A stretch of DNA of 64,000 bases from Octopus sinensis. Taxonomy: Eukaryota. The translations under genes were made by a program, and so were the position numbers. How positions within the stretch are numbered: position 1 is the stretch's first letter; every line of letters starts with the position of its first letter. The notes below the pieces were generated by a model, which worked only from the letters and a program-made list of their open reading frames with translations, was not told where the DNA came from and made no database searches. Shown piece by piece: positions 1 through 64,000 of this stretch. The DNA lies in the NCBI RefSeq assembly GCF_006345805.1, contig NC_043003.1, positions 8,122,001 through 8,186,000 on the forward strand, read 5' to 3'.

Positions 1-417
1 ACACATAACGCTCATTTTATCTGATTCGAAGTTTCCTCATCACAAAGTCGTTGACTACAATATTCAGTTTTCTATGCCTCCCAACGTCTTCCGTTAGAAC
101 AGCAGGTAGTCCAGCGAAAGAGCTTTTGACATAACTCTTGTTAGCGAATCCTGCTACCGACCGAGTCCATCGTGAGTATTGCCTCGCTATTCACCTTCAA
201 CAAGGCATTCATGCAGTTTTCCTGCGTCTGCTGTCTATGACGATGGTGTGCCGAACGAGGATGAAAGCAATGAGGAATCACATTCGCTGGTCATCGAATT
301 TTCAAATTCGACTTTGAATGAGAATTGAAGGTGGATTGTCCAAATATGGGTGACTATGGAACCATAGTCAGGACGAATGGAGACACTTGAAACAGGCGAC
401 TGGAGAAGAAGAATACA

Positions 418-603
418 GTTCTATATTTAAGAGATGAGGAATTATGTACATTATTTACTTTATTTACATTAGAAATGAGAACCCTGGTTCGAAATTTCCC
501 CAAGACACCTGATGCAGGCTGGAGGGTATAACAGCCGAAACGTTGTGTTAACAACAAACAAGATGAGGACAAATATCCGTCAAATGTAAATAATGTAAAT
601 AAT
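418..603 (+). mobile_element. Penelope-like terminal repeat fragment with degenerate hammerhead (504-549)
   Basis: Same family as 52217-52575. GACAC-CTGATGC-a-GGCTG..CAGCC-GAAA-CG-TT-GTGTT is a minimal type-I hammerhead with A9C. Confidence 0.75.
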
Positions 604-719
604 GGAGAAGAATATTTGGATGAGGGCTTGTGATCAGGGTGACCCTGGACCTGTAGAGTTCCTTGACTATTGCTGTTTGGAGCGTTTCCTATATAAGGAG
701 GACTGGATTATCCAAGTCT

Positions 720-1106
720 TTTACTCTTTTATTTGTTTTAGTCATTTTACTGTGGCCATACTGGAGCACAACCTTTAATCGAGCTAATCGACTAGTACTT
801 ATTCTTTCGGTCGCTTTTGCCGAACCGCTAAGTTACGGGGACGTAAACACACCAGTATCGGTTGTCAAGCGATGTTGTGGGACAAACACAGACACACAAA
901 CATATATATACACACACACATATATATTAAATATACATATATGCGACGGGCTTCTTTCATTTTCCGTCTACTAAATCCACTCACAAGGCTTTGGTCGGCC
1001 CGAGGCTACAGTAGAAGACACTTGCCCAAGATGCCACGCAGTGGGACTGAAACTGGAACCATGTGGTTGGTAAGCAAGCTACTTACCACGCAACCACTCC
1101 TACGCC
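720..1106 (-). mobile_element. tRNA-derived SINE family A, full length, with central TA/CA microsatellite
   Basis: On minus: head with A/B-box-like motifs (GGCGTAGGAGTGG..GTTCCAGTT), conserved body GGGCAAGTGTCTTCTAC..GTGAGTGGATTT, tail GTGCTCCAG..AGTAAAA. About 15 copies in the window. Confidence 0.9.
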
Positions 1107-1239
1107 TATAAGTGTTTATGTATTTTGTATATTGTGTATACGTTTAACCCCATCTCCTTTCTTCTCCTTTTCTTTGCCTTGTCTTTTCATGTAAGCCCCA
1201 CACAAATTGTAAACTAATCTTTGTGATATCTCCCTCACT

Positions 1240-1400
1240 AGACGCACGGCAGTTTCTGAGTTCAAATTCCACTGCAGCCAGGTCAGCTTTGTCATCTTTT
1301 CCGGCCTCATGAAATTAAATTGCAACCAAGTACTGGAGTCAAGATAATCGACTTTCGCCTCTCCTCTCAAAGTTGGTGGCTTTGTGTCTAAATTAGAAAG
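1240..1400 (+). mobile_element. SINE family B, degenerate
   Basis: TTCTGAGTTCAAATTCC B-box and GTACTGGAGTC..TAATCGACT body. Confidence 0.6.
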
Positions 1401-2042
1401 AGCTATCATTTTTATCGATGCTAGAATTGCAGTTCTTATTGTTGCTGTAGCCAGAATCGAATTCCTGGCATAACCAGACGAACTTTCATTCTGAGGAAAT
1501 TTTGGTTGTTGGAGGAGGCGAATGTGCAGAGTGTGATAACGCGAATTGCGCTGATTTGTGAGTTATATTTTTAGTCCGTTTGTTCGTTGCAGAAATACAG
1601 TAATATCAGACAAGAGTAGCATATCTCGTTGTTGATTAAATTTATCATTTGCACAATGATGTGTATTTGCATAGACAAATGTATTACTTGTGATATGAGA
1701 TATCTCAAGCCTGCATCTACTGACTTTCTCTGATCTCAAACGCTTTCAATGCTAAGATGAGTGCTGGAGGAATTGCATCTTGCATTTGTGATGTTATCAA
1801 TGGCCTCTTTAAACCCTCATTCGTAATATCGATTTTGGTTTTTATTGTTTATTGTTTATAGCATTCCTGTTTTTGTTGCTATTCATGAAGCTTTCCAGTG
1901 TATCCTATTTACTAATATTCTTCGATCTTTGGGGAAGCAACATTTTCTCATTGGCATACTGTATACATTTTAATATTTCTACCTCCACCAGTTGTATGCA
2001 TTAAAGTATGTTGGCTTTATTGGCACATAAAAATACTTTTAA

Positions 2043-2262
2043 CCCTTTACTCTCTCAAATGTAAAGCTTATTTACGCACATTGTTTTTAATTAATCATGT
2101 AATTAATCTTGTAGCTTCAAGATTCTGTTGAAGTAATTATTTAATTAATTATTTTTAGAATGTCGTTGTAGGTTGTGGGTGTTAGAGGCTGGTCCTGGGT
2201 GGTCTGAACATAAAAACTGTAGGATATTTGGACCAGATATGGTTAATTTAAACGCTAAAGAG
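2043..2262. mobile_element. piggyBac-like MITE
   Basis: TTAA|CCCTTTA ... TAAAGAG|TTAA: TTAA target duplication and CCC-type terminal inverted repeat. Confidence 0.7.
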
Positions 2263-2579
2263 TTAAACATATAGATGGCGCGGGAGGCACAGATGCAATA
2301 CAAACAAACTTTAGAAGAATTCAAATAAGCTTGTGACATCTTCGACTTGCAAAGAGGCACCCTCGCAGTAGTAAGCTATGGAGAAATGTTAACGAGCTAA
2401 AAAAAAACCAAAGTCAGTTCAGAGCTTTCCCTATAGATTGGTAGATGTATATCAAGCTTCGTTGTCTGCTGTAAATATACTACAATTACAACGAAACAAT
2501 AATAATAAATTACAACCAATGTAACTAAGTACATTTTTATAGAATTTACTGAATATTTTTAATCAGTACTAAGTCAGTT

Positions 2580-2756
2580 AACAGATAATGGAGCGATATT
2601 GCTTTCAGCACTTTAACTCCCAAGTTCAAATCTCACTGCAGTCAACTCAGCTTTTCATTCGACCGAGGCCAATAATTTGAAGCACCAGTCAGGTGGATAG
2701 TATCAGTTATTCACCCATTCTCTCTATATTGCTGGTCTTGTGCCTAAATCAGAAAC

Positions 2757-2813
<57 letters not shown>

Positions 2814-2867
2814 CATCATCATCATCATTATCATTATTATTATTATCATTATTATTATTATCATTAC

Positions 2868-2927
<60 letters not shown>

Positions 2928-3530
2928 CATTATTATTCAGGAACCGAGCTGGCAGAATCGTTAGCACGCCGGGCGAAATACTTTGCGGTATTTCGTCAGC
3001 CTCTACGTTCTGAGTTCATATTCAGTCGAAGTCAACTTTGTCTTTCATCCTTTCGGGGGGGGAGGGAGATTAAATAAGCACCAGTTACGCACTGAGGGTC
3101 GTTGTAACCGACTTAACACCCTCCCCCATCTGCCCTTGTGGCAAAAATTTGGAATCGTTATTATTATCTTTCTTCATATCTTGCAGCTTCATTCCACACA
3201 GCTGGCAAAAATGAGAAAACCCGCGACAGACCACTCAAGGGTGGGCGGATATGTATTCCACAGAAACAGAGAAACCAGCCCTGTGAGTCTATATGACTCA
3301 GGAAGGAACTTTATAAGGTGAGCTGCCAGAATCGTTAGCACACCAGGCAAAATGTTTTGAGGCATTCCGTTCGTCTATACGTTCTGAGGTAAAATTCTGC
3401 CGAGGTAGACTTTGCCTTTCACCATTTCGGAGTAGAAAAAATAAGTACCAGTTGAACACTTGGGTCGAAGTCATTGACGTAATCTCTCTCCATAAAATTG
3501 CTGGCCTTGTGCCAAAGTATGATGCCATTA
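2580..3530 (+). mobile_element. Three SINE family B copies (about 2580-2760, 2940-3165, 3316-3530)
   Basis: GAGCTGGCAGAATCGTTAGCAC head, GAGTTCA B-box, CTTTCATCCTTTCGG body, tails running into ATT repeats. Confidence 0.8.
2758..2936. repeat. (ATT/ATC)n microsatellite
   Basis: Seen directly; follows a SINE B tail. Explains the poly-L, poly-I and poly-N ORFs. Confidence 0.98.
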
Positions 3531-4032
3531 GTATTATTTTTCTCTGAGACTTGGCGAGATCTTCCCATATTTTCTCTACCTGGAAGCAGGTAATAAACAG
3601 AATTCCAATCTCTTGTCGCTCAAAGAGACTAAACCTTCTTTAGGAAACGATCTGAAACCGACACAGTTGCTTTTTGGGTCACTTCAAGCCTGACACTATC
3701 TCTAATGTCTTCAATGTGCTTTTCAAACCGCTTACAAACTCCTCTCGACGCTTAGTGAGGTCTTACACATTACTCGGAAAAGAACTTTTATTTACAAGTA
3801 TTTCTGCTTTTTTATCCAGAAAGAATAAAGTGTTTTTTTAGTAATTTAGAATACCCAGGGAAGTTACAGTTACTAAATATAAAAAAATAGATTCCTTGTT
3901 TAACATTCTACTGATTCTAGCACTTTAGAAATAAACCCAAAAAAATTTAAGTTATAAGTCAAAAAAGGAAGAAACAATAACAATGGCAACAGCAACAGTA
4001 AAATTAGACTTAGTTGTAGTAACAGCAATTGC

Positions 4033-4071
<39 letters not shown>

Positions 4072-4090
4072 TTAGTAGTAGTAGTAGTAA

Positions 4091-4136
<46 letters not shown>

Positions 4137-4400
4137 TTAGTAGTAGTAGTCGCAGTAGTAGTAGTAGTAGTAATTGTAGTATGAGGAGGAGGAGGAGGAG
4201 AAGAGGGGAGGAGGAGGAGGGGAGGAGGAGGAGGAGGGGGAGAAAAAGGAGTGCGGTGATAAAAAAGAATGTGGAGAAGAAGAAAGAAGAAGAAGAAGAA
4301 GGAGAAGTAGAAGAAGAAGAAGAAGAAGAAGAAGAAGAAGAAGAAGAAGAAGAAGAAGAAGAAGAAGAAGACGAATGCGGAGGAGAAAGAGAAAAAAGGA
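4033..4400. repeat. Compound (AGT)n-(GAG)n-(GAA)n microsatellite
   Basis: Seen directly. Confidence 0.97.
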
Positions 4401-5499
4401 AAGGAACAACAACGTCGCTAATATCTAATACAGCGGGTAAGTTTGGTTTGTTTCTGATGAAGCACGGAATAGAGGCTTTTCATAGGAAAGTATAAATATA
4501 ATCCGTACAATTTATCGAAGACCAGTAGTGATTTAATTAAATCTAGGATGATAAAAAAAAGAAAGAAATGAAATATATAAAGTGTAACATAAATATAATT
4601 AATATGTGACGAATCTAGGATTAGGTAGCTAACTGTGGGGATTGGATTTTAAATCTCTCTCGCTGATAGAAGACAAGTAGAGAAGATAAATAAAATATTT
4701 GCGGAGAGAAAAATAATCGAAAATAAATCTAGGACGTGATATACTGAAAATAATTTTGTGAAAACCCATCTAATCAGGCATTTCAGAAATAAAACCTAAG
4801 AAAAAAAATAAGGTAAAATAAATAAAAGTTATTGAAAAATAATGAATTAGCTGAGCAATCAGAACTAAAATGAATATTACGAGGTAAAAATCTCATAAGA
4901 TGTTTTGAGAGAAGATACAAAAGAAATACTTATCCTTTGATTTCAAGAGTATAAAATATGATTGAAGAGACTGGCTAAATGGAAATAAAGAAGAAACCTC
5001 GTTTAAAAATAGAAGGATCTCATTCAAAAGAAAAAGAAAAAAAAAATGAAAGCAAGAAAAGTAGGAATTTTTAAACAGAGGAATATTGACTGTTCGACGA
5101 AAATAGATCGTTCACGTGAGTATTTTGCAGGAACAACGTTTAAAAGTATGTAGAATACGTTGTTAGGAAAATCAACGTAAATCTCTCTTGAAGATAAAAA
5201 AAAATGTACAACAAAGGTCGTATTGTAAATTGTAGTCCTGGATAAAAAAAAAAATGCGCTTTAATGAACTGCTGGAATATTTGTGATCATAGATCTGATA
5301 AAATCTTCAACAACAACAGCCACAACAACAGCAACAACAATTCAGAGATTGAAGTAACGAGACTTACTAAGGAGATTAGGAGAGATGGGGATTTTATGGC
5401 GTTTTATTTTTTTCGTCAGTAGTATTAAAAAATAGGCCATTGGAATGACTTTAGATGCGTAGGTGAGTATTTATAGACTCATGCATACACAGAAAAACG

Positions 5500-5915
5500 T
5501 GCAGAGCTATTACTTGAGATATTCTTGTAAGAAAGGAGCTCGATTTTGACAAAAATACAAAGTTCCATCGTTGGAATGTTGATTACAAAATCAATGTCAC
5601 ATTTTGCACTTTAGAAAAATCTTGTATATTTTTGCTATTCCTCTTACGAGTTGTACTTGTAATAAGCCTGTTAGCTGGCTGGTTACTTTTTCTGAAAATT
5701 TTAGATTTTCTATATAGACATTTACTCCCTAAGCAAAGTGGGCTAATTATTATTGCTACAAAAGTGAAATTATAATCTGAGTATAATATATATGGTGCGA
5801 AACCGAGTATTACCATTCTGATAGAAAACTGATGAAGAATTAGGGACCTTCTGTGTCTTATATATTTATCTGTCGTTGTTTATTTACAATGCATTTTATA
5901 ATTTACTTACACATA
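5500..5915 (+). mobile_element. Degenerate Penelope-like 3' end
   Basis: Translates in part to C..FCTLEKSCIF (like the CxLCxxEKxxI GIY-YIG C-terminus), followed by a hammerhead-like relic GGTGC-GAAA-CCGAG-TA-TTAC, ending at (TA)n. Confidence 0.4.
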
Positions 5916-6024
5916 CATATATATATATAAGAGTGTATAAATTTTTTTTTATACATAAAGATGAGACTATTCACAGCAGTCCTTACATGATAAAAAGGCC
6001 AGTTAAAACCCAAACTACGAAAAA

Positions 6025-6541
6025 GAGTTGTGTTCCCCCAAAATCTACTCACACTTTAAATGACAATTAATTCAATGTCTATTCACTGCGAAACAAGATT
6101 AATGGTTTAAATTTGCAAATACATGGTCAAAAGATGCACTCACTCTCTAAATGATAATAAATGCATTGTTTATTGGCAATGATTAATGGTTAAACACAAA
6201 GTGGATGAACGCATTTTTATAAATGTTCAAACTGATGACCACCACTCTCCAGACACAGCTGATGTCATTGATCAATGGCGTTCCATAGTAACTTTCAGAT
6301 TTTTCAGGAGCCGAGTAGTTGCAACTGTGTCGGTTAATTTAGCTATGTACCTTAAAACTGGTCACATCAGTTCAAACAATTTTGGATGGAAATGCTGCAT
6401 CTTCCTCGCATTTACCCAGGCCTACTCATAAAATTCGACTCTCTGTTCAGGGTGGTCTTCATCTAGAGCGTAGGTTAATACTGGAATGTAACCTTTCCCA
6501 CCAACTCGTTCTAAAATGCGATGGGCGCTTGATTTTGGGAT

Positions 6542-6547
<6 letters not shown>
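6025..6547 (-). mobile_element. Internally deleted Tc1/mariner-superfamily element
   Basis: Minus strand encodes QLCLESGGHQFEHL (typical transposase C-terminus). Imperfect TIRs CCCCAAAATC / GATTTTGGGA, ending at TA. Confidence 0.5.
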
Positions 6548-6584
<37 letters not shown>

Positions 6585-7223
6585 GATGTGTGTGTGTGGT
6601 GTGTGTGTGTGGTGTGTGTGTGTGTGTGTGTATAGTAGAAATATGTTACGAAGAGAAAATATAAAATACCCGTGGAAATGTAAGGGTAAAATATGAAAGA
6701 TCAACGAAAATGCATATTGCAAATAGAAAAAGGCTATTTATGACAGGTAACGACAAATATATACATTTAGATTGACTGAGGTAGTAATACTAGTCATAAA
6801 AGTCATTATTATGAGATGATTATAAGATGATAATAAAGTAAGAGAACAAAACGAACCAATGATTTACGCAAAGCTATTCATCGTTTGAATATATATATCA
6901 CCCATAATAATAATAGTGATTATTACGAAATGGCGTAGCATAACCATTAATTCCTTTTATATACATATAGCTTTACATAGAATAACCTGATAGCAAGCCA
7001 GTAAATGCTTCGAGGAATCCCTTTATATTTACAATTATATATATACAACACACACACACACACAAATATATATATTATATATATTATATATATTATATAT
7101 ATATATATATATATCTATATATATATATATATATATATTGATACAAATGGCAGGACAACAAAAATTAAAGAGACCTCGATAATATGTAAATAGAGGAATT
7201 TATCTGAATAATTGGGAACATAT

Positions 7224-7268
<45 letters not shown>

Positions 7269-7269
<1 letters not shown>

Positions 7270-7606
7270 GAGGTGCAATGGCCCAGTGAATAGGGCAGCG
7301 GACTCGCGAACATAGGATCACGGTTTCGATTCCTAGACCGGCGTTGTGAGTGTTTATTGAGCGAAAGCACCTAAATCTCCACGAGGCCCCTCATCTTTCT
7401 CTCACTCTTACTTCCTGTCTCTGTTGTACCTGCATTTCAAAGGGTCAGCCTTGTCACACTCTGTGTCACGCTGAATCTCCCCCAAGAACTACGTTAAGGG
7501 TACACGTATCTGTGGAGTGCTCAGCCACTTGCACGTTAAATTCACGAGCAGGCTGTTCCGTTGATCGGATCGACTGGAACCCACGTCGTCGTAACCAACG
7601 GAATGT
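7269..7606 (+). mobile_element. tRNA-derived SINE family C
   Basis: TGGCCCAGTG A-box, GGTTTCGATTCC B-box, body CAGCCTTGTCACAC..GAACTACGTTAAGGG..GTCGTCGTAACC shared with other copies. Confidence 0.88.
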
Positions 7607-7627
7607 CACACACACACACACACACAG

Positions 7628-7654
<27 letters not shown>

Positions 7655-7658
<4 letters not shown>

Positions 7659-8445
7659 GAATGGTTGTATACTGTCAATCTAACAAGAACGTGACAGTAG
7701 GGGGTACACCACCGTTGTATAGCCCTAGGAGGCATCGAACACCTCCTGACAGCTTCGACACATTTTTCCCTGTGTCCTTATATACTATACGAAGGGGAGA
7801 CAAACACCCCCAACCGCCGGAACTGCATCTAGGGACACCGTGTTTCAGGATCATTGTCCTTCATCATCGGCCTAGAGTAGCAGACCCGGTCGGCTGGTGA
7901 TATTTGCCTGGACTTCGTATCTGTATATATGTAAACTCAGTGAAGTCTATTCACTGATTATCAAAATACGAAATATTGAATTTCTAAATCTCTCGTAGAG
8001 ACGTGTACGGTGGTGGGGCGATAGAATGGTTGTATACTGTCTATCTAACAAGAACGTGACAGTAGGGGGTACACCACCGTTGTATAGCCCTAGGAGGCAT
8101 CGAACGCCTCCTGACAGCTTAGACACATACGAAGTCCAGGAAAATATCACCAGCCGACCGGTGTCTGCTACTCTCTAGCCGATGAAGGACAATGATCCTG
8201 AAACACGGTGTCCCTAGATGCAGTTCGGCGGTTGGGGGTGTTTGTCTCCCCCCTTCGTATATGTATATAAGGACACAGGAAAAAATGTGTCGAAGCTGTC
8301 AGGAGGCGTTCGATGCCTCCTAGGGTTATACAACGGTGGTGTACCCCCTACTGTCACGTTCTTGTTAGATTGACAGTATACAACCATTCTATCGCCCCAC
8401 CACCGTACATGTCTCTACGAGAGATTTAGAAATTCAATATTTCTT
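7655..8445. mobile_element. Penelope-like pseudo-LTR in nested inverted arrangement with two hammerhead copies
   Basis: Segments ordered A-B / spacer / C-A-B'-A'-C'. Hammerheads at 7829-7875 (-) and 8175-8217 (+). Flanked by (TA)n. Confidence 0.8.
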
Positions 8446-8529
8446 ATATATATATATTTATATATATATACACATATACACACACATATATATATTATAT
8501 TTATATATATACATACTCACATATATATA

Positions 8530-8588
<59 letters not shown>

Positions 8589-9952
8589 TATGTGTGTGTG
8601 TGTGTGTGTGTGTGTGGTTTTATAGTAGAGGTATAAAGAAATACGAATACAATGTGTTAGTCAAGTTTGACCAAGTTATGTCTCTTTATGGCGATTGGCC
8701 TCTTATTTCTCATGAGATCGATAAAATACCAAAGTTTGGCATTATAATCGACTAAAATCCTTCGTTATCTTAAATGTGTTGTCATGTCTCGGTGAGTAGT
8801 TTGCTATGCTATTCATCATTCTGTTCTCCAAGACGTGGTCGAATTGTTTCTCCTTGTTATAGAACAAATAATTGATAGATTTTTATCTATGCCACTCTGA
8901 GTAAATATTAGTCTGCCGTTGTAGCCTGCTTGCAAGAATAAAACTAATATTTCGTTTCCCAACGTCTCAATAGTGTAGCCAGTATTCCATATTAACAGAA
9001 CAGTTCTCATTTATTATGTACACTTGCCGTTGCAAAACTCAATTGTCCTATGTTATTTACACCAACAAGCGTTACAGTTCTTGAAAGTAATACAGTACTC
9101 AAGTGTAATATAATATCTATTCGACTTGGTCAGCTTCAACTATCGGTTGATCTTAACATCAGTAATTATTTCATTCATAATAAGAACTTTTGCTTATGCA
9201 AAATATGTTTTTACTGGCAGAAATTTATTCACGTATTACTAGTTTAACTTATTCTCAAATGACTAAGAGCCACCAGATCACACATGTAAATTATTTAACT
9301 AGTAAAAGATATTGATAATGTAATGATGAGATGCAGACTGTGAGAGAATAAAATATCTCTGAATATTTCCTCTGTATTATCTGAAAATAATTTCTGGTGG
9401 GGAATTACTAAATAGATCTTTGGCAAATTTTATTTAAAGCTATCATCGTTTCATTTATATCTCTAATCTGATATACAAAACAAGTTACTTCTCCTACTTT
9501 CATTAAATATCGCTCTTGTTTTGATATCTTTTAAGTTGATCACCTATTTGATAAAAACAAGCCTGTTAGATACAGACGATACGACGGGTGGTGTACCAGA
9601 TTGTATATATAGTTGAAGATACTAATCAGGTTTTGTCCTTCTATTCCTGATTTTAAATCTCAAATCTAATTTACAATTCATCTTTCATTGATTGATAATA
9701 TAATTATCGGTTATTTATCATTTCATTCTTTCTTTGCTTCATCATAAATGTTATTTCCTTCGGCAACATATTAAATTATTTTACAGGTTTGTCACAAAGC
9801 TTCCATCTTGTATAATGTTGATTTATTTTGGCGTGCTATAAGGTCACTTATGAAGGTAGAAGTTATTTGGAGAGGCTTAATAAGAATTAAGATGAATAAA
9901 ACGAATTGGTGAAATAATTGACGCGATCCATTTCAGAATAATATTCCATCGC

Positions 9953-10083
9953 ATTCCTTGAAGAAAATTACTTGCTGAGTGATACCCTGCATGATTTTCG
10001 ACCAGGTAGGAGATGCCTGACACAGCACTATGACTGGGTGTTGAAGCGGTTACCTCGGCAACTCAAATATGGACGTAATATAC
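9953..10083 (+). pseudogene. Short CR1-group RT fragment
   Basis: FLEENYLLSDTLHDFRPGRRCLTQ-HYDWVLK aligns with the RT at 12835-12940. Confidence 0.8.
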
Positions 10084-10415
10084 ATATTCACAAATATATT
10101 TTCTTCTACTACAAAGCACTGAGCTGTCCAACCACCAAATGTATATTCCTAAATTTTTCATTCCGCAATGTTACTAACCCTCTCATCTACAAATGCAATA
10201 TCCTGCATATCTCACATATATTTTCATTCCTCCACTTCACTCTCTATTTCGTAACTTATGTAAATTAACTATTGCTTAACTATATTCTCACACCGTCTCC
10301 GATGAAGGGATATAATAAATATCCTGGAAATAGCTGCAAGACCTTCTATTTATAAATGTTCAAAAATCTTCCCAGCCGCGGGGTTTTTTTAATCTCATTC
10401 TGAAAAAAAATTATA
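10084..10415 (+). mobile_element. Penelope-like terminal repeat with degenerate hammerhead (10295-10342)
   Basis: GTCT-CCGATGA-agGGATAT aataa ATATCCtg-GAAA-TAGCTG-CA-AGAC; ends at (TA)n. Confidence 0.65.
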
Positions 10416-10448
10416 TATATATATATATAATATATATATATATATATA

Positions 10449-10483
<35 letters not shown>

Positions 10484-10672
10484 AATTTTTTCAGAATATA
10501 TACACATACCGGAGTAAGCACATGAATGTGAAACAAGTTAGAAAGAAGAATATTCAAATACCAGACGTAGAGTAATATGCTTTATTTAAAAGCAGCAGAA
10601 ATATGACTGCTGCTTTTAAATTAAATACATACAAACATACACACACACATACATATATATATATATATTTAT

Positions 10673-10703
<31 letters not shown>

Positions 10704-10726
10704 GCAACAAATATGTCCGAGGTAAT

Positions 10727-10812
10727 GTGGTACGATCGTTTCATGCTACTTCATTTTATTAAACATTCTAAGTATTACATCAGTTTTAAAATGTCGAGCA
10801 ATCTTCAGCCAC
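10727..10812 (-). ncRNA. Type-I hammerhead ribozyme motif, intact core
   Basis: Minus: GUGG-CUGAAGA-uUGCU..(long loop)..AGCAu-GAAA-CGAUCG-UA-CCAC. Stem III is the palindrome ACGAUCGU. Confidence 0.8.
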
Positions 10813-11381
10813 TTATAGAAATTTTCCAATCAAACGGACAATGACAATGTACATTCTTGTCTCTATTTCATTTGCCAACATCATAAGGAGGGTAGATATA
10901 CAAAGAGGTTTATTTCATTCTGAAGAACACGATAGTATTAAATTTCCTCTCTGACAGTAGATTTTCACTTTGTTATTTAGATCTGTCATTAGGGAGGGTT
11001 TTTTTTATTTTTGGTTGGATGGAGACAAAGAATTTTTCTATTTATAGATATAGGAAGGGGTAGGACAAATGTCAAAACAAATAAATCTATTCCTATTCTG
11101 ACGAACCCAACCCAGATGCATTTCAATGCACTATAGAAAAAAGCAAGTATGCTGAAGTTAGAGGGGTAGGGGAAGATAGTCTATTAGTGCTCTAGAAGTT
11201 TTAATGTCTCTTACTACTTGACATCTAGATTCTATATTGAGAAATTTAAGTAAATATTGTTTAGACAATTTCCTAAAGGATTTCAATAGATATTAGTGTC
11301 TTATATAGGGATAGAAAATATAGAAATCATTTCATATTTATATAAATATATATATATATATATATAATATATTATATATAT

Positions 11382-11640
11382 ATTCGAAACGTGGAGTAGA
11401 TGAAACAAAGGCGACTGAAAAGGGAAATTTTCCTTGTTTTGTATGTCCTGTACTCTATTTTTTCGTTGTTTAAGAAAAATGTCAATTTCCTTGGTTTTGT
11501 GTTTATGTTTTTGTTTCTCATTGTGTTCGACGTTTTTTTGGTGCCCTGTACCCATATATGCATGTATATATACATGTAGGGGTAGGTACGTACATATATG
11601 TATGTATATATGCATATGTTTTATTTATTTATTAATTTAT
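11382..11640 (+). mobile_element. Penelope-like terminal repeat inserted in (TA)n
   Basis: Homologous to the direct repeats at 38302-38595 and 39200-39492; TA repeats on both sides. Confidence 0.7.
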
Positions 11641-11659
11641 TATATATATATATATATTT

Positions 11660-12120
11660 CTATTAATATATAATCATAATTAGCTAATAAGTGGTGATTA
11701 TTTTAATGAGTTGAATTAAAAGAAAATGTTAGACATAAAATATATATATACTAACCGTGGAAAAAAATATTAATTTAGTACATATATTAGGAGTCAATAA
11801 GATATATTAAAAAATAATGGAAGGGACGTAATCAAGATGAACCAAGTAATTTCTCTAGATATATAGAAATATTTGCGATTATTTCATATTTATATATCCC
11901 CATTTCCATTAATATAGAATCATAATTAGCTAGTAAATGGTGATTTGTTTATTTTATGAGTCGAATTAAAATATGTTAGACAAAATATTTACTAACCGTG
12001 GAGAAAAACTTTATCGATTAAGTAAATATATGAGGAGTTAATAATATATATTAAAAAGTAATGGAAGGGAGATAATCAAGAGGAACCAAGTAATTTCCAT
12101 AGATATACAAAATATAAGAT
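11660..12120. repeat. Diverged tandem duplication, about 240 bp unit
   Basis: ATCATAATTAGCTA..ACTAACCGTGG..ATGGAAGGGA..AACCAAGTAATTTC occurs twice. Confidence 0.85.
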
Positions 12121-12124
12121 TTTA

Positions 12125-13053
12125 ATTTTAATGAGACGGCGTACAAAAATTTCAAATAGCCTAAACAAACAGATTGAAAGCAGTGAAAAGTCCCGCCTGA
12201 AAATAAAACTGTTGGAAATTGAAAAATGTCTGCAACTCTCCCATGAAAAGGAAAGAGCAGACAAAGAAGCCTGGGCTATAGACAACATAAAATCTAACCC
12301 CAGAGCTTTCTACAGGTATGCCAAAGAAACAGCTACGGTGCACTGTAGGATAAGGCCACTCCTTGAAAAGGATGGCACACTTACAGGAAAACCAATGAGG
12401 GTAAGTGAAATACTGAATGAGCAATTCAAGAGTGTTTTCACTCCACCCCTCGGGCATTTCCAAATCACCAATCCAACTGACTTCTTTACCACTGCAGATA
12501 TAAAATCAGAGGCGGCGACGATAATTACATCGATATAAAGGAAGACGATGTAATAAAGGCCATAGATGAAATGAAAACAGACTCAGCTATTGGCCCTGAT
12601 GGATTCCCGGCAATCCTCCTAAAAGTATGTAAGAGAGTCCTAGCAAGACCACTGCAGATCCTCTTTCAGAGCTTCCTTGCAGCTGGCAAACTTCCAAAAA
12701 AACTGAAGGAAGGTAAAATATGCCCTATTCATAAAGGAGGTAGCAGAGCAGAGGCCAAGAACTACAGACCTATCTCTCTGACCTCACACATCAGCAAGGT
12801 CATGGAACGAATAGTCAGAAGGAAACTAATCACCTTCCTTGAAGAAAATGACTTGCTGCCTGACACCCAACATGGTTTCCGACCAGGAAGAAGCTGCTTA
12901 ACTCAGCTCCTACAACACTATGACTGGGTGCTGAAACAACTGCTCAACCACTCAAATGTAGAAGTCATATATCTCGACTTTGCAAAGGCTTTTGATAAAG
13001 TCGATCATGGAATGATATGTCACAAACTGCGTGATCTTGGCATAGTTGGCAAG
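12125..13053 (+). pseudogene. CR1-group LINE ORF2 fragment (linker plus N-terminal half of RT), one frameshift near 12520
   Basis: GPDGFP, KNYRPISLTSHISKVMERI, QHGFRPGRSCLTQLL and YLDFAKAFDKVDH. Truncated before YADD. Confidence 0.93.
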
Positions 13054-13112
13054 TTTCGTTGCTCTACTGCTATAGGAAGTGGGTCAGGGGCATTACTTAT
13101 TGAACGCCCCTC

Positions 13113-13158
<46 letters not shown>

Positions 13159-13176
13159 GTATGTATATATATATAC

Positions 13177-13219
<43 letters not shown>

Positions 13220-14284
13220 TATACGATGAATTATCTCAAATATATGAGAGGCGAGTGCAGAGCCCCTTTAAAAAAAATAGTTCATTAAGAAGAAATGTTT
13301 GTCTCGTGACGCCTGTTTCGAAGTCATACAATTTTTAGCTGAGAACTCTTGATATTTCGATAGGACGGGATACTTATACTTGATGGTGATAACGCTTTTT
13401 TTTTGTATATTTCTAATATATTTCATTTGTTAAATTCGTTATATTTAATTTGTTTGCCTTTTGCTCTTGCTGATTGGCTGTTATTTCCATCCTTAACAAC
13501 GTTAAATCGGGCGGCGTTGAGATTCTTTCCTTTTTCTTTTATTGTGTGGGAGCGTGTTTTTAACTAGATCTTTGGACTTTCCAATTAATCTCATTAAGGT
13601 TGTTTATTATGGTGTGCTTATTTCGTTAAGATTTTGTTTTGTGTCGGAATATAATTGTAAAATTTATTCGTTTGGACTAGATAAGGGAATTTAAATGATT
13701 TACTTGTTTGTGAGTGAATTTAACTGTAAAACTAAATGGAGACATTTATTTATAGAGGAATTATTAGCATTTCCTACTTGATTGAATTGGTGTGGCTTGT
13801 AGACGGAGTTTGTTAAACTAATTAAAGACTTTTTTTTTTATTTCAATGGGACATTGTTTTTACTTTTAATTATAATTCCTTACACGCGTTCGTATGCATT
13901 GTTGTTGCCAATTTTTCTTCTAGTGTTCGTATAATTGTCTGGTCTGGACTCAAACATTCTGAATTTTATTTTGGTTACTTTTGACTTTTTACCATTAACG
14001 TCGGCTTGCTATGGCTTGTTGATTATCTATTAAGCTGATTAAAGCGTTTCTATTTTTTTTTATCTGTATAGTTTATTGAAGGTTTCAAAGGGAGGTTGTT
14101 TGCACGCGTGTGAACGTGTACATATATGCGTATGTGGGCATGTGTGTGTGTATATGTGCGTATGTGCGTGGGTGTAGCGAACAGTATTTTTCTTGTATGT
14201 GGTTAAGTATGCTTGTAAATGCAAGTTCGTGTGCTTTGGTATAGGGTTGATGTCTTTGTTTGTGTGTGCACATGTATTCTTTCA

Positions 14285-14665
14285 TTATTTTATTCTTTTA
14301 CTGGCTTCAATCATTTGACTGCGGCCAAGCTGGAGCACCGCCTTTAATCGAGCAAATCGACCCCAGGACTTATTCTTTGTAAACGTAGTACTTATTCTAT
14401 CAGTCCCTTTTTACCGAACCACTAAGTTACGGGGACGTAAACACACCAACATCGGTTGTCAAAAGCTGGTAAGGGGGGTACAAACACAGACACACACAAA
14501 TATAGGCGCAGGAGTGGCTGTGTGGTAAATAGCTTGCTTAGCAACCACATAGTTCTGGGTTCAGTTCCACTGCGAGACACCTTGGGTGACTTCTACTATA
14601 GCCTCGAGCCGACCAATGCCTTGTAGGTGGATTTGGTAGACGGAAACTGAAAGAAGCCCGTTGTG
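14285..14665. mobile_element. SINE family A with its 5' half inverted relative to its 3' half
   Basis: 3' half on minus at 14285-14500; complete 5' half on plus at 14505-14665. Confidence 0.85.
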
Positions 14666-14686
14666 TGTATATATATATATATGTAT

Positions 14687-14989
14687 ATACAAAATAAGAA
14701 CATGGAGGAATAGATTCCTTTCAATCATCAACTTCCAAATAATACCAATTCATATAATTTATTAACTAATTAATTAAATTAAATAGGAACATCCAAATCC
14801 AACAGAATAAGACAGAATAAAACAATATACATCAATTAGTATATTTCTTATTGATGTATATTGTTTTATTCTGTTGGATTTGGATGTTCCAATTTAATTT
14901 AATTAATTAGTTAATAAATTATATGAATTGGTATTATCTGGAAGTTGATGATTGAAAGGAATCTATTCCTCCATTTTCTTATTTTGTAT
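14687..14989. repeat. Near-perfect inverted repeat, about 140 bp arms and 15 bp spacer
   Basis: ATACAAAATAAGAA..ATACATCAAT / ATTGATGTAT..TTCTTATTTTGTAT. Starts at (TA)n; probably a Penelope inverted end. Confidence 0.9.
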
Positions 14990-15204
14990 TATGAATTTGC
15001 GGTAAAACATTTTACCTTCGCCCATATAATACAATAAATGAACTGATTGCATTGCAATTGTAAGCATTTATGTATTAGCCTTTTGGGTACTTCACTGGCA
15101 GTATATTGGATAAATGATATCCCATAGTGGATTACATTCATAACCCCTATCTCACTTTGTACTATATATATATATACGTGTGTGTGTATGTGTGTGTTTA
15201 TACA

Positions 15205-15435
15205 TATTCTCTTATTCTTTTCTTATTTTATTTGTTTCAGTCAGTTGACTGTGTCCATGCTGGAGCACCGCCTTAAAGGGTGTTATTCGACAGAAATCAA
15301 TCCCAGAACTTATTCTCAGCAAGCCTAGTACTGATTCTATAGGTCTCTACGGGGATATAAACACACCAGCATCGATTGTCAAGCGATGGCGGGTGGGTGG
15401 ACAAATACAGACACACAAATATATACATATACATA
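15205..15435 (-). mobile_element. SINE family A, 3' half
   Basis: CATGCTGGAGCACCGCC..ACACACCAGCATCG. Confidence 0.85.
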
Positions 15436-15619
15436 TGTACTTCGAGTTGCGCCGATAAAATTTAATTATATCGCGTCTTCTCGAAGTTCCTATCAAATAT
15501 GTTATTATGGATGAAGGAATTTGAATGATTGCTAGTGTAGAACGCTTGTCATGTATACAGAAGATGGGAGTTCGAGTGCCACGAGCGGCCTTCGATTTTC
15601 TATCCAATATTTACAGCTT

Positions 15620-16240
15620 ATGTGAGCTGGCAGAAACGTCAGGACGCCGGGCGAAATGCTTAGCGGTTTTTCATCTGTCTTTATATTCTGAGTTCAAATT
15701 CCGTCGAGGTGGACTTTGCCTTTCATCCTTTCGGAGTCGATGAATTAAATAACAGTTGCGTACTGTGGTTGATCTAATCGACTGGCCCTCTCCCCCAAAA
15801 TTTCGGGTCCTGAGCCTAGAGTAGAAAATAATATTTATAGCGTATGCGAGCGGGCAGAAACGTTAGCACGCCGGGTGAAATGCTTAGCGGTATTTCGTCT
15901 GCCGTTACGTTCTGTGTTCAGATTCCGCCTAGGTCGACTTTGCCTTTCATCCTTTCGGGGTCGATTAAATAATTACCAGTTACGCATGGGGTCGTTATAA
16001 TCGACTTAATCCATTTGTCTATCCTTGTTTGTCCTCTCTGTGTTTAGCCCCTTATGGATAGTCAAGAAATAAGTATTTCGTCCGTCTTTATGTTCAGAGT
16101 TCAAACTCCGCCGTGGTCGATTTTGCCTTTCATCCTTTCGGAGTCGATGAAGTAAGTACCTGTTACGTACTGGGGTAGATCTAGTTGTGTTACCTCCTCC
16201 CCCAAAATTTCGGGCCTTGTGCCTAGAGTAGAAATGAATA
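15620..16240 (+). mobile_element. Tandem SINE family B cluster (three units)
   Basis: Repeated GTTCAAAT/GTTCAGAT..TTTGCCTTTCATCCTTTCGG units. Confidence 0.88.
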
Positions 16241-16649
16241 TTTACAGCTTATTTTTCTTAACATCGACTGCTTCGAATTACAAATTATTTCACGTTCTCT
16301 CAACATTTGTAACTTATTATGATGTAAGCAACTAAACAAAGGCTTCATAAGAAATCATACACAATAAAAAGAAATTCATAATGATTAAGTGGGTTGAAAG
16401 TTTATATTTAATATAGTGTCTTATGATGAAAACAAATTTGTCGATTGTGTTTTGTAATCAATACGTACCTCGAAAGAAAATCATGAAACATTAAGAAAAT
16501 TCATTTATAATTCTTCTGATAGATTGACATCTTGAGTGCTTGTGTTTACTGGAAAATAATAGTGTTATATTAAAGCAATTAATTATGAAATACTTGTATC
16601 AAGTTTTATATTTCTATCTTCTTGAGCGGATGTAATGAAGTAATACTGC

Positions 16650-17220
16650 AGACGCGTGTCTAAATGGTTAGGATATTCGGATCAAGATTGTGAAAAAGAT
16701 AGTTCGATTTCTGGTGGCTCTATGCGTCCTTGAGCAAGACACTTTATTTCACGTTGTTTCAGTCCAATCAGCCGGCAAAAATGAGTAGGACCTTTAGTTC
16801 AAAGGGGCCAGACTTGTCACATTCTTTGTCATGCTGGGTCTCTCTGAGAATTACATTAAGTGTACACGTGTCAGTGGTATGGTCAGTCACTTGCACGTTG
16901 ATTTCCCGAACATGCTGTTCCATTAATCGGATCAGCTGGAATCCTTGATGTCGCAACCGACGGAGCACCAGTTTAATGCAGTAATATTTTAGTTTCCTTA
17001 AGGCTGCGAGCTGGCAGAAACGTTAGCACACCAGCTGAAATACTTAGCGGTGTTTCATCCGTCTTTACGTTCTGAGTTCAAATACCGCCGAGGTCGACTT
17101 GGCCTTTTATCATTTCGGAGTCGATAAATTATGTACCAGTTGCGGACTGGGGTCGATGTAATCGACTGGCCCTCTCCTACCAAAATCTCGAGCCTTGTGC
17201 CTCGAGTAGAAAAGAATATT
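16650..17220 (+). mobile_element. SINE C (16650-16970) followed by SINE B (17000-17220)
   Basis: Family-diagnostic motifs as above. Confidence 0.82.
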
Positions 17221-18600
17221 TTAGATTCTGTAGGAACTAAACCCGATTAAAAGTGGCAAAGAAAGTAAATCTGCTCATATTTTATTTATTTCAAACACAG
17301 GATGAGTTGAATTTCGGCAGAGAAAATAATGGTTTTTTGATTCCGACACAAGACCAGCAGTTTTTGAGGAGAGGACATGAGTCAATTACATCACCCCCAG
17401 TATTCAACAGGTACTTATTTCAACGACCCCTGCTTGATTCACTATTATCTGATTGTTTGAATGTAATTTAATCATAAATAAACATAACCTTCTTGTATGA
17501 AGCCATTTTTAAAATGCAAAGCGCAAAAACAATTTATAGCCATCAGTCCTTGTGCCCGATTGGTTGTATGCGTAGCAATTAGAGAAATAACATATCTCGA
17601 TAACCAGAGCTGATGGGGAAAAGCTGATGGCATATTTAGAATCAGCAACCAAACTTGCCCTAAAATCCATTCGATTTTGTTGGTCTTTCTAGCAGCTAAA
17701 CAATTTATACAAAAGCTTTAATTGATCCCTATTGCATTGCAGCAAAATAATCTGTTTTATTATATACCACATAAATGTATATTCCACAAAAACTCTGTAA
17801 AACTAGAACTAACATCCAAGTTGGGCGACACAACATTGCGGATAATATTTTGAGAGTCCATTTCAGAGTTTTCCAAACTCTGAATTCCTTTACAAAATAT
17901 ACAGGTCATCATTTTCTCCTCTCCTAAATATAATGCCATGTAAAACAAATGAATACGTCTCCATTTCACACGACAACGTTGATAAATGTCAATGTTTCCG
18001 AGAAAAAGGAGAAACACTGCAATCAGGAAAGGTGAATCTTCTGAGAACAATGGAATCCAGATTTTAAATTGCATTGAAAATCCACTGACATTTCGGAGTT
18101 TGTTATTGGGCTATTTACTTACAAAGGGAATAGTATTTCAATTGTACGTTGCAATGCTGGCAGAACATTTCATATGCGTGGCAGGACGAAAAACAATCAA
18201 ATCGAGATTTGGAAATAAGAGAAACAGGTTTAAACGTATCTGCATTTTCCGTCTACTTAATAACTCTTTCATGAATAAAAACAGAAGCAAGTGAAGAGCA
18301 AGTAATTGCGTAACATTCTTGTCTTCTAATAAATTGTAGACGGAATATAAAGCCTGTTGTCTTCCAAAAAACACAAGCTTCTTACCGTACACTCGAAAAA
18401 CCTCACTTCTCATGCAACAGGCATCTTTTATCAGGAGCGATGTTGCCATGTCTCACTCACTCACGCACTGTGTTTGTTTCTCTCTGCCTCTGTCTCTCTT
18501 TCTCTCTTCCTTATTCTACTCATATATCTATATATATATATATACACATACATATATATATATATACACTATATATATATATATTATATATATATATACA

Positions 18601-18639
<39 letters not shown>

Positions 18640-18692
18640 GTATGCATGTTTATGTATGTATGTGTATATATATAATATATATATATATATAT

Positions 18693-18766
<74 letters not shown>

Positions 18767-19015
18767 CGTGTGTGTGTGTGTGTGTTACATTGCTACTGAC
18801 AGATACGGAACCGGCACCAGTTAAGGATAGAATTCTACAGGGTTGCTTCTGTAACGAAGTAAGTAGATTTTGCATTAAATATCAAAGATATTCTGCTCCT
18901 TAGTTTTGTCAGAATAAAAATGACAGTATACCTCCATTTGTTTCAACTTAGATTATTTGCACTTCATATAAACGCTATATATATGTATATATATGTTATA
19001 TATATATATACACAC

Positions 19016-19069
<54 letters not shown>

Positions 19070-19089
19070 AGAGAGAGAGAGAGAGATAG

Positions 19090-19120
<31 letters not shown>

Positions 19121-19286
19121 GATAGATAGATAGATAGGTATGCGCATACATATGGTGTGTGCAGACACACACATTTACATATATATAATATACATGTTTG
19201 TGTATGTGTGTATTTAACAGATGAAATCAGGATATTCTCTGCGGATCGTTCCACAAGGTGAGGAAAGGCTATAAGAGGGCTCAGGT

Positions 19287-19328
<42 letters not shown>

Positions 19329-19862
19329 TATATAATAAACAGAGTAGATATTTTTATGTGCAACTATTTTCATGTGCTGAGGACGTTGGTGTCCCAGCGC
19401 AATTATCAGACACTGCCCACAATGCATAACGAACTGAAAATGGAGCGAAATAAAAAGCGAGAAAAGGCGAGAAGGAAATATATATATAAAAGGTGGAACG
19501 TTGAAAAACCAGAAAACAAAATATAAATCACAAAGAATCAAAAGGATTTGGGAAGAGTTAATTCCCTTAAATCGCAAATTATAAAGCTGAAAAGGTAATG
19601 GCTGTGAGCCTATGGTAAAGTTATTCAATCTAATAAGGGAGGCAATTTCCAATTCGTCAATAGGAACTTAGTTATATATTTACAACTGCTGAAAATTTCG
19701 GTTCCAAAACCCAACAGTGAGTTAGAGTTCTTGGATGAGAAAAGGATCCGATTTCTTTCAGCTACGCATAACTTAATTTTTTATTCATATAACATAGATT
19801 ATTTTTTACTATTTTCACTTTATCATATGTGGTGTGACATTATGGTAGTACATAAAAACAGA

Positions 19863-20743
19863 TACGAACTTTGATCAACAAGTATCTGAACTGTTGCCAT
19901 AGCAACAATATTAAATCATGCAGGGTAAAACTGCTCGGTGTAGAATGACCTTGATGTCTGTTGTGCGTGCGCTCTAAGTTTTAACGTTCTAGCTCACTGT
20001 TACTGCTTACAGCAGTGCTTGGAAGGAAGGTGCGTAGCTTGTGATCGTCACATTGACCATGACAGAGGAAGTTGTCATGGCGATACCTGCTCAGAGTCCT
20101 ACGCAAGTTTGAAGAAAGTGTATGGAGAGGAGTGTATGAGCCGCAAACATTTCTACGAGCGGTTCAGACGTTTCCAATATGGCCGAAAAACATGTCGGCA
20201 TTTACGAACATTCTGTGAGACGCGCAACCAGCAGAACTGAGAGAACCATTGCCGATGTACGTGCAGCTGTGAGGGGAATTCGCCGAATCACCATCCGTGA
20301 GTTATCAGAGGATGGGCAGATTAGTTACGGTTCAGTTCATTCCATTATCGCTGACGATTTGGGTATGAGAAACGTGTCTGCCAAGTTTGAGTCAAAACTG
20401 CTTTCAGTTGACCAAAAAGACACTCGGATTTCAGTTGGACAAGGTCACCTTGATTGAACCGAGAACGATGAGAACTTTTTGAACTCTGCGCAGCCCTCTG
20501 AGCAGGTATCGCCAAGCTTTTGGCAAAATTTTATTCCGATTCTCTCCTCAACTTTTTTGTCATGATCAATGCAACGATCACACGCTACACACCTTCCTTC
20601 AAAGCAATGTTGTAAATTGCGGAAATAAGCTAGAACGTTAAAACAGAGTGCGCATGTACAGCAGAGATCAAGTGGTTTAACTCTGTTTACTTTAGCTTCG
20701 TTACTATTGCAACAGTCCGGATACTTATTAATAAGTCCACGTA
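19863..20743. mobile_element. Composite mariner relic: two left ends in inverted orientation
   Basis: Plus: GDTCSESYASLKKVYGEECMSR..F.RFQYGR and RRITIREL..SYGSVHSII..MRNVSAKF.SKLL. Minus: KKVEERIGIKFCQKLGDTCSE. TA-CG..AAGTATC.G.ACTGTTGC at both ends. Confidence 0.85.
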
Positions 20744-21096
20744 TTGTGCTTATTAAATAAGAATCATCTCTCACCAGATGGAGTACTTTTTTGCCGATCA
20801 CGGAAGAATACATACGCCATGCAGGTTTTTCCAACTAAATGTTAATCCTCTACCAACATCAAACACCGCGTGACTTTCCTCAACCAATCGCAGCCCAACT
20901 CACGGTAATAACAATCATCTGTCATTCAAATTTGACTCAAACTGTTTTGATCTATACATTTTCAACACACACACACACACACATATAGTATCGGGTTTCA
21001 AAACACAGAGATATGATGGATACAAATTAATTTATTAATTAATTACCATATTCACCTACAGTTGTTTAATTTCTCAACCCAAATGAAAACTACAAT

Positions 21097-21140
<44 letters not shown>

Positions 21141-21159
21141 TATATATATATATATATAT

Positions 21160-21300
21160 ACGGTAGCTTCGTCTACCAAATCCATTCACAAGGCTTTGCT
21201 CGGCCCGAGGCTATAGTGGAAGACATTTGTCCAAGGTGCCATGCTGTGGGCCTGATGTGATTGGAAAGCAAGCTACTTACAACACAGTCACTCCTGCGCC
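21160..21300 (-). mobile_element. SINE family A, 5' half
   Basis: CTCCTGCGCC head end; AAGGCTTTG..GGCCCGAGGCTATAG. Confidence 0.82.
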
Positions 21301-21311
21301 AATGAATGGAA

Positions 21312-21426
21312 TGCTTACAGCACCAAGGTTTCACCAGCGGTCACCCATCTAAGTACTAACTAGGCTCAATGTTGCTTAACTTCGGTGATCAGACAAGAAC
21401 CGCTGCTTTCAACGTGAGATAGCCGT
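21312..21426 (-). rRNA. 5S rRNA pseudogene (near full length, diverged)
   Basis: Minus: ACGGCTATCTCACGTTGAAAGCAGCGGTTCTTGTCTGATCACCGAAGTTAAGCAAC..GTTAGTACTTAGATGGGTGACCGC..GGTGCTGTAAGC. Matches metazoan 5S with boxes A and C; no oligo-T terminator. Confidence 0.88.
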
Positions 21427-21427
21427 G

Positions 21428-21779
<352 letters not shown>

Positions 21780-22317
21780 CTCATTTTGGTATATATTATG
21801 TATATATATATATATATTTATATTTAATATATACCAAAATGAGATTATATTTAGGTTAATGTAAATATGGATATGTCACTGTCTGTGAAATATGATCATA
21901 TTGCAGAAAGATAGCCAATGATGAAATATGATTCTAATAATAACTTGTCGTTCGGATTTATGACAATAAATGCCTGCCGTTATTCCTTTAACAACTTAAG
22001 AATTAGGAGATAAATAATCTTCGTCATGACACTAACAATATATAGCATTTAAATATTCATTCGATGTCATTCTAATGAGAAAAGATTGAAATAAAATAGT
22101 TCAGAGATTATATAGTTTCTAAGCAGCGCAGCTTTGAAATCGGACTGTAGGATTGTACACACGCGCACACACACACGATATGAGCTCACAGAGATACACA
22201 CGCATGCGCACGTAATTATATGCTTACATTCGTTAATGTATTTCGAATGTAATGTATTATGGAAATATATTCTTGGTGTTTATACTAATAACCATGAGTT
22301 AAATACACATCTATTTA

Positions 22318-22722
22318 TTCTACTCTTTTACTTGTTTCAGTCATTTGACTGCGGCCATGCTGGAGCACCGCCTTTAGTCGCGCAAATCGACCTCGGGACT
22401 TATTCTTTGTAAGCCCAGTATTTATTCTATCGTTCTCTTTTGCCGAACCGCTAAGTGACGGCGACGTAAACACACCAGCATCGGTTGTCAAGCAATGCTA
22501 GGGGGACAAACACAGACACACAAACATATACACACACTTATATATATATACATATATACGACAGGCTTCTTTCAGTTTCCGTCTACCAGATTCACTCACA
22601 AGGCTTTGGTCGGCCCGGGGCTATAGCAGAAGACACTTGCCCAAGATGCCACGCAGTGGGACTGAACCCAGAACCATATGGTTGGTTAGCAAGCTACTTA
22701 CCACACAGCCACTCCTGCGCCT
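22318..22722 (-). mobile_element. SINE family A, full length
   Basis: Nearly identical to 61310-61743. Confidence 0.92.
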
Positions 22723-22851
22723 ATTTACATCCATATATGAAAACATACATTGTAATCAGACATATACACGATATTCATTATGTAGTATATATATATATAT
22801 ATATATATATATGCTACATTATATTCATTATGTAGTATATATATATATATA

Positions 22852-24450
22852 CTCTTTCAGCCATGCGGCTGTGGTCATGCTGGAGCACAACCATGGTCTT
22901 TCTGACTTCCTCAGTTTGGGTGTTTCACATCACCACTCCTATATGTACCTTTGTCCCAGCTGTTGGTTCATCCGGTATTGCGGAGAGGAGGATGTCTAGT
23001 TCCTCTTTGAAGATATCTACTTCCACCTTATGCAAATTTGTTAATTTTTGTCGCACGGCATGGAAGAGCTGTGGGCCTTCGAACTCTAGACTATTGCAGT
23101 AACCGCTCCTAAATTTAGACGGAGTGGATGGCACCAAAGGTACTATACAATGGCGGCCAGTTCTGGCATTTGTATAACACTCAATGCCAAAGTCATGTAC
23201 TAGCTTCTCTAGAGTTTTCCATATCTATATGATTGCCTATCTCCATCTCCATCGCTCCAGGAAGTAAAGTTGGAGCTTTCTCAGCCTATCCCTGTAGCTT
23301 ATCTGCTGCGCTGTTTCAATCTTTTTAGTGTAGTGGCGTTGGACTGCTTTAAGCTCCGCTGTTAGTTTGGCACTATGCGGTGACTATAACCGTGAGCAGT
23401 AGTCGAGGCGGCTGAGGACAAAACTTCACCACAGGATCAAAATAATTTCTTGAACTCTTGTCTTGAAGGACCTCAGTATTCATCCTGCCACTTGTCTGCA
23501 CTTTGCTGCCATCTTGCTAATGTGCATATAAAATGATGCGTCATTGTACGTATTGATCCCCAAGTCTTTTACTGCTTGTGACTCTGGGATTGTAGTGCCT
23601 TAGCGTCCTGTATATGTAGATTGTAATGTATTCATGAGTTGATCGTGCAGAGATTAAAAATGTCCAGCATTGAACTACATATTGTTTATTTGGCATACTT
23701 GTATATTGAATTTAGGTTCCCTTGTAAACTTGACATCATGTTACTTTTTTATTGCCTGTGATAATTTAGTATCGTCAGCATAGCTAGTGACAGTGGCTGT
23801 CCGATTGACCGTGGACATGTCTAAAAGGGCTATTATGCACACTAATGGCACTAGAACAGTTCCCTTTGGGACACCACTTAGGATTTGAGTTTCCTCAGGC
23901 TGCAGCTACCTGACTTCTGTTTTTAAGGAAGTCATGCAGCCACCGTCCCAGTTTATCAGCAATGCCAAGGTCTCGTAGCTTATGACGTATCATGCCATGA
24001 TTTATCTTATCAAATGCCTTTGCAAAGTCAAGGTATATCACGCTGACATCTGAATGGTCAAGCAGCTGTTTCACAACCCAGTCATATTACTGTGTAATGC
24101 AGCGTCTTCCTGGACGGAAGCCATGCTGTGTATTGTTCAGTGAGTCATTTTCTTTTAGGAACATCATCAACTGCTTTCTGATGATTCGTTCCATGTCTTT
24201 CCCGATATGTGAGGTCAGACGGATTGGATTTTAGTTTTTAGCCTCTCCTCTGCTTCCACCTTTGTGGATAGGGCATATCATGCCTTCTTTCAGCTTTTTA
24301 GGAAGTATACCATTTGCAAGGAAACTTTGGAAAAGAATCTGAAGTGGTTTCGCTAAAGCCTGCTTACATGACTAGGAGAACAGCTGGAAGGCCATCAGAA
24401 CCAGTGGCGGAGCATGAGCTTATTTCATGTATGGCCGCTGGTACATCTGT
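22852..24450 (-). pseudogene. 5'-truncated CR1-group LINE (RT domain to 3' end), degenerate
   Basis: Minus: HGFRPGRRC, YLDFAKAFDK, GVPKGTVL, YADD (23771-23782), FKEELD.LL..IPDEP, then 3' hairpin tail. Several stops and indels. Confidence 0.92.
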
Positions 24451-24792
24451 TATATATATCTAAATATATATATATATCATACATTTAATTTACAAAGCTT
24501 ATATTTTTATATGGTACCATCTCTGTCCGATCTAAGTATCTAAGAATATATGTATATAGATACGGAAAAAGCAGTTGGAGATGTGGAGATGCACTGGGAT
24601 TCGTTTAGATTTTTCAGTTACACATTTTTTTAAGATAGATTCTCTGATTTTCAAAACCCGAGATAAAAAGACGTGGAACTCTGGTGCAACTTCCTTGCCT
24701 CTGATTAGAATTCAAAAATTATCTTGTTTTTATAGAGAGAACACAGTTCAAATTAGTATATGTTTTGGATATGTTGTGATTGGTGGAGGGTG

Positions 24793-25025
24793 ATCACGTG
24801 ATTAGGCTTTGAAATTTTTCTCAGTGCCTCGCTACAATCGTTCTTTAATGTCATGTGACAATGTTTGGCGGCGTAAGTTAAAGCTGTCACTGTCAAATAA
24901 TCATCATACTAGAGAAATATCACGTGATTGGCCTCAGGAAATTTTTGCACGTTTACCACTATATTCGTATGTTAATATCATGTGACTATCTTGTTTGGCG
25001 TCGAAAACTAAGACTGACACGGTTG
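24793..25025. repeat. Diverged tandem pair, about 125 bp unit
   Basis: ATCACGTGATT..GAAATTTTT..TCATGTGAC..TGTTTGGCG twice. Confidence 0.7.
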
Positions 25026-25149
25026 AGTGAACATGTCTAAATTTAGAGAGCCTGGTTTGAGGACTGTCGCGAGAAAACATACATTCAAAATAATAATTAT
25101 AGTATGCATACCAATATAGAATGTATACATATTTATATATATGTATATA

Positions 25150-25330
25150 TAAAGGGAAAGTTTACGAAAATAAACAAAAGACGAAGACAGGTGGTGTACA
25201 AAACAAACAGATGTATTAGTATAGCGCTCAGGGATAGAAAAAGTTTTTTACGTTTCGAGCCTACGCTCTTCTACAGAAAGGTACACAGAAAAAACAAGGA
25301 GAGAAAAAATGTGTGTAGTGGCTAACGATC
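25150..25330 (-). mobile_element. Short Penelope-like repeat with minimal hammerhead (25244-25281)
   Basis: Minus: UUU-CUGUAGA-a-GAGC guag GCUC-GAAA-CG-UA-AAA. TA repeats on both sides. Confidence 0.75.
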
Positions 25331-25539
25331 TATATATATATATATATATATACTTATACATGTAGAGTTTTCTCCACATAAACACAGACAGACAGACACA
25401 GACAGACACACACACACACATACATATACACACACACATATATACATGCACACACACATACGATGAAAGTAAAATCGTCACACCTATGAAAACAGAACTA
25501 CTTCACGAGTAAGTTATTTAGGAAGACGTAAATACTCTT

Positions 25540-25960
25540 AAGCGTAACAGGCCAGATATTATTGTTTGGGACAGAGGAACAAAGGTATGTAGCATCATAG
25601 AGGCTAGCTGTCCTGCACGTATAAATATTTCTTTGAAAATCAAAGAAAAATAGGATATCTTTAGACAGCTGCTCCGAAACCACCACCTTCTATATCCAGA
25701 CTATGAATTCATATTCATACCAATAATAAATGGAGCACTAGATCTTGTTAGCAAATGCTTGGATACATTGGGGTTTTTAGAAATAGAAACTGACCGGCTG
25801 ATTGGTACATTACAAGTGTAATCTGTGAGTGGAACAGTAGAAATATGCAAGACTTTTTTTAAGTTCCAACTGTGAACTTGTCTGTGCTAACTACATCCCA
25901 AAGACGGTGTGCCATATCATTGTTGGAAACCGGCTCCCTCATCAGTGGAAAATATAATAA
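25540..25960 (+). pseudogene. R4/Dong-type non-LTR element 3' end (restriction-like endonuclease plus 3' UTR)
   Basis: Frame from 25540: KRNRPDIIVWDRGTKVCSIIEASCP..KIKEK*..L...FIPIINGAL..GTVEICKTFFKF*. PD-(D/E)xK-type REL motif with two internal stops. Confidence 0.85.
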
Positions 25961-25974
25961 TTAAAAAATAGAAG

Positions 25975-26367
25975 ACACACACACACACACACACACATAT
26001 ATAATACATATCGTGTGGGAGTAAATATCTGCACATGTCTGTACTGTATTCAATAAGTACAGCTGCACATATTTGGCAATTATTGTAGACGTTCGCATTC
26101 ACACAAATTCGAATGAGCAAACATTGGTGCTAACGTACACGTATATATCTATGTGTTAGGTTTTACTCATTCTTTTGATATTAATGCGACATTTTGAAGT
26201 TGTCAACAGTACATTGAGCCTCTTTTGGCGTCCGGTACCAGAAAAGAGTCTTGTTAAATATTTACATCAACTAATAAGTACAATAATAAAACAGAACTGA
26301 AGAACGAACCACATGGTGCGCGAGTGTTTATTCCGAATAACGTCTGTCCATCCCGAAATATAACTAT

Positions 26368-26410
<43 letters not shown>

Positions 26411-27094
26411 CTTGTATACTAATCACATGGTTCTGGGTTCAGTCCCACTGCCTGGCACCTTCGGCAAGTGTCTTCCACTATAGCTCCGGGCCAACCAAAA
26501 CCTTGTGAGTGGATTTGGTAGACGGAAACTGAAAGAAGCCAATCGTATTTATACACACACAACACACACACACACACATATATAATACATATCGTGTGGG
26601 AGTAAATATCTGCACATGTCTGTACTGTATTCAATAAGTACAGCTGCACATATTTGGCAATTATTGTAGACGTTCGCATTCACACAAATTCGAATGAGCA
26701 AACATTGGTGCTAACGTACACGTATATATCTATGTGTTAGGTTTTACTCATTCTTTTGATATTAATGCGACATTTTGAAGTTGTCAAGAGTACATTGAGC
26801 CTCTTTTGGCGTCCGGTACCAGAAAAGAGTCTTGTTAAATATTTACATCAACTAATAAGTACAATAATAAAACAGAACTGAAGAACGAACCACATGGTGC
26901 GCGAGTGTTTATTCCGAAATATAACTATATATATATATATATATATATATAGCTTGTATACTAATCACATGGTTCTGGGTTCAGTCCCACTGCCTGGCAC
27001 CTTCGGCAAGTGTCTGCTACTATAGCTCCGGGCCAACCAAAACCTTGTGAGTGGATTTGGTAGACGGAAACTGAAAGAAGCCAATCGTATTTAT

Positions 27095-27110
<16 letters not shown>
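25975..27110. repeat. Recent tandem duplication, about 570 bp unit, including a SINE A 5' half
   Basis: Two nearly identical units with breakpoints in (CA)n; few substitutions and one deletion of about 20 bp. The SINE continues to about 27370. Confidence 0.92.
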
Positions 27111-27137
<27 letters not shown>

Positions 27138-28649
27138 CATATATATGTATGTTTGTGTGTGTGTGTGTGTGTGTGTTTGTATGTTTGTGTTTGGCCTCCC
27201 CACCAACATCTCTTGACAACCGATGCCGGTGCGTTTGCGTCGACGTAACTTAGCGGTTCGGCAATAGAGTGCGATAGAATAAATCCTGGGGGCGATTTGC
27301 TCGACTAAAGGCGGTGCTCCAGTATGGCAACAGTCAAATGACTGCAACAAATAAAAAGACTAAAAAAAAGAGTGTTAAGATATATATATATTACCAACCA
27401 TGTGTTTGGTAATAAGCTACTTACCACACAGCCACTCCTAAACCTACAGACACACACACACACGCACATATATATATAAGCCAAGATACGGCATCACAAA
27501 AAAGGGACTGCACATTATTCCTGACGAATATTAGCAAAGCTTGTTTATGTCTTAAAGTTTCATTATGAGAGTCGATAAAGAAATGAACCGGATTGATCTA
27601 CTGTATTGTTGAAAGAATAGATGATGGTGTAATCGTACAACGAAATACAGTTTTAATGCCATGTAAATTGAATGCATCAGATGTATACAATAAATTTTCT
27701 TTGCGGTGTTATCACTCGTAAATTTCCGCGCTCAGAATGAATCGCTGTTACCTCTTGCCAAGCTCAAATTTTAAAACGTGGTGTTTTACCAAATTCCTGT
27801 AATCAGAGACTGACAAGCTGAAAGAATAAATGAGAAAGAGGAAAATGAAGAAGGAGAGATATAATCGATACTTTCTCAATAGGAAATACAATTGCATCAA
27901 TCCGTTATTGAGAAATGTTTTGTTAACAACAGAAATTACCGCGCATGCGTCTGTTAACAAAACTTCATTCATGCTACGAATTGACGACAAGATGCAATTA
28001 AATTGTATTTCCTGAGTTTTATCTGATACTTCTCGATATTTTTTTTAAATAATCATTATTACCATTGCATTAAATATGTTTCTAAATATCATTTTTATTT
28101 TTATTGTTTGATTTTCGGGTATTTTTTGTCTTATTTTTTGTTTCATTGTTTTTCTGCTTTTTTTCCTAAGTTTTATTTATTCCAAATTAAATATTGAGAC
28201 TCGATATTGTAATTTACGGTTTCCTCTCATATTTTCGCAACGGTTTAATATTTCGGTATTCCGTTGCTGCTAAAATATTTCAATTCAACATTTGACGTGA
28301 ATGCGCGATGGACTTACAAATTACTTTTTTTATTATTGTGTTAATCAGTGGCCAGGGCTGTAGTCTAGAATTACATTCAAGATGAAATGTAGGCGTAACA
28401 TAATTTCTACTGTCGCTCGAAACCAACTAAATATTACCAATTAATACAAATGTGAAAGATAAGGACATCAAAATATACCGTTCCACCTAAATATTTTAGG
28501 TTGTCCACAAATTTAATAAACATTATCTTTTGTGGCGGTATTATATTATTATTTCGTCGTTGTATATTTTTCACAACTGACGTGATCTGAGACCATATAT
28601 TGAAATTGATAATTATATTATTGAAGTGTCATTTTAAACAAGTGATGAC

Positions 28650-28915
28650 GCGTAGGCTAGTAGTTGGGTTGTTGCACTCACGATTGTCAGATCATGGTTT
28701 CGGTTTCCAGATCGGGCGGTACGCTGTGTTTTTGAACAAAAGACCTTATTTCATGCTGCTACAGTCCACTCTGCTCTAAACGGATATCTAACTCTGTGAC
28801 GATGAGAGTTTGATGATATAACTAATTCACTGGGTGGGGGAATTTCTGATCGCGGTTACTTTTAAACCATATAACCCGACTAACTGGCCTTATGAGACTT
28901 AGGACTTGAGACAAC
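28650..28915 (+). mobile_element. SINE C-related copy, degenerate
   Basis: GCGTAGGCTAGTAGTT..GGTTTCGGTTTCC head; GGCCTTATGAG tail as at 43880. Confidence 0.6.
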
Positions 28916-29257
28916 AATGTTCAAGGATTAACGATGAAAGTTTTAAATATCATGACAGCAGAGGCAGAAAATAATTGTTACGACTACATTTTGCTTCATT
29001 ATGCAGTGAAGAAGAAACGTTTGACATTTTATGGCTGACATTACTGTGGAAAAATAAACAAACGTAACGAAATATTTATCCTGTAATAGTGGCCTCGTAG
29101 TTGATATATAAACTTTAAAATCGACGGTGGTAGACGACGGCCATTAGAGAGTTGCTTTTGTCAAAGACAACCCTGTGGCTGTGAAACGTAATGTTTTTCC
29201 GTCGCACAGTTTTGAATTGGTCATGCATTATGTCGTAGCTTGACGAGCTTGATGATA

Positions 29258-29398
29258 TTAGGTTGTCCCAAAAGTTCGTAAACACTTGCGAAAATTGAAT
29301 TTTTACTCGCCAAGTACTAACAAAAACAACAAAAATTATTCCTCAAAATAAAGACCATTATTTTCCAAGACTTTCTACGAACTTTTGGGACAACCTTA
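29258..29398. mobile_element. mariner-type MITE
   Basis: TA|TTAGGTTGTCCCAAAAGTTCGTA ... TACGAACTTTTGGGACAACCTTA|TA. Confidence 0.9.
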
Positions 29399-30174
29399 TA
29401 TAATTAATTATTTTCCGTATACCATACGGTGGGTGTGCGAGATCGTATTTGGCCGGTAGTAACACGGTCGAAGGTAATGGCTAAAGCATACTACTTTCAT
29501 TGTAACCTAGTTCTGTAGATCATTTCCCACACACAATAATTCAGCTGGAGACATTAATTGGTAAGTTAAGTTCATAGCTACATGCAATAAATAAATAAAT
29601 AAATAAATAAAAGTTATTAATTTTCTACCGCGAGCCATAGTAGTAGCTTCGTAAAGAAAGAAAGAAAATATAACTTCATTGCATATTGGTATAAACGTAT
29701 TTGAAATAATTTGAATTTTATCGCAACAGACATTAACACCAATATCCTTTTTAATTAAACATTTTATAAAGAAATCAATAGATTCTTTTTTCATTTCATT
29801 TAACAGATCAATATTAATGTGAGTGTCTGTAACCTCCCTGTCTATATTTTCTGCTGACATAAAATAAAAAGAAATAGATATTTTTTCCATTCCGAAATGA
29901 CCAAACTAGACAAAACAATTAGAAAAAGTTAGTAAATGCAATAAATGAGAATAAGAAAATTTTTATAAAGCCATGCTACAACAATGAATGCCAACATCTG
30001 CAATATCCAGAATTATAAATGATATTAATTTTATTCATGTCAACAGATTCGAAATTGCTAAGGGATACATTAAAAAATTGAACAAAAATTATTTTGTTGC
30101 TTAAAGAATAAACAAGCGTTATAATTAGCATTCTTCTTGCCAAGTTTAGAAGCACAGTAACAGTACAATGTCTG

Positions 30175-31042
30175 TATTTTGTATTTTCATTTAGTTGTCT
30201 CAGTCGTTGGACTGCGGCCATGCTTGAGCACAGCCTTCAAATTTTTAATTGAACAAATTGAGTCAAGTACGCAACTTATCATCACTTCTACCCAATCTCT
30301 TATTTATGAAGAGGTAAACAAGCCAATACCAATTGGCAAGCAATGGGAAGAACAAAAAGAAGTGCAAAGATACATATATATGTACACGGCAGGCTTCCAC
30401 ACAGTTTCCGTCTGCGAAATTTCTTTACAAAACATTGGTCGACCCAAGACTATAATAGAAATCTCTGGTTCAATCTGTCGCAGAGTGGCACTGAACAAGA
30501 CACCATGTGGTTGCAAAGCGACCACGTGGTGTTTTGTTTAAGGCCACAATAATTACTGGTATCGATTTGTTGTTCAACTAAACCCTTGAAAGCCGTTACC
30601 CAGCATGTCTAGTGTCATATGACTGAAGCAAAAGTAAAAGTAAAAAGGTGAAGGATTCATTTTTGAGTGGTAAGAAGCTTGCTTCCAAACCACAAGGTAC
30701 CGAGTTCAGTTCCACTGTGTGGCACATTGGGCAAGTGTCTTCCACTATAATCTCGGGTCGATCAAAGGTTTGTGAGTGGATTTGGTAGGCGGAAACTGGA
30801 AGAAGCCCGTCGTATGTATATATATGTATATGTGTGTGTGTGTATGCATGTATTTGTTTATCTCCCAGGATCGCTTGACACCGATGTTGGTGTATTTACG
30901 CCCCCATAACTTAGTTGTTCGGCAAATGAGAATGATAGAATAGGCACCAGGCTTATAAAAAATAAGTTCTGAGGTCGATTAGGTCGACTAAAGGTGGTGC
31001 TCCAGCATGGCCGCAGTCAAATGACTAAAACAAATAAATGAG
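30175..31042. mobile_element. SINE family A cluster (old minus copy 30175-30525, plus tail 30555-30645, plus copy 30665-31042)
   Basis: Family motifs. Confidence 0.8.
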
Positions 31043-31118
31043 TATGTATATATATATATATATATACAATATATACACACACACACATATTATTGTTGGT
31101 AAAACATTTTAAAACTAA

Positions 31119-31978
31119 CTAGCAGTATCGCCCGGCGTTGCTCGGGTTTGTTTCGACCCGCTGGAATTGTAATTTTGAAAAGTAAAAATTTTGTGAACAT
31201 TTTTCTGGTCGAAATACACCGAAAAGTGGCGACACAGCAGTGAAAAAATCGTAAAAAATAGGGATTTTCATAGAAAAAAGCATCTTTTTGATGTAAATAA
31301 TTTTTGGTGTTAACATGGTCCGATTTGAATTTTATGTTCTACGGAAGGAAGAGCAACCCTTCTTCTACCATACTGTCAATTTTGGTCAACTTGCGCCGCA
31401 GGGTCTCGGAGGAGATAGTGTTAGTTGAAGGTTACCATTCTAGGTGCCTGAGTAACAACCTCGCGGATTTACAGATAAATGAATTAATTACTATTTTACA
31501 GAATAAAATTAAATAATTCTTGAAAATTAATTAATATTAATATTTTTTGAACAAAGTAAATAATAATTTTTTTTACACAAACGCGAACGGGGAAAAGGGG
31601 GTGGCGAATTCGATTTACATACCTAAATTTTTTCTTTTTCATGACATTGTAGCAAAATAGTAGTGAATTATATAAATACCAGCAGTACATTTTTTTTTCT
31701 GGGGTATTTTTTTTCAACCTCGTCACATATTTGCCTCTTTCAATTTAAACAAAGTCTTAATTAAGCAATTACGGCAGCTTAGCAATGGTTTCAATACAGG
31801 CGTGACATCTGTATCTCAATTGTTCAAAACCCTTCGAATTTTTTCGCACGTGATGATATCATAGTGAAAACTTTCAATTACGCGCGCTTATTTCTGTCTT
31901 TCACTCTGTCTGTCTCTTTACACACACTAACAAAAGCACTTCACTTACACACCACACTTTCTGTGTCGCACAACCCAT

Positions 31979-32022
<44 letters not shown>

Positions 32023-32590
32023 ACACACACACACACACACACACTCACGCACGCACACATGTACATCAATGCTTTCGGAGTGAAATGTTAAAATATTGAG
32101 TTTTCTCGAATTTTGTCTTAATTGGTGGTAAAATTGAAAGAAATTTTCTATGGCATCACCCACTGAAGTACTCTGAAAAATCATGGGTACACTCTAATTG
32201 AAGAAATTGTGTGAGGAGTAAATCGTTATGTATTTATTTGTTTCTGTTTGCTGTGTTTTTTTTATTTTTTGAGTAGTGGTTTAAATACTTTCAGTTTCGT
32301 CTTCCTCAAATCACTCTGTCGCTATTTACTTTCATTTTATTCGTTGCACACTGTGTGTGTGCGTGTGGTGTAAACCACATTAAGAAAAGCATTTGACACA
32401 CACATCAGAATGTGAGTTTTCTGTAAATTTTGCTTAATTGAAGTTTAAATTTTAAAAACTGGACCTGGCACGATCCGATGCATTCTACTCTTAAAAATGC
32501 TAGGTAAATTGTAATTGAAGAAATCCTATATTGTAGATTTCTATAAGTTACAAAGGGAGGCAGATAAAATCTGCCTTTTATAATAAGAGA
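31119..32590 (-). mobile_element. Non-autonomous Helitron with both termini
   Basis: Minus: a|TCTCTTATTATAAAAGGCAG 5' end; 3' hairpin ACCCGAGCAACGCCGGGC then CTAG|t; A/T target. Confidence 0.82.
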
Positions 32591-32726
32591 TATTTGTGCT
32601 AATTCCATGAAAACAAAGATGGAGCAAGTTTACTCTCCGATCAAATATTCTTGTTTAGTTCTCTTCATCTAGCGATTCCTTAATCAACCATTTTAATACC
32701 GGAAGCATTGGTATATAATATATAAC

Positions 32727-33140
32727 AATGAACTTTGGCATCGAGAGTTACACAAATGCCAGAACTGGGCGCCACTGCGTGGTGCCAATGACTCCAAGTT
32801 TGCCATCAAGATGTAGGACAAGATACTGTGATAGCCTGGGCTTTAGAGGCCTACAGCTCTTCAATATCCTCCCGAAGAACCTGAGGGACCTGCATGGGGT
32901 GGATGCGGATGTCTTTAAAGTAGGACTGGATCTCTTCCTGTCAGGTGTCCCGGATGAACCAACTTCACGGCAGGAGGTGCAGATGAGGGCAGCTGCATCG
33001 AACTCTCTCATGCACCAAATGGCAGTTGCTAAAAAGCATTCGTGAAGTAAAATCATGTAGCAACACCAAATGGCGGTGCCCCAGCATGGCCACAGCTCGT
33101 GAGCTGAAACTAGATAAAATAAGAAAAATAAAATAAGAAA
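32727..33140 (+). pseudogene. CR1-group LINE 3' end
   Basis: RTGRHC..CDSLGFRGLQLFNILPKNLRDL..FKVGLDLFLSGVPDEP, homologous to 22925-23190; 3' hairpin tail and A-rich repeats. Confidence 0.9.
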
Positions 33141-33451
33141 TACCAGTTTTGGAGATAAAGAGGCACTATAATCAATGTTGCTGTATACTCTTCTTTCTCA
33201 AGGTCTTGGGAAAAATTAGTATTTTCTCATTACCTATTCTTAATGACAACCAGTTTTGGGTAATTTTCATCACAGATTCTCCATCATTTTGTATCTGTCC
33301 CAGGGATGTATAATGCGTTTAAGTGGGATGACAGTCAAAGCTGCTCCACCAGTCGGGCTGGTTAATCTTCTTAACTCTTTCTTGGTAAAGCAACTATCAA
33401 TAATTAATTGGTAAATATTTATTACCCGGAAATGATGGTCAACGTTTCATG

Positions 33452-33549
<98 letters not shown>

Positions 33550-33636
33550 GACACACACACACACACACTCATATATATATTACATATTCAGGTATACATG
33601 TATCTGTACATAGGTGTACATATTTATGTGTGTATG

Positions 33637-33685
<49 letters not shown>

Positions 33686-33708
33686 GTATGTATGTATACG
33701 TACGCAAA

Positions 33709-33779
<71 letters not shown>

Positions 33780-34749
33780 CTATATATATATATATATATA
33801 CATACATAGATATATACATATACATATGCACAAATATAATACATATATGATAGTATGTGTATTTTCGTGTGTGTGTGTACTTGCCTATGCGTCAATGTCC
33901 TATTTGTACAAGTGTTTGGATGACGATACGTGGATATGAATGTATGCATGCGTGTGTGTATGTATGTGTGTGTGTGTGCGTGCGTATGTTGGTTATCCAT
34001 CACGAACTAATACAACGATAATATGTGTTATTTCTTAGATGCATTGAATAAGTTTCAACATGTTTCAACGGCTTTTGCTGCTTTCATACCCCATTTAATT
34101 CTGATGAAAATAATGGCTTTAGTTTTCGTGAATCTTTCCTCAACTATAGCTTGCTCGTTTGCCTATTCATGCTCCTGCTGTGTTTAGAAGCCATAACCTC
34201 CCTTATAAATCTGAAATTCTACAAAGCATTATCTTCTACCAATTATTTTCATGCTCCGAAGTGAATTCAGGATCCAAAGCCTTCCATAGAGTTGTGTGAA
34301 TTCCGCAACATAATTCTAAATTCACAGCTTGCTTGCTTACGCACAATTATTACAGAGCCTTCATAGAAAGTGTGCTCGCATAATGTGTTGCCTCTGCGCC
34401 CCGGGACTATATTGTACAGCACCTTTATTCAACCAACGTATTGAAAACCTTTTCGACATTATCTACGGGTCACATGCAAGTCGTGAACATTCATTTCAAT
34501 TTTTTTCTGTACAAGAGACGCAGCAATCATAATCTCTGCAGAATTCTTCGTGTTGTCAGCATCAATACTCTTCACGCTAAATTCGAATGCAGAATAGTTA
34601 ATCTTTACGTATAGAAGTAACACTAGTGGTGATCACCCACTTATTTGACTACAATTTGTTGCTAGTCACTACGCGAATTCTTCCGATAGGTAATTCAAAG
34701 TAAGCTTCGCTGGACGACAAAAATTGTCTAAAGCATATAATAAAAACAA

Positions 34750-35057
34750 GGCGGCGAGCTGGCAGAATCGTTAGCACGCCGGGCGAAATGCTTTGCGGTA
34801 TTTCGTCTACTTCTACATTCTGAGTTCAAATTCCGCCGAGGGCGACTTTGCCTTTCATTCTTTCGGGGTCGATAAAATTAGAACCAGTAAAACACTGAGG
34901 TCGACGTAATTGACTCCACTATAATTTTCAGACTCTGCGTCTAAGGTATAAAGGATTATTAATATTAAATAGTAGGCAAGTGTCTTCTACTATAGCCTCG
35001 GACCGACCAATGCCTTGTGAGTGGATTTGGTAGACGGAAACTGAAAGAAGCCCGTCG

Positions 35058-35088
<31 letters not shown>

Positions 35089-35293
35089 GCGTGTTTGTGT
35101 CTGTGTTTGTCCCCCTAGCATTGCTTGACAACCGATGCTGGTGTTTATGTCTCCGTTACTTAGCGGTTCGGCAAAAAGAGACCGATAGAATAAGTACTGG
35201 GCTTACAAAAGAATAAGTCCCGGGGTCGATTAAAGGCGGTGCTCCAGCATGGCCGCAGTCAAATAACTTAAACAAGTAAAAGAGTAAAAGAGT
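34750..35293 (+). mobile_element. SINE B (34750-34915) and SINE A (34975-35293)
   Basis: Family motifs; AGTAAAAG tail repeats. Confidence 0.88.
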
Positions 35294-35337
35294 ACGGAGA
35301 CTTGTATATCCATAATTTGTTTTTCAGAGTTATATAA

Positions 35338-35636
35338 TAATGATCTACACGTGTTTCCGCTTCAGCCACTATTCACCAGTGCAAATGCAGCCTTGCATTA
35401 TTGTCGGTGAAGCTTTATCAGGGTCCGTCCCTTTCACTATCCTTTCGAACCGATTGAAGTAAATACTTATGTGTTTGTGTTCTGTTGGAGGGGGGTGAGG
35501 CAAAAGATTTACTTCAATCAGCTGACTTAGTGGATGGCCAAATGGCCGCATCCTAATGAAGCTGCACCTACAATAATACAAGGTTGCGTTTGCAACAGCG
35601 TGTAGTCGCTTCAGCGGAAACACGTGTAGGTCATTA
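35338..35636. mobile_element. Foldback MITE with TIRs of about 80 bp
   Basis: TAATGATCTACACGTGTTTCCGCT / AGCGGAAACACGTGTAGGTCATTA, plus internal GATTGAAGTAAAT / ATTTACTTCAATC. Confidence 0.85.
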
Positions 35637-36504
35637 TAATTTGCTATATTTAACTATATAACAAATTTTGTGGATGTACAAGTCTTCATACTCTTTACTA
35701 TTAATATAAGCACACACACACACACACACACATACCACAAAAGTATAGAGATTTTAAATCCAGGCAGATACCTTAAAAGCTCTTTGTTAAAAGTTCAAAT
35801 TCTAAGGAAACATTTAGAATCCTTTAAAATAAACAATTATAGTTCTATTCCATTCAGTCAGTAAGTTCTGAGTTTGTTTCGAAAGATTTCGTGTAGAATT
35901 CAGAGTATATTATAAAGGCATGATGAGGAATTGAGGGTTATACACCTTTAAAATCTATTGAATTATACTTTTTTTTCTCCGTATTAAATTCTGACACGTG
36001 TTTCCGCTGTATAAGTGTCTTAGGATCCTTAGGTGTGATCGTTCAATGCATCTGGTCGATTTATATTACATTAATTACAGTACAAATTCTGATTCAAAGA
36101 TTGGCATTATTATATAGCTTTTTTCAACGTGTTCCCCATATGTGTCTATGAAGCGAACTGAATTTACAAGTATGAAAGATGAATTTCTAAAAGCGGTGAG
36201 GGAATATAAGATATAGGTGCAAAAGATAGTGAAAAGGATATTAACAGATGACATGCCTAGAGTGCCAGCTGCATGTTGTTGCTATTATGCAAAAGAGTCG
36301 GAAGTCCGAAACGTTGCTTTTTCAGAAAACCAAAAACCAAAAAAAAGAAAAAAAATGTTTCACGATTCCATAGCAAAACCGTTGTACTACACTTTGACTA
36401 TTTTTGATATCTTGTCATATCAAGCAGCAGGAGATACGATAGTTTGTCCAAAAGAACCAGTTATTATAAGCAAAAATAAATATCGACAAAAACGTATTTG
36501 GCCA

Positions 36505-37113
36505 TATTAATTGACCAGGTGTTACAATGTGGGTGGCTTATCATCAAGACGATTAATGGAACCATTCTTATTTGACCCTACAGTGACTGGACCCTTTTAC
36601 TTGACCTTGCTGCAACAGACAGTCATACCTAGCATTAGAGAAGACTTTGAAGATGAGGAGCTTTATTTTCAGAAAGATGGGGCACCCCCACACTACCATT
36701 GCGATATTAGATCCTTCCTTGATAAGATCTTGCCAAACAGGAGAAATGGATGAAGGGGTTTCGTTGAATATCCTCCACGTTCACCAGACCTCACAACACT
36801 AGACATTTTTTTATGGGGATACCTAAAAGACAAAGTCTACCCTATGACACGTGAAACAGTCACTGATTTGAGAGCTGCCATTGGACAAGAATGCACACAA
36901 ATATCAAAGGAATTCTTTCGTGATGCTTGCGATTCGTTGCTTCGCGTTGTCAGCAGTACCTGGAACAGAAAGGACTTCAGTTTGCAAAACAGGCGTTGAC
37001 AAAACAATAAAATAATGTCTGTAGATTCTATTAAATTTTGAAAATGAAATGTATTTTAATAAACACCTACTTTACAATTATCTTAATGTGTGCATACATG
37101 TTTTGGGGACACC

Positions 37114-37118
<5 letters not shown>
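36505..37118 (+). mobile_element. DD41D (rosa-type) Tc1/mariner transposase 3' half with right TIR
   Basis: [34 protein letters not shown] with 41 codons between second and third Asp; ends TTTTGGGGACACCCTG|TA. Confidence 0.88.
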
Positions 37119-37163
<45 letters not shown>

Positions 37164-37181
37164 ACATATAGATATAAGTTC

Positions 37182-37223
<42 letters not shown>

Positions 37224-37794
37224 TATATTATATATATATATATATATATGAAAACATCTATTAATGTGTTTGTGTGTGCGAACTGGCCGATGATGTCAAA
37301 TAACTACTGAAATGTAAATTGACGTATAAATAATACAAGAATCTCTTTATATATTATGAATCGAAAAATATCTGAAGATGTTTGTAATACAGAGATTTAC
37401 TTGCATAACATAAATAAATCAAAGTAACTTAACTTTTTTTCAAATAGATTTCGTTTGGTTACACACAGATGTCAAAATTTACGAAAGATTTTGTATAAAC
37501 ATATCTTATTGCATCAAAATTTAAATTATTGAAGATACAGTAAGTTAAGTGAAATAGAAAAGAAAAAACAGAATAAAAAACTATCGTTGGATATTTGCCA
37601 TTTGAAAATTATTTTGTTTCGTTTTCGATTTGGTTTTGGTTTGTTGTTCATAACTCTGGAATATTGCCAATATGGGGTTTGTCGCAGGAATTAACTGGCA
37701 GATATATTAAAGTGACTGGCGAAAACACCTCTACCGTGTCAAAGGGTAACAACTCTATAGAGAATTTGAGAGTTCATATTTATCGGTGTAAATG

Positions 37795-37834
<40 letters not shown>

Positions 37835-37989
37835 TATATACATGTTTAAGTAGTTGAATGAATTATCCTAGTATGGATAATTCGGTTAACCGATACCCGG
37901 GTAGCAAATTTACGTCAGAAAGCACGGTTGAAGCTACATGCCAAGGGCAGAAATCACGTGGTTTCGTGTGGAAATTTGTGTTTTTTTAC

Positions 37990-38135
37990 TATAGATAAAT
38001 GAAAAAATGGAGTCGAACGACGATTAACAAAATTCCTTTATTCTCGACACATGTTTCGAAGAATATGCAGTCTTCGAAACATGTGTCGAGAATAAAGGAA
38101 TTTTGTTAAATCGTCGTTCGACTCCATTCTTTCAT

Positions 38136-38143
<8 letters not shown>
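37990..38143. repeat. Inverted repeat, about 73 bp arms and 8 bp spacer, containing hammerhead 3' half
   Basis: ..TTCTCGACACATGTTTCGAAGA atatgcag TCTTCGAAACATGTGTCGAGAATAAA.. Confidence 0.9.
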
Positions 38144-38187
<44 letters not shown>

Positions 38188-38188
38188 A

Positions 38189-38294
<106 letters not shown>

Positions 38295-38301
38295 ATATAT
38301 A

Positions 38302-38744
38302 TTCGCAGGAAGGAAGTTTCTTCGAAGTATACGTCTCGCTTTTATCCTTCGAAACGTAGAGTAGATGAAACCTTAGCGACTGAAGAAGGGGATTTTTCGT
38401 TGTGCTTATTGTCCTGTATCTCTTTTTTTCTTTTTTGCTTGTCCTGTTCCTTGGTTTGTGTCTATGTTTTTCGTCTCTCTATGTGTTCGACGTCTTTTTG
38501 GTGTCCTGTACACATATATGCGTGTATATGTACATGTAGAGGTAGGTACGTACATATATGTTTATATATATGCATATGTTCTATTTTATTAACATATTAT
38601 ACGACTAAACGCACGCACCCTATTAAGTAAGATTGTTCTGTTTATCAAGTTAGCCTTGATATTAACTCTCACGCGACTCTGCATCTTTCTTTCTTTCTCT
38701 CCCATTCCCTTTTTCGTCCTTTTTCCCTCACTTACTGTCTCTTC

Positions 38745-38779
<35 letters not shown>

Positions 38780-39488
38780 CTCTCCCCCTCACCATTCTTC
38801 ATGGTCTCCTCGCACCATTCCCCTTCTCTCTCTTCCTCTTGCTCCTCCTCCCCCCCATTCCCGTCGTCCATCTGCGACGATACTTCCGTCGTAACTGCTA
38901 TCCTGTCTTTTCTAGCCCGCCTTCTAAGGCCACTGGTCGACATTCTTTCTCTCTCGTCGTCCACTATAATCCAGCGTTTGCATTACTTTTTTCGTCTGGC
39001 GTAAACAGCCCTTCTTATCTTGTTCTCCTTGTCCTGTCTCTCACTGTCATATATTTATTTTTCAACTGTTTATATATAATTTTTTTTTTTTTTTTTTTTT
39101 TTACGTTTATGTTATGTTGTACTGTCGTTACCGTCTTGCTTTTTTTTACCATTTTTTACCCCTCTGCGAAAAGATCTCAGAATTTTAATTGATTTGCTTT
39201 TCGCAGGAAGGAAGTTTCTTCGAAGTATACGTCTCGCTTTTATCCTTCGAAACGTAGAGTAGATGAAACCTTAGCGACTGAAGAAGGGGATTTTTCGTTG
39301 TGCTTATTGTCCTGTATCTCTTTTTTTCTTTTTTGCTTGTCCTGTTCCTTGGTTTGTGTCTATGTTTTTCGTCTCTCTATGTGTTCGACGTCTTTTTGGT
39401 GTCCTGTACACATATATGCGTGTATATGTACATGTAGAGGTAGGTACGTACATATATGTTTATATATATGCATATGTTCTATTTTATT

Positions 39489-39492
<4 letters not shown>
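38302..39492 (+). mobile_element. Non-coding element bounded by identical direct repeats of about 290 bp (Penelope pLTR or retrozyme-like layout)
   Basis: 38302-38595 matches 39200-39492; 600 bp pyrimidine-rich spacer; TA repeats on both sides. Confidence 0.8.
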
Positions 39493-39523
<31 letters not shown>

Positions 39524-39656
39524 TATTCAACACACCTACACACACACATATATATGTGTGTGTGTATGTGTATTTATATGTATATGTATGTTTATGTGTA
39601 TGCATGTATGTATATATATATACATATATATATGTATATGTGTATATATATATGTA

Positions 39657-39702
<46 letters not shown>

Positions 39703-39815
39703 GTGTGTGTGTGTGTGAGTGTGTTCGGTGTGGCTGGCGTGAAACGTAAGTCATGAGACTAACGATCACGTTCAATAAGGAAACCGTATTCTATACCACA
39801 TGTATTCAGCATTCC

Positions 39816-39866
<51 letters not shown>

Positions 39867-39869
<3 letters not shown>

Positions 39870-39975
39870 GTATATACTCGAGTAATGCTCAATGTTATGT
39901 AATAGACGCCCCTCTATTTTTGACCACAAAATGAGGAATTCTCCATGAACCCCGCATAAAAGTCGACCCTAATAT
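39867..39975. mobile_element. pogo/Tc2-like terminal relic
   Basis: TA|CCGTATATACTCGAGTA with subterminal AATAGACGCCCC and AAGTCGACCC motifs. Confidence 0.45.
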
Positions 39976-40456
39976 TTCACGGACAACAGGACGGCATTTG
40001 TGGGTCAAGTACCGTATTATACCGTACGTAGAAATAACGCTGTTCCAAAACTGTGCGGTTATCTTAATGTAGGTGGAATGCTTGGTGCTTATAATAGAAT
40101 GCTCGGTGCTTATAGTAAAACACCATTTAATAGCGAGCACTACTCATGTATGGATGGGTCCTATATCTGTATGTCAGTATATCTGTATGTCTATATATTA
40201 TGTAGTCTGATACGATATGGTCTCGAACTCTTTAAGTTGATCACAACTATTACCGGATATTGACGAACAGACACACAATTAAATTCTTATACTGTAAAGA
40301 TTATTTCCCGACATAATCTGGCAGTCCTGGTTAGGACGAATGTTACTGCTATTTAGCGCCAGGAAACATCGTCTCCAGTTGGCTATACGGCACACCACCT
40401 ATGTCCTTATATTTTCTCACAAAGGAGTTTAGCGTCCTCACTCGGCGTAACACAAT

Positions 40457-40503
40457 TTCAGCGTACCGCGGTTTCAGGCTTATTTTCCTTCGTCAGCATA
40501 GAA
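40457..40503 (-). ncRNA. Type-I hammerhead motif, intact core, inside Penelope-like repeat (about 40285-40510)
   Basis: Minus: UUCuaUG-CUGACGA-AGG aaaauaag CCU-GAAA-CCGCGG-UA-CGcuGAA. Stem III palindrome ACCGCGGU. Confidence 0.75.
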
Positions 40504-40631
40504 TAACTGCTTGGCAAGAGATGAGACTGCTAAACTCTTGTTCGAAATATATAATTTTCAAAGTGACATGCAGTAACAGATTAAAAAAAAATGTTCTATT
40601 TGAATTCTTATAGTTATACTCTTTATTCTCT

Positions 40632-40928
40632 TTAGACCCCCTTTTGGCCACAAATGACCATGGGGTTGTACCTAGAAAGTTTCCCTCCGAAGCACATGTC
40701 CGACCAAGTTTGTTTTATGGAAAACCAGTAGCCACCCATGAATACCAGTCTCCTCTTTCCCTGCCACCGATGTTGTCCAAGGGAAAGGCAAAGGTCGATA
40801 CAACTTGCCACTAGTGACGTGACGTCGTAAATCATTTTTATAGGTGAGAGAACTGGAGCAACGCGAACCTCCTCACCCTATGACTTGATTGTGCGTCCGA
40901 CACTCTAATCACTAATCCATGCGCCACC
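40632..40928 (-). mobile_element. tRNA-headed SINE with a different tail
   Basis: Minus head GGTGGCGCATGGATTAGTGATTAGAGTG; body CCTTTGCCTTTCCCTTGGACAACAT also at 59395-59420. Confidence 0.7.
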
Positions 40929-41273
<345 letters not shown>

Positions 41274-41394
41274 TATGTACATATGTGTGCGTGGTGGCTA
41301 ATGGATTAGTGATTAGAGTGTCTGACGCACAATCAAGTCATAGGGTGAGGAGGTTCGCGTTGCTCCAGTTCTCTCACCTGTAATATATATAAGA

Positions 41395-41458
<64 letters not shown>

Positions 41459-42001
41459 TGTGGATTATTAAATCATTTGCACCATATACAAAGTAGCGTG
41501 TGCTTTCAGACTCTAAATGTTGGAGAAGTGTTATTTCTGTCTTATATCCAGAAATCATGTTATATAATCTTTCTACTTTAAATGCCTCGTTATATCTGAA
41601 AACTTTTAAAGCTTCAAAGAAATTGCACGATTGATTTTGATCTCTTCTACCTCATAAGCCATAGCTAATTATAAAGTTAAAACGCCGTCATGCGCTTATT
41701 TTTTATTAACATAAAAAAGAATAATTTCAATATTTTACTTAATTATGGCCTTTTGCAAATATTCTAAATCAATAATTTACATATTTTTCTGTAAACGAAC
41801 AACAAAAAGTGGAAGCGTTTGAGTGTGTAGCAGTCCTTAATGTTTGTGAAATTATAGATTTTTTAATAAAAAAAAAATGAATATGTTATTTAATGCGCAT
41901 GTCTGGAGTAAAAAAAATAATCATGTGGAATCTGGAAGAAAACTTGGAATCTTAATTAACAAGTATATGGGACGGAAGAAATAAATAACAGGAAATACTT
42001 A

Positions 42002-42227
42002 AAATATAAATGCCAACTAAATGTGGCGGTCCCATAGAGGACGATGCTACTGTTGTTTTTAGCTCCAGGAGAACATCTACAGCTGGCTAATGACACACTA
42101 TGTATGATTATTATTTCTGAGGACAGTGTGTCGTTAGCTAGCTGGAGGGGATGTTCTCCAGGGGCATAAAACATCAGTAGCATCGTTCCTTATGGGACCG
42201 TCACATCTAGTTAGCGATTATATTTTA
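42002..42227. repeat. Imperfect inverted repeat, about 100 bp arms, homologous to 40300-40412
   Basis: GTGGCGGTCCCATA..GCTGGCTAATGACACACT / AGTGTGTCGTTAGCTAGC..TATGGGACCGTCAC. Confidence 0.85.
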
Positions 42228-43613
42228 TGATTCCACTTCTCGCTCAGAGATTAAATATTGCTTATTTCTCCTTTTTCTAGAAAATACTTATCTGGAATTT
42301 TTTCGACAAATAGCTAACTTTACTGTTATATTCTACTAGAAGTTGCAGGACAAGGAGAATAGTAAAACTTGAAACTTATTGTCACAGATTAATTAGCAAA
42401 TATGTCGTAAATATAGACATTCAGATTATTCGCCATCTTCGCATTATTTTCTCACAATTCCTCCCAGCTTGTGTTGCCGTCGTCTGTTGATAATAATACT
42501 CCTTAAAAACATAAAGGTTAGTTTTTTTTAATATACGTCGTCAGTTCTTTTATTATGGTAAAATTAGCCTCGTTTATTACTGAATCATCACTGACTCGGG
42601 ATAACGAGCTACGCTTATTTATGAACCATGCTATGCTTATCACAAAATGATCTGTGATAACACGTTCCGCAATCAGTCGAAGATTCTGAGTGTATCGCAA
42701 AAACGCGCCTCAGTGATCACCCACGATACTCACCTACCTAGTATGTACTGCTTATCGTTTGTCTATACATGACATCACTTCGAGGGTGCGTACATGGAGG
42801 GTACATACACGTAACTATAACCTTGGAAGCAGTGCAAAGAAAAATACAAACACGTCTGACCCTAACGAATGATACCGATGAGTGTATTCTCTACAGGAAA
42901 AGGTGATCAATCAAGAAACCTACGTGAAAGCTTCGCTGCTGTCTGTTGCAATGAATCTAAGATGCGTTAAAATTACCAAGGGTGATTCATTTATCACCGA
43001 TTCATTTATCACTGATTCCTTTATCATGGTTTTTCCTTGGAAACAAACTCTCGTGGTAAACAAGAATAGACGTATTATAATCCAAACATTTGTAAAAATT
43101 CAATTACTTACAATAATATTGTTGTTCCCTTCATTCGATATCACCTTTTATTAGCAGTTGGAACTGGAAGAGGAATTTAGAAATAACTCGCTTTACACGT
43201 TCTTGTCCTTGCAATATTTGATACTCACCCAAACTGACCATGTCTATAACTCATTCGAAACAGTCCAACAAATTTTAACTCCAGCATGACCGTCAGGTTA
43301 AGAAGCCCACATTGCGGTGTCTAGGGAAAGCATTTCATGCTACAGTCCAGATAAAGTCAAGCCTGAGTGGAGAGAAATGATGCGGACATCCATCGGTTGG
43401 ATTGCATCCATTCTTTAAAAGTATTCATGATTTTCCACTCTTTTCAACGCTAGCATCACGTCGTTGAGTATCTTTAGTAGAGGCCCCCATGTTGCATGCA
43501 TTCAAGTTAGCTCTCTTCTTCCATAAGTTACTTCATCAACTCTATCAGAGTCAGTCTCTATAAAATGGTTATAAGCTTTGGCACTTATTTGACTATATCA
43601 CACAAAATATAGT

Positions 43614-43915
43614 GGAGGCACATGACCTAGTGGTTAGAGCAGCGGACTGGCGGTCGAGGGATCGCGGGTTCGAATCTCAGACCTGACGATGTGTATGTTT
43701 ATGAGCGAAGCACCTAAGCTCCACGCGGCTCCGGCAGAAGGCAATGGCGAACTCCTGCTGACTCTTTCGCCACGAATTTCTCTCACTCTTTCCTCTTGCA
43801 TCTTGCAGCTCACCTGCGACGGATCGGCGTCCTATCCAGGTGGGGAACCTATACGCCAATGAAACCGGGAAAACCGGCCCTTATGAGCCAGGCCTGGCTC
43901 GAGAAGGAACAAACA
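43614..43915 (+). mobile_element. tRNA-derived SINE C variant
   Basis: TGACCTAGTGGTTAGAGC A-box, GGGTTCGAATCTC B-box, ACAA tail. Confidence 0.85.
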
Positions 43916-44808
43916 GATCAAAATATAAATCGCATCGATTCTGAATTGTTGTTTTTGGCACCAGGCGAATGAAGCAGCAAGTGTTTGGATGGTTATTTAG
44001 TAATATAGGATTAACTGCATTTATATAAGTTACATTTACATCAAACTCTCTAGTGTTCTGTGTTTATGGACAAATGTTCTTATAGCCATTCAGAATTACT
44101 GTGAGCAAACATACTTAATGATCTTTGCTCGCGGGAATACATGAGAAATCTATGAGCAAATGTTTACATTGCTGTTGTGATCGATTTAACTACATCCGGC
44201 AGTGATCTATTAGGATCTAATACAAAGCAAAACATTCGAAAAGCAAAGTCCTCTGAAGGTGTGAGACTGCAATATTTATTATATTTAAGTCTTCAGAATT
44301 ATATCAGTAACTTTTTGTTTGCATTGCAGCTTTACATCAAATGGAATCTGATGGGATATAACTTGAATTGGTTAGTGTTAAATCTATCTATAATGGCGTT
44401 AAGAAGAACCTTTTTGTGGCAATGCGGTTTCAGTCCCTTGGGCAAGTGGTTTCTCTCATGTCTTAGGGTTGACTAATGCGTGGGCAGAAAGTGAGTAGAT
44501 AGCTAACTCGCTTTGTGATAATGAGTGCACCAAACCTCACGTGTGCGTATGCTCACATTTTTGCGAATGCTTGTATAAGCGATTGTACTGACGCCATGCA
44601 GCTTGCTCGAGGGCGTTTATACATTCATATGTGTTAACGGTTATTTTAAATACTTTTCTCGCTGGATTGCCTGTTCGGTTCTTTTTTTGTCATCTGTGAT
44701 TTTATTTTTGATCTTCTATATAAATGAAGATATTTCTTCTGGTTGGCTGCTTTTCTTTCTACAAGACGGGCATTGCGGAACAGTTATTTTAACAAGTTGT
44801 ATTCATTT

Positions 44809-44902
44809 ATCACCCGACGAGATACATCTGCACCGCCGGATGCTCCTGAATCAGTTGTTCAGTGTCTCACCCAAGATGATGCGTCGAAACAATTGTCGTG
44901 AT
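44809..44902 (+). ncRNA. Type-I hammerhead motif (U4C) with long stem II
   Basis: ATCAC-CCGACGA-GATaCATC..GATGcGTC-GAAA-CAATTG-TC-GTGAT, followed by AATAAA and (TA)n. Confidence 0.78.
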
Positions 44903-47103
44903 TAATAATAAATTCTCGTATATTCCATCTTTTGTCTTTCATTTTCCATATATATATATAGACACACATTCACGTGTATATGTTTGTTGGGTGTGTTTCT
45001 TTGTGTTTCTACTCCTTTGAGAACCAGTTTAATCAAGCTACTCGGATAAAGAGACAGGCAGAGTAATTATCAAATTATCAGACATTGAAAAAGAAAAAGA
45101 TGTACTGGGGAGATTTGTTAGACTAGCATCCTTTAAGGCACTCCAGTTTGGGCGTAGTCTAATGACCGAAAGATGTAAAATATGAAGTATCTCAAGGTTA
45201 AACATCTATATATATTACCATAGGAGGGCCTCATACAGAAATGTGCATAAAATTTATAGACCGTGATATTGTGATATACAATGAAATATAATCTGTTCAG
45301 GGTTGGGTCACAGGAGACCAGACTGGCACCTTTCGGCATCTGACCACGTGAGGAAAATTGTTACAAACTTTGTAAGACAAATCTAGTAAAAGAAAAAGAA
45401 CCTATTAAAAGAAGATGTAAACCGAGAGGATTTATAGAAATACAAATGCGTGGGAAATGACGAGCTGGAAAATAAGTTTGGTAATGATGAGGTACATTTC
45501 ATCTAGGAAACAAGGTTTCATAGCCGTGGAAAGGACGAACTGTCTGCTCTTCCCCAGCACTTATGGGTGAACCAAGGAGTACAAAGCACTAGTGTAGTAG
45601 GTAGTAGATACGATCTGGTTGGTGGCCACTCGGTCGCAGTCAGTAAGTATAAATGATTTCATATAAGGAGGTCATGACTTCGAAAGCCATTTCAGAGTTG
45701 GACATCTGATGTATCTGATGTTAAAGATAGGCAAGGACATTGATATGCATTTGTCGATCAAAAATCTCTGAAATGATTGTTGGCGTTTTATTAATTGCTG
45801 CCAAAAGCAAGAACTTTTCTCTAAGACAAACCACAGTGAAATGGCTTTTTTACAGGTAAAATATGTCCAAGGCATATTTTTACTAACCTGAAACTTTCTT
45901 TACTGCTGAGCATATTTTGAGAGAACTGCAAGTTGTGTCAGATAGATTTTATGGTGATTTATGACTGAGTGGAATTTCGATAGACCCTGCATCTTGATAG
46001 ATGTGCCAGACAAACTCAATTACCATTACCATTTGGACTAATTCTACCCTTTTCACTGTTAACATGGTGATACTGAGAAAGTTGCGACCTGAATGCCATT
46101 ACAAAGCTACATAGATTCTGTTGCTATAATTTTGGTTAGTACCTCTTACTGCTGCCACAGATGAAGACCACTTCATGAACTACGCATAAACAATATTTTT
46201 ACAAAAAGAAGTTCTATAATTGCATGAAAGGAAAACATTTCTTTTACCAAAGCTAATTCAATAGACATTTAAATGTTATAGACAGGGAAAAAATCCTTGT
46301 TTACAAAAGAAATAAAAAATGTTTTCTTTAAACAAATCGGAAAGCCAAATTTTATAGATGCTTTCTCGAGAGACTTCCTTACACTTCAACGCACAAATAT
46401 AACGATGATGGTTGTGATGATGATAGTGGTTGTCGGTGGTGGCGGAGTTGGCGGTGTCGGTGACGATGATGATGGTGGTGGGGATGATAAAAAAATAACA
46501 ATAATAATAATAACAACAACAACAACAACATCAATAATAATAATAATAATAATATGGCAACAACAACCATGCATAACCTATTTTTGCTCTCTTGACGTTG
46601 AAGTGCATTCTCATCAGTCACACATGGATGAATCTGTGCATTTTAACATTGGTGGGGTGGGGTGGGGTGGGGTGGGGACTTTTCTTTTAACGAACCCACA
46701 CAACACTCACGCAAACCCACATAAGACCCGCGCAAACCCACACAAACCCACATGCCCAAACACAACATAGTCACAGAGTTCGTTAGATACACAACTATTT
46801 CCACGTATATTCGTAAACATACATGAATAAAATATGACGCCATCACGCATAAACCAGGAAGCCAAAATGGAGAAAAAAAATGGTTACAATCGAGCTGCTG
46901 TCAGATTAATTTAACGGCGATTGTGCACCGTTGTACTTTCCATATTTTCATTCCTAAAAGCTGGGTCTTTGTTATTTCCTTATCAGTAATGTTTTTTGTA
47001 AACTTTTCCCCTAGTTACCATTTTCCTTTCAACTTGATATCTCGGCTCGATTGAGTAACTAAAATGGTCCAACTCGTCGAAGATTCTATATTCACCTGTC
47101 TCT

Positions 47104-47755
47104 GGCGGCGAGCTGGCAGAATCGTTAGCATGCTGGGCGAAATGCTAAGCGGTGTTCGTCTGCAGTTACGTTCTGAGTTCAAATTCTGCCGAGGTCGACT
47201 TTACTTTTCATCCTTTCGGGGTCGATAAATTAAGTACCAGTTACGCACTGGGGCCGATGTAATCGACTTAACACCTATGTCTGTCCTTGTTTGTCCCCTC
47301 TATGTTTAGCCCCTTGTGGGTAGTAAAGAAATACGTATTTCGTCTGCCGCTACGTTCTGAGTTCAAATTCCACCGAGATCGACTTTACCTTTCATACTTT
47401 CGGGGTCGATAAATTAAGTACCAGTTACGCACTGGGATCGATGTAATCGACTTAATACCCATGTCTGTTCTTGTTTGTCCCCTCTTTGTTTAGACCCTTG
47501 TGGGTAGTAAAGAAATAGGTATTTCGTCTGCCGCTACATTCTGAGTTCAAATTCCACCGAGATCGACTTTACCTTTCATACTTTCGGGGTCGATAAATTA
47601 AGTACCAGTTACGCACTGGGGTCGATGTAATTATACCAAAATGATTATCAAAACCTTTAGAGTTACGCACTGGGGTCGATATAATCGATTTAATCCCTTT
47701 GTCTGTCCTTGTTTGTCCTCTCTGTGTTTAGCCGCTTTTGGGCAACAAAGAAATT
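47104..47755 (+). mobile_element. SINE B with internal tandem amplification (about 185 bp unit, three times)
   Basis: Repeated CGTCTG..TTCTGAGTTCAAATTC..GTAAAGAAATA. Confidence 0.92.
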
Positions 47756-47949
47756 ATATTCACCTGTCTCCCTCTCTCTGTGTATCTCTGTTTGACTCTT
47801 TCCCTTTCTGCTGCCCATTTTTAGATCATATAACATTAAGTGAAAACAACAATGTACTCCATTAAATAAAAATATGTCGAAGACGTAAAAGCTTTTAGTG
47901 TTCAAGTTATCTTTCTATCTTGGAATACAAGAGAAATTGTGTACTAAAT

Positions 47950-48750
47950 ATTCTTTTCTGCTCTAGGTACAAGACCCGAAATTTTTGGGGGAAGAGGCTA
48001 GTCGATTAGATCGACCCCAGTACGAAACTGTTACTTACTTTATCGACTCAGAAAGGATGAAAGGCAGAGTCGACCTTGGCGGAATTTGAACTGAGAACGT
48101 AACGACCGGTGAAATACTGCTAAGTATTTCATCCACCATGCTAACGACTCTGCCAGCTTGCTGCCTTAAAAGATCTTTTCTACTATAGGCACAAGGCCCG
48201 GAGTTCTTTTTTTCATGGGGTGGGGTCAGCCGATTAGATCGATCCCAGTACGCAACTGGTAATCAATCTATCGACCTCGAAAGGATAAAAGGCAAAGTCG
48301 GCCTTGGTGGAATTTGAACTCAGAACGTAAAAACAGACGAAATACCTATTTCTTTACTACCCACAAGGGGCTAAAGACAGAGAGGACAAACAAGGACAGA
48401 CAAACGGATTAAGTCGATTATATCGATCCCAGGGCGTAACTGGTACTTATTTAATCGACCCTGAATGGATGAAAGGTAAAGTCGACCTCGGCGGAATTTG
48501 AACTCAGAACGTAGCGGCAGACGAAATATGGCGGAGCATTTCGCCCGGCGTGCTAAGGGTTCTGCCAGCTCACCGTCTTAAATAATCTTTTCTACTCTAG
48601 GCACAAGGCACAAAAATATTTGGGGAGCGGGAGTAGGAAATCGAGTAGATCGACCCCAGCACGCAACTGGTATTTAATTTATCGATCCCGAAAGGATGAA
48701 AGGCAATGTTGACCTCGGTGGAATTTGAACTCAGAACGTAAAGACAGACA
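47950..48750 (-). mobile_element. SINE B array (four units) on opposite strand
   Basis: Repeated GAAAGGATGAAAGGC..GGAATTTGAACTCAGAACGTA. Confidence 0.92.
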
Positions 48751-48902
48751 CATTTCTGAACTAAATATAATGTGCGTGTGTATCTTGTATATTTTAATTT
48801 TTATCTTTTACTTATTTCAGTCACTAGATACCGGCCATGTTGGGGTACTGCCTTGAAGAATTGCACACGAACAACTACACAGACATATACACAATCACAT
48901 AC

Positions 48903-48955
<53 letters not shown>

Positions 48956-49814
48956 AAACGCATTCACAAAACTTTGGTCAGCCCGAAGTATAATAAAAGA
49001 CATCCTCCCAAGATGCCATGCAGTGGGATTGAACCCGGAACATGCGTTTGAAAGCAAACATCTTACCTACATCTAAGCCTACACCTGTATGTGTATATGT
49101 ATATATATGCTTGTGGTGTATTATTGATAAGGAATTGTTTGTTTTGGTACGTGTAGATGTGTGTCTGAGGTGTTTATCCCCACCCTTCGTATGGCAAACT
49201 GTGCTTGTTTGTTTTCGTCCTTGCTACCTAGCGATTCAACAAAAGACACCGATAGGATAAATAGCAGACTGAAAAAAATAAACCGTAGGGTCGAGTTGTT
49301 CAACGAAAATCCTTCAAGATTCTGCGACAGCCTGACCACAGACTAATGGCTGAAACAAGAATGATGGTAAGATACTGTTTCCTTGGCTCGAAACACAACC
49401 TTTTCATTCTTTCGTTATTCGGTTCTCCGAGACAATTTATCTCGATTTCGAAATATTCTACATGGCTTCGCAATTCTACTGCAATATGCAATCACTCGCA
49501 AACACACAACCACACACACACACACACACAGACAAAAGCCACACACACACGTACACTCATTCACTCATACTCACACACATGCTCACGCGCATCTATACAG
49601 TTAAATGCATTTCCACCGTTATAAGTAAGTTTTCCTGATTTTAATAAATTTGATAAATTTTCAATTCGTGCGCAACTTGAACTTTTGAATATAAACACTT
49701 GAGAACACCGACATTAATATATTGAATTAATTTAATTCATTCTAATATATTATATGTATCACTGCGGTGTTCCAGTGTGGCCGCATCTACTGGGAGCAGT
49801 AAAACAGAAAGTAG

Positions 49815-49866
<52 letters not shown>

Positions 49867-50010
49867 TATATATAATATATATATATATATATACAAACAC
49901 ACATACACACATTCATACATACATAGACCCATACATACACACAACCGCAACCTATGTGTATGTATATAATATATATGTATGTATATATATATATATATAT
50001 TATATATATA

Positions 50011-50088
50011 CTTTGATACTTTGATACTTTGATAGGTTTCGGCCATTATTGGCCCAGGCCATGTCTAACTTAATAGCACCACCTGGTG

Positions 50089-50090
<2 letters not shown>
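50011..50090 (-). mobile_element. Extremely 5'-truncated CR1-type tail in (TA)n
   Basis: Minus: GGTGGTGC..CATGGCC-TG-GGCCA ATAA TGGCC-GAAAC-C(TATCAAAG)x3. Confidence 0.65.
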
Positions 50091-50132
<42 letters not shown>

Positions 50133-50139
50133 TATATAT

Positions 50140-50185
<46 letters not shown>

Positions 50186-50291
50186 CATATATATATATAT
50201 ATAATACATATATACATATATATACATGGAAAGATAGATAGATAATTGATATATGTACATATGTATACATACATAAATATAAATATATATG

Positions 50292-50324
<33 letters not shown>

Positions 50325-50450
50325 GTAATATATAGAAAGTGTCAGAAAGAGAAAGAGATTGTTAGATGTATAAATTGATACGTAGGCGTGTGTACATATA
50401 ACCAGATATACATACACATATGTTTATGTATGTATAGGTGTGTGTGCGTG

Positions 50451-50482
<32 letters not shown>

Positions 50483-51029
50483 AAAGTATGTGTGTATGTA
50501 TCAATGTATATGACTATAATTGTTTTCCAAAAATCTATTTCATGTAATAAAATCCGGTGTATTTATTATATTAAACGCAGCACATTTTTCGGTCCTCAAA
50601 CTGAAAGCGAACACCTGGAGGCATGAAGAGCAATAACGAAAAGTGTGGGAAAAAATTGAAATTGTTCTTACGCACACATTGAGAATCATAGACGCACATA
50701 CGAACAGAACATAAGCATGTATATACACACATTGGCACAGTGAAGGTAATTGAAATATATGCAGAGATTACACGGACTTGCTTTCAACGTTTTCACTTCT
50801 TCCGTATAAAGCTCAGGCGGAACTCTACATTCATATATGCTTTTAAGCATACGTTCACACTGAGGTTCGCTTGTATACATACACACACACATGAACACAT
50901 ACGCATACACGTACACATATACACAGATACACACGCTCACATATAAATATATGTTTATTATATTTAACTGGTTAAAAAGGCTGTGAGGCAAATCTCGATG
51001 CACTAGTCGTTATATACATACATACGTAC

Positions 51030-51062
<33 letters not shown>

Positions 51063-51139
51063 TGTATATGTATATATATATATGTATATGTGTGTGCGTG
51101 TAGATAATATTATAATATATATATTATATATATATATAT

Positions 51140-51290
51140 ATTATCTCTCTCTCTCTCTATCTTTCTGTCTGTCTATTTATATGCATGTATGTATGTATGT
51201 ATGTATATAAAATTTAAACTTTATATGTGCGTATAGATACACAGTAGATCCGTAAATACATAGATATAGATGCAAATAACTCTTGTATAT

Positions 51291-51342
<52 letters not shown>

Positions 51343-51490
51343 CTCTCTCTCTCTCTATCTTTCTGTCTGTCTATTTATATGCATGTATGTATGTATGTAT
51401 GTATATATAAATTTAACTTATATATGTGCGTATAGATACACAGTAGATCCGTAAATACATAGATATAGATGCAAATATACTCTTGTATAT
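51140..51490. repeat. Tandem duplication, about 200 bp, bounded by (TA)n
   Basis: TATCTCTCTC..ACAGTAGATCCGTAAATAC..ACTCTTGTATAT twice. Confidence 0.9.
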
Positions 51491-51511
51491 ATATATATAT
51501 ATATTATATAT

Positions 51512-51550
<39 letters not shown>

Positions 51551-52216
51551 GTGTCTGGGTGTGTGTCTCTGTGTGTGTATATATATATGTGTGTATATGT
51601 TTAAAAAAGAAAAAAAAAGCTTGTAAAAATTCAACACCACATAACATAAGTAAACAGAGAACTGAAATAAGCAAACACAAATGTGTCATCTCAGATAATC
51701 GTTGAAAAAAGTCAAACACATCCATTCATGATGTGCGCATCAAAATATACATAATTATGTATAAAGTTCTTGTGTAATCTAGCCTAGAGCAGCGTATTAA
51801 TCCTGTGTAGGGACACATATTTATCGTTATTGGGAAAAATAAAACAAGATGAAAGTCTCGAATTGCAACGAAATGGCTCGTGCTTCGCAAAATAACTCTG
51901 TAATTTCGATCTGTTTAGGCTTCGTAGTTAGATCTTTTATAGTTTGCAGACATCAAGCGTTTTCTGGTAACTTTTCAAAGCATCTGTAGGTATCCGGCAT
52001 TTATCACTTCCTGGTGCACTTTTGACATGCAAAAGTAGGCCCAGTGATTACGTAAATAGAGCAGAGGGCAAAATGAATTCATAATTATCGATTTATTCTT
52101 TGAAAGTGCAAAGTCAATAAAAAAAAAATCTTTATTTATTCAAAATGTCAAATTGCAGAACCTAAATTATGGCGCTTCACAACAGATCAATCGTAATATC
52201 AACATATGTCGGTAGG

Positions 52217-52350
52217 TTCTATATTTAAGAGATGAGGAATTATGTACATTATTTACATTATTTACATTTGACGTATATTTCTCTTCATCTTGTTTGTTAA
52301 CACAACGCTTCGGCTGATATACCCTCCAGCTTCGTCAGGTGTCTTGGGGA

Positions 52351-52413
<63 letters not shown>

Positions 52414-52575
52414 AAGAAGAAGAAGAAGAAGAACATCGAAAAATACCTCAGGAATGAGAACGCAGATTTGAAATTTCCTCCAAGACACCTGATGAAGGCT
52501 GGAGGGTATATCAGCCAAAACGTTGTGTCAACAACAAACTAGATGAGGACAAATATCCGTCAAATATGAATAATG
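52217..52575. mobile_element. Penelope-like inverted terminal repeats with two hammerhead copies and (AAT)n(AAG)n spacer
   Basis: Hammerheads 52299-52343 (-; CUGACGA, GAAG) and 52484-52529 (+; CUGAUGA, G12A). Confidence 0.82.
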
Positions 52576-52814
52576 AGTATGTAGGTAGGTCTCTTAATTC
52601 CTGCTATATCAAGCACCTCACCTCAACTACATATATACAAACACGCATATTTGTATGGAACATGGAGGACGTTTCTTGATCGTCTATCAATATCTTAGAA
52701 AGAAATCTTAGATTTTCACCAAATTGCTCTGTAACCTCTGAACAAAAGATTCTGTCAGGTGTACCTTGGTGTACAGTGATGTTTGCTCATTATGTCTCTG
52801 AGGTGTCTAACCGT

Positions 52815-53575
52815 GTGGCTAAGTGGTCAGCATATTTCACTCATAATCCTATGATCGAGAGTTCGAACCCCGGCGGTGCGCTTTAGTTTTGAGCTAGACG
52901 CTTTGTTTCGCGTTGCTCCAGTTAACTCAGCTAGCAAAATAGAATAGTACCCGTGTTTACAAAAAAACAGCCTTGTTACATTCTGTGTCATACTGAATCT
53001 CCGTGAAAACTACGTTAAGAGAACGCGTGTCTTTGGAATACTCAGCCATTTGTACATTAATTTCACGCGCTTGGGGTTCCGTCAGTCGGACCAAGTGGAA
53101 CCTTCGTCGTCGTAACCGACGGAGTGCTTTCTTTATTTATATTACGCTAATAACAATCAAATACATAAAGCCCCGTTGATTAGCGTAAGAACTTTAAAAT
53201 GTGGCGGAAATGTGGTCGAGAGTTCGAACCCCGGCGGCACCTTTTAGTTTTGAGTCAGACGCTTTGTTTCGCGATGCTCTAGGAGTCAGCTAGCAAAATA
53301 GAGTAGTACCCGTGTTTTCAAAGAGCCAGCCTTGTCACATTCTGTGTCATACTGAATTTCCCTGAGAACTACGTTAAGGTAACGCGTGTCTGTGGAGTAC
53401 TCAGCCACTTGCACATTAATTTCACGAGCCTGGGATTCTGTCAGTCGGATCAAGTGTAACCTTCGTCGTCGTAACCGGCGGAGTGCTTTTTTTTAATTTA
53501 TATTACGCTAATAACAATCAAATACATAAAGTGTCATTGATTAGCTTAAGAATTTTAAAATAAGGAGGAAATGTG
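52815..53575 (+). mobile_element. SINE C tandemly duplicated with flanking DNA (about 360 bp unit)
   Basis: TCGAGAGTTCGAACCCCGGCGG..GGAAATGTGG twice. Confidence 0.88.
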
Positions 53576-54083
53576 GATCAACTACCGAACCTCATCTTCC
53601 AGCTCTTCTGGTATCTAATGGCAAGACAGCATCAAAACAGCTAAGAATTACCAGGTGCAAGAGCTACCAGAATAAGACATAACTGTCCTACTACCTGTAG
53701 AGACCCAGTCCTAATCATCTTTTAGACTTTTGAGTCCCTTAGCCTTAATTAAGCATAATCTGCTAGGTAACAGATGGATTTTCCGGTAGTTGAAAATTTT
53801 AAGCTGATGAAAGCCCTTGCGCAGGGTCAATAGCACTCTCAAATCAGCGTATGCATTTGTAGAATAAGAAGAAATTGTCTACGTCATTGGGTGCAAACAA
53901 AGTCGCAGATATTATATCAGAATTTTCATTCTAGAGAGATGTCTAACCAAGGCTACGGGTTTGTCACACCCTGCTCTTTGAAGGCCTTTCACTCAGGAGA
54001 GTTCGTCCGCCACGTTGACATGTAATGTTTTTCATCCTGCAGTTTGTTCGAAGAAAACCGCACACACACACACACACACACAC

Positions 54084-54136
<53 letters not shown>

Positions 54137-54150
54137 TATATATATATATA

Positions 54151-54261
54151 GGCCTGCTCGCTTAGCCAGCGGGGTGGCGTCATTTGAAGGCTAAAACAAT
54201 GCGAAGCGCATTGTGACCAGCGATGTGTAGCAACATCTGATAGCCTGGTCGGTCATGTGAT

Positions 54262-54268
<7 letters not shown>
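54151..54268 (+). other. 118 bp GC-rich structured element inserted in (TA)n
   Basis: TTAGCC/GGCTAA stem, ACAATGCG aag CGCATTGT hairpin, GACCAG..CTGGTC hairpin; TA repeats on both sides. Confidence 0.65.
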
Positions 54269-54309
<41 letters not shown>

Positions 54310-54312
<3 letters not shown>

Positions 54313-54795
54313 TGTGTGTCGGTGTTTGTAACCCAACATCACTTGACAACCGATGCTGGTGCGTTTACGTCCCCGTAACTTAACGGTTCGGCAAAAGAGA
54401 CCGACGAAATAAGTACTAGGCTTACAAAAAGAAGTCCTGGGGTCGATTCGCTCGACTAAAGGCGGTGCTGCAGCAAGGCCGCAATCAAGTGACTTGAAAC
54501 AAGTAAAAGAATATAATTTTCTCGTTCTTTTGTTTTGCACTCTTACATGGATAAGTGGAAGCGCGTGGCTTATTGGTTAGGATGTTGGTCTCGCGATCGT
54601 AAGATTGTGGTTTCGATTCCTGGATCGGGCGATGCGTTGTGTTCTTGAGCAAAACACTTTATTTTACGTTGCTCCAGATCACTCAGCTGGCGAAAAGGAG
54701 TAATCCTGCAACAGACTTGCATCCTGTTCAGGCGGGGAATGTATACCCCATGGAAATCGGGAAACCAGCCCTTATGAGTTAAAAGGAACTTTGTT
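54310..54795 (+). mobile_element. SINE A 3' half (54310-54512) and SINE C variant (54557-54795)
   Basis: Family motifs. Confidence 0.82.
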
Positions 54796-55003
54796 TCTTA
54801 TTGATTGGCCAGAGGGGTCTCTGCGGTTGGTATAATATCGACAAATCTTGCGAGAAGAACGCTGTAGCAAACAACGCTCAAACGACATCAGCATAGTACT
54901 GGCACTGCGTCTGTACTTCGCCGAAATAATTTATAAGGATCTAAACCTGGAGGGATCGACTCTAATTCATCGTTCATGAATGTTTTGAATTTTATAAGAA
55001 TGG

Positions 55004-55056
55004 GTGAATAAATTGGACGAAGCGCGGGCGAACGGCCGGAGTAACTATGCCTCTCT
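55004..55056 (+). rRNA. Diverged 28S rRNA fragment (helix 69 region)
   Basis: GTGAATAAATTGGACGAAGCGCGGGCGAACGGCCGGAGTAACTATGCCTCTCT versus eukaryotic 28S GTGAAGAAATTCAATGAAGCGCGGGTAAACGGCGGGAGTAACTATGACTCTCT (recalled). Confidence 0.75.
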
Positions 55057-55529
55057 GTGTGCAAGCAAACAAGCAAGCAATGGTCGGGGCCAACAAAAAG
55101 CATATCGATTTGAGGATTGGATGCAGCGAAAAATGAATACAAGTCGAGAGTTAAAAGGACGCAATCTTGTGTGAGAAAAGGACGAACGAGTAGAAAGGAA
55201 ATTAATCATTTAAAAGAATCAGGGTTCTCCTCTAAGGCTGATCGGAGGGAGGGAAAAAGATAACCTCAAACCAGGGCCCAGGGTTGAATGAATAGAACAT
55301 TTGCACTGCGTTAAATACACTCAGGAATTGATTGGCAGAGTCGCCTCTGAAGACAATTGATCTGTAAAATTATATTTAATCGTTTTGTTAAACCCTGCAG
55401 ATGTCGATAATCTTTTATTCTTTTACTCGTTTCAGTCATTTGACTGTGGCCATGCTGGAGTACCGCCTTGAGGAGTTTTAGTCGAGCAAATTAATCCCAG
55501 GCTTTTTTTTAAAGCGTAGTACTTATTTT

Positions 55530-56338
55530 AGTTGTGTCTTATAAGTTATAAGTGACCTATATTTTCTATATCCTTACTACACATCTAATAAGTTGAGCTG
55601 TCAAATTTTGTTATTTCATATTAAAAGAGATGACAGTAGAAGCACCATCAACATACTTTGGATACCGCTTGTCAAGGTTGATTAGTTTATGGAATGCAAT
55701 CGTGATGTGAAGACAATTTAGAAGCTCGCTATGGAATAAAATTTTGTGCGAAACTGGGTAAAATCACTACAGAATCATATAAAATTCTCCGGGTCACTTT
55801 TGGGTTAACTTGTATCAGCCGAGCTTCTGGTTTTCACAAGGACACGAAGCCACGCAAAGCCTGTTCACCGGGAAGCTTATGAGGATCCCCATTTTTGACA
55901 GCAAGGGTATCGTATGCATCCACTGGGTTCCCTCTGGACAGACGGTCGTCAAAGAGCATTGTGTGGAGGTTTTCAAGAGTTCAGGAAGAGATTTTATAGC
56001 GAAAGGTCTGAGTACTTGTATCAGGACAATGCATAGACATTTCATCAGACTACAATTCCATCCTGGTAACTGACCACTTCACAGGGATGGACATCAGGAC
56101 TGTGTCTGACCTTCTCTAGAGTCCAGTCCAAGTTGAAGAATATGTAGAAAGCTGTGACATGGGTCATGGACATTTTCTCTTTGAGAGACTTCCTTGGATC
56201 ATTCACGAAACCGCAGGAGCGCTACTATCGGTGCATTGAAGCAAGGGAATCCTATTTGAAGTACATCAGGATTAAGTACTTCGTTGAAATTATTGTCTCC
56301 CTTGAAAAGTCTCGAAATATCTGGAACGCACGTTGTAT
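55530..56338 (+). mobile_element. Internally deleted mariner
   Basis: GIKFCAKLGK..ESYKIL, KLM..IFDSKGIVCIHWVPSGQTV, YQDNA, RCIEARESY. Confidence 0.82.
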
Positions 56339-56373
56339 ACACATCAAGGTTTCTATACACATTCATATATTCA

Positions 56374-56431
<58 letters not shown>

Positions 56432-56462
56432 AATGTCTATATATTATATATATATATATATA

Positions 56463-58063
56463 CTAGCATTATGACCCGGCAACGCTGGGTCATAGTGCTA
56501 GTGCATGTATATATGTGTATGTATATGTGTACATATTACATTTACATCTATATAGATATACATCTACACATAAAATACAAAATACAAAGTTATATCTTGA
56601 TATCGCTAGTGATAACAATACTCAAAATATATAACAGACTGGAATTGTAGTCCCGTCTCTTGCAATTTCGATCAATTGTGTCTTGTCCTCCCTCTTGTAT
56701 AGAAGAGTGGCTACAATCCAGCCTACCTCTACTTCTGGGGGGACGTTTTAAATTTTTATCCGGGACGTCCTACATCCCAGATATAAAGGTAAAAATAAAA
56801 TATTTCCACTTTGCAAGGTTCGAGTTGAGTACTCCCTTGCACGCTCCGTTGACTCGAACCTTGCTTCTATTGTGGCGAATTTACCACCTCTGGTTAGATA
56901 TCTTTCATAGTCGCACCAAGACACTTTTCGATGTTGCTTTCCTCCAGGTGTTCAAATCTTTTTTTTTCCTCTATATTGTATACTTTATAGACAAAAGTTT
57001 TTTCTTTAATTTTATTTTTTATTTCGTTTGGTGGTGTTATCCTAGATTCACCGTCTTTGTCGGTGATCAATCCGAAATAGGTTTGTATTTCTTCCATTTT
57101 AATTTTAATGAGTTCGCGCCCGCAGACGGCTGCAGTGAAATTCATTTTTGGACTTTCTTCTATCGAAGACAATTTTAACAAAAATGCTTCCGTATAAACG
57201 GTGAAAATATTGTCAATTTCCCCAAACAGGGACACAATTCAATTTTTAAACAATAACCAAAGCTCCTTCTCCCAAAGGGGGAGGGTTACAGTTTACAACT
57301 ATTTAACAAATGCAACACAACAACGTTTCTCTTACGAGGAACCAACAAACGTGATAACAATAGTTAAACAGTAATAATAATAACAACAAACCCTACGGTG
57401 AATCAAAAAGCAGTACTCAGTTGAAGCTATAGTTCTTTATGGATAAGAAATAAACCAACAGCAGAACTCAGTAGAAGCGGCTGTTCGAGAAAACAGATTT
57501 ACATACAGCCAAACTTCATATAGATACTTAATTCTAGCTAATTAACACATAATCTAACGTAAAAGCCGTGGTAAAGGGTATGTGCACAGCTCCACCTGAA
57601 ATGTTCCATTTCTGCATATTAATTTTATTTTTAATTTATTCCTATTCATGTGAAACCCCTTATTCAAGTTCAAGTCATTGATGCAATTTTATACCAGTTG
57701 CTATTTTTACTTTCAATTATTATGTTACGATTTAATTATCATATTATACTTTAGTTTGAGTTTAATTATTACTTACTACATATAATTCAATTGTTATTAT
57801 TATCTCTAATTTTTATTGTTAAAGTGAAAGTATCTGACATAAAATAGAAAAATGTTTTTGTTTCACTTTTAACACCTAATACTGAAATAGTGGAGAAGAT
57901 ATGATATTGCGTTGGGCTCGCCCTAGGCAAGAAGCTGCACTTTTTTCCCCCATGAAACTACATGAACCCTGAGTAAGGCATGTATAAAATTTGAATGAAA
58001 TTGGTTGTGTAGTTCTCAAGTTTTAGGGCATCACACAGACAGACAGACACACATTCTCAGTTT

Positions 58064-58070
<7 letters not shown>
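56463..58070 (-). mobile_element. Non-autonomous Helitron carrying a coding remnant (56894-57235)
   Basis: 3' CTAG with GACCC..GGGTC hairpin; 5' region ..TAAAACTGAGAATGTGTGTCTGTCTG typical of Helitron ends, merging into (TA)n. Confidence 0.75.
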
Positions 58071-58105
<35 letters not shown>

Positions 58106-59419
58106 CGTATATGTATATATTGAAAGATACGGGTTTTACTGATTTCTTTTTTTTTTTCTGAAGGAGAACAAATTGTTAATTCACACAGTACGAATCTATG
58201 GTATATGAATTGGGAATGATGTTTAGCTTCATGTGAAGAGAAATATTATATATTGCAAATAAGCAAACGGACATATATATATATATCTCAACTGAATAAG
58301 AATGCCGTATTGAAATTAGCCTTTCAAGACATGTGTCTGACGTTGGGTTGATGGGAGTGAGGAAATTATGATTTATAAAGAAACGAATGGAAATTTATCA
58401 ATGGAATTCTGATACCGCATTATACAGCAAATACAAGTAATAAAAGTGAGAATAACGATAACAAGTAGAATGGTAAAGATATTGTTGGTTTGGCAGTGAT
58501 CTCCACAAACGTAGGCTGCGGATGACAATCGATTTTGCAAATGTAGGTTTGTGTTTGCATACTTTAGGCGGAAATGGAGTCACCTCCCCGATCAGAAAGT
58601 AATATTAAGAAGCCATTCTGCTTCGATAATGTTCTGTTGGACCCGATAGAAAAAATAATAATGAAGTCCTGGGAGTATAAATTTGAATACGAGACAATTT
58701 CGAGTTCTGATGGACAAAATTATTTATTCATGAAAACTTTTTCCGTCTTTTCTTATATTTTAGTTTTATAAATATAACAAAATATACTTTTGCAATATTG
58801 TGTTTTACTTTTTTCTACTTTTTAACTTGTTTCAGGACCGCCTTTAAAGGATTTTCTATCCGCGTGGGACGCGAACCCACATCCCTTTGTTAACGCTACT
58901 AAGTGTTATCTTTATGCATAGAGACACATAAACACACACACACATACACACACATTATTGAAAATTCAACACAGAAATGTGAATAATAGTGGAGGAAAGA
59001 GTATGGTCAGTGTTTGGCAGGCAGAGTTTATTAAGGCTTTCCACACATTGCTATTTTCAGCCGCTACAAGTATTTCATTGAGCGACATCACGCAGTCCGC
59101 ATGAATCATTCGTTGGAAAGGCGTTCTTGGTCGTTTCCTCTCATGCTTTCCATTTTGTTAAGCTGCAGGCAGAGGCTGCTGGTGAACCTTGCTGTACTCT
59201 TTCACCACAACTTTCTCTCATTCTTTCTTCCTGTTTCTGTTGTAGCTGTACTTCAAAGGTGCCAGCCTTGTCACACTCCGTGTCACGCTGAATCTCCCCG
59301 AGAACTACGTTAGGGGTACACGTGCCTGTCGAGTACTCAGCAACTTGCACGTTTAAATGAACTGCGACGTCACTGGTGCCAAGCTGTATCGGCCCCTTTG
59401 CCTTTCCCTTGGACAACAT

Positions 59420-60463
59420 GCCACGTGACGCGTATTTGTCTTGCAGTCCTTCTTTCCTGTTCGTCGATTTTTACGATGGTTGAAACGAAGGAACATCGTG
59501 CTTCAGTGAAAGTCTGTTTTACAGTTTACAAGGACGCTGCTATGAGCAAAACACAAGTTTACGAGTAGATTTCGCGCTTTAGGAATGGTCACTTGTCGCT
59601 TGAAAACCAACCTCGTTCAGGGCGGACGTTGACCTCACGAACGAATGAAAACATCATGAAAATCCATGAACTGATCTTGGAGGACAGTAACACCAAAATT
59701 TAACGAACTTGATATGTATGATTGGTGTGGGTCCTGGAGCTCCTGCCAGCGACTTTCGGGCTAGAAATTGCCAATGAAAAGAGTTGCAGCAAAATTTGTG
59801 CCTCGCTTGCTCACGCGAGATCAAAAGCAGTTGATCCGGACATTTCATCGTTCTCAACAGAATGAAGGAGATATTGAACAACTGAAGTCCGCGTGCATTT
59901 TTGTTCAGCTGAAAGCAGTTTGGGCATAAACTTGGCAGACACTCATCTCATACTCAAAACTTCAGTGATAATGGACTGAACAGAATCGTAACTATCCTTC
60001 CCATCCTCTGATAATTTACAGATGGGGATTTGACGATCTCCCCTCACAGCTGCACGCACATCTGTTTTTTCTCAGTTCTGCTGGTTTGGCGTCTCCCATA
60101 ACATTCATCAATATCGATATTTTTTTCTGCCATCTTGGAAACGTCTGAACCAATCGTACACTTGTGTACACCACTCTCCATACATTCATGTACCTAATTC
60201 CATTCACTTTCTGCAATTTTGCGTAGGCCTCTGAGTAGTTATCGCCATGGCAATTTTTCCTATCATGGTCAATGCGGCCATCACACACTTCACAACTTCC
60301 TTCCAAGCCCTGTTGTAAACAGCAGAAGTGAACTGGGACATTAAATCTTAGTGCACATTCACAGCAGAGTTTTAATGTCAATCAGTGCCGAGCGGCTTTA
60401 TTCTGCGTACTTTAGCTTCGTTACTATGACAACAACCCGGATATTTATTGATCAGACCTCGTA
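59420..60463. mobile_element. Two convergent mariner 5' halves
   Basis: Plus: MSKTQVYE*.SRFRNG..PRSGR..MKRVAAKFVPRLL. Minus: EAYAKLQKV..SVQSII..VSAKFMPKLL with TIR ending CCTCG|TA. Confidence 0.82.
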
Positions 60464-60739
60464 TGTATACATATGTATGTATTTATGTGGTGTATATATA
60501 CACACACATACTAACACCACACACACATATATATATAGTCGTATGTATATATATAGTATATATATATATATATATATATACATACATATAACATATATAT
60601 ACATATACACGTATGTATCTAGATATATATATTTATATATATATATGTGTGTATATATATATATATGTGTGTGTGTGTTTGTATATTAGAAATACCGTAA
60701 TGTATTTTGAAGCAAATAGTCTGACGTCATACCTCAAGA

Positions 60740-61246
60740 GGATGTGCATGAAACTTCCGAGGACTTATCTGTAAATAAAAATTGTTTCATTGTTTGAAGA
60801 TCATCTCAAGTAGATCGAAAAACTGTATAAGAAAAACGAAAAAGTAAATATAAGCCATCTGTAACATGAGCAAGCACGGTCACGTGCTGCGAAGACAACC
60901 CGAGAAAAATATATTCGTAAAACTGGGAAATTTTACTTGAACGCATCCCCAACTCACCTTAGGTAGCCCCATCATATTTCTGTTCTTTCAGGTCACATGA
61001 AATCTGTCCTAATGGAATTACATTGAGAAACATGTGCTATGTCGATACGGCTTTCAAAACAGTTTTCTCTCTAAACAACAACTTGATGCTTTTTGGCTGA
61101 GGAATTAGGAAAATGGTTTTGAAGTTTGGAAACGGGGAAATTTCTAAAGATGCCAATCAGATTTTGAATGAATAAATAATTTGACGAAATGTTTTATGTT
61201 GATTTAAACTCATAACATAAGCTGAAATTACATCGGTACCCCTAAT
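60740..61246 (+). mobile_element. Degenerate mariner 3' half
   Basis: HEQARSRAAKTTREK (like HDNARPH) and HP..SP.VAPSYF.SFRS (like HPPYSPDLAPSDF); ends CCCCTAAT. Confidence 0.55.
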
Positions 61247-61309
61247 TTACGTGTGTGTGTGTGTGTGTTGGGTGGGTAGGTATTGTTTGAGTGTGTGTAT
61301 ATAGACATA

Positions 61310-61743
61310 TTTACTCTTTTACTCTTTTACTCTCTTACTTATTTCAGTCATTTGACTGCGGCCATGCTGGAGCACCGCCTTTAGTCGAGCAAATCGACCC
61401 CGGGACTTATTCTTTGTAAGCCCAGTACTTATTCTATCGGTCTCTTTTGCCGAACCGCTAACTGACGGGGACGTAAACACACCAGCATCGGTTGTCAAGC
61501 AATGCTAGGGGGACAAACACAGACACACAAACACACACATACACACACACACAATATATATATATATATATACATATATACGACAGGCTTCTTTCAGCTT
61601 CCGTCTACCAAATCCACTCACAAGGCATTGGTCGGCCCGGGGCCATAGCAGAAGACAGTTGCCCAAGATGCCACGCAGTGGGACTGAACCCGGAACTATG
61701 TGGCTGGTTAGCAAGCTACTTACCACACAGCCACTCCTGCGCC
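61310..61743 (-). mobile_element. SINE family A, full length
   Basis: Complete head, body and tail with AGTAAAAG repeats. Confidence 0.93.
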
Positions 61744-63117
61744 TGTGTATATATTTATATTTGTTTCTTGTTCTTTTGTCAATTTTTATTTTCTTATTAC
61801 CGCTCTGTACCCGACTGACACTGTATTCTGAAGCATACGTATATTTAGGCCTAACGCTAGGTTATTAGTATTGCTATGCGTAAGCAAAACACACACACAC
61901 ATACACACATACATGCACACATACATGCATCGATGCATCCATGCATACATACATACGTAGATAAATATATACATATATTTATGATAGAATAATATATAAG
62001 TGTGCGCGTGGGTGTGAATATATATATTTATAGAGAAGTGTATGTATGTGTGAGTATATATTTATAGAGGTGTATGTGTGTTCAATATTGTGTAGTCTTT
62101 TATGTATAGAGCATAGCTTTGAAAATACAATGCATGAAGTTATGGCCCCATCGGTATATCAAAGCGTTAAAAGGGTTGTTAGAAAATTTATGAAAACATA
62201 CACAAAATCATTTAACGAGCTTTTGTGTTGCTTTTCTTTGTGAATCGCAATATCTAAGTGTTTCTTAAGGTCTGTTTTATGGCTGTTTACATTTTCCCTG
62301 TTCGTTGCCAATTGCAATAAAAGAAATGAAGTTCTCTGGCTTAAGCACTTCTGCAAAACAAATATTTTCATTACGCTCGTGAAATATCTATTTCTGTTGC
62401 TCATATTATATCCCTATTCTGTGAGTTGATGGTAAATATCACTTCTTCTTTTTAATTTTTTATCTATCGTCTTTTAGTTTTTAAAATTAATTTGAGATTC
62501 GAGTAATCATCTGTAGTATTTTACAGAGAGAAAGGCCAAAAAGATGTATTGACATTTCAATTCTATTCGTATTTTCCCGTTCGTTTTCTATTTTCTGTTT
62601 CTTACAATTTGTGTGCTCTGCAGTTGCTCATGCGTTAGTACAGGAAGTACATGTATTTGAATATAAGTGTTTCATTAGAGGCTGTCCTATAATTATATGA
62701 TCTAAGGCACAGCCAGAATACCAATTGATATAGTTTTGTTTTCCCTTCATTTCTTTTCTCCGCTATTTCTTCTCAGCGCGCTCTTTTTCAGTCAGTTATT
62801 TTATTTCTTCTTATTTTACTTTTTCTCATCGTGACACCTCCTTATACATTTCTTCATCTTTTTCTCTCTTTTGCAACACACAACATTTCTCCTTATCTTT
62901 CTCTCCGTTCCTCCACTCTCTCTCTGTCTCTCTCTCCATTTCCCCAACTCATTCTTTTCCTCTTGACGTCACCCCCCTTACTTCTATGATACAAACCTCC
63001 TGCTTTAAAGTAATCTAAACTAAAACCTCCCCTCTGTATTCCTTGCTCATTTATGTTCCAACTACCACTTTAACTATAAAAAAATTATTTTACTTACTTC
63101 TAACTTTTATTAACATA

Positions 63118-63500
63118 GGCGTAGGAGTGACTGTGTGGTAAGTAGCTGGCTTACCAACCACATGGTTACGGGTTCAGTCCCACTGTGTGGCACCTTGGTC
63201 AAGTGTCTTCTATTATAGCCTCGGGCCGACCAAAGCCTTGAGAGTGGATTTGGTAGACGGAAACTGAAAAAAGCCCGTCGTATATGTATATGTATGTGTG
63301 TGTGTGTATGTGTTTGTGTATCTGTGTTTGTCCCCACAACATCATTTGACAGCCGATGCTGGTGTGCTTAGGTCCCCATAACTTAGCGGTTCGGCAAAAT
63401 AGACCGATAGAATGAGTACTAGGCTTACAAAGAATAAGTCCTGGGGTCGATTTGCTCGACTAATGGCGGTGCTCCAGCATGGCCAGTCAAATGACTGTAC
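63118..63500 (+). mobile_element. SINE family A, full length
   Basis: GGCGTAGGAGTGACTGTGTGGTAAG..GGTTCAGTCCC..GGCGGTGCTCCAGCATGGCC. Confidence 0.92.
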
Positions 63501-63789
63501 CAGTGAGGTACAACAGCTATAACTAGAAAGACCAGTCAGTTCGACTCATGGTCCCGGCTGAAAAATGAGAAATCCGTTGCTTGGAGGATGGCGTGGGAGG
63601 CGAGCTGGAACAGCCGCTCCGACTCATAGAGCTCACTCATCAAATATTAGATTTGTTTCTGTCATACTTTAGTTTATCGCACTGACGTTCTCTACTTAGT
63701 GTTATATAATTTATCTCCATACACGATATACTAAATATATCCTGTCACTTATTGTGCGTTTTTTCCAGCCAATTTATTTCACATTGATC

Positions 63790-63995
63790 CAACCCACTTT
63801 GCTGCCACAAATGTCTTGTACCTGTATTTCCAAGGGCAAAGCCCTGTTACATTCTGTGTCACGTTGAACCTCCCTGAGAACTACGTGAAGGGCACTCGTG
63901 TCTGTAGAGTGCTCAGTTACTTGTATATTAATTTTACAAGTAGGCTGTTCCGTTGATTGGCTCAACTGGAATACTCGTCGTCGTAACCAATGGAA
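63790..63995 (+). mobile_element. SINE C, 3' part
   Basis: GAGAACTACGT..GTGCTCAG..GTCGTCGTAACC. Confidence 0.8.
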
Positions 63996-64000
63996 TACAA

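What the first reader, a model, noticed from the sequence alone, without database searches (positions are those of the whole stretch)
8262..8358. Unassigned conserved RNA-structure motif downstream of hammerheads, shared by different repeat families
Seen: four loci with otherwise dissimilar sequence share one layout, (AUAAGGACA)..UCG-N-AGCY-NN-[variable hairpin]-RRGCUA-WACA-[second hairpin]. At 8287(+): GUGUCG AAGCU GUC AGGAGGC guucgau GCCUCCU A GGGUUA UACAAC GGUGGUG (GGGCUA in the inverted copies). At 40412-40318(-): GUGCCG UAUAGCC AA CUGGAGAC gau GUUUCCUG GCGCUA AAUAGC AGUAACA. At 42119(+) and its inverted arm: GUGUCG UUAGCU AG CUGGAG..CUCCAG GGGCAUAAAACAUC AGUAGCA. At 54154(+): CUCG CUUAGCC AG CGGGGUGGCGUCAUUUG AA GGCUAAAACAA. 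The apical stem changes sequence but keeps pairing. In two loci the motif starts about 45-70 nt 3' of a hammerhead on the same strand. Inference: a second cis-acting RNA module of Penelope-like terminal repeats (RT recognition or priming signal, or an unrecognised ribozyme). It fits no SECIS, twister, pistol, HDV or hairpin consensus that I know.
Basis: partly seen in the sequence, partly recalled or inferred. Interest (0 to 1): 0.8.

Follow-up and report, generated by a model that had tools for sequence, protein, structure and literature searches.

The report
Folded start-site domain of hammerhead retrozymes
Three of the four flagged repeats are related ~360-base non-coding jumping elements that carry a hammerhead ribozyme motif and a conserved predicted RNA fold around the two points where their genomic copies end, so the fold likely tells a Penelope-type reverse transcriptase where to start copying; the fourth is a chance look-alike in an unrelated repeat.

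Summary
The motif is real at three of four loci, but it is neither an isolated module nor shared by unrelated families. It is the 5' half of a ~155-nt multi-helix domain in one superfamily of colinear, ~360-nt, non-coding hammerhead repeats (non-LTR retrozymes; at least eight subfamilies, 8,872 exact core matches in the 2.7-Gb genome). A model built without family A finds it (47 bits). Helices P1, P2/P3, a long-range helix P4, P6 and P7 show compensatory changes (13 of 29 pairs across seven subfamilies). Insertions end at two fixed places, mostly on (TA)n: one inside the ring closed by P4, 7-9 nt before its 3' strand, one about 50 nt later. Direct plus inverted copies complete the Penelope insertion signature. 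P1-P3 is more conserved in sequence than the hammerhead (72% vs 64%). Best reading (0.6): a recognition and start-site scaffold for a Penelope-type reverse transcriptase. No Rfam match. Against: no autonomous Penelope element carrying the domain was found, no RNA evidence, one genome studied in depth. Locus 54154 is the 3' half of a tRNA-type SINE and scores as background (E=3). New variant of a known kind; interest 0.55.

The parts
8130..8447 (+). Direct copy of a ~365-nt non-coding hammerhead repeat unit (subfamily A), ending at 3' end site 2 and joined to (TA)n
8179..8212 (+). Type I hammerhead motif (core with C at position 4, 4-bp stem II, short stem III with near-palindromic loop, predicted cleavage after 8212) at the tip of a long predicted rod
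   Evidence: activity not tested
8272..8291 (+). Hairpin P1
8294..8327 (+). Hairpin P2/P3 with asymmetric internal loop; with P1 the most sequence-conserved segment of the unit
8333..8341 (+). 5' strand of long-range helix P4
   Evidence: 5 of 7 pairs with change on both sides
8350..8377 (+). Hairpin P6 inside the ring closed by P4
8388..8392 (+). 3' end site 1 of genomic copies (predicted unpaired; 2 bases shared with the (TA)n target)
8398..8406 (+). 3' strand of long-range helix P4, first part of the optional ~55-nt tail
8412..8447 (+). Tail hairpins P7 and P8 and 3' end site 2
7656..7917 (-). Inverted copy of the unit (hammerhead and motif) that ends at site 1, without tail, on (TA)n
7918..8128 (-). 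Second inverted, 5'-truncated copy (motif, tail and start of the next unit's linker)
40294..40590 (-). Old subfamily C copy: hammerhead motif 40496-40464, motif from 40406, ends at site 1 (no tail)
   Evidence: 82.6 bits
42119..42283 (+). Old 5'-truncated subfamily B copy; a deletion removes the 3' strand of P4; no hammerhead left in this copy
   Evidence: 66.8 bits
42000..42101 (-). Inverted arm of the subfamily B insertion, ending near site 1
   Evidence: 80.4 bits
54151..54268 (+). Not part of the system: 5'-truncated 3' half of a ~310-nt SINE with a tRNA-like head; only a superficial likeness to P2

Best explanation
The motif is the conserved 5' half of a predicted multi-helix RNA domain in a superfamily of ~360-nt non-coding hammerhead repeats (non-LTR retrozymes), and it likely serves as the recognition and start-site scaffold for a Penelope-type reverse transcriptase supplied in trans. 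Shown: colinear units, hammerhead motif, covarying helices, two fixed 3' ends joined mostly to (TA)n, direct and inverted partial copies. Inferred steps: (1) tandem copies are transcribed and would be cut by the hammerhead, probably as a dimer, to give multimers or circles; (2) P1-P2/P3 and P4 would be bound by the Penelope RT-endonuclease protein; (3) the endonuclease would nick (TA)n and the DNA end would be placed on the unpaired linker inside the P4 ring (site 1) or just behind the tail hairpins (site 2), helped by a 2-base AT match; (4) copying runs back through the motif and the hammerhead and can pass into the preceding unit, which needs a circular or uncut multimeric template; (5) template switches give the inverted 5' copies. 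For copies that start at site 1, the 3' strand of P4 lies on the RNA but is not copied.
For: Ends: in subfamily A 43 of 49 alignment ends short of the query end fall on two sites (16 at site 1, 27 at site 2; 35 of the 43 on a TA run), in G 27 of 35, in J 26 of 34; older C and B show the same two clusters more diffusely. Site 1 lies 7-9 nt before the P4 3' strand in the printed copies and majority sequences of A, B, C, E, G, J. Four public DNA runs under four organism labels show depth peaking just before site 1, AT-rich loose ends at 8444 in all four and listed at 8392 in one. Inverted pairs in 18/30, 7/28, 9/23, 2/4, 8/18, 14/19 loci of A, C, B, E, G, J. Structure: RNAalifold without a given structure finds P1, P2, P3, P4, P7 on 14 copies of 7 subfamilies; with P6 added, 92% of cells pair and 13 of 29 pairs change on both sides, against 5.1 in shuffles and at most 7 in slid controls; on 142 model-aligned matches 87% pair, covariation 0.295 vs 0.162 (alignment fitted to the model); separate folds of family majorities give the same helices in 7 of 8; z -4.2 for 8266-8446. 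P1-P3 is the best-conserved segment between six subfamilies: 72% against 64% for the hammerhead, 54-60% for the rest, about 49% shuffled. Literature: the Anolis Penelope RT starts at two internal sites that bound the 'tail', in an AC-rich stem-loop downstream of the hammerhead, needs RNA 3' of the start sites and does not need hammerhead cleavage (PMC11167929, parts 1-2 read).
Against: No autonomous Penelope element with this domain at its own 3' end was found: R1 and R2 over GIY-YIG and RT loci of three to four Penelope families hit only separate retrozyme insertions, and no PLE coding region leads into a unit in the loci held. The compensatory changes come from few lineage events, many on the branch to subfamily A, and the shuffle control ignores relatedness; P1 and P7 hardly vary. 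A fixed distance between an end and a helix follows from colinear descent alone. The opposite strand also folds better than shuffles (z -3.1). A similar long-range helix is predicted round site 1 of one autonomous family but shows 0 of 29 pairs with change on both sides, and a second autonomous family shows none. Nothing here shows transcription, cleavage, circles or protein binding.
Confidence: 0.6

Rival explanations
1. The domain serves the RNA's life before copying: it stabilises the circle, binds a host protein or ligase, or keeps the hammerhead rod folded, and the two ends are set by local AT-rich sequence that matches the (TA)n target.
For: Whole circular monomers fold far better than shuffles (z -7.7, -5.9, -2.7 for A, J, G). 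Animal retrozyme circles are described as highly self-paired and probably protein-bound (PMC7229834, passages and discussion). Both end sites share A/T bases with the target.
Against: General stability does not need sequence conservation above that of the hammerhead in P1-P3; units hold other AT-rich stretches that are rarely used as ends.
Confidence: 0.2
2. The likeness is inherited from the common ancestor with no special role beyond that of any part of a folded retrozyme.
For: All subfamilies are homologous and colinear; few independent substitution events underlie the covariation.
Against: Rod and linker segments of the same units have drifted to near-background identity (54-57% vs 47-51% shuffled) while P1-P3 kept 72%; P4 was rewritten on both strands in A and G and still pairs.
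Confidence: 0.08
3. P1-P3 is an internal promoter or a decayed tRNA-like module that drives transcription of the tandem units.
For: Sequence-level conservation would fit a DNA element; the start of P2 in B, C, E looks loosely like a tRNA A box (recalled consensus, read by eye), and the SINE at 54154 has a similar stretch. Earlier unchecked notes describe tRNA-bearing Penelope-type repeats in other genomes.
Against: ARAGORN finds no tRNA in 10 loci covering six subfamilies and the SINE; the A-box-like bases differ in A, G and J; runs of four or more T, which would stop RNA polymerase III, are visible in the printed units of A, B, F, G and J (read by eye); paired changes and G-U pairs point to an RNA fold. 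No formal promoter-box scan was run.
Confidence: 0.07
4. The domain is a second, undescribed self-cleaving or ligating ribozyme.
For: Multi-helix fold with conserved unpaired bases next to a hammerhead; no Rfam match.
Against: Each unit already keeps a hammerhead core, with C3-G8, U3-A8 and U3-G8 variants across subfamilies; no pseudoknot was evident by eye; ends map to two sites explained by the Penelope tail; 5' breakpoints of partial copies are scattered.
Confidence: 0.05

Closest known systems
Animal non-LTR retrozymes (Cervera & de la Pena 2020, PMC7229834; Li, Clavereau & Pollet 2026 preprint 10.64898/2026.07.22.740005)
   Same: Short non-coding tandem units (mussel 350-390 bp; here 340-365), one type I hammerhead per unit with a short palindromic stem III loop, many families, proposed to be moved by Penelope elements.
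   Different: The passages and sections read describe only the hammerhead and overall self-pairing, no conserved downstream domain and no mapping of two 3' ends or inverted copies; in Xenopus the retrozymes match pLTRs of autonomous elements, here no such partner was found. The 2020 supplement (sequences, folds) could not be read and may bear on this.
pLTR and 'tail' of endonuclease-bearing Penelope-like elements; internal initiation by the Anolis Poseidon protein (Frangieh et al. 2024, PMC11167929; Arkhipova et al. 2013, PMC3846280; Craig et al. 2021, PMC8557442)
   Same: Direct plus inverted partial copies, optional tail between two 3' ends, AT-rich targets, start sites downstream of a hammerhead in a structured region.
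   Different: Tail here is about 50-55 nt (30-40 nt described); the element is non-coding; the Anolis work names an AC-rich stem-loop but, in the parts read, no covarying long-range helix. Sequence likeness to that stem-loop was not tested.
3' stem-loops shared by SINEs and their LINE partners (as described in PMC4824008, passages)
   Same: A structured RNA signal with compensatory changes that lets a non-coding element use another element's reverse transcriptase.
   Different: Those signals lie at the RNA 3' end and are copied; here the signal encloses an internal start site and part of it can stay uncopied.
Telomerase RNA template domain (recalled; Penelope RTs are the sister group of TERT per PMC8557442 abstract)
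   Same: A single-stranded start region inside a ring closed by a long-range helix, with neighbouring hairpins that could bind the enzyme.
   Different: No pseudoknot, no repeated copying of a short template, no homology tested: an analogy only.

Membership tests
Non-LTR retrozyme | Type I hammerhead motif in the unit | tested here: met
   Motif-level match 48-59 nt before P1 in most long copies of A (34/38), J (19/31), C (11/17), E (3/3); 14 of 30 matches in an unselected sample; seen in B, F, G copies. Rfam did not detect these hammerheads.
Non-LTR retrozyme | Short (about 150-450 nt) tandem non-coding unit | tested here: met
   Units of 365, 361 and 340 nt; same-strand repeats in 23/30, 20/28, 14/19 loci of A, C, J; mostly monomers to dimers, no long arrays seen; no PLE protein match leading into units
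Non-LTR retrozyme | Self-cleavage and accumulation as circular RNA | not testable with these tools
   No RNA holder on record; only contigs of runs guessed to be RNA
Penelope-type insertion | Direct plus inverted partial copies | tested here: met
   58 of 122 loci of six subfamilies have an inverted pair
Penelope-type insertion | Optional tail between two fixed 3' ends, AT-rich target | tested here: met
   one target duplication of 9-14 bp seen by eye in L256
Penelope-type insertion | Homology to the pLTR of an autonomous element in the same genome | tested here: inconclusive
   None among the loci of three to four families examined; each protein or family search scored only its best 150 of 5,029-8,851 candidates
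Rfam families (incl. SECIS, twister, twister-sister, pistol, hatchet, HDV-like, hairpin) | Covariance-model match over the motif | tested here: not met
   No hit over the motif in the window at E<=1 or in 8 loci at E<=0.5; sensitivity is limited, the hammerheads were missed too
This domain (locus 54154 as member) | P1, P4, tail, upstream hammerhead, two ends, inverted copies, model score | tested here: not met
   8.9 bits, E=3; no R1 or R2 hit on this repeat in 22-24 loci; 0 of 24 loci with inverted pair, single 3' end; folding z -1.0
tRNA-derived SINE (locus 54154) | tRNA-like head with A and B boxes upstream in full copies | tested here: inconclusive
   17 of 27 matches start at one common head with box-like words read by eye (consensus recalled); ARAGORN calls no tRNA; LINE partner not sought

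The most novel reading that the evidence does not exclude
The ring closed by P4, with the start site 7-10 nt before its 3' strand and protein-binding hairpins beside it, is the general template architecture read by Penelope reverse transcriptases, kept in unusually stable form by these parasites, and is a structural counterpart of the template domain of telomerase RNA. One unrelated autonomous Penelope family in this genome is predicted to have a long-range helix in the same place relative to its own first end.
Probability: 0.15. Interest if true: 0.85.

Novelty: new variant of a known kind. Interest (0 to 1): 0.55.

Why it matters
How Penelope reverse transcriptases, the closest retroelement relatives of telomerase, choose an internal start site is open; the one in vitro study located only a broad binding region. 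A short parasite family with thousands of copies, two sharply mapped ends and a covarying fold round them gives a ready set of helix-breaking and compensatory mutants to test. It also adds direct genomic evidence (tail, two ends, inverted copies) that animal retrozymes are integrated by Penelope machinery, which the cited work proposed from co-occurrence and pLTR homology.

Tried and rejected
Rfam scans of the window and 8 loci: no relevant hit. Search for the autonomous partner: GIY-YIG family search and two protein searches of the genome, 13 longer stretches round long ORFs, models R1 and R2 over these loci: not found. Apparent PLE-coding neighbours of motif copies (L109, L256, L266) are independent insertions or nested fragments. 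The covariance models could be run only over fetched loci, not over the whole genome, so remote subfamilies may be missed. One degenerate pattern in metagenome contigs: 0 matches, no information on other animals. Sequencing runs: no RNA holder listed; contigs of four runs guessed to be RNA cover the unit but cannot show ends, strand, level or circles. Locus 54154 as a Penelope-moved SINE: rejected; seven copies truncated at the same place reflect how those loci were selected. 5' breakpoints at the hammerhead cleavage site: no pile-up among the partial copies listed (read by eye). No formal scan for polymerase III boxes or ribozyme core words was run, so those rivals rest on Rfam, ARAGORN and reading by eye. 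Literature searches for a prior description listed none beyond the papers cited; the library lacks most subscription papers, one relevant paper on dimeric Penelope hammerheads was not held, and Repbase/Dfam entries were not available. Earlier findings: none similar by sequence.

Full report
Setting. The window lies in a 2.7-Gb animal genome rich in (TA)n microsatellites. The animal group was not determined; the repeat types look like those of a cephalopod from memory.

What the loci are. A genome search with 8130-8454 gave 96 matches in the 40 best of 1,793 candidate places. The copies form a ~365-nt unit that occurs as direct, tandem and inverted partial copies. Searches with the 40412 and 42119 loci gave 2,176 and 413 candidates. 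These two and further types found in flanks (labelled B, C, E, F) cross-match at 68-78%. A covariance model from 18 copies of B, C, E, F (R1) finds subfamily A in the window at 47 bits, E 9e-8, and more subfamilies in fetched loci (G, H, J, K). A 17-base core pattern matches 8,872 times genome-wide, its reversed control 0 times, and it cannot match A or G. One natural unit each of six subfamilies is colinear: linker and rod 90-95 nt, hammerhead 31-34, second rod strand 50-59, P1-P3 58-64. The 'different families' are thus one old lineage of non-coding hammerhead repeats, which fits the description of non-LTR retrozymes (PMC7229834: passages and discussion section read, supplement unreadable; preprint 10.64898/2026.07.22.740005: parts 1-3 of 5 read).

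Hammerhead. A type I hammerhead motif with a short, palindromic stem III loop lies 48-59 nt before P1 in 34 of 38 A, 19 of 31 J, 11 of 17 C, 3 of 3 E and 2 of 9 B motif copies caught by the script's anchors; the script found none of 28 in G, where the motif is visible in printed copies. Core variants include C3-G8, U3-A8 and U3-G8. The fixed spacing is explained by the long rod that extends stem I and ends just before P1. Activity was not tested, and subfamily A carries C at position 4 of the core.

The structure. Folding 8266-8446 gives P1, P2/P3, a 9-bp long-range helix P4 that closes a ring with hairpin P6 and an unpaired A/C-rich linker, then two tail hairpins (z -4.2). RNAalifold on 14 copies from 7 subfamilies, given no structure, returns P1, P2, P3, P4 and P7, 12 of 25 pairs with change on both sides. 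With P6 added, 92.4% of cells pair and 13 of 29 pairs change on both sides, against 5.1 in shuffles and 1-7 in slid controls; P4 has 5 of 7. On 142 model-aligned matches from 88 of the loci held, 87% pair (fitted alignment). Majority sequences fold separately into the same helices in 7 of 8 subfamilies (F failed with 2 copies; C and K rest on one copy each). Limits: relatedness inflates these counts, many changes lie on the branch to A, P1 and P7 vary little, one B copy folds differently on its own, and the opposite strand also folds well (z -3.1). In primary sequence P1-P3 is the most conserved segment (mean 72%, range 63-85%) ahead of the hammerhead (64%), tail (60%), ring (58%) and rod or linker (54-57%), shuffled 47-51%.

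Link to termini. Leaving out alignments that reach the query end, 43 of 49 ends in A, 27 of 35 in G and 26 of 34 in J fall on two sites, mostly running into TA repeats. Site 1 lies in the unpaired linker 7-9 nt before the 3' strand of P4; site 2 lies about 50-55 nt further, behind the tail hairpins. Inverted pairs occur in 58 of 122 loci. Contigs of four DNA runs under four organism labels show depth rising to a peak just before site 1 and AT-rich loose ends at 8444 (all four) and 8392 (listed for one); the three common variants that fall in P2, P3 and P4 positions keep or improve pairing, besides 8326, where the window copy is the odd one. This is the Penelope insertion signature of inverted pLTR and optional tail (PMC3846280 and PMC8557442, passages read), which in Anolis corresponds to two internal RT start sites in a structured region behind the hammerhead, with hammerhead cleavage dispensable (PMC11167929, parts 1-2 of 4 read; supplements searched by words only). 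Many copies run through the predicted cleavage site into the previous unit, so the template was likely circular or an uncut multimer.

The fourth locus. 54151-54268 is the 3' part of a ~310-nt repeat whose full copies begin with a tRNA-like head. It lacks P1, P4, tail, hammerhead and inverted copies (0 of 24 loci) and has one 3' end. A short model of P2/P3 from 20 copies of 8 subfamilies (R2) scores it 8.9 bits, E=3, while the six true window copies score 29-45 bits. A relaxed descriptor matches 1.5 times per shuffled window; a strict one made afterwards from family B matched 0 times in 100 shuffles. I treat it as a probable chance likeness.

The missing partner. The genome holds many autonomous Penelope elements. 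Those examined carry minimal hammerheads where one was recognised, and two families show their own two 3' ends, but the models find the domain only in separate retrozyme insertions near them. One family has a tail of similar length and a predicted long-range helix in the same position, without covariation. Only the best 150 candidates of each search were scored, so the partner may be unseen, extinct, or may recognise shape and not sequence.

Known families. Rfam gives no match over the motif, though it also misses these hammerheads. ARAGORN finds no tRNA. Nine literature searches listed no description of such a domain; PMC4209133 (part 1 of 4), PMC6765202, PMC13282606, PMC4758252 and PMC4824008 (passages) were also seen and add none. 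Earlier notes of this scan on other genomes raised the tRNA-module rival and a reference; they were not tested and are not counted as support.

Verdict. A real, covarying RNA domain in a large retrozyme superfamily, wrapped round the internal start site of Penelope-type integration. Most likely an RT recognition and start-site scaffold (0.6); RNA stability or host-protein binding (0.2), neutral inheritance (0.08), promoter (0.07) and second ribozyme (0.05) are the rivals. New variant of a known kind, interest 0.55.

Noticed in passing
L143:174-1610 and 1532-3874 (+); also L147: An abundant endonuclease-bearing Penelope family has two overlapping open frames (479 aa, no convincing Pfam hit; 781 aa with RT and GIY-YIG). 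The second lies in the -1 frame, and the overlapping peptides imply a U-rich slippery heptamer in the overlap, suggesting a programmed -1 frameshift; canonical endonuclease-bearing Penelope elements are described with a single ORF.
   Followed up: partly
L179-L203, about 900 nt behind the GIY-YIG stop: A second autonomous Penelope family (RT motifs look Nematis-like, recalled) has a U3-A8 minimal hammerhead, two 3' ends about 55 nt apart and a predicted long-range helix whose 3' strand begins about 10 nt after the first end; no covariation among 9 copies.
   Followed up: partly
window 509-549 (+), 41002-41030 (+), 52489-52530 (+): Minimal hammerhead motifs of two other repeat families that lack the domain; the 41002 family ends on (TA)n about 110 nt later.
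   Followed up: partly
window 21312-21430 (-): 5S rRNA-like copy above the Rfam gathering score (80 bits), next to a long four-base microsatellite: pseudogene or head of a 5S-derived repeat.
   Followed up: no
window 12062-13338 (+): Broken LINE-type reverse transcriptase fragment (RVT_1, E 1e-13).
   Followed up: partly
L256:800-1650: A subfamily F insertion (inverted plus direct copies) sits inside a decayed Penelope RT gene with a 9-14 bp target duplication and a few bases shared with the target at site 1.
   Followed up: partly
window 14687-14989: Near-perfect palindrome, 141-nt arms, 94% complementary, 21-nt spacer.
   Followed up: no
window 56651-57238 (-): Repeat with an open-frame remnant without Pfam hit; a similar stretch lies in L150.
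   Followed up: no
window 19944-20834, 55700-56200, 59654-60381: Open-frame remnants that read like Tc1/mariner transposase pieces (likeness recalled, not tested).
   Followed up: no
L064:1258-1321 (+): The head of the SINE gives a sub-threshold Rfam match to the bacterial t44 RNA (26.6 bits, gathering 44), probably chance.
   Followed up: no
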